This document shows, piece by piece, positions 1 to 6,515 of a DNA stretch of 6,515 bases. Location: positions 1 to 6,515 of the IMG/VR virus record IMGVR_UViG_2541047958_000004; one strand, written 5' to 3'. The notes below the pieces were generated by a model. It saw nothing but the letters and a program-made list of their open reading frames with translations. It made no database searches and was not told the DNA's origin. The translations under genes and the position numbers were made by a program. Numbering within the stretch: the first letter of the stretch is position 1; each line of letters opens with the position of its first letter. Source of the DNA: a virus. Lineage: Duplodnaviria; Heunggongvirae; Uroviricota; Caudoviricetes.

Positions 1-582
1 TTACCCTATAGGTGCTACTGGCCATTCAATATCCGGTGCAGTTGATGTATCAACACGGTTCAGCAACACCCGATACTTTTTCCAGGCTTCCAGCAACGAC
101 GCCTCTTCTTCCGTTGCGATCTCCAGATCTACAGCATCCTGAAGCGGCGCTATATGCTCACTGGCTACCTGCATCAGGCTGTTTTTTGTTTCTTCCGCCT
201 CCCGGATCCGGAACAGTTTTTCTGCTTCCGTATCCTTCACCCAGACTGTACCGTTCCACTTCTGAAACTCCCCTTCCGGGGATAACCAGGTGACATTTTC
301 CGGTAATGAGCCGAGTTCAGAAATAAATAACGCGTCGCCGGAAGCCACGTCATAGACCGTTTTACCACGATGGTCTTCAACGAGATGCCACGATGCCTCA
401 TCACTGTTGAAAACAGCCACGAAGCCTGCCGGAATATCTGGCGGTGCAATATCGGTACTGTTTGCAGGCAGACCTGTATGAGGCGGAATATATGCGTCAC
501 CTTCACCAATAAATTCATTAGTTCCGGCCAGCAGGTTATAAATTTTTATGGTCCGTGCTTGTTCACTCATTCTGAATGCCAT
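1..582 (-). CDS. tfa: Tail fibre assembly protein (lambda Tfa-like chaperone), complete, 193 aa; stop codon at 1..3 (TAA on minus strand)
   Basis: Seen: ATG at 582 (rc of 580..582), GAGG Shine-Dalgarno 8 nt upstream (rc of 591..596), and the ATG overlaps the stf stop as TAATG. The translation (MAFRMSEQ...[31 protein letters not shown]...[22 protein letters not shown]) matches phage lambda Tfa / E. coli TfaE-type proteins almost end to end, as recalled from memory. No search was run. Confidence 0.9.
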
Positions 583-2474
583 TATGCGAGCCTCACAATA
601 TAGTTAAATGCGATGTTTTTGACGGTGTTTTCCGCGTTACCAGCAGCGTTAACGGTGATGGTGTGTCCATGTGAGCCAATCGCAACCGAGTGCGTATGCG
701 CACCAATACCTACAGTATGTGCATGTGCGCCAGAACTTGCTGCAGTACCAGACAGCGAGTGGGTATGAGCACCTGCTGACTGTGTCTGAATACGTTGATA
801 ATACGATCTACTGGAAGAAGTCCCCGGGCTTACTTGATACTGTGAATCCTTGACATAAGTGAACCCACCGCCATCATAAAATGCTAACGCAGAACCGCCG
901 CCTCCTGGCCAACGAATACCATTACCATGAGTATGAGCACCGGCAGACCCCGTAGAGCCACTCAGACTGTGCGTATGCGCCCCGGTGTTATTCGTGGATT
1001 TAGTGCCGTAATCAAACGACGATGTGGTTTTCGTCCCCAAATCCGTACTGGATGCGCTGGCGCTGTGGGTGTGCGATTTAATGCCGTCCTGTTCCTGAGA
1101 CAATACGGCCCGACCACTGGCAGGTTTGCCCTTAATCGTCCAGCCACGCATATCAGGGATCACGCCTGACGGATAAGCCGCTGCAAGTTTCGGGTATGCA
1201 GATTTGTCAAAAGTCTGCCCCTGCATCAGGGCATAGCCAGACGGAACGGTATCCGATGGCCACGGGATTGGTGCGCCGACTGGGTAGCTTTCTGGTGGAA
1301 GATTTTTCGAGGTATAAACTTCTGCCCAGTCTTCCTCAAAACCATAGCCATCTCTTGAGGAACGGTAGAACAGACCTCCATTTCTGTAATGCGCCTTCAT
1401 CTGCAGGGTCCGGCAACTTCCGACTCCGGTATAGAAGTTAACCAGAATATAGCTGTCGCCAGAGCGGGTGACATTGTAAGCGCCTGATTCGGCATTCCAG
1501 GGAACGCCACCATCCGCATCGGCATATGTATCAGTTGCCCTTCTGGCAAAAGCAGCCACATGCGCAGCGGTTAAAGTAATATCTTTGGAACCATCAAACT
1601 CAACACCAGAAACCAGTCTTGGCGTTTGCAGCTTTGTTGCTGTTAATGCATTACCGTTCAGACTTGCGGACAGTTTGGTTCCAATAATCAGTTCGCCGGT
1701 TGCGTTATCAATAGCAAACGGTCTTAATGTATTCCAGCCACCATAAACATCACCTTGATTGGTAAGCAGCAGGTAAGTTTTAGCGCCATCATTACGCCAT
1801 AATGCACCATACTCCCCACCTATCATTCGAATCTGATTACCACCACGCGCTACAATTTCGTCTGTGGCAAAAAGTTTTTTGCACGACAAGTTATCGTTAA
1901 CGATTAACGAATGAGACTCATAAAAACCACGCCCACTCTTAAAATCAAGGATAACGTCCGCCGCGATACATTCAGTCGCCGGATTTGTTGCCCCAAACTT
2001 ATAGGTCGTATCATTAACAACGAGATCAGCACCAGGTGCGGATATTGACAGGCCATCTTCGATAAACGCAAAAACAGGGAAAGCAGCGCCATCAACATAG
2101 AACACAGAGCGCAAATCATCGCCCTTATTACTCATCATTATTGAGTGGATGGCTCGTTCATTGTTTTGATATTGCCAGAACATGCCATAAGCATAACGCC
2201 CCCTGTCAGTCCAGCCACCAGGCATAACAAATCCGTTAAACTCGCAGTTATTCATCGGATCGCCTGCGGTTCGCGTTGCCGTGGTGATAATGACCCTTGA
2301 TGCCAGTTCGCTTACTGAGCCAGCAGAACGCATAACAACAACAGGGTAATATTTTCCAGATGTTGCACCTGCAGGAGCATTAACCCGCACATAACGCATA
2401 CCGCGCTTATCAGCAAAGTCTGTTTTACTGACCGCGTTAATGTTGTTCAGGAAGTGTCCCTTAAGGCAAAACAA
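582..2474 (-). CDS. stf: Side tail fibre protein (Stf-like), mosaic; start uncertain (TTG at 2474 is the longest ORF, first ATG at 2399); possibly a 5'-truncated copy of a longer stf
   Basis: Seen: 630-codon ORF ending in TAA at 582..584. The C-terminal ~235 aa (from ...GAPIPWPSD onward; ...[32 protein letters not shown]...[30 protein letters not shown]) matches the lambda Stf C-terminal region from memory, including repeated GAHTHS/GAHAHT His motifs. There is no Shine-Dalgarno before either candidate start, and the frame stays open 27 codons upstream of the first ATG. Confidence 0.8.
585..1290 (-). other. Lambda-Stf-like C-terminal receptor-binding/tip region of the tail fibre, with repeated HxH (GxHxH) motifs
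   Basis: Seen: at least seven H-x-H motifs in the last ~200 aa (SHTHS, GAHTHS, GAHTHG, GAHTHS, GAHAHT, GAHTHS, SHGHT). Established knowledge: HxH repeats in T4 gp37-type fibre tips coordinate metal ions, and the lambda Stf tip together with Tfa determines receptor use. Boundaries are approximate. Confidence 0.7.
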
Positions 2475-2493
2475 ATTCTATGCGTTCAGTCAT

Positions 2494-3504
2494 TCATGCT
2501 TTCCACTTCAGGACACCCGAATTTCTCGCGTGCATTAAAAAACGAATCAGCAACAACAGCTGGCTGCCGTGTTTTTCTTCAAAATCTTTTACCCCGGCGT
2601 GCAGTTCGTTATGACATTTACGGCACAGCGGAATAACAAACAAATCATCAGCCTTTGTTCCCATCCCTCCCAGTCCATGACCAATGATGTGATGCGGATC
2701 ATCTGCCTGATTACCGCACGTCATGCATTTCTGCGTTTTTACCCAGCGCGTGTATACAGGCATCTCTTCCCGTTGTGGTTTCTGGCGCTGGAGATACTGA
2801 GCCGGTGACTCCGGATCAACAGCAATGCTGACCACCGTCTTTTCCTGTGGCGGGTTTTGCTGGTGGGCGTGAGGCAGCGGCGCAAGATTTTTTGTGCGCT
2901 GCTTCAGTATGCTGGTGGCGGTCTGCTCTCCCGGTACGATGTCGCTTTCACGGTACATTGAGCGGATTTTTTCCGCACGCAACCCCAGCGAACGACGTAA
3001 TACCGCTTCCGGTAGCACGTCCGCCACCTGATTGCGGACCGCCCACCAGGATAATTCAGCCAAAGATAATTCACGCTCCTGCGTACCGCTTATTGCGTGA
3101 CCGATGACGTCAATCATCCATGCTGACAGGTTTTGATGAGCAAGCTGCCCGAGTGATTCGGATGTCTGGTCACGCAACTGGTTGTCGCAGTGCCAGCACA
3201 ACACCATTGCGCCGGTACCATAACGGTGAATGACAGTTTCGCTGTGATGATAATCGCCGTGTGGCCACTGGCAGGATTTAATATGGCGCAACAGCCAGTC
3301 AGACAATGCACCAGCACCACCAGCAGCACGAATCACCCGTGCGTTACTGAAAAACGGCAGCAATGTTTTGTCTTCCACCAGCGGCTGGCGAACGGCAGGA
3401 ACGACCCCTGACGGCAGATTACGCATGCTTTTCGGTTCCGGCTCCACCAATACCCGGGTATTGTGGAATACTGGCATGGATTCACGGCCCGGCTTAACGA
3501 TCAC
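2494..3504 (-). CDS. DUF968-like prophage protein with two Cys/His clusters (HNH-like C-terminal motif); 336 aa from GTG at 3504, alternative ATG start at 3477
   Basis: Seen: long ORF ending in TGA at 2494..2496. C-terminal motif CMTCGNQADDPHHIIGHG...LCRKCHNELH (CxxC...HH...CxxCH) and N-terminal cluster CQWPHGDYHH...CWHCDNQ. From memory it resembles E. coli prophage DUF968 proteins (YdfU-type); not verified. Neither candidate start has a clear Shine-Dalgarno. Confidence 0.7.
   Translation of the reverse strand: MIVKPGRESMPVFHNTRVLVEPEPKSMRNLPSGVVPAVRQPLVEDKTLLPFFSNARVIRAAGGAGALSDWLLRHIKSCQWPHGDYHHSETVIHRYGTGAMVLCWHCDNQLRDQTSESLGQLAHQNLSAWMIDVIGHAISGTQERELSLAELSWWAVRNQVADVLPEAVLRRSLGLRAEKIRSMYRESDIVPGEQTATSILKQRTKNLAPLPHAHQQNPPQEKTVVSIAVDPESPAQYLQRQKPQREEMPVYTRWVKTQKCMTCGNQADDPHHIIGHGLGGMGTKADDLFVIPLCRKCHNELHAGVKDFEEKHGSQLLLLIRFLMHARNSGVLKWKA
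2599..2727 (-). other. HNH-like / zinc-finger-like motif region within the DUF968-like protein (aa ~260-302)
   Basis: Seen: CxxC (C260, C263), HH (271-272), CxxC-H (C294, C297, H298), H302. The spacing is reminiscent of HNH/His-Me finger nucleases; calling it that is inference. Confidence 0.45.
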
Positions 3505-3603
3505 CAGCCCGAGTTCCGGTATCCGGCGTTAATTGTTAACTGGTTAACGTCACCTGGAGGCACCAGGCACCGCATCACAAAACTCATTGTTGAGGGCGCG
3601 ATA
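3505..3603. promoter_or_regulatory. Divergent intergenic region between the DUF968 start and the first plus-strand small ORF; candidate promoter/operator region
   Basis: Seen: tandem palindromic hexamers GTTAAC-TG-GTTAAC (3535..3548) and an adjacent CACC-rich segment with short inverted repeat CCTGG-aggca-CCAGG (3553..3567). No sigma70 -35/-10 pair of good quality could be assigned by eye on either strand. Confidence 0.3.
3592..3596 (+). promoter_or_regulatory. Shine-Dalgarno (GAGGG) for the 62-aa small ORF
   Basis: GAGGG lies 7 nt upstream of ATG 3604. Confidence 0.5.
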
Positions 3604-3792
3604 ATGAAAACGTTATTACCAAACGTTAATACGTCTGAAGGTTGTTTTGAAATTGGTGTCACTATCAGTAATCCTGTATTTACTGAAGATGCCATTAACA
3701 AAAGAAAACACGAACGGGAGTTATTAAATAAAGTATGCATTGTTTCAATGCTGGCCCGTTTACGTCTGATGCCAAAAGGATGTGCACAATGA
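3604..3792 (+). CDS. Small hypothetical protein, 62 aa (MKTLLPNVNTSEGCFEIGV...), first gene of the recE-proximal operon
   Basis: Seen: ATG at 3604 with GAGGG Shine-Dalgarno; stop TGA 3790..3792 overlaps the next ORF's ATG (ATGA). The longer 109-aa form starting at 3463 would overlap the divergent DUF968 start and lacks an RBS, so the internal ATG is preferred. Its position corresponds to the small genes upstream of recE in Rac-type early-left operons (inference). Confidence 0.5.
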   Translation: MKTLLPNVNTSEGCFEIGVTISNPVFTEDAINKRKHERELLNKVCIVSMLARLRLMPKGCAQ

Positions 3793-3980
3793 ATCCAGTA
3801 TTTGCACTTATTCTGACGGTTTTTCTTGTTTCCGGAGAGCCAGTTGATATTGCAGTCAGTGTTCACAGAACAAAGCAGGAATGTATGGCAGCAGCAACCG
3901 AACAGAAAATTCCAGGCAACTGTTATCCGGTCGATAAAGTTATTCACCAGGATAATAACGAAATCCCGGCAGGATTTTAA
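3789..3980 (+). CDS. Small hypothetical protein, 63 aa, with a hydrophobic N-terminus (MNPVFALILTVFLVSG...) and two Cys; possible membrane or secreted small protein
   Basis: Seen: ATG at 3789 overlapping the upstream stop (ATGA), AAGGA Shine-Dalgarno at 3776..3780 with 8-nt spacing, and ~16 hydrophobic residues at the N-terminus. The ORF-track start at 3735 has no RBS. Confidence 0.55.
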   Translation: MNPVFALILTVFLVSGEPVDIAVSVHRTKQECMAAATEQKIPGNCYPVDKVIHQDNNEIPAGF

Positions 3981-4059
3981 AACAGCACCGTAATAAATAT
4001 CCAGTTTCATTCTTATATGTCAGCAATGGCAGAGATTTGTTCACCCTTAAATCTGTGAT

Positions 4060-4064
4060 GAGGT
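4060..4064 (+). promoter_or_regulatory. Shine-Dalgarno (GAGGT) for the RecE-like gene
   Basis: GAGGT lies 9 nt upstream of ATG 4074. Confidence 0.5.
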
Positions 4065-4073
4065 TTACCAATA

Positions 4074-6515
4074 ATGAGCACTGATAAAGAAGAATTTGCA
4101 CTATATTGCGAAGCAAAAAATGACAAAGTAAGAAAACGCCTGGGAATTAAAGGTGGTTTTTACTGGACTACAGCAAAAAAATTATCTGTTGCAATCTCCC
4201 GCTGCATTACCGCAATGGATGACAACGATTATGATGAAGACGACTTTAAAAAACCCGTCCGCGTCAATTTGCCCGTTGTTGACGACCTTCCGCCAGAAGG
4301 CGTGTTTGATACTGAATTCTGCAACCGCTATGAAAAAGGCGGGAAAGATGGCATCACAATGACATTTATCGGCCCTTCCCCCTCTGTTCAGGACAAACCA
4401 GCCAGCACTGACAATACCAACATCAACGGCGAAGACATGACTGAGATTGAGGAGAGCATGCTTCTGCCTGTCTCCGGTCAGGAACTGCCCATTCGTTGGC
4501 TTGCTCAACACGGCAGCGAAAAACCAGTAACGCACGTTTCACGCGACGAACTCCAGGCATTACACATTGCACGGGCTGAAGAACTACCGGCTGTTACTGC
4601 CCTGGCTATTTCGCATAAAACCAGTCTGCTCGACTCGCTGGAGATTCGCGACCTCCACAAACTGGTTCGTGACACTGACAAAGTTTTCCCTAATCCTGGT
4701 AATTCAGACCTGGGACTAATAACTGCTTTTTTCGAAGCATACCTGGACGCTGACTACACTGATCGGGGTCTGCTGACAAAAGAGTGGATGAAAGGAAATC
4801 GTGTTTCACGCATCACCCGCACGGCTTCCGGTGCTAATGCTGGCGGTGGGAACAAAACCGATCGCAATCCGAATTTAGTACACACCCTCGACACACTGGA
4901 TGTGGAGATTGCAGCAGCCACACTTCCGATGGATTTTAATATTTATGAAATTCCGGGCAGCGTTTATCGTCGCGCAAAAGAAGTAGTCCTGAACAAAGAA
5001 AGTCCGTTCAAAGAATGGTCCGCAGCACTTCGTGCAACCCCGGGTATTCTGGACTATTCCCGCGCCGCTATTTTTGCACTTATCCGAAGCGCACACCCTG
5101 AATTTTATCACTACCCGGGACGCCTTCAGGGGTATATCAACGCCTATTTGACGGAAACTGATCACGAGAACCCCAGCAAGGAAACTCTCACAGCTGCCCG
5201 GCATACGCCGGAAAAAGATATCCTGGAAGAAATTAACCGCGAGGTGGTTACTGAGCGTGAAACAGAAGAAGAAAAACCACAACCATCTGACGCAATGGCA
5301 GGTGAACAGGCAACAACTGAAACAATGGAACCGGATACAACTGAACATGGCCAGAACGCGCAGTCGCTGGATGCTCAGTCGCAGGTGAGTTCCGCTAACC
5401 AAGTAAAAGTCACCGCTGACGAAGTAAACAAAATTATGCAGGCAGCCAATATCAGCCAGCCTGACGCCGATAAGTTACTTGCTGTATCGCGTGGTGAATT
5501 TGTTGAGGGGATTAGCGACCCTAATGATCCGAAATGGGTCAAGGGGATCCAGACTCGCGATTCTGTGAACCAGAACCAGCATGAATCGGAACGGAACGAC
5601 CAAAAAGCGGAACAAAACAGCCCAAATGCGTTACAAAACGAGCCAGAAACGAAACAATCCGAACCAGTAGCGCAACAGGAACCGGAAAAAGTCTGCACCG
5701 CCTGCGGTCAGAGCGGTGGCGGCAACTGCCCTGATTGTGGCGCGGTGATGGGCGACGCAACATACCAGGAAACATTCGATGAAGAGAATCAGGTTGAAGT
5801 TCAGGAAAATGATCCGGAGGAAATGGAAGGCGCTGAACATCCACACAAGGAGAACCCTGGCGGCAATCAGCATCACGCCAGCGATAATAAAACTGGCGAG
5901 ACGGCAGATCACTCAATTAAGGTGAACGGTCATCACGAAATCACATCCACCAGCAGGACGTGTGACCATCTAATGATCGACCTTGAAACCATGGGAAAAA
6001 ATCCTGATGCCCCGATCATCTCAATAGGTGCAATATTTTTCGATCCGCAAACCGGAGATATGGGACCGGAATTTAGTAAGACTATCGATCTGGAAACTGC
6101 TGGCGGAGTCATTGATCGGGACACCATTAAATGGTGGCTTAAGCAATCACGCGAAGCGCAATCTGCCATTATGACCGATGAAATCCCGTTAGATGATGCA
6201 CTGTTACAATTGCGGGAATTTATCGACGAAAACTCCGGTGAATTTTTTGTTCAGGTCTGGGGAAATGGAGCCAACTTCGACAACACGATTTTGCGCCGTT
6301 CATACGAACGGCAGGGGATCCCCTGCCCGTGGCGTTACTACAACGATCGCGATGTACGCACAATCGTTGAGCTGGGGAAAGCCATAGACTTCGATGCCAG
6401 AACGGCTATTCCATTCGAAGGTGAGCGCCATAATGCACTTGATGACGCTCGTTACCAGGCAAAATACGTTTCAGCTATCTGGCAAAAACTGATCCCGAGT
6501 CAGGCTGATTTTTAA
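4074..6515 (+). CDS. recE: RecE-family (exodeoxyribonuclease VIII-like) protein, 813 aa, with the canonical C-terminal nuclease replaced by a DEDDh 3'-5' exonuclease domain; stop TAA at 6513..6515
   Basis: Seen: 2.4-kb ORF with an RBS. The N-terminal ~620 aa contain long stretches I recognise from E. coli Rac RecE (e.g. [134 protein letters not shown]; [46 protein letters not shown]). The last ~185 aa instead carry DEDDh motifs. The symbol is given for the N-terminal family only. Confidence 0.85.
5694..5738 (+). other. Putative zinc ribbon (CxxC-x7-CxxC) within the RecE-like protein
   Basis: Seen: [17 protein letters not shown]. From memory the same motif is present in E. coli RecE. Confidence 0.5.
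5961..6512 (+). other. DEDDh (DnaQ-like) 3'-5' exonuclease domain at the C-terminus of the RecE-like protein
   Basis: Seen: motif I MIDLET (D636, E638), motif [11 protein letters not shown], motif III H-x4-D (HNALDD) with a following Tyr. This pattern defines DEDDh exonucleases (RNase T, Exo I, DnaQ epsilon, oligoribonuclease). The domain begins at an internal Met (ATG 5973). Confidence 0.7.

Follow-up and report, generated by a model that had tools for sequence, protein, structure and literature searches.

Genes of the window and their chromosomal setting

The window, by which we mean the whole 6,515-nt stretch of DNA analysed here, carries the features collected in Table 1. Every open reading frame lies where the first-pass annotation had placed it and has a strong Pfam family match; the strands are also as it described them (tfa, stf and DUF968 on the minus strand, the two small open reading frames and the exonuclease on the plus strand), and the window does end on a stop codon at both sides.

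Table 1. Features of the window, with positions counted from its first nucleotide.
Feature	Position	Strand	Remarks
tfa, tail fibre assembly	1-582	-	193 aa, intact; Pfam Caudo_TAP, E 2e-44
stf fragment (open reading frame)	582-2474	-	Gp34_trimer, Collar, fibre repeats
stf'	582-2463	-	C-terminal ~625 codons of a 1137-aa side tail fibre gene
rusA' stub	2461-2493	-	Initial 10 codons, then a stop; frame read from the sequence
Junction 1	2462-2463		~25-kb deletion, mid-stf to rusA codon 10; TA microhomology
DUF968 (YdfU-like, HNH motif), nin-region gene	2494-3504 (open reading frame); remnant to 3521	-	Pfam DUF968, E 6e-64
Junction 2	3519-3521		8-10-kb deletion, DUF968 codon ~10 to 84 nt 5' of dicB; GTA microhomology
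Retained dicB leader	3520-3603	+	From the sequence
dicB, cell-division inhibitor	3604-3792	+	62 aa, intact; Pfam DicB 1-62 of 62, E 5e-40
ydfD (DUF1482), small lysis protein	3789-3980	+	63 aa, intact; Pfam DUF1482, E 7e-25
Exonuclease	4074-6515	+	813 aa; Pfam Exonuc_VIII 57-189, Rv2179c-like 632-803

The two small genes are dicB, whose product scores above the cut-off of NCBIfam NF049927 (134 bits against 100), and ydfD, homologues of which are annotated as 'lysis protein YdfD' in related loci; the function of YdfD has been described (PMC8835842). An Rfam match to IS009 lies at 41-239, inside tfa. The fibre module had been placed about 570 bp from the exonuclease, a distance that is correct when taken from DUF968; the stf fragment itself ends 1.6 kb from the exonuclease start, because the 1-kb DUF968 gene intervenes.

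The exonuclease, labelled recE-like at first, resembles RecE in its N-terminal region (residues ~1-615), to which a DEDDh 3'-5' exonuclease domain of the Rv2179c-like type (632-803; PF16473, E 7e-68) is joined at the C-terminal end. It scores 943 bits against the NCBIfam ExoVIII model (the PRK09709 equivalog), below the cut-off of 1269, and aligns to positions 1-602 only of the 877 in that profile. Its sole PDB matches are to a 227-aa exodeoxyribonuclease, over residues 633-766, and no RecE chain was found among them. Nor was a gene of the RecT family called in the 22 kb around the window, where the exonuclease is followed by a DUF4224 gene and int. The enzyme is not RecE, and the Rac/recE framing was dropped: with dicB and ydfD upstream and an exonuclease devoid of the RecE nuclease domain, what is present is the distal portion of a dicBF/PL operon of the Qin type rather than a RecET operon. 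An identical exonuclease protein occurs in seven full-length prophages.

The window is 100% identical to part of an Escherichia coli assembly (GCA_000461755.1, KE702638.1), which made it possible to recover its flanks. It forms part of an element of 8.9 kb with a 62-nt direct repeat of the 3' portion of the tRNA-Ser gene serU at either end (5007-5068 and 13782-13843 of the recovered locus; 97% identical and 8,775 bp apart). At the serU end, the element carries a DUF4224 gene resembling xis and an int open reading frame of 341 aa, the complete tRNA-Ser adjoining int; the int allele of the relatives E371, KV7 and CREC-36 is annotated by PGAP as frameshifted near its 3' end. The chromosomal neighbours are zinT and yodB to the left and mtfA to the right. 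Of the features that it had seemed worth seeking in the flanks, int, xis and the att repeats were thus all recovered, and recT, a repressor and a pin invertase are absent. Between the att repeats there are no repressor, cI/cro, dicA/dicC, replication, Q, lysis, head or tail genes, and the 860 bp between att and tfa hold no open reading frame of invertase size and no called recombinase that could stand for a pin-type serine invertase.

Two colinear deletions in a serU prophage

Intact prophages occupy the same serU site in KV7, E371 and CREC-36, where they measure 41-42.5 kb as against 8.9 kb for the element described here. The blocks that the latter retains are 98.9-100% identical to these prophages, in the same order and orientation: KV7 matches at 99.9% over DUF968 and 99.7% from dicB to mtfA, and E371 at 98.9% over att-tfa-stf, including tfa. 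Relative to the intact prophages the element has undergone two colinear deletions, one of ~25 kb and the other of 8-10 kb (8.0, 8.3 or 10.2 kb, depending on the reference), and it is in these intervals that the immunity, replication, Q, lysis, head and tail genes absent from the remnant are located. The suggestion that the window belongs to a heavily deleted lambdoid prophage was therefore right, as borne out by both the flanks and the whole-region comparison. No single sequenced prophage carries all the retained modules at 99% identity or more, KV7 having another central stf and E371 another DUF968 and dicB region, so that the exact ancestor is best taken as a mosaic.

Both break points could be placed to the nucleotide, junction 1 by a three-way alignment of the window, E371 stf and KV7 rusA. 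Homology to E371 stf ends at 2463, which corresponds to position 4105 of the E371 locus (reverse complement), within its stf gene at 2224-5637; the fragment thus lacks the N-terminal ~510 codons, and the TTG at 2474 that opens its reading frame is fortuitous. From 2462 onwards, the window is 100% identical to the boundary between DUF968 and RusA in many prophages. At junction 2, an N-terminal comparison shows that the DUF968 gene has lost its first ~10 codons and its upstream region. The idea that the two deletions precisely spared DUF968 is accordingly wrong: these codons are gone, and the first 10 codons of rusA remain.

The divergent intergenic region of about 100 bp noted between DUF968 and dicB is real as to its length (99 bp), but it is a scar, in which 3505-3518 formerly coded for DUF968 and 3520-3603 are dicB leader. 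Since it is a deletion scar, and since a consensus promoter scan found no sigma-70-like promoter on the plus strand between 2300 and 4200, its reading as a native divergent promoter region was rejected. Neither ydfABC nor the dicBp promoter and its repressor is present upstream of the remnant dicB. The window has no match to DicF (Rfam RF00039), which in the intact CREC-36 prophage scores 76.7 bits and lies 90-141 nt to the left of the remnant's break point. The only other Rfam signal near the junction is a sub-threshold STnc100 fragment.

We consider it very probable that the window forms the middle of a defective lambdoid prophage of 8.9 kb in serU of one E. coli strain, and that this prophage, which has a gene set of the Qin family, arose by two colinear deletions from an ancestor of about 42 kb and is now debris rather than a phage. 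The ancestral order would have been att - tfa - stf - lom - J - tail - head - terminase - lysis - Q - rusA - DUF968 - hokD region - replication - ydaT - cro / cI - ydfABC - dicF - dicB - ydfD - exo - xis - int - serU. Both deletions presumably occurred by illegitimate recombination. The ~25-kb event would have removed all structural, lysis and late-control genes, and the 8-10-kb event the replication genes, ydaT, cro, cI, the PL-like promoter, ydfABC and DicF, which would leave tfa, three gene stumps and a promoter-less distal PL operon (dicB, ydfD, the exonuclease, the xis-like gene and int) between intact att repeats. The dicBp promoter is PL-like and repressed by DicA, and DicB and DicF are toxic (PMC10448788). 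Loss of the promoter together with the repressor is probably the reason why the toxic dicB and ydfD genes are tolerated in the remnant. From the promoter scan we infer that both genes are silent; read-through may reach them from yodB or from the AT-rich 860-bp segment on the att side.

The element would be unable to make phage and is most probably evolutionary debris, not a functional compact element. The first-pass annotation saw in it a remnant that had retained only recombination and fibre functions. This does not stand, as stf is truncated, there is no tail to which a fibre could attach and the exonuclease is not RecE: a 'RecE-like' label need not mean a RecET system, and the 'tail fibre module' is here a stump. 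A search of 5,426 complete E. coli genomes found neither junction, the junction sequence has no match in GTDB species representatives, the truncated stf product was found on one contig only, and the remnant structure was seen in a single assembly, a scaffold-level draft. Because the remnant occurs in one assembly only, nothing suggests domestication, for which such remnants had been proposed as a source. As a prophage remnant it is of little importance, one more strain-specific stage of lambdoid decay.

A recurrent break point upstream of dicB

Decay by two deletions is ordinary, except for the right end of junction 2, a break point that could matter more than the remnant itself. This end is the TA located 84 nt 5' of dicB, within CTG/TATCCGGCGTTAATTGTTAACTGGTTAACG, and it is common to at least 12 independent classes of deletion junction, that of the window and at least 11 others, one of which is present in 181 complete genomes. 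The left ends differ, lying in stf, DUF968, the hokD region, DUF977/replication genes or ydaT. In 10 of the 11 cases that could be read, the intact left partner has TA at the joint, and in 8 of those 10 the joint reads TAnC. In every deletion that shares the end point the repressor is gone, together with the two early promoters, ydfABC and DicF, and dicB-ydfD-exo-xis-int is spared. The leader downstream contains the palindromic CGTTAA-TTG-TTAAC-TGG-TTAACG, followed by the hairpin CCTGGAGGCACCAGG.

ES9 and the window are unlikely to owe their shared end point to common ancestry, an explanation that was rejected: their left partners show no relationship right up to the joint, and the end point recurs in 10 further classes. 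An ascertainment effect of the TATCCG-anchored search pattern was also considered and was tested with an anchor in dicB: the junctions visible in the next 52 nt then comprised one junction class and two small duplications, and no break point was found between -87 and -10 in 134 loci collected without bias. At junction 1, which served as a control, there was no recurrence, no other junction class being found there in IMG/VR.

These observations tip the balance, if modestly, towards the view that junction 2 is one case of a deletion hot spot, precise to the nucleotide, in lambdoid prophages of the Qin type, a sequence- or structure-directed preferred route to loss of immunity and permanent crypticity. 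One candidate mechanism is that the nascent strand would fold back on the adjacent palindromes, a template switch being primed by its last 2-4 nt; another is a site-specific break whose end would be joined through the TA microhomology. We know of no sequence that fits the hot spot among Pin/Gin gix half-sites, the gyrase consensus, the lambda att core, IS ends and restriction sites, and no deletion hot spot at dicB was described in the literature searched. If the hot spot is real, mechanistic bias could account for some of the seemingly selective 'domestication' that the distal PL operon shows in cryptic prophages of E. coli.

Other readings, and comparison with known prophages

The structure might instead be a compact mobile element that still functions, for instance as a satellite or an integrative island, in which int, xis and att accompany a small cargo under selection (DicB, YdfD, the exonuclease, DUF968 and Tfa). 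The att repeats, the xis-like gene and the 341-aa int open reading frame are indeed all kept, protection by DicB against ManYZ-dependent phages has been reported (PMC6832061, PMC10448788), and dicB-ydfD-exo-xis-int repeatedly outlasts deletions of the immunity region. We nevertheless regard this as improbable, given that both junctions lie inside genes (stf, rusA, DUF968) with microhomology of just 2-3 nt, that no gene for replication, packaging redirection or regulation is left, that no promoter was detected for the operon and that the structure is confined to one assembly.

An assembly artefact, in which contigs of co-resident lambdoid prophages were joined in the draft through shared repeats, is more improbable still. 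The dicB leader region is indeed repeated in E. coli genomes, with a median of 2 copies and a maximum of 12, and the sole source is a scaffold of 2013 vintage. Against this, the window contains no N, the junctions share 2-3 nt rather than a repeat of k-mer length, and the pieces are colinear and oriented as for simple deletions, inside a matched att pair and in the right chromosomal context; moreover, the same right-hand junction nucleotide is found in finished genomes, namely ES9 and the 181 that carry one of the other junction classes. Finally, the window might show the ordinary arrangement of an intact phage family with tail-fibre and exo genes side by side in its vegetative map, a finding that had been named as decisive against a deleted prophage. 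This reading can practically be discarded: in circular or vegetative lambdoid maps (phage mEp460, strain 2020C08-115) tfa and exo do lie within ~8 kb of each other across att-int-xis, but the modules there converge across int and xis whereas those of the remnant diverge across a nin-region gene, the remnant has int and xis beyond exo and att repeats outside both modules, three genes are truncated at its joints, and the flanks and the alignments with intact prophages already rule this out.

Among the closest known relatives of the defective prophage are the intact ones at serU, which share its att site and are 99.7-100% identical to it over int/xis/exo/ydfD/dicB; in contrast to the remnant, they carry every late, lysis, replication and immunity gene, with an HK97-like head, a P27-type terminase and a lambda-like tail. 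Some features are also shared with the recET operon of Rac. The exonuclease is homologous to RecE over its N-terminal ~600 residues, and in both cases the gene belongs to a PL-type early-left operon beside xis and int. However, the remnant lacks the PD-(D/E)XK nuclease domain of RecE as well as recT, has a DEDDh 3'-5' exonuclease domain at the C-terminus instead, and carries dicB and ydfD upstream where Rac has racC/ydaE/kilR.

In E. coli K-12, the cryptic lambdoid prophage Qin (Kim) lacks most replication, head and tail genes (PMC10448788). Like the remnant, it is defective through large internal deletions of structural genes, and the two share gene set and orientation, tfaQ-stfQ ... ydfU (DUF968) ... 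dicB-ydfD-ydfE (exonuclease)-int. Variants at the Qin locus (ydfJ/rspB) in PEC145, ES9 and UK_Dog_Liverpool have decayed in a style like that of the remnant. The two differ in location, Qin being inserted at ydfJ/rspB and the remnant at serU between yodB and mtfA, and the integrase and xis (DUF4224) of the remnant are not those of Qin. K-12 Qin also retains dicA/dicC, dicBp, ydfABC and DicF, all of which the remnant has lost. Conversely, the exonuclease gene is intact in the remnant, whereas ydfE of K-12 is interrupted by IS2.

Source locus and gene content

An exact-protein look-up with the exonuclease led to eight loci, one of which (L009; E. coli GCA_000461755.1, scaffold KE702638.1; L-numbers denote the genomic loci compared) is 100% identical to the whole window. 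There, the window lies between direct repeats of 62 nt (97% identical to each other), which correspond to the 3' part of the tRNA-Ser(CGA) gene serU. The complete serU gene is found at the int end of the element, which totals 8,865 bp; zinT and yodB lie to its left, while the exonuclease gene is followed on the right by a DUF4224 xis-like gene, a 341-aa integrase ORF, serU and mtfA. Of the landmarks that the first-pass annotation proposed to seek in the flanks, att repeats, int and a xis-like gene are thus present, and repressor, recT and invertase are absent. No lysis, head or tail genes occur anywhere in the 8,865 bp.

The distal att repeat is separated from tfa by 860 bp of AT-rich, ORF-free DNA (L009 5069-5927, left of the window). 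This segment is kept at 99%, along with tfa-stf, in 204 complete genomes; the serU prophage of strain CREC-36 lacks its last 664 bp. The integrase of serU prophages is called frameshifted by PGAP in three otherwise complete prophages (L012 47370-48420; L014, strain E371, 5154-6204; L020, strain KV7, 1835-2885). The L009 int gene has no indel relative to that of KV7, and its 341-aa ORF stops 25 nt before the annotated pseudogene end. The serU-prophage int may have been wrongly called, or the gene could be defective throughout the family.

Genes of the window, from a six-frame ORF listing and Pfam/NCBIfam scans
Feature	Position	Strand	Product or match
tfa	1-582	-	193 aa, Caudo_TAP
Tail-fibre ORF	582-2474	-	Gp34_trimer, Collar, fibre repeats
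DUF968 / HNH-motif ORF	2494-3504	-	
dicB	3604-3792	+	62 aa, full-length DicB
ydfD	3789-3980	+	DUF1482
Exonuclease gene	4074-6515	+	813 aa

The ORF listing bears out the layout first described, with its 99-bp spacer and a stop codon at either end of the window; the two small plus-strand ORFs, left unnamed at that stage, are now identified by Pfam and NCBIfam as DicB and YdfD. DicB inhibits cell division in a MinC-dependent manner and also blocks phages that depend on ManYZ; YdfD acts as a lysis protein (PMC10448788, PMC6832061, PMC8835842). A full-length match to the Rfam family IS009 (222 bits, against a gathering score of 117) covers window 41-239 on the minus strand, wholly within the tfa coding sequence; it probably reflects a family built on a conserved tfa segment, not a separate RNA gene.

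The product of the gene first named 'recE-like' matches the NCBIfam ExoVIII profile only over positions 1-602 of 877, scoring 943 bits where the cut-off is 1269. At the C-terminus, 170 residues form an Rv2179c-like domain of the DEDDh 3'-5' exonuclease type (E 7e-68), and no RecE chain appears among its PDB matches. Therefore, the protein is not exonuclease VIII. It illustrates a domain swap in a widespread prophage 'exonuclease' (the Qin YdfE family, Qin being the K-12 cryptic prophage), in which the N-terminal ~600 residues of RecE are combined with the DEDDh exonuclease. A RecT partner is absent beside the gene (window 4074-6515). The collection lists the exact 813-aa protein in 229 blocks, and among the cargo it is the best conserved.

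Two deletions relative to intact serU prophages

Prophages of 41-42.5 kb occupy serU at the other seven exonuclease loci and in the finished genomes CREC-36, E371 and KV7. They are arranged as att - (tfa - stf) - lom - J - tail - head - terminase - HNH - lysis - tRNAs - Q, then rusA - DUF968 - hokD region - DUF977 - replication - ydaT - cro, and, from cI onwards, ydfA/B/C - DicF - dicB - ydfD - exo - xis - int - serU. KV7 matches the DUF968 block at 99.9% identity and the stretch from dicB to mtfA at 99.7% with no gaps; E371 matches att - tfa - stf, as far as window 2463, at 98.9%. Because no one reference fits all blocks, the ancestor must have combined KV7-like and E371-like modules as a mosaic. 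Between hokD and DUF977, the cargo of intact serU prophages varies (KV7, L020 10725-14400; L004/L011 3770-5104): KV7 encodes a RES-domain protein together with a Lit-family exclusion protein, and others encode an FRG-domain protein; this interval looks like a defence-gene hot spot.

Three-way alignments with the intact prophages, a comparison suggested at first pass, placed both joints at the nucleotide level. At junction 1 (window 2462/2463), stf codon ~513 of 1137 is joined to rusA codon 10 via a common TA, with about 25.0 kb absent in E371 coordinates. At junction 2 (3519-3521), a common GTA links DUF968 codon ~10 to the position 84 nt ahead of the dicB ATG; measured against E371, CREC-36 and KV7, the absent stretch is 8.0, 8.3 and 10.2 kb, respectively. 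Hence stf, rusA and DUF968 are truncated. The second deletion removed the repressor, cro, ydaT, the replication genes, ydfABC, a PL-like promoter and DicF. In CREC-36, DicF is found 90-141 nt to the left of the break; the window lacks it. A consensus scan found no sigma-70-like site on the plus strand between 2300 and 4200.

The window belongs to a defective lambdoid prophage with a Qin-type gene content, reduced by two illegitimate-recombination deletions, and its description as heavily deleted holds against the intact 41-42.5-kb prophages. Loss of the repressor along with its promoters would, we infer, account for the persistence of the toxic dicB and ydfD. The idea that recombination and fibre functions were retained has to be given up: stf is truncated, the exonuclease is not exonuclease VIII and recT is missing. 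No complete E. coli genome has as much as 80% of the window at a single place, and neither junction was found in 5,426 complete genomes. In 153 billion gene positions, the truncated stf product occurs on one contig only. The remnant is therefore specific to one strain and shows no sign of being selected for; its proposal as a candidate for domestication does not stand.

A recurrent deletion end point upstream of dicB

Strain ES9 has a Qin-site remnant in which mid-stf is joined to the identical nucleotide upstream of dicB as in junction 2. Pattern scans for the dicB leader in GTDB representatives, IMG/VR and metagenomes yielded 251 loci, the majority of which read ...GGATTCTCTG/TATCCGGCGTTAATTG..., the slash marking the position of the joint. 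Unrelated DNA directly abuts the TATCCG at this position in 12 classes (the window, ES9 at L003 13658, L043, L050 with L160 and L245, L149, L154, L177, L222, L228, L243, L246 and L252). The left partner in all mappable classes is a colinear early-right gene (hokD region, DUF977/replication genes or ydaT), and the junctions are therefore deletions. At least 12 independent prophage deletions thus have a common right end, at the TA 84 nt upstream of dicB, and different left ends; those of L222 and L228 fall in one gene, 19 nt apart. Of the 11 classes for which the left partner exists as an intact copy, 10 have TA as the next bases of that copy at the joint; eight of these ten read TAnC there, versus TATC on the right. 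The L050-type junction is present at the Qin locus of 181 complete E. coli genomes.

A control scan of IMG/VR anchored on dicB, able with a sensitivity of about 56% to reveal junctions up to 52 nt right of the TA, found there one junction class and two small duplications. No break points lay between -87 and -10 in an unbiased collection of 134 loci, nor was there any recurrence at the rusA end of junction 1, examined as a control. A hot spot at dicB is not described in the literature searched.

The DNA directly right of the TA is palindromic, with palindromes at 3527-3549 and 3553-3567, and folding of the bottom strand (3519-3575) predicts two hairpins closed up to ...CCGGAT (dG -10.7 kcal/mol, z -2.6). 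A nascent strand folding back in this way could undergo a template switch primed by its terminal GATA, which would be consistent with the invariant end as well as with the TA(n)C microhomology. So would a site-specific break whose end is joined by microhomology.

One leader variant is common (about 90 loci from IMG/VR and metagenomes, among them L081 and L145). It lacks the 6 nt TCTCTG directly left of the TA (GGAT/TATCC) and with them the loop of a small hairpin, GGAT-N7-ATCC. In the palindromic stretch adjoining the TA, L257 has a 7-nt duplication and L258 one of 3 nt.

Comparison with other tfa/exo arrangements and remnants

A vegetative neighbourhood of tfa and exo was rejected as the origin of the arrangement: in phage mEp460 and strain 2020C08-115 the two modules converge across att-int-xis, whereas in the remnant they diverge across a nin-region gene. 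Another independent remnant, at the Qin locus of PEC145 (L002 14155-16052), has a truncated tail-fibre gene and a DUF968 pseudogene fused to a ydaT pseudogene, with dicC/dicA kept. DUF968 stumps beside fibre stumps therefore recur, with joints that differ between PEC145 and the window. The remnant is an ordinary prophage wreck, an instance of a well-known kind, of which only the recurrent deletion end point seen at junction 2 is worth following up.

Follow-up and report, generated by a model that had tools for sequence, protein, structure and literature searches.

The 6,515 nt stretch of viral DNA analysed here (referred to below as the window) almost certainly represents part of a heavily eroded lambdoid prophage of the Qin type, in which the apparent tail fibre gene, designated stf′, is a deletion remnant of an StfR-type side-tail-fibre gene. 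The truncation of stf by a large deletion is, in itself, ordinary prophage decay and a routine point of annotation. What gives the locus a wider significance is that its breakpoint within stf is common, at single-nucleotide precision, to many independent deletions. The features of the window are listed in Table 1.

Table 1. Features of the window, with the evidence on which each assignment rests.
Feature	Position	Strand	Evidence
tfa, tail-fibre assembly chaperone	1..582	-	intact, 193 aa; Pfam Caudo_TAP 1.8e-44; good Shine-Dalgarno (SD) motif at start
stf′, 3′ 54% of an StfR-type side-tail-fibre gene	582..2461	-	blastn and blastp to intact genes
first ATG of the stf′ stump	2397..2399	-	internal Met, near residue 533 in the intact fibre; no SD
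deletion junction 1, TA common to rusA and stf	2462..2463		match ends, side-by-side sequences
rusA′, first 10 codons of a RusA-family resolvase gene	2464..2493	-	annotation of locus L002; identity up to the junction
DUF968 gene fragment	2494..3521	-	Pfam DUF968 5.9e-64; homology to L002 from 3521 to 2462
deletion junction 2, shared GTA	3519..3521		window compared with L002 and K-12 Qin (L119)
dicB, cell-division inhibitor	3604..3792	+	Pfam DicB 2.7e-39, residues 48-109 of ORF 3463..3792
ydfD-like gene (DUF1482)	3789..3980	+	position corresponds to ydfD of K-12 Qin and of L001
early-region exonuclease gene	4074..6515	+	ExoVIII N-terminal part and 3′-5′ exoribonuclease Rv2179c-like domain

The preliminary description of this DNA had proposed that stf′ is the 3′ portion of a longer fibre gene, and the comparison with full-length Stf proteins bears this out, given that the protein alignment is restricted to their C-terminal 54%. 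Residues 5-630 of the ORF (582..2474, 630 aa in the ORF listing of the window) correspond to residues 512-1120 of K-12 StfR, with 91.9% identity, and the product also aligns to residues 512-1116 of a second intact fibre; the likeness to the StfR of the Rac prophage, as originally noted, is real. At the DNA level, the window from position 2463 down to 582 matches the interior of intact stf genes with 99.3-99.5% identity, and the match to the intact genes, which encode 1116-1132 aa, begins abruptly at 2463, within their coding sequence. The intact gene for the 1116-aa fibre sits in the order J-lom-stf-tfa. In the window, tfa is intact downstream of stf′, the upstream neighbour is rusA′ in place of J and lom, and neither these two nor any other tail genes are present up to the window end, which coincides with the tfa stop codon. 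The domains detected in the stf′ product are Gp34_trimer (1.5e-27), Collar (2.9e-12), Phage_fiber and gp37_C. There was no match of the 630-aa product to PF08400 ('prophage tail fibre N-terminal'), which spans residues 1-134 of the intact 1116-aa homologue, in agreement with the original remark that the N-terminal anchor is missing.

The other side of the breakpoint was located by DNA alignment as well. The window from 3521 to 2462 matches the DUF968-rusA block of intact prophages, and its part from 2750 to 2462 is 100% identical to DUF968-rusA DNA found in over 40 E. coli genomes, up to and not beyond 2462; in the annotation of one of the matching genomes, DUF968 is followed by RusA and then by an antiterminator. 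Because the rusA-side match ends at 2462 and the stf-side match starts at 2463, there is a deletion junction at 2463..2462 with an overlap of 2 nt. When the three sequences are placed side by side (rusA, GCCTTA|CCCGCC; stf, CCCGATA|AGGGAC; window, GCCTTA|AGGGAC), the rusA and stf sides have nothing in common at the junction but this TA. The junction is of the microhomology (illegitimate-recombination) type. These alignments on both sides, together with the rusA|stf junction itself, support the proposal that the 5′ anchor region was lost through a deletion of late genes. The view that stf′ directly abuts the DUF968 gene has to be corrected: its neighbour is the 10 codons (30 nt) left over from rusA (ATG at 2493), and the TAA stop codon of this remnant (2463..2461) was created by the junction itself. 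Across the 5,426 complete E. coli genomes, the rusA′|stf′ junction does not occur, which fits a private deletion, and no complete E. coli genome matches the window over 80% of its length or more. Exact look-ups of the candidate products of stf′ (605 and 630 aa) and of the DUF968 fragment (336 and 327 aa) gave no match.

The region in front of stf′ contains no start codon with a ribosome-binding site. The in-frame TAG lies where it had been reported (2480..2478, minus strand), followed, in the same frame and on the same strand, by a TTG at 2474..2472 and by the first ATG at 2399..2397. The open stretch before this ATG is real, but comprises 26 sense codons (2477..2400), not 27, and only a portion of it is stf: the TA at 2463..2462 divides the fibre part (2461..2400) from the part at 2477..2464, which belongs to the beginning of rusA, in a different frame. 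The predicted duplex with the anti-SD sequence, taken as the best pairing among the 20 bases upstream of each start codon, was +0.4 kcal/mol for the TTG at 2474 and +0.6 kcal/mol for the ATG at 2399, compared with -5.6 kcal/mol for the start of tfa; accordingly, neither start has an SD motif, as had been noted. No sigma-70-like promoter was detected near the junction, the region containing one weak match, no more than shuffled sequences do.

The DUF968 gene is truncated at its 5′ end, too. About 9 codons and the native start were lost at junction 2, and the ORF as listed begins with a GTG (3504) that is there by chance, whereas the start of the L002 coding sequence is 28 nt further upstream; the domain itself is present, although a full-length (YdfU-like) DUF968 protein with its native start is not encoded. 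This second junction could be resolved to 3 nt, a GTA that is common to the 5′ part of DUF968 and to the DNA 85 nt upstream of dicB. With junctions on both sides, DUF968-rusA′ is a 1.06-kb island. Compared with the K-12 Qin map, dicB is separated from dicF, ydfABC, dicA/dicC and the promoter of the operon; the expected gene order was taken from the related Qin-site locus L001 and from K-12 Qin. The reading frame of the exonuclease gene is still open at the last base of the window.

The locus almost certainly has a history with two deletions. A single large deletion removed everything from rusA codon 11 up to and including stf codon 511, with Q and the genes for lysis, heads and tails in between, the ends being joined at the shared TA (2463..2462). 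The tail-attachment domain, the native start codon, the ribosome-binding site and the promoter were lost together with the 5′ part of stf, and the shaft, the collar and the receptor-binding part were retained. The second deletion (3519..3521) took the immunity and replication region and joined the DUF968 gene, clipped at its 5′ end, to sequence a short way upstream of dicB. Most likely, stf′ is a silent, unexpressed remnant, the frame of which would have stayed open because the deletion is young or because the copy was refreshed by recombination; the original suggestion of a non-functional fibre or an orphan fragment is thus probably right. Nevertheless, its reading frame is undamaged over 605-630 codons, up to the stop codon, and, over the first 498 codons, the comparison with the intact gene of locus L003 yielded 20 synonymous and 4 non-synonymous codon differences. 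Given the intact frame and this bias, translation of stf′, for instance from an internal start by read-through transcription, is compatible with the sequence and may occur. The undamaged frame and the mainly synonymous changes, as well as the intact tfa chaperone gene downstream, would also fit a fibre or receptor-binding gene that is naturally short (605-630 codons) yet complete, with its own start. We regard this as highly improbable, since it is contradicted by the rusA|stf junction: the DNA match to the intact genes starts abruptly at 2463 inside the coding sequence, and the 14 nt upstream are rusA in another frame. Moreover, there is no SD motif, the window contains no tail genes, and PGAP labels equivalent stumps elsewhere as 'missing N-terminus'. 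The 630-aa 'tail fibre' is best annotated as a 5′-truncated pseudogene remnant, and the same applies to the DUF968 gene, with a 10-codon rusA remnant between the two.

Unexpectedly, the stf breakpoint CCCGATA|AGGGAC recurs in 13 other, differently joined E. coli prophage deletions in addition to the window. One and the same stf nucleotide is joined, in different prophages, to 14 distinct left partners (rusA, Nu1, C, Z, L, K, four sites in J, ParB, TAGT, the post-bor region and one more), and each of the 14 ends in TA. The loci carrying this breakpoint belong to at least four prophage contexts, namely, Qin-like, Rac, DLP12-like at argU, and lambda-like elsewhere, and one locus, L188, keeps the left side of the stf site instead of the right side. 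A second hub is a site in Nu1 (Nu1-697) with at least 9 partners. Among 27 unselected junctions, about half (13) are TA-centred, even though TA is the rarest dinucleotide here (f = 0.031). The only longer motif common to hubs was GCGCTG-N8-GATA, which is present in the two strongest hubs and not in the others, and no significant hairpin or cruciform structure was predicted at the hub sites (z-scores from -0.3 to +1.3). A metagenome scan, with the pattern limited to non-A before TAAGGG, gave 0 matches. No description of this stf breakpoint, or of a hot spot there, was found in the literature.

How could such junctions arise? Tentatively, and with rather low confidence, we propose that lambdoid prophages of E. 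coli decay in a non-random manner: a dedicated break-and-join process at particular TA steps would repeatedly delete the DNA between a few hubs (stf codon 512, Nu1 nt 697, Z nt 8065, L nt 13675, J nt 17971 and others), such that the same stump plus tfa recurs in unrelated prophages, including the window. Cleavage by a type IA topoisomerase might underlie this process, or else some other nickase or recombinase that is specific for TA. Descent of all loci with the stf breakpoint from one ancestral truncation, rather than a hot spot, could account for the retained right-hand sequences being 98-99.7% alike. Yet the 14 left positions lie in different genes, and in each case native sequence runs straight into the same stf nucleotide; one ancestral junction cannot acquire new left partners without a renewed break at that nucleotide. 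Considering also the four or more prophage contexts and the retention of the opposite side in L188, shared ancestry is very improbable. Similarly unattractive is the idea that the stump is the promoterless variable segment of an invertible fibre cassette of the Pin/Gin type (like stfE of e14), or that a neighbouring Pin deleted DNA by acting on a quasi-site, even though genes for Pin-like recombinases are located just beyond tfa in many related loci and invertases reportedly use quasi-sites, as in the work on Cin and cixQ. The true pix sites of e14 (CCAAACC-AA-GGTTTGG) were recovered as a positive control, but nothing alike exists at the breakpoint, where the 26-bp crossover site (..AAACC-NN-GGTTT..) expected at the constant/variable boundary is absent; nor does the breakpoint site in an intact locus contain an inverted repeat. 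Furthermore, the two sides have TA in common rather than AA, no half-site similarity is seen among the partner sites, and the events are deletions, with direct orientation; we consider an involvement of Pin extremely doubtful. The same holds, to nearly the same degree, for the possibility that the TA junctions are footprints of insertion sequences that target TA or duplicate 2 bp (IS30, IS630 family), which would have generated adjacent deletions and then been lost. The natural IS30 hot spot of lambda does have a central TA (GGCGA-TA-GTGA) and yields a 2-bp duplication (PMC9333248), but 15 collected IS30 insertion sites give AAAAAGGC-NN-GCCTTTTT in which the central dinucleotide varies; the deletion sites, in contrast, are GC-flanked TA steps without a match to this IS30 consensus. 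In addition, no IS end adjoins the stf site among about 180 loci, no IS follows ...CCCGATA in IMG/VR, and the N-TA-N tetranucleotides are not CTAG.

One candidate enzyme is a type IA topoisomerase (Topo I or III): it would cut TA steps that have a C upstream, and two such sites would then become joined at their ends, either by mis-religation or, after a replication fork had run into the nick, by priming on the 2-nt TA. In vivo, the TA dinucleotides cut by E. coli Topo I have a conserved C 4 nt upstream, in the context TCNTTA/T (PMC9352719), and topA point mutants have higher rates of deletions and duplications (PMC6954433), which is in favour of such a role. Both strands of the stf site agree with this (CGAT|A on the top strand, CCTT|A on the bottom one), and the rusA site of the window also agrees (CCTT|A). 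Among 42 TA junction ends, read on the strands that were retained, C is enriched at position -4 (20 ends, 48%, vs 31%, p = 0.015) and at position -5 (23 ends, 55%, vs 26%, p = 8.5e-5). The strongest signal in the flanks is, however, at -5, not at -4, the flanks are GC-rich, whereas the Topo I motif is AT-rich, and for several hubs the fit is confined to one strand or is lacking altogether (K; J-17971 in its lambda version). Type IA enzymes require single-stranded DNA, and the hub sites lack significant structure; moreover, the motif was noticed only after inspection of the data. Altogether, we consider this explanation unlikely, albeit much less so than the three preceding ones, and type IA topoisomerase cleavage is a weak candidate for the origin of the TA junctions. 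Three other candidates were rejected. Gyrase, the quinolone-stabilised cleavage of which occurs before G with a 4-nt stagger (PMC6379681), does not agree with the 2-nt TA overlap. Self-targeting by CRISPR I-E (there is an AAG PAM at the site) was dropped on reasoning, because the PAM and the protospacer are kept in every junction. A cut at a pseudo-cos site was also discarded: GGGACGCTTCCT shares 8 of 12 positions with cosN, yet every junction keeps one or more additional stf bases.

If a specific enzyme is behind the TA junctions, it would provide a molecular handle on the whittling down of cryptic prophages and help to explain the frequent survival of fibre-plus-chaperone modules, which constitute a reservoir for recombination with infecting phages. 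It would also bring the causes of bacterial illegitimate recombination, a matter of long debate, within reach of tests at defined sites. Illegitimate recombination at short homologies is well known in E. coli and lambda, for example at the hot spots of lambda bio transducing phages, in deletions at arrested replication forks, and in microhomology end joining that involves RecBCD and ligase. The junctions described here resemble those of these systems in their microhomology of 0-5 nt, the large size of the deletions and the occurrence of some multi-junction patchworks, but differ from them in that about half of the unselected ones are TA-centred and a few TA steps are hubs with multiple partners. 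To our knowledge, TA-centred junctions or TA hubs of this kind have not been described.

The known proteins closest to stf′ are StfR of the Rac prophage of E. coli K-12 (b1372, 1120 aa) and others annotated as 'prophage tail fiber N-terminal domain-containing'. StfR shares the Gp34_trimer, Collar and fibre-repeat domains and is likewise followed by tfa. The breakpoint site is present in K-12 stfR as well (CCCGATAAGGGATG; MG1655 1,430,581-1,430,582, a coordinate computed by hand from the gene offset). In the copy in the window, residues 1-511 of StfR are missing, and with them the PF08400 tail-attachment domain and the long shaft rich in Ala and Ser; a start codon with a ribosome-binding site and the tail genes for attachment are missing as well. 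In e14, the Pin-invertible P region has StfE as its promoterless variable segment. Like stf′, StfE is the C-terminal part of a fibre that has no N-terminus of its own and is located beside tfa. In contrast to the stump in the window, which has no pix-like site and is bounded by the rusA deletion junction, StfE has a pix crossover site as its boundary, and its partner lies opposite it in inverted orientation. StfQ/NohA of K-12 Qin belongs to the same chromosomal prophage family as the window and is also a fibre stump (320 aa) that was fused by deletion to a late gene lying upstream, namely nohA, which is the homologue of Nu1. Its endpoints are different: Nu1 ...GAATATA is joined to a much deeper point of stf (NITALTDN...), whereas in the window rusA codon 10 is joined to stf codon 512.

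The stf gene of the window is truncated, as the preliminary description proposed. Its neighbour, however, is not the DUF968 gene named there, but a remnant of rusA comprising the first 10 codons (ATG at 2493). A 501-nt probe spanning this junction matched 2,850 E. coli records, none of which ever spanned the junction itself. On the rusA side, window positions 2750..2462 were found at 100% in more than 40 E. coli records; in these genomes, the end of the DUF968 gene is directly followed by a RusA-family resolvase gene and then by the late antiterminator. On the stf side, 1,377 records match from 2463 downward at 95-99.5% identity, within full-length genes annotated as 'prophage tail fiber N-terminal domain-containing protein / stfR', an intact example being a 1116-aa fibre gene in the order J-lom-stf-tfa. 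The search for the breakpoint in intact prophages was thus successful, with matches ending at 2462 and starting at 2463, and the proposal that stf is the 3' portion of a longer fibre gene without the anchor region holds, since the match starts inside stfR-type genes. The rusA parent reads ...TTTGTTTTGCCTTA/CCCGCCGACGG, the intact fibre parent ...GCTGATATACCCGATA/AGGGACGCTTCC, and the window ...TTTGTTTTGCCTTA/AGGGACACTTCC (slash, point of joining); the overlap between the parents is TA only (2463..2462). The stop codon TAA of the rusA remnant (2463..2461) is a product of the junction. Window residues 5-630 align with residues 512-1120 of K-12 StfR (91.9% identity), that is, with the C-terminal part only, which also corroborates the likeness to an internal part of Rac StfR suggested in that description, and with residues 512-1116 of a second intact fibre. 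Residues 1-4 (MFCL) of the listed ORF come from rusA DNA translated in another frame.

The minus strand around the junction reads ...GTGGAAAGCATGAATGACTGAACGCATAGAATTTGTTTTGCCTTAAGGGACACTTCCTGAAC.... The stf frame is indeed open upstream of the first ATG, back to the in-frame TAG, over 26 sense codons instead of the 27 first counted. The absence of a Shine-Dalgarno motif at both candidate starts was confirmed (best anti-SD duplexes of +0.4 and +0.6 kcal/mol vs -5.6 kcal/mol for tfa, the chaperone gene), a promoter scan near the junction found none, and the ATG is an internal Met of the full-length fibre. In a Pfam search, the 630-aa product matched Gp34_trimer, gp37_C, Collar and fibre repeats; the N-terminal anchor (PF08400, residues 1-134 of the intact fibre protein) is missing, as previously proposed. 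Because the family's defining N-terminal domain and a start codon with a ribosome-binding site are both lacking, stf is filed here as a truncated remnant, not as a fibre gene. Neither this remnant nor that of DUF968 has a recognisable promoter, and both blocks diverge from the junction between DUF968 and the dicB-upstream DNA; we infer from the sequence that the stf remnant is silent. Its expression is possible, because the frame is intact and the differences from the intact copy are mostly synonymous (20 vs 4 non-synonymous). The preliminary description of the stf gene is correct, and taken by itself the gene is unremarkable, a fibre pseudogene truncated by deletion within a Qin-like prophage in decay.

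Reading-frame features around the stf remnant
Feature	Position	Strand	Source
DUF968 ORF stop TGA	2496..2494	minus	
stf-frame stop TAG	2480..2478	minus	
TTG candidate start, stf frame	2474	minus	
First ATG, stf frame	2399	minus	
stf ORF, 630 aa	582..2474	minus	ORF listing

The second codon after the breakpoint (window 2455-2457, minus-strand CAC; around 4008 in the intact locus L003; L190/L193; K-12 stfR codon 514) is the sole variable position within otherwise near-identical 60 nt, occurring as CGC (Arg), CAC (His, in the window) or TGC (Cys, in K-12 Rac and several Rac variants). Several public fragments of the fibre module (P0004, P0006, P0042 and P0073) carry the source name 'short-chain fatty acid transporter, partial'; this is evidently a misannotation, and it has spread through clusters of up to 452 members.

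The DUF968 gene, too, is incomplete. Homology to intact copies stops at 3521, 28 nt before the native start, and from 3519 onward the window corresponds to K-12 Qin DNA located 85 nt upstream of dicB, with an overlap of GTA (3519-3521). To the right follow dicB, a ydfD-like gene and the early exonuclease, which together represent the Qin early-left operon. The fuller order in a related locus, located between ydfJ and rspB, is tfa, fibre, DUF968', ydaT' and dicC, and then dicA, ydfABC, dicB, ydfD, exo, xis and int; from this gene order, the window therefore consists of three surviving blocks of a Qin-type prophage with two deletions between them. One deletion took out the immunity and replication region, and the other rusA through fibre codons 1-511, including Q, lysis, packaging, head and tail genes. 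The genes lost at the GTA junction are dicF, ydfABC, dicA/dicC and replication genes; dicB, which encodes a division inhibitor, thus lacks both its operon promoter and its repressor. The arrangement of the window had no match among complete E. coli genomes, and its exact proteins are not on record. A terminator-like hairpin with a T-run lies at 2548-2569 (minus) in the 3' portion of the DUF968 coding sequence; matches of this kind are no more numerous than in shuffled sequence.

The interest of the stf remnant is that the fibre end of the deletion sits on a recurrent TA breakpoint within a network of such sites. In two other complete genomes, fibre stumps start at the identical stf nucleotide, preceded by different DNA: in one, lambda Z codon 26 is fused in frame, the parent being an intact prophage that occupies the same chromosomal site; in the other, a DLP12-like prophage, the junction lies just after iss/bor. 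Among loci collected by the 27-30 nt right of the stf site (112 from IMG/VR, 66 from metagenomes and 1 from species-representative genomes), most have intact upstream sequence, and the exceptions join at exactly ...TA/AGGGAC, with Nu1 (lambda nt 697), protease C, K (nt 14247), J (nt 17971) and one unassigned ORF as left partners. A protein search with stump residues 1-302 revealed in-frame chimeras, and six further partners were found at the DNA level, namely L (nt 13675), ParB/YnaK, a TAGT-family gene and three additional J positions; of these six, four represent distinct variants of Rac (trkG context). Altogether, one stf nucleotide is joined to 14 different left partners, including that of the window, and all 14 end in TA. 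One locus retains the left side of the site instead (...CCCGATAA/CCTTATT), one junction lies 7 nt upstream, and the other fibre endpoints in the same material occupy eight positions with one partner each. Of the 22 distinct junctions in the first 1.7 kb of the segment, 14 fall on a single one of its 34 TA steps, with a chance probability of about 3e-15 even if TA steps alone were usable. Selecting loci for the sequence just right of the site hides endpoints further right and does not create the clustering. The recurrence itself is well supported.

The fusion of the TAGT-family gene to stf also occurs nested among Rac-context chimeras (P0012, P0038, P0039 and P0080; L193), of which P0012 was verified at the DNA level (L193) and the other three were read as protein. 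In P0038, the left endpoint of a further deletion coincides exactly with the existing junction (..SGTYV/), and its right endpoint is stf ...CAGTA/AGCGAA. P0038 thus suggests that junctions, once formed, can undergo renewed breakage at the identical position. The left end in P0039 and P0080 is located three codons earlier (..LDSG/).

A second hub, that is, a TA step recurring as a deletion end with several partners, is Nu1 nt 697 (...GAACTGATA/CCGGGG; lambda, L189, nt 696-697). Its right partners are stf-1700, stf-313 and Z-8065 (gene and nt) in the stf-selected loci, and a direct scan added A-2489, J-17306, J-17971 and three other sites, giving at least nine different right partners (loci L042, L076, L077, L103, L194-L198 and L201-L203); every identifiable native partner has TA at the join. 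Z-8065 occurs in one genome as a left end and in a second genome as a right start, and L-13675 and J-17971 are likewise recurrent. Patchworks similar to the dicB-upstream/DUF968'-rusA'/stf' remnants of the window include L159, which reads Nu1'/L' (172 nt)/J' (434 nt)/stf', and L252, with six junctions. Such patchworks (L159 1090-3817; L252 1-3000; L251 1000-3900) consist of 150-1500-nt pieces in lambda order, with three to six junctions in a row, and are reminiscent of serial template switching or repeated deletion. In L076 (2680-3140), a U/V segment of 417 nt lies inverted between Z and stf; of the two junctions of this inversion, one is TA-centred (AATA/CCGG) and one shares CCC.

In an unselected set of 27 junctions, none of them itself a search target, 13 had a TA-centred shared overlap and the rest ordinary microhomology of 0-4 nt. 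TA is the rarest dinucleotide in this material (3.1%), and about 1.5% of random 2-nt microhomologies would be TA. Because matches at -3 and -4 beyond the TA appear from site comparison to be no commoner than chance, the sequences favour an overlap of 2 nt at a fixed end or core over homology of greater length. GATA/TATC is frequent at the sites. In the flanks of 19 native sites, with both half-sites pooled, C at +2 occurs in 24/38 (vs 0.32) and G at +4 in 21/38 (vs 0.26), and C is overrepresented at -5 (p=8.5e-5) and -4 (p=0.015) on the retained strand (42 ends), a weak but real signal.

Several candidate mechanisms were rejected. The Pin invertase was considered, and the e14 pix sites (AAACC-AA-GGTTT) were recovered as a control; nothing similar and no inverted repeat lies at the stf breakpoint. 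IS30 generates 2-bp duplications and has a lambda hot spot with a central TA; 15 of its real targets read AAAAAGGC-NN-GCCTTTTT with varied centres, and no IS ends were present at the stf site in any locus. Gyrase has a 4-nt stagger, and quinolone cleavage occurs before G. Secondary structure at the breakpoint sites was not significant. The best candidate that we can name, a type IA topoisomerase, is an unlikely cause. In vivo, E. coli topoisomerase I is reported to cut at TA, with a required C lying 4 nt upstream of that dinucleotide (PMC9352719), a motif that fits the stf hub on both strands (CGAT/A, CCTT/A) and the rusA site of the window (CCTT/A), and topA point mutants have increased deletion and duplication rates (PMC6954433). 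However, the strongest flank signal is displaced by one base, the flanks are rich in GC whereas the enzyme motif is AT-rich, several sites do not conform to the motif, and the idea was formed only once the data had been seen. Separately, IS30 in E. coli prophage contigs (L207-L246) has a clear palindromic target (TTAAAAAAGGC-NN-GCCTTTTTTAA), and in some copies the left and right flanks differ, suggestive of recombination among IS30 copies.

Deletions at microhomologies and the erosion of prophages are familiar phenomena. Literature searches found neither multi-partner hubs at a single nucleotide nor a TA bias described. The stf remnant is a fragment of a StfR-type fibre. StfE of e14 is a look-alike of other origin, pix-bounded and invertible. 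The closest precedent is K-12 Qin itself, in which a StfQ stump of 320 aa is joined to nohA (Nu1), with endpoints that differ from those of the window.

Follow-up and report, generated by a model that had tools for sequence, protein, structure and literature searches.

The DNA analysed here, referred to as the window, is a stretch of 6,515 nucleotides (positions 1 to 6,515 of the IMG/VR virus record IMGVR_UViG_2541047958_000004, class Caudoviricetes), in which two small overlapping ORFs lie just 5' of a recE-like gene. The question raised by this locus is what the two ORFs encode and in what kind of element they reside. A previous reading made without database searches (hereafter the sequence-only reading) could not match them confidently to any named family. 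Such families do exist: the product of ORF1 is matched by models of DicB and that of ORF2 by models of YdfD/DUF1482. The best explanation of the locus, which we consider highly probable, is the known dicB-ydfD pair of Qin-type lambdoid prophages, lying in a decayed remnant that has no recognisable promoter and is likely silent or very weakly expressed. The identity of the pair follows from the family models, the near-identity to the proteins of Escherichia coli K-12, the same gene layout and the signature of purifying selection.

Organization of the two ORFs

For comparison, a set of 84 related loci was used, 80 of them from IMG/VR and the other four annotated. The features of the pair and of its 3' flank are as follows:

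3592..3595, + strand: Shine-Dalgarno (SD) motif GAGG of dicB, 8 nt 5' of the ORF1 ATG
3604..3792, + strand: ORF1, dicB, 62 aa plus stop (family models, near-identity to K-12, pN/pS 0.33)
3777..3780, + strand: SD motif AGGA of ydfD, 8 nt 5' of the ORF2 ATG
3789..3792, + strand: ATGA, overlap of the dicB stop and the ydfD start (read off the sequence; present in 84 of 84 loci and in K-12)
3789..3980, + strand: ORF2, an allele of ydfD (DUF1482), 63 aa plus stop, lysis protein (family models, similarity to K-12, pN/pS 0.26)
3981..4073, + strand: spacer of 93 bp between ydfD and the exonuclease gene (terminator scan, RNA folding)
4074..6515, + strand: exonuclease gene (813 aa), intact here and represented in K-12 by the pseudogene ydfE (Pfam, same position as ydfE)

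The 62-aa and 63-aa ORFs, an SD motif in front of each and the ATGA overlap are all present in the sequence, as the earlier reading had it. The exonuclease gene, starting with the ATG at 4074, has an SD motif of its own (GAGG, 10 nt 5' of the ATG). The 93-bp gap before this gene was described as free of terminators, which is borne out both by a scan, where no terminator-like site was found on the + strand of the spacer, and by RNA folding, where the spacer shows no more structure than its shuffled controls (z = -0.29). Longer versions of the ORFs with GTG or ATG extensions (109 aa and 81 aa) were also listed; the 109-aa version crosses the deletion joint described below and is an artefact.

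ORF1 encodes DicB

The product of ORF1 matches the Pfam DicB family (PF05358) over its entire length, with residues 1-62 aligned to profile positions 1-62 (E = 5e-40, 135.4 bits against a cutoff of 27), and reaches 134.3 bits with the NCBIfam model NF049927 ("cell division inhibition protein DicB"), the cutoff of which is 100. It shares 60 of 62 amino acids with K-12 DicB, and 182 of 189 nucleotides of the gene are identical. The allele of the window differs from the K-12 protein by Q36H and I44V and is the commonest one among the 84 related loci. In the K-12 Qin prophage, dicB has the same length (62 aa), overlaps the following gene by the same 4 bp and is succeeded by genes in the same order, and the 85-nt leader is identical at 82 of 85 positions. 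In the Qin region, dicB, ydfD (annotated as "lysis protein") and ydfE follow each other in the same arrangement, with a spacer of ~92 bp before ydfE.

The pair is by no means rare. Positions 3519..4300 of the window are 100% identical to regions annotated as dicB/DUF1482/exonuclease in many complete E. coli genomes, and 4,740 of the 5,426 complete E. coli genomes searched contain some match to positions 3300-4300, in which the pair is located. In phage records the same genes are annotated as "cell division inhibition protein" and "putative YdfD family protein". The dicB-ydfD pair is already known, with its characterisation carried out in E. coli K-12, and the result reported here is mainly one of annotation: two unassigned small ORFs become dicB and ydfD, genes carried by most E. 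coli genomes. A sequence search of the PDB revealed no solved relative of either DicB or YdfD, and no defence-system model of PADLOC matched the two proteins or their neighbours.

In K-12, DicB is a division inhibitor that acts through MinC, ZipA and FtsZ and also excludes ManYZ-dependent phages (PMC6832061, PMC10448788). It binds MinC and brings it to midcell via ZipA, where the FtsZ ring is depolymerised and the cells become filamentous; the MinC-dependent activity of DicB also inhibits the mannose-PTS membrane proteins ManYZ, and this block reduces the entry of DNA of lambda-like phages (PMC6832061). By analogy with the K-12 orthologue, the DicB of the window may be expected to have the same activities. 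The sequence-only reading had proposed small host-interfering prophage genes of the leftward early region, 5' of an exonuclease gene, which agrees with what was found, and had regarded them as candidates for inhibition of cell division or exclusion of other phages. As far as ORF1 is concerned, these guesses seem to be well placed in the light of the DicB literature (PMC6832061, PMC10448788); for ORF2, the activity described in K-12 is division-dependent lysis (PMC8835842).

ORF2 encodes an allele of YdfD

The product of ORF2 matches the Pfam family DUF1482 (PF07358; E = 7e-25, 87.1 bits against a cutoff of 25, residues 4-61 aligned to profile positions 1-57) as well as, over its full length, phrog_1092 (E = 1e-36). 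It has the same length as K-12 YdfD, annotated as "lysis protein", shares 55 of 63 residues (87%) with it and is thus close to this characterised member of a family that also includes more distant proteins of the YebW type. Common to both proteins are the N-terminal hydrophobic stretch, the G-E-P turn, both conserved cysteines and the QKIPGNCYPVDKVI motif, and the start codon overlapping the dicB stop is likewise the same. The substitutions relative to K-12 YdfD are S3P, A4V, V6A, V8I, M29K, T34A, I57N and L63F.

The last of these deserves attention. In K-12, truncation of YdfD by a single residue at either end, or the replacement L63A, abolishes killing (PMC8835842). The product of ORF2 is full length and retains N2, and its final residue is F63 instead of the L63 of K-12; F63 is at the same time the commonest ending of YdfD among the 84 related loci. 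A common natural allele of YdfD hence has phenylalanine at its end, where the residue of the K-12 protein has been reported as critical.

Expression of K-12 YdfD lyses the cells, for which ongoing division is required, and the lysis is prevented when DicB or SulA is co-expressed (PMC8835842). According to a single study, YdfD binds and would inhibit IspG, an enzyme of the MEP pathway, and the cells are rescued by overexpression of ispG or by the product of IspG (PMC8835842). By analogy with K-12, the F63 allele of the window may act likewise.

The hydrophobic N-terminus and the two cysteines pointed out in the sequence-only reading are both present, the hydrophobic run being slightly shorter (14 residues) than the ~16 given there. 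The uncharged run extends from P3 to G16, and its 11-residue core has a mean Kyte-Doolittle value of 3.2. In 30 relatives of ORF2 the hydrophobic stretch gives way to G16, which is invariant, and to an E-P that is nearly so; of the two cysteines, described as conserved in PMC8835842 as well, C32 is invariant and C45 is kept in at least 90% of these relatives. Such a strongly hydrophobic run, together with a lysis phenotype (PMC8835842) and two conserved cysteines that could form a disulfide in the periplasm, might suggest that YdfD is exported or anchored in the membrane by a signal peptide or transmembrane helix and acts on the envelope in the manner of a holin or a superinfection-exclusion protein. 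This seems rather unlikely to us. The hydrophobic core comprises 11-14 residues with no basic residue before it, which is atypical for either a Sec signal peptide or a membrane-spanning helix. Furthermore, in the best AlphaFold model residues 4-12 form a β-strand paired with residues 18-26; the hairpin packs against a helix (residues 29-38) in a fold of the β-β-α-β type, bearing in mind that one model of five was confident (pLDDT 79, the other four 52-58). For the K-12 protein, pull-down, SEC, ITC and FRET place YdfD on the cytoplasmic enzyme IspG, and the two conserved cysteines are dispensable for this binding, as mutants in them still bind (PMC8835842). A small soluble fold is accordingly weakly favoured for the ORF2 product over a signal peptide or transmembrane helix, as far as a predicted model may indicate. 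Searched with Foldseek, this model matched no known fold significantly (best E = 1.1), and the fold provides no lead to the mechanism.

Conservation and coding capacity

Frame conservation and the pattern of synonymous changes in homologous regions had been named in the sequence-only reading as a check on whether the ORFs are coding at all. The outcome speaks for coding: in all of the 84 loci DicB (62 aa), YdfD (62 or 63 aa) and the ATGA overlap are intact, and pN/pS equals 0.33 for dicB and 0.26 for ydfD (22 and 21 distinct nucleotide haplotypes, respectively). Control frames gave values of 0.76-2.5, those of the other forward frames being 0.76-1.13; the exception among the controls is the antisense frame that shares wobble positions with the genes (0.29 for dicB and 0.39 for ydfD). 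Judged by this pattern, both ORFs are real genes under purifying selection and not chance ORFs.

The longest ORF across the interval is found on the opposite strand (169 aa, 3501..4010), and its pN/pS is also low over the dicB portion (0.29), so that it might be taken for the true gene, with the small + strand ORFs being incidental. We attach next to no probability to this reading. The value of 0.29 is an artefact to be expected, since the wobble positions of the antisense frame coincide there with those of dicB, whereas over ydfD the pN/pS of the same ORF rises to 0.84 and stops occur in some haplotypes. In addition, the antisense ORF crosses the deletion joint at 3519, and it is the + strand ORFs that match curated families. 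With constraint confined to the part in which wobble positions coincide with those of dicB, the 169-aa ORF was rejected as a gene.

The downstream exonuclease gene

The gene following the pair was called recE-like, which holds true for one part of its product only. In the 813-aa protein, Pfam Exonuc_VIII was detected at residues 57-189 and an Rv2179c-like 3'-5' exoribonuclease domain (PF16473) at residues 632-803. The RecE model NF007259 yields 942.7 bits, below its cutoff of 1269, and covers model positions 1-602 of 877 only. Similarly, the BLASTP alignment with K-12 RecE (59% identity) is confined to RecE residues 50-591. The N-terminal ~590 residues of RecE are thus represented, whereas the RecE nuclease is replaced, at the catalytic end, by a DEDDh 3'-5' exonuclease domain. 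This arrangement is the usual one at such loci: a gene of the DEDDh type comes after the pair in 77 of the 84 loci, while a C-terminus of the RecE type occurs in a single one, which is also the one that has recT. For a hybrid of a RecE N-terminus and a DEDDh domain, annotation as exonuclease VIII is inappropriate.

Deletion joints and the probable prophage remnant

The region upstream of the pair is made up of the following features:

1..582, - strand: tail fibre assembly gene (Pfam Caudo_TAP, Gp34_trimer, Collar and gp37_C, for the two tail-fibre genes jointly)
582..2474, - strand: side tail fibre gene (stf), 5'-truncated (tail-fibre Pfam domains; phage homology)
2462..2463, no strand: left deletion joint with TA microhomology (stf homology ends at 2463, the DUF968 block starts at 2462)
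2494..3504, - strand: DUF968/HNH-like gene, 5'-truncated (Pfam DUF968, E = 6e-64)
3519..3521, no strand: right deletion joint with 3-nt microhomology GTA (three-way comparison of the window with loci L005 and L001)
3519..3603, + strand: retained leader of dicB, 85 nt including the SD motif GAGG (homology to the 84 dicB loci and K-12)

Position 3519, 85 nt 5' of the dicB ATG, is where homology of the window to all dicB loci sets in abruptly, and the DUF968 block ends at 3521; the GTA at the crossover is common to the DUF968 context (L005) and to the dicB-leader context of the canonical locus (L001). Positions 2462..3521 match, at 99.9% identity and in opposite orientation, a stretch with DUF968 and rusA from a different lambdoid prophage region. 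Of the DUF968 gene, which canonically encodes 351 aa, the first 28 nt and the native start have been lost; of rusA, just the first 32 nt are left, fused through TA at 2462-2463 to the truncated side tail fibre gene. The tail-fibre genes themselves show 97% identity to those of phages ev099 and mEp332.

The order and orientations of the genes in the window correspond to the lambdoid map minus two internal deletions. One of these would have removed the late region, i.e. Q together with the lysis, head and tail genes, and the other the replication and immunity genes along with ydfABC and dicF. At the right joint, a microhomology-mediated deletion would have fused what is left of the dicB leader, its last 85 nt, with the truncated, divergent DUF968 gene. 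In comparison with the dicBF operon of K-12, the copy in the window is deleted for dicBp, ydfA, ydfB, ydfC and dicF as well as for the immunity genes dicA and dicC: ydfA/B/C, dicBp and dicA/dicC are absent from the window, and an Rfam search found no DicF in it, while DicF of the canonical locus (L001) was recovered at 76.7 bits. The dicB gene of the window consequently does not stand 3' of dicF behind a DicA-repressed, PL-like promoter. Synteny is limited to the final 85 nt of the leader and the genes 3' of it. This missing context is due to a deletion in the present copy and is not the mark of a different family, and the window as a whole is most probably a decayed prophage remnant.

The possibility that position -85 represents a recurrent module boundary was also considered and dismissed: a break at this position is found in none of the 84 loci, the apparent ones being small indels. 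As a separate observation, the retained leader gives a sub-threshold STnc100-like match in Rfam; in the canonical locus this match reaches further 5', in the direction of DicF.

Neither of the two joints (2462/2463 and 3519-3521) was found in the public collections searched. The joint at 3519 is absent from the 5,426 complete E. coli genomes, GenBank phages and PLSDB plasmids, from the GTDB species representatives (38-nt and 24-nt junction patterns) and from IMG/VR and the JGI metagenomes; exact-protein searches with the truncated DUF968 protein or the truncated tail fibre (two starts each) had no matches. The remnant would be either rare or else an artefact of assembly (a chimera). The deletion of the regulatory half is the only aspect of the locus that is not routine, and prophage decay of the ordinary kind explains it best. 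It offers an example of decay by microhomology deletion that leaves two toxic genes intact while depriving them of their repressor, promoter and companion sRNA.

Transcription of the pair in full prophages and in the remnant

In full prophages the gene order is cI/DicA-like repressor, DUF1391 (ydfA), ydfB, ydfC, DicF, dicB, DUF1482, exonuclease, xis and int. Among 83 informative loci, 81 have DicF ~174 nt 5' of dicB. The K-12 transcript starts at dicBp, a PL-like promoter located upstream of ydfA and repressed by DicA (PMC10448788). Hence, the notion that the pair leads the operon does not hold: it normally lies in mid-operon, after dicBp-ydfABC-dicF, and looks first in the window because the deletion at 3519 removed everything upstream. 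Likewise, co-transcription with the exonuclease gene, as supposed in the sequence-only reading, is not established; in K-12, a species of 1,608 nt covering ydfABC-dicFB-ydfD was seen, and none extending into ydfE (PMC10448788). Translational coupling of dicB and ydfD through ATGA is, on the other hand, plausible because the overlap is kept in all 84 loci and in K-12. The conserved overlap would tie the synthesis of YdfD to that of DicB, so that the lysis protein would be made together with the factor that masks its lysis.

In the remnant, a crude consensus scan detected no sigma-70-like site on the + strand between position 877 and dicB, and the total count of such sites in the whole window is at chance level. 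The dicB-ydfD pair appears to be intact yet without a recognisable promoter, and is most likely silent or very weakly expressed.

One may argue that a promoter in the 85-nt leader, or a new one created at the joint, drives the pair at a constitutive low level free of repression, making it a domesticated phage-exclusion module. In favour of this, the ORFs and SD motifs of the pair carry no damage, and prophages that look functional contain copies 100% identical to them. Two sources point to the region between dicF and dicB: Genomic-SELEX placed an RNA-polymerase binding site in this spacer (PMC3946193), and RegulonDB, according to PMC11430063, lists a promoter upstream of dicB. Each of the two may lie inside or outside the retained 85 nt. 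Neither primer extension nor Northern blots revealed an internal promoter in K-12 (PMC10448788), and the + strand upstream of dicB has no sigma-70-like match in the window. Moreover, the identity of 100% to other copies means that the deletion could be recent, and the intactness of the pair is therefore uninformative about selection; a joint that occurs in no other genome searched gives no sign of fixation in a lineage. Expression of this kind is improbable in our view. Less probable still, and quite doubtful, is the more specific scenario in which the deletion joint has made an orphan dicB-ydfD cassette, devoid of DicA operators, dicBp and DicF, for which a weak promoter, if one survives in the leader, would supply DicB and YdfD constitutively and free of the repressor. 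If true, such a cassette would mark a stage at which a prophage toxin pair is being domesticated to serve permanently in phage exclusion. A silent or very weakly expressed pair in a decayed remnant is the reading we retain.

Comparison with the small early genes of Rac and lambda

The sequence-only reading had drawn a parallel with racC, ydaE and kilR of Rac. With regard to position and, for DicB and KilR, to function the parallel is sound; it does not extend to sequence, where no similarity to KilR or YdaE was detected. That the two ORFs are nonetheless relatives of kilR, ydaE, racC, kil or gam and act by the mechanisms of those genes, e.g. by direct binding of FtsZ, has in its favour the same relative position, just 5' of a RecE-related gene in the leftward early region, and the fact that DicB and KilR (annotated in K-12 as "inhibitor of FtsZ") both end in inhibition of the FtsZ ring (PMC10448788). 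BLASTP nevertheless gave no alignment of ORF1 with KilR at E <= 100 and just a 6-residue chance match of ORF2 with YdaE, both ORFs match other families with very strong E-values, and DicB works through MinC and not by binding FtsZ directly (PMC6832061). At the level of sequence, kinship with KilR and YdaE is effectively refuted by these BLASTP results, and we consider this alternative extremely unlikely as a whole; the pair is best regarded as dicB-ydfD.

The exonuclease gene likewise resembles its Rac counterpart in part. As in Rac recE, the non-catalytic N-terminal region is encoded (59% identity over about 560 residues), and the gene occupies the same position relative to xis and int in full prophages. 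Unlike in Rac RecE, the C-terminal nuclease domain is replaced by the DEDDh, Rv2179c-like 3'-5' exonuclease domain, and recT is absent after the gene in related loci except for one of the 84.

In Rac, the genes kilR-ydaE-racC are located 5' of recE, and in lambda, kil is located 5' of gam/bet/exo, so that host-interfering genes stand in both cases in the position taken by the pair described here. YdfD has no counterpart among kilR-ydaE-racC or kil. KilR, Kil and DicB, in contrast, all block the FtsZ ring (K-12 annotation; PMC10448788), DicB doing so by way of MinC and ZipA and not directly.

Mosaic structure and deletion joints

Three blocks make up the window: one holds the tail-fibre genes, one a DUF968 gene and a 32-nt piece of rusA, and one dicB, ydfD and the exonuclease gene. 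The features concerned are as follows:

2462-2463, left joint, with a 2-nt microhomology (TA)
2494-3504, minus strand, DUF968/HNH-like gene, shortened by 28 nt at its 5' end (about 9 codons), with loss of the native start, at the deletion joint
3519-3521, right joint, with a 3-nt microhomology (GTA)
3975-3977, plus strand, last ydfD codon (F63)
4074-6515, plus strand, "recE-like" hybrid gene, whose product is RecE-like over the N-terminal ~590 aa and carries a DEDDh Rv2179c-like 3'-5' exonuclease domain at the C-terminus

The order of the blocks is consistent with two illegitimate deletions in a lambdoid prophage, one of which took out the late region and the other the immunity/replication region; a search of public sequence collections for both joints returned no copy of either. 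Since only an internal GTG at 3504 or an ATG at 3477 is left as a possible translation start, the truncated DUF968/HNH-like gene is probably a pseudogene.

In the tail-fibre block, a full-length match to Rfam IS009 was observed at 41-239 on the minus strand (222 bits, gathering score 117), wholly within the tail fibre assembly gene. IS009 may be a family derived from coding sequence, rather than an independent RNA gene.

Open frame and leader upstream of dicB

[quoted passage not shown] The window's 109-aa GTG-initiated ORF arose as a side effect of the deletion. Just 5' of the dicB Shine-Dalgarno, the retained leader contains the short inverted repeats GTTAAC..GTTAAC and CCTGG..CCAGG. Rfam STnc100 scored 38.8 bits against the DicF-dicB spacer of the canonical locus L001 (5923-6063, plus strand) and 20.8 bits against the retained part of the leader (window 3518-3567, plus strand), both below the gathering score of 47.

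YdfD and the downstream exonuclease

The final residue of YdfD is F63 in the window allele, whereas it is L63 in K-12, and the K-12 mutant L63A was reported to have lost killing activity (PMC8835842). Given that F63 is the commonest ending among the 84 related loci (80 from IMG/VR and four annotated), natural YdfD alleles may vary in lytic strength.

Four overlapping sigma-70-like hexamer pairs are clustered at 3952-4023 on the minus strand, located at the ydfD 3' end and within the spacer that follows ydfD, in antisense direction to ydfD/dicB. Because the region is AT-rich, this cluster may be due to chance (4 matches observed versus 1.6 expected in the 900-nt region).

In the related loci, recT is absent downstream of the hybrid exonuclease gene, for which the label "exodeoxyribonuclease VIII" in phage records (annotation varies) looks like a misnomer. 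Compared with RecE, the hybrid product has the DEDDh Rv2179c-like domain in place of the RecE nuclease, and whereas the K-12 pseudogene ydfE is its disrupted counterpart, the window copy is intact.

What the first reader, a model, noticed from the sequence alone, without database searches (positions are those of the whole stretch)
4074..6515. RecE-family protein carries a DEDDh 3'-5' exonuclease domain in place of the canonical RecE nuclease
Seen: the first ~620 aa align in my memory with RecE (exonuclease VIII), including the CxxC...CxxC zinc ribbon. The last ~185 aa contain [13 protein letters not shown] and HNALDD, the three DEDDh motifs. Established: the canonical RecE catalytic domain is a C-terminal PD-(D/E)XK nuclease that resects 5'-3' to give RecT a 3' tail, whereas DEDDh enzymes digest 3'-5'. 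Inference: this protein probably has the opposite resection polarity, so it may not function as a classical RecET recombinase. It could instead act in another process such as end trimming, counter-defence, or RNA/DNA 3'-end processing. I believe similar fusions exist in enterobacterial prophage annotations under the name exonuclease VIII, but I am not aware of any functional characterisation.
Basis: partly seen in the sequence, partly recalled or inferred. Interest (0 to 1): 0.6.

Follow-up and report, generated by a model that had tools for sequence, protein, structure and literature searches.

The report
RecE-like scaffold carrying a 3'-5' exonuclease
This very common E. coli prophage gene joins the N-terminal part of the recombination nuclease RecE, whose function is unknown, to a T4 DexA-type 3'-5' exonuclease instead of RecE's own 5'-3' nuclease, and it never has the RecT partner, so it is mislabelled "exonuclease VIII" and its real role is untested.

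Summary
Window 4074-6515 (+) is a complete 813-aa ORF.

- **N-terminal part:** residues 58-615 are 59% identical to K-12 RecE residues 50-591. They include a conserved CxxC-x7-CxxC motif.
- **C-terminal part:** residues 632-803 are a full-length PF16473 (Rv2179c/DexA-like) DEDDh domain (E 7e-68). The catalytic residues D636, E638, D736, H786 and D791 are invariant. A confident AlphaFold model best matches T4 DexA, then RNase T.
- **What is missing:** RecE's PD-(D/E)XK nuclease (PF12684) is absent, and the protein fails the exonuclease VIII equivalog cut-off.
- **Context:** the gene is the last gene of the Qin-type dicBF early-left operon (dicB, ydfD, exonuclease, xis, int). No RecT/Erf/Bet-type annealase lies beside it in any context examined, and none is annotated in a complete phage genome.
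- **Frequency:** it is not rare. The DEDDh domain DNA is in 4,048 of 5,426 complete E. coli genomes, against 1,728 for canonical recE-recT. Databases already record the architecture.
- **Modularity:** the RecE-type N-terminal region is a scaffold found about equally often with either nuclease head.

Most likely it is a 3'-5' exonuclease acting on DNA 3' ends and delivered by that scaffold, not a RecET-type recombinase. Polarity, substrate and biological role remain inferred. A stand-alone E. coli relative (EcD, 2025) was reported as anti-T4 defence. Moderate interest.

The parts
4074..6515 (+). Complete 813-aa ORF (stop codon 6513-6515). A GAGG Shine-Dalgarno-like motif lies about 11 nt upstream of the ATG.
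   Evidence: 100% identical copies occur in many E. coli genomes.
4074..4373 (+). N-terminal module 1 (aa 1-100), a confidently predicted small alpha/beta fold with no informative structural relative.
4242..4640 (+). Match to Pfam PF06630 'Enterobacterial exodeoxyribonuclease VIII' (aa 57-189). This is an N-terminal RecE signature, not a nuclease domain.
   Evidence: The same family matches K-12 RecE aa 2-178.
4446..5273 (+). Two helical modules (about aa 125-250 and 260-400) of the RecE-type scaffold.
   Evidence: pLDDT mostly 80-97. 59% identical overall to RecE. dN/dS against recE is 0.36-0.47.
5280..5966 (+). Acidic/polar linker predicted to be disordered (aa 403-631). Its second half (from about aa 446) is shared at about 95% identity with the YdfE-type exonuclease of phage Tritos, and also with RecE.
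   Evidence: pLDDT below 50 over most of 403-615. Composition. Tritos comparison.
5694..5738 (+). CxxC-x7-CxxC putative zinc ribbon (C541, C544, C552, C555).
   Evidence: Conserved in K-12 RecE and Tritos. Pfam DZR is only E about 0.1. Moderate pLDDT.
5910..5918 (+). End of similarity to RecE: DNA similarity ends at 5910, protein similarity at aa 615 (window 5918). This is the domain-swap junction.
   Evidence: The RecE nuclease domain begins at about aa 564-606 (PMC11611040; PF12684 at 615-850).
5967..6482 (+). DEDDh 3'-5' exonuclease domain (aa 632-803), PF16473 / T4 DexA family.
   Evidence: dN/dS is 0.15-0.18.
5979..5987 (+). Motif I, catalytic D636 and E638.
   Evidence: Invariant in A1 and A3. 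They align to DexA D7 and E9.
6279..6281 (+). Motif II, catalytic D736.
   Evidence: Invariant. Aligns to DexA D119.
6429..6446 (+). Motif III, catalytic H786 and D791 (the 'h' and the last D of DEDDh).
   Evidence: Invariant. They align to DexA H186 and D191.
3604..3980 (+). Upstream genes of the same operon: dicB (3604-3792) and ydfD/DUF1482 (3789-3980).
   Evidence: Translations. Pfam DicB and DUF1482 in the identical locus L010. dicBF operon structure in PMC10448788.

Best explanation
The gene encodes a modular early-left-operon nuclease of Qin-type lambdoid (pro)phages. It has three parts:
- a RecE-type N-terminal scaffold: three folded modules of unknown function;
- a linker of about 230 residues predicted to be disordered, containing a four-Cys zinc ribbon;
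- a C-terminal DEDDh (DnaQ-fold) exonuclease of the T4 DexA / Rv2179c family in place of RecE's toroidal PD-(D/E)XK 5'-3' nuclease.

The head most likely uses two-metal-ion hydrolysis (D636, E638, D736 and D791 binding Mg2+, H786 as general base) to remove nucleotides from free 3' ends. Its preferred substrate is probably DNA, since its closest relative DexA is a DNA exonuclease. The scaffold, which in RecE is dispensable for RecT-dependent recombination but improves linear-linear recombination, presumably brings the head to DNA ends or to a host partner.

The gene is transcribed with dicB and ydfD from the repressor-controlled early-left promoter, so the protein would be made on induction or infection, not in the repressed lysogen. 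It works without a single-strand annealing partner and so is not a RecET/Red-type two-component recombinase. In the genome slot where Rac has recET and lambda has exo-bet, it most plausibly trims or destroys 3' tails during early lytic DNA metabolism.

Shown here: domain identities, fold, catalytic residues, junction, operon position, absence of an annealase gene, purifying selection, prevalence.
Inferred: polarity, DNA as substrate, the role of the scaffold, the biological purpose.
For: - Domain content and junction.
- DEDDh fold and best match to DexA (E 1e-10, TM 0.74), then RNase T, DnaQ and Orn. The only PDB relative detectable by sequence is DexA.
- Catalytic residues invariant.
- Purifying selection on the head (dN/dS 0.15-0.18), weaker on the scaffold (0.36-0.47).
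- Operon position dicB, ydfD, exonuclease, xis, int in 10 of 10 distinct contexts of the exact protein, in E. coli 042 and phage vB_EcoS-640R1, and in phage Tritos, whose whole genome has no annotated annealase.
- Distant fusions also sit directly before xis/int with no annealase.
- tblastn finds no RecT or RecE nuclease in the 28 DEDDh loci.
- Canonical RecE nuclease DNA remains adjacent to recT in 1,728 genomes.
- Among 56 representative proteins of at least 450 aa with the scaffold, 17 end in DEDDh and 15 in a RecE nuclease by BLAST. Pfam finds more PDDEXK heads among the remainder.
- No plus-strand promoter-like site lies directly upstream of the gene. The dicBF operon is DicA-repressed (PMC10448788).
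- The RecE N-terminal domain has unknown function, is dispensable, and enhances linear-linear recombination (PMC11611040).
Against: - No biochemical data exist for this protein. Polarity and substrate are inferred from homology at about 21-25% identity to DexA.
- The Pfam family is named after an exoribonuclease (Rv2179c), and RNase T-type enzymes cut both RNA and DNA.
- The scaffold has no recognisable fold relatives, so its targeting role is conjecture.
- Absence of an annealase was judged from annotation, Pfam and RecT tblastn. A novel annealase among unannotated phage genes cannot be excluded.
- In this window the gene lies in an ~8-kb prophage remnant that has lost its promoter and immunity region, so this copy may not be expressed at all.
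- The EcD report suggests a defence role rather than a phage-replication role.
Confidence: 0.55

Rival explanations
1. It is a genuine exonuclease VIII (RecE): a 5'-3' dsDNA exonuclease that generates 3' tails for an annealase, as many phage records annotate it.
For: Annotated 'exodeoxyribonuclease VIII' in phage records. The N-terminal 615 aa match the exonuclease VIII model and RecE. It occupies the same genome slot as recET in Rac.
Against: - The PD-(D/E)XK nuclease domain is entirely absent. RecE has PF12684 at aa 615-850, and this protein has none.
- The equivalog score is 943, below the cut-off of 1269, and only model positions 1-602 of 877 are matched.
- No recT is adjacent in any context.
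- The part shared with RecE is the part that is dispensable for RecE's nuclease and recombination function (PMC11611040).
Confidence: 0.02
2. It is an inter-phage warfare or defence nuclease of the EcD/'HREX' type: a DexA-like exonuclease that destroys the modified (5hmC-type) DNA of superinfecting T-even phages while sparing unmodified DNA.
For: - Same family as DexA and EcD. EcD is a stand-alone E. coli DexA homologue reported to digest T4 DNA, not to digest unmodified dsDNA at 25 C, and to protect against T4 from a plasmid (PMC12153337).
- That paper found 3,196 bacterial DexA homologues, 38% of them in Escherichia, which very likely includes this family.
- The neighbouring operon gene dicB protects against phage infection (PMC6832061, title and abstract).
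- Catalytic residues are conserved.
Against: - The gene lies in the repressor-controlled early-left operon, so it would not normally be expressed in a lysogen.
- This protein keeps Asp (D708) at the DexA D90 position, whereas the absence of that Asp (A78) is what the paper says makes EcD modification-specific.
- DexA W152 and D169 align to Y756 and A770 here. W753 and D772 are nearby, so this point is unresolved.
- No PADLOC model matches, although that library predates HREX.
- EcD itself could not be recovered for comparison and is not among the closest 150 representatives.
- The role of the 630-aa scaffold is left unexplained.
Confidence: 0.17
3. It is a 3'-5' exoribonuclease (Rv2179c/RNase T-like) that trims RNA 3' ends, for example phage or host transcripts or sRNAs such as DicF from the same operon.
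For: The Pfam family is named for Rv2179c, which is reported to have 3' exonuclease activity on single-stranded overhangs of dsRNA (PMC10534295 citing Abendroth 2014). NCBI names the protein '3'-5' exoribonuclease domain-containing protein'. RNase T and oligoribonuclease are strong structural matches. DicF is made by processing of the same polycistronic RNA.
Against: The closest relative by both sequence and structure is the DNA exonuclease DexA. Rv2179c did not appear in the PDB sequence search at E<=0.01. The gene occupies the DNA recombination slot next to xis/int. Its scaffold is shared with a DNA enzyme (RecE). Known DicF processing uses RNase III and RNase E.
Confidence: 0.1
4. It is a phage counter-defence factor. 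The scaffold binds a host complex (for example RecBCD or SSB), and the DEDDh head removes a nucleic-acid effector or 3' tails needed by a host immunity or repair pathway.
For: It is an early gene in the slot where lambda has gam and P22 has abc (established knowledge, not tested here). The scaffold is large and rapidly diversifying, with alternative N-termini (RecE-type or YdfE-type) on the same head, which is a pattern typical of host-interaction modules. No annealase partner is present.
Against: There is no direct evidence of any kind: no recognisable interaction motif, and no structural relative for the scaffold.
Confidence: 0.1
5. It is a decaying, non-functional chimera produced by illegitimate recombination in defective prophages.
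For: This window is a heavily deleted prophage remnant. Broken copies exist (L028, L024). Other chimeras exist: P0059, a YdfE N-terminus joined to a partial exonuclease domain, and P0247, a RecE N-terminus joined to RecT. K-12 ydfE is an IS2-truncated relative.
Against: Intact 813-aa ORFs occur in over a thousand genomes. dN/dS of the head is 0.15-0.18. Catalytic residues are invariant across 58-88% identical homologues. The gene is present in phage records that include a complete 46-kb genome. The same architecture recurs in 17 clusters at 50% identity.
Confidence: 0.04

Closest known systems
RecE / exonuclease VIII of the Rac prophage (E. coli K-12 b1350)
   Same: - N-terminal region: 59% identity over aa 58-615 against RecE 50-591.
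- PF06630 signature, the conserved [16 protein letters not shown] motif and the CxxC-x7-CxxC ribbon.
- Same position at the end of the early-left operon, just before xis/int.
   Different: - RecE's catalytic C-terminal PD-(D/E)XK domain (PF12684, aa 615-850; tetrameric toroid, 5'-3') is replaced by a DEDDh domain.
- No recT follows.
- The protein fails the exonuclease VIII equivalog cut-off.
T4 DexA (exonuclease A; PDB 8KEL/8KEN)
   Same: Best sequence and structure match for aa 632-803 (phmmer E 2e-6; Foldseek E 1e-10, TM 0.74). All five catalytic residues align, and D90 corresponds to D708. DexA is annotated as a 3'-5' DNA exonuclease.
   Different: Only about 21-25% identity. DexA is a 227-aa stand-alone protein with extra loops, from a lytic phage with modified DNA. 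This protein has a 630-aa N-terminal extension and comes from temperate lambdoid phages. DexA W152 and D169 are not clearly conserved.
EcD, the 'HREX' E. coli DexA homologue (GenBank HAK9828821.1; PMC12153337)
   Same: A bacterial or prophage member of the same DexA-like family. Its primers show that it starts MIDTET..., at the position equivalent to M634 (MIDLET...) here.
   Different: EcD is stand-alone. It has Ala at the DexA D90 position where this protein has Asp. Its sequence could not be retrieved, so the identity is unknown. It is not among the 386 relatives fetched.
YdfE of K-12 Qin and the 823-aa exonuclease of phage Tritos
   Same: Same operon slot after ydfD. Same linker, zinc ribbon and DEDDh head (about 95-99% identity from aa 446 onward). 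The K-12 ydfE pseudogene is 99% identical to Tritos aa 1-256 and is cut by IS2.
   Different: A different N-terminal module: YdfE-type, unrelated to the first ~245 aa of the RecE-type scaffold.
Rv2179c of M. tuberculosis (founder of PF16473) and E. coli RNase T
   Same: DEDDh fold and motifs. This protein matches the Pfam family over its full length.
   Different: These are stand-alone cellular RNA-processing enzymes. Rv2179c was not detected in the PDB sequence search.
Stand-alone prophage PF16473 exonucleases of Salmonella, Klebsiella and Citrobacter (for example P0098, 189 aa)
   Same: 58-61% identical head. Also the last early-left gene before xis/int, and also without an annealase.
   Different: No scaffold. 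Preceded by YfdP, DUF2303 and DndB-like genes instead of dicB and ydfD.

Membership tests
Exodeoxyribonuclease VIII / RecE (NCBIfam NF007259 equivalog) | Whole-protein score at or above the curated equivalog cut-off | tested here: not met
   942.7 bits against a cut-off of 1269. Only model positions 1-602 of 877 are matched.
Exodeoxyribonuclease VIII / RecE | C-terminal PD-(D/E)XK nuclease domain (PF12684/DUF3799; RecE 602-866) | tested here: not met
   Present in K-12 RecE at 615-850. Absent here. BLASTP finds no similarity beyond RecE aa 591.
Exodeoxyribonuclease VIII / RecE | N-terminal PF06630 region | tested here: met
   E 1.7e-35, aa 57-189.
Exodeoxyribonuclease VIII / RecE | 5'-3' processive dsDNA exonuclease activity | not testable with these tools
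   Needs a biochemical assay. Not expected, given the missing domain.
Two-component phage recombinase (exonuclease plus annealase; RecET, Red exo/bet) | An adjacent single-strand annealing protein gene (RecT/Bet/Erf/Sak type) | tested here: not met
   None in 10 of 10 contexts within 10 kb on either side. None downstream in the window's own genome. None by tblastn with RecT in 28 loci. None annotated in the complete Tritos genome. Only RecT was searched by sequence. Bet, Erf and Sak were judged from Pfam and annotation.
DEDDh (DnaQ-like) 3'-5' exonuclease superfamily | Motif I DxE, motif II D, motif III Hx4D all present and conserved | tested here: met
   D636, E638, D736, H786 and D791 are invariant in 26 homologues and in the alignment with T4 DexA.
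DEDDh (DnaQ-like) 3'-5' exonuclease superfamily | RNase H-like alpha/beta fold superposable on known members | tested here: met
   Model pLDDT 85.5. Foldseek probability 1.00 to DexA, RNase T, DnaQ domain and Orn/REXO2, with TM 0.66-0.75.
DEDDh (DnaQ-like) 3'-5' exonuclease superfamily | Metal-dependent 3'-5' exonuclease activity | not testable with these tools
   Needs a polarity assay on end-labelled substrates.
PF16473 Rv2179c-like / DexA family | Score above the Pfam gathering threshold over the full model | tested here: met
   228 bits against 27, model positions 2-177 of 177.
HREX (EcD-type modification-dependent anti-phage exonuclease, PMC12153337) | Loss of the DexA D90 tetramer contact (Ala in EcD) | tested here: not met
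   D708 aligns with DexA D90 in both the HMMER and the MAFFT alignment. Many stand-alone homologues have Ala or Ser there.
HREX (EcD-type) | Conservation of the DexA 5hmC-recognition residues W152 and D169 | tested here: inconclusive
   They align to Y756 and A770. The conserved W753 and D772 lie 2-3 residues away. At about 25% identity the alignment cannot decide.
HREX (EcD-type) | Protection against T4-type phages and selectivity for modified DNA | not testable with these tools
   Needs plaque and nuclease assays. No PADLOC match, but that library predates HREX.

The most novel reading that the evidence does not exclude
The RecE-type N-terminal region is a targeting module that delivers interchangeable nuclease heads of opposite polarity to the same cellular target, either DNA ends or a host repair/immunity complex. 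The heads are PD-(D/E)XK 5'-3' with RecT, or DEDDh 3'-5' with no partner. The DEDDh form would then be a distinct, annealase-independent phage system for DNA-end control or inter-phage conflict, and the predominant form in E. coli. Studying it would reveal the long-unknown function of the RecE N-terminus.
Probability: 0.2. Interest if true: 0.65.

Novelty: new variant of a known kind. Interest (0 to 1): 0.4.

Why it matters
- **Annotation.** Many phage and prophage records call this protein exonuclease VIII. That predicts the wrong chemistry (5'-3', dsDNA, RecT-dependent). It should not be counted as a RecET recombination system or mined as a recombineering exonuclease.
- **Abundance.** The DEDDh head is in about 75% of complete E. 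coli genomes, more than twice as many as canonical recET. One of the commonest prophage nucleases of the best-studied bacterium therefore has no assigned role.
- **A route to the RecE N-terminus.** The same scaffold carries two unrelated nuclease heads, and only the PD-(D/E)XK head comes with an annealase. This natural domain swap could help explain what the RecE N-terminal 600 residues do, which reviews still describe as unknown.
- **A testable defence question.** If the EcD/HREX result generalises, these genes could affect the susceptibility of E. coli strains to T-even phages. That is relevant to phage therapy and is simple to test.

Tried and rejected
- **K-12 ydfE as a truncated copy of this gene.** Rejected as first stated, because there is no similarity to this protein. 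Later refined: ydfE is the N-terminus of a sister architecture (Tritos type) with the same linker and head.
- **Recovering the EcD gene from its published primers.** The 23-mer had no exact match in viral contigs or metagenome contigs, and no fetched protein starts MIDTET or ends PETYD. The gene may have been synthesised, so identity to EcD stays unknown.
- **E. coli 'stand-alone' 180-183-aa exonucleases (P0038, P0063) as independent genes.** Their loci show broken long genes upstream, so they are remnants. The Salmonella 189-aa type is genuinely stand-alone.
- **Stx2a phage allele (L023) for the selection test.** It is frameshifted and cut by the record end, so it was not used.
- **PADLOC scan.** No match.
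- **Literature searches.** PF16473 gave 0 papers. 'exonuclease VIII' + DEDD + prophage gave 1 irrelevant paper. One search was malformed and one was swamped by 'receptor'. The founding Rv2179c paper (PMC3900960) is not held.
- **Whole window in complete E. coli genomes.** No contiguous match. It was later found 100% identical in a draft genome (L010).
- **Rfam.** No DicF in the window, explained by the deletion mapped.
Full report
**The observation**

Window 4074-6515 on the plus strand is one complete ORF of 813 codons. Its stop codon is the last triplet of the window.

Profile searches put this far beyond chance:
- PF16473 (Rv2179c-like 3'-5' exoribonuclease domain) matches residues 632-803 over the whole model, with E 7e-68 and 228 bits against a gathering score of 27.
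- PF06630 (enterobacterial exonuclease VIII, an N-terminal signature) matches residues 57-189 with E 1.7e-35.
- The NCBIfam exonuclease VIII equivalog aligns residues 1-615 to model positions 1-602 of 877. The score is 943, below the cut-off of 1269, because the last third of the model has no counterpart.

Direct BLASTP against K-12 RecE gives 59% identity over residues 58-615 (RecE 50-591), including the aligned four-Cys motif, and nothing beyond. At DNA level the similarity ends at gene nucleotide 1837, window 5910. Pfam places RecE's own nuclease (PF12684, PDDEXK-like) at 615-850. [quoted passage not shown] The exchange therefore sits at the boundary of the catalytic domain.

**The C-terminal domain**

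An alignment of 26 homologues at 58-88% identity has D636, E638, D736, H786 and D791 invariant. The same five columns are invariant when T4 DexA is added, where they correspond to DexA D7, E9, D119, H186 and D191. The DexA paper lists D7, E12, D119, D191 and H186 as its catalytic residues.

AlphaFold on that alignment gives a confident model (mean pLDDT 85.5, pTM 0.83). Foldseek against the PDB ranks T4 DexA first (8KEL/8KEN, E about 1e-10, TM 0.74). RNase T, a DnaQ domain, and oligoribonuclease/REXO2 follow, all at probability 1.00. DexA is also the only PDB entry found by sequence (E 2e-6).

Nei-Gojobori dN/dS for the head is 0.15-0.18 against three diverged alleles. For the RecE-like region against recE it is 0.36-0.47. 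The head is therefore an intact, selected DEDDh exonuclease. Its 3'-5' polarity follows from established knowledge of this superfamily and has not been measured.

**The N-terminal region**

**Genomic setting**

The window is 100% identical over its full length to a draft E. coli genome (L010, GCA_000461755.1). In that genome the gene is followed by a 67-aa DUF4224 (Xis-like) gene, a tyrosine integrase and host mtfA.

Just upstream in the window are dicB (3604-3792) and ydfD (3789-3980). The gene therefore occupies the 'ydfE' slot at the end of the Qin-type dicBF operon. That operon is transcribed from the DicA-repressed promoter dicBp, and only DicF, DicB and YdfD have been characterised in it (PMC10448788). 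No plus-strand promoter-like site lies directly upstream of the gene.

Every context examined shows the same order, with no annealase gene:
- Ten of ten distinct contexts of the exact protein show dicB, ydfD, exonuclease, xis-like gene, int, host gene. No RecT, Erf or Bet family gene lies within 10 kb on either side.
- The same order holds in E. coli 042 and in phage vB_EcoS-640R1.
- It also holds in phage Tritos, whose complete 46-kb genome has no annotated annealase anywhere.
- Two distant fusions (43-46% identity) sit in the orders KilR, exonuclease, int and repressor, two small genes, exonuclease, Exc, Int.
- The genuinely stand-alone 189-aa Salmonella enzyme is also the last gene before xis/int.
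- tblastn with K-12 RecT and with the RecE nuclease domain finds neither in any of the 28 fetched loci that carry a DEDDh gene.

By contrast, a query spanning the 3' part of recE plus recT is found intact in 1,728 genomes. In K-12 Rac the order is recE, recT, ralR, rcbA, xis, int. The PD-(D/E)XK head comes with an annealase and the DEDDh head does not.

**How common it is, and how modular**

- The full gene is present at 80% coverage or more in 1,245 of 5,426 complete E. coli genomes.
- The DEDDh domain DNA alone is in 4,048 of 5,426, with up to seven copies per genome.
- Public protein collections already hold the 813-aa protein under the architecture PF06630 + PF16473, with names such as 'exonuclease' and '3'-5' exoribonuclease domain-containing protein'. 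Several phage records call it exodeoxyribonuclease VIII.

In a library of 50%-identity representatives, 56 proteins of at least 450 aa share the RecE-like region. Of these, 17 end in the DEDDh domain and 15 in a RecE-type nuclease by BLAST. Pfam detects further PDDEXK heads among the rest, and one protein is a RecE N-terminus fused to RecT.

The Tritos 823-aa protein has a different N-terminus. It is 99% identical to the K-12 pseudogene ydfE over 256 residues, and ydfE is cut by IS2. Tritos shares the same linker, zinc ribbon and head from about residue 446 onward. The family is therefore a mosaic of alternative N-termini, a shared linker, and two alternative nuclease heads.

**Mechanism**

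The best-supported reading is a two-metal DEDDh exonuclease that removes nucleotides from free 3' ends. DNA is the probable substrate, because the nearest relative is the DNA exonuclease DexA and because the scaffold and the genome slot are those of a DNA-end enzyme. The head would be tethered through a long flexible linker to a scaffold that, in RecE, is not needed for catalysis but improves linear-linear recombination. It acts without an annealase and so is not a RecET/Red-type recombinase. Its purpose is inference; the options are trimming 3' tails in early lytic DNA metabolism, interfering with host end-processing, or attacking foreign DNA.

The main rival is the 'HREX' idea. Kang et al. 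(PMC12153337) reported that EcD, a stand-alone E. coli DexA homologue, digests T4 DNA, does not digest unmodified dsDNA at 25 C, and protects cells from T4. This protein belongs to the same family, but three points count against the same role:
- It keeps Asp at the DexA D90 position, the contact whose loss is said to confer that selectivity.
- The proposed 5hmC-contact residues align to Y756 and A770. W753 and D772 lie nearby, so the point is unresolved.
- The gene lies in a repressed operon.

EcD's sequence could not be recovered. An RNA role is possible, since the family is named after an exoribonuclease, but the closest relatives fit it less well. Pseudogene status is contradicted by the selection and conservation data.

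**Verdict**

The protein is not a member of the exonuclease VIII family in the functional sense. It is a member of the DEDDh / PF16473 (DexA-like) family that carries a RecE-type scaffold.

The architecture is already catalogued and extremely common, so the sequence feature itself is not new. I found the following in no paper held in the library:
- functional work on the fusion;
- the observation that the scaffold is shared about equally by two heads of opposite polarity;
- the strict link between head type and the presence of an annealase;
- the identification of K-12 ydfE as a remnant of this gene family.

Interest is moderate. It corrects a widespread annotation and offers a practical way into the unknown function of the RecE N-terminus, but the chemistry is conventional and the biological role is still open.

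Noticed in passing
window 1-6515 (breakpoint at 3519; second junction between 2474 and 2494): The window is an ~8-kb cryptic prophage remnant. Tail-fibre assembly (1-582, minus) and tail fibre (582-2474, minus) are joined directly to a DUF968/YdfU-like HNH gene (2494-3504, minus). That gene is joined at 3519 to a point 85 bp upstream of dicB. Relative to phage Tritos, about 9 kb is missing at 3519 (dicF, ydfABC, cI/cro, replication genes). The Q, lysis, head and tail genes are missing at the other junction. The exonuclease has thus lost its normal promoter and repressor in this copy. The window is 100% identical to L010 (GCA_000461755.1).
   Followed up: yes
L004:6079-6999 (K-12 ydfE, b1577) and L021:4641-7109 (phage Tritos TRITO_27): The K-12 Qin pseudogene ydfE is 99% identical to the first 256 aa of an 823-aa DEDDh exonuclease that is intact in phage Tritos. 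IS2E truncates it. K-12 once carried a sister form of the gene studied here.
   Followed up: yes
window 41-239 (minus strand): Rfam family IS009 (RF02111) matches at 222 bits (gathering score 117) inside the tail-fibre assembly gene.
   Followed up: no
P0247 (703 aa; representative-library protein): This protein joins the RecE N-terminal region (PF06630, aa 2-178) directly to a RecT domain (PF03837, aa 528-678) with no nuclease domain. It looks like a recE-recT deletion fusion.
   Followed up: no
P0059 (261 aa): This chimera joins the YdfE N-terminus to the last two thirds of the DEDDh domain. It lacks motif I (DxE), so it is presumably inactive.
   Followed up: partly
L015-L020:2637-6570 (Salmonella prophages): The stand-alone 189-aa PF16473 exonuclease follows a conserved block of YfdP, DUF2303 (YfdQ-like), a 179-aa unknown and a DndB-like protein in the early-left operon. 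The pairing of DndB with the exonuclease just before xis/int is unexplained.
   Followed up: no
L005 and L012:3770-5104; L014:1189-3953: Otherwise near-identical Qin-type prophages carry different inserts between hok and the replication genes: an FRG-domain protein in L005/L012, and a RES-domain protein plus a Peptidase_U49 (Lit-like) protein in L014. This may be a variable hotspot for accessory or defence cargo.
   Followed up: no
L024:737-3127 and L028:4009-6000: Some E. coli '3'-5' exoribonuclease' genes of 180-183 aa are the surviving 3' ORFs of frameshifted long exonuclease genes, not independent genes.
   Followed up: partly
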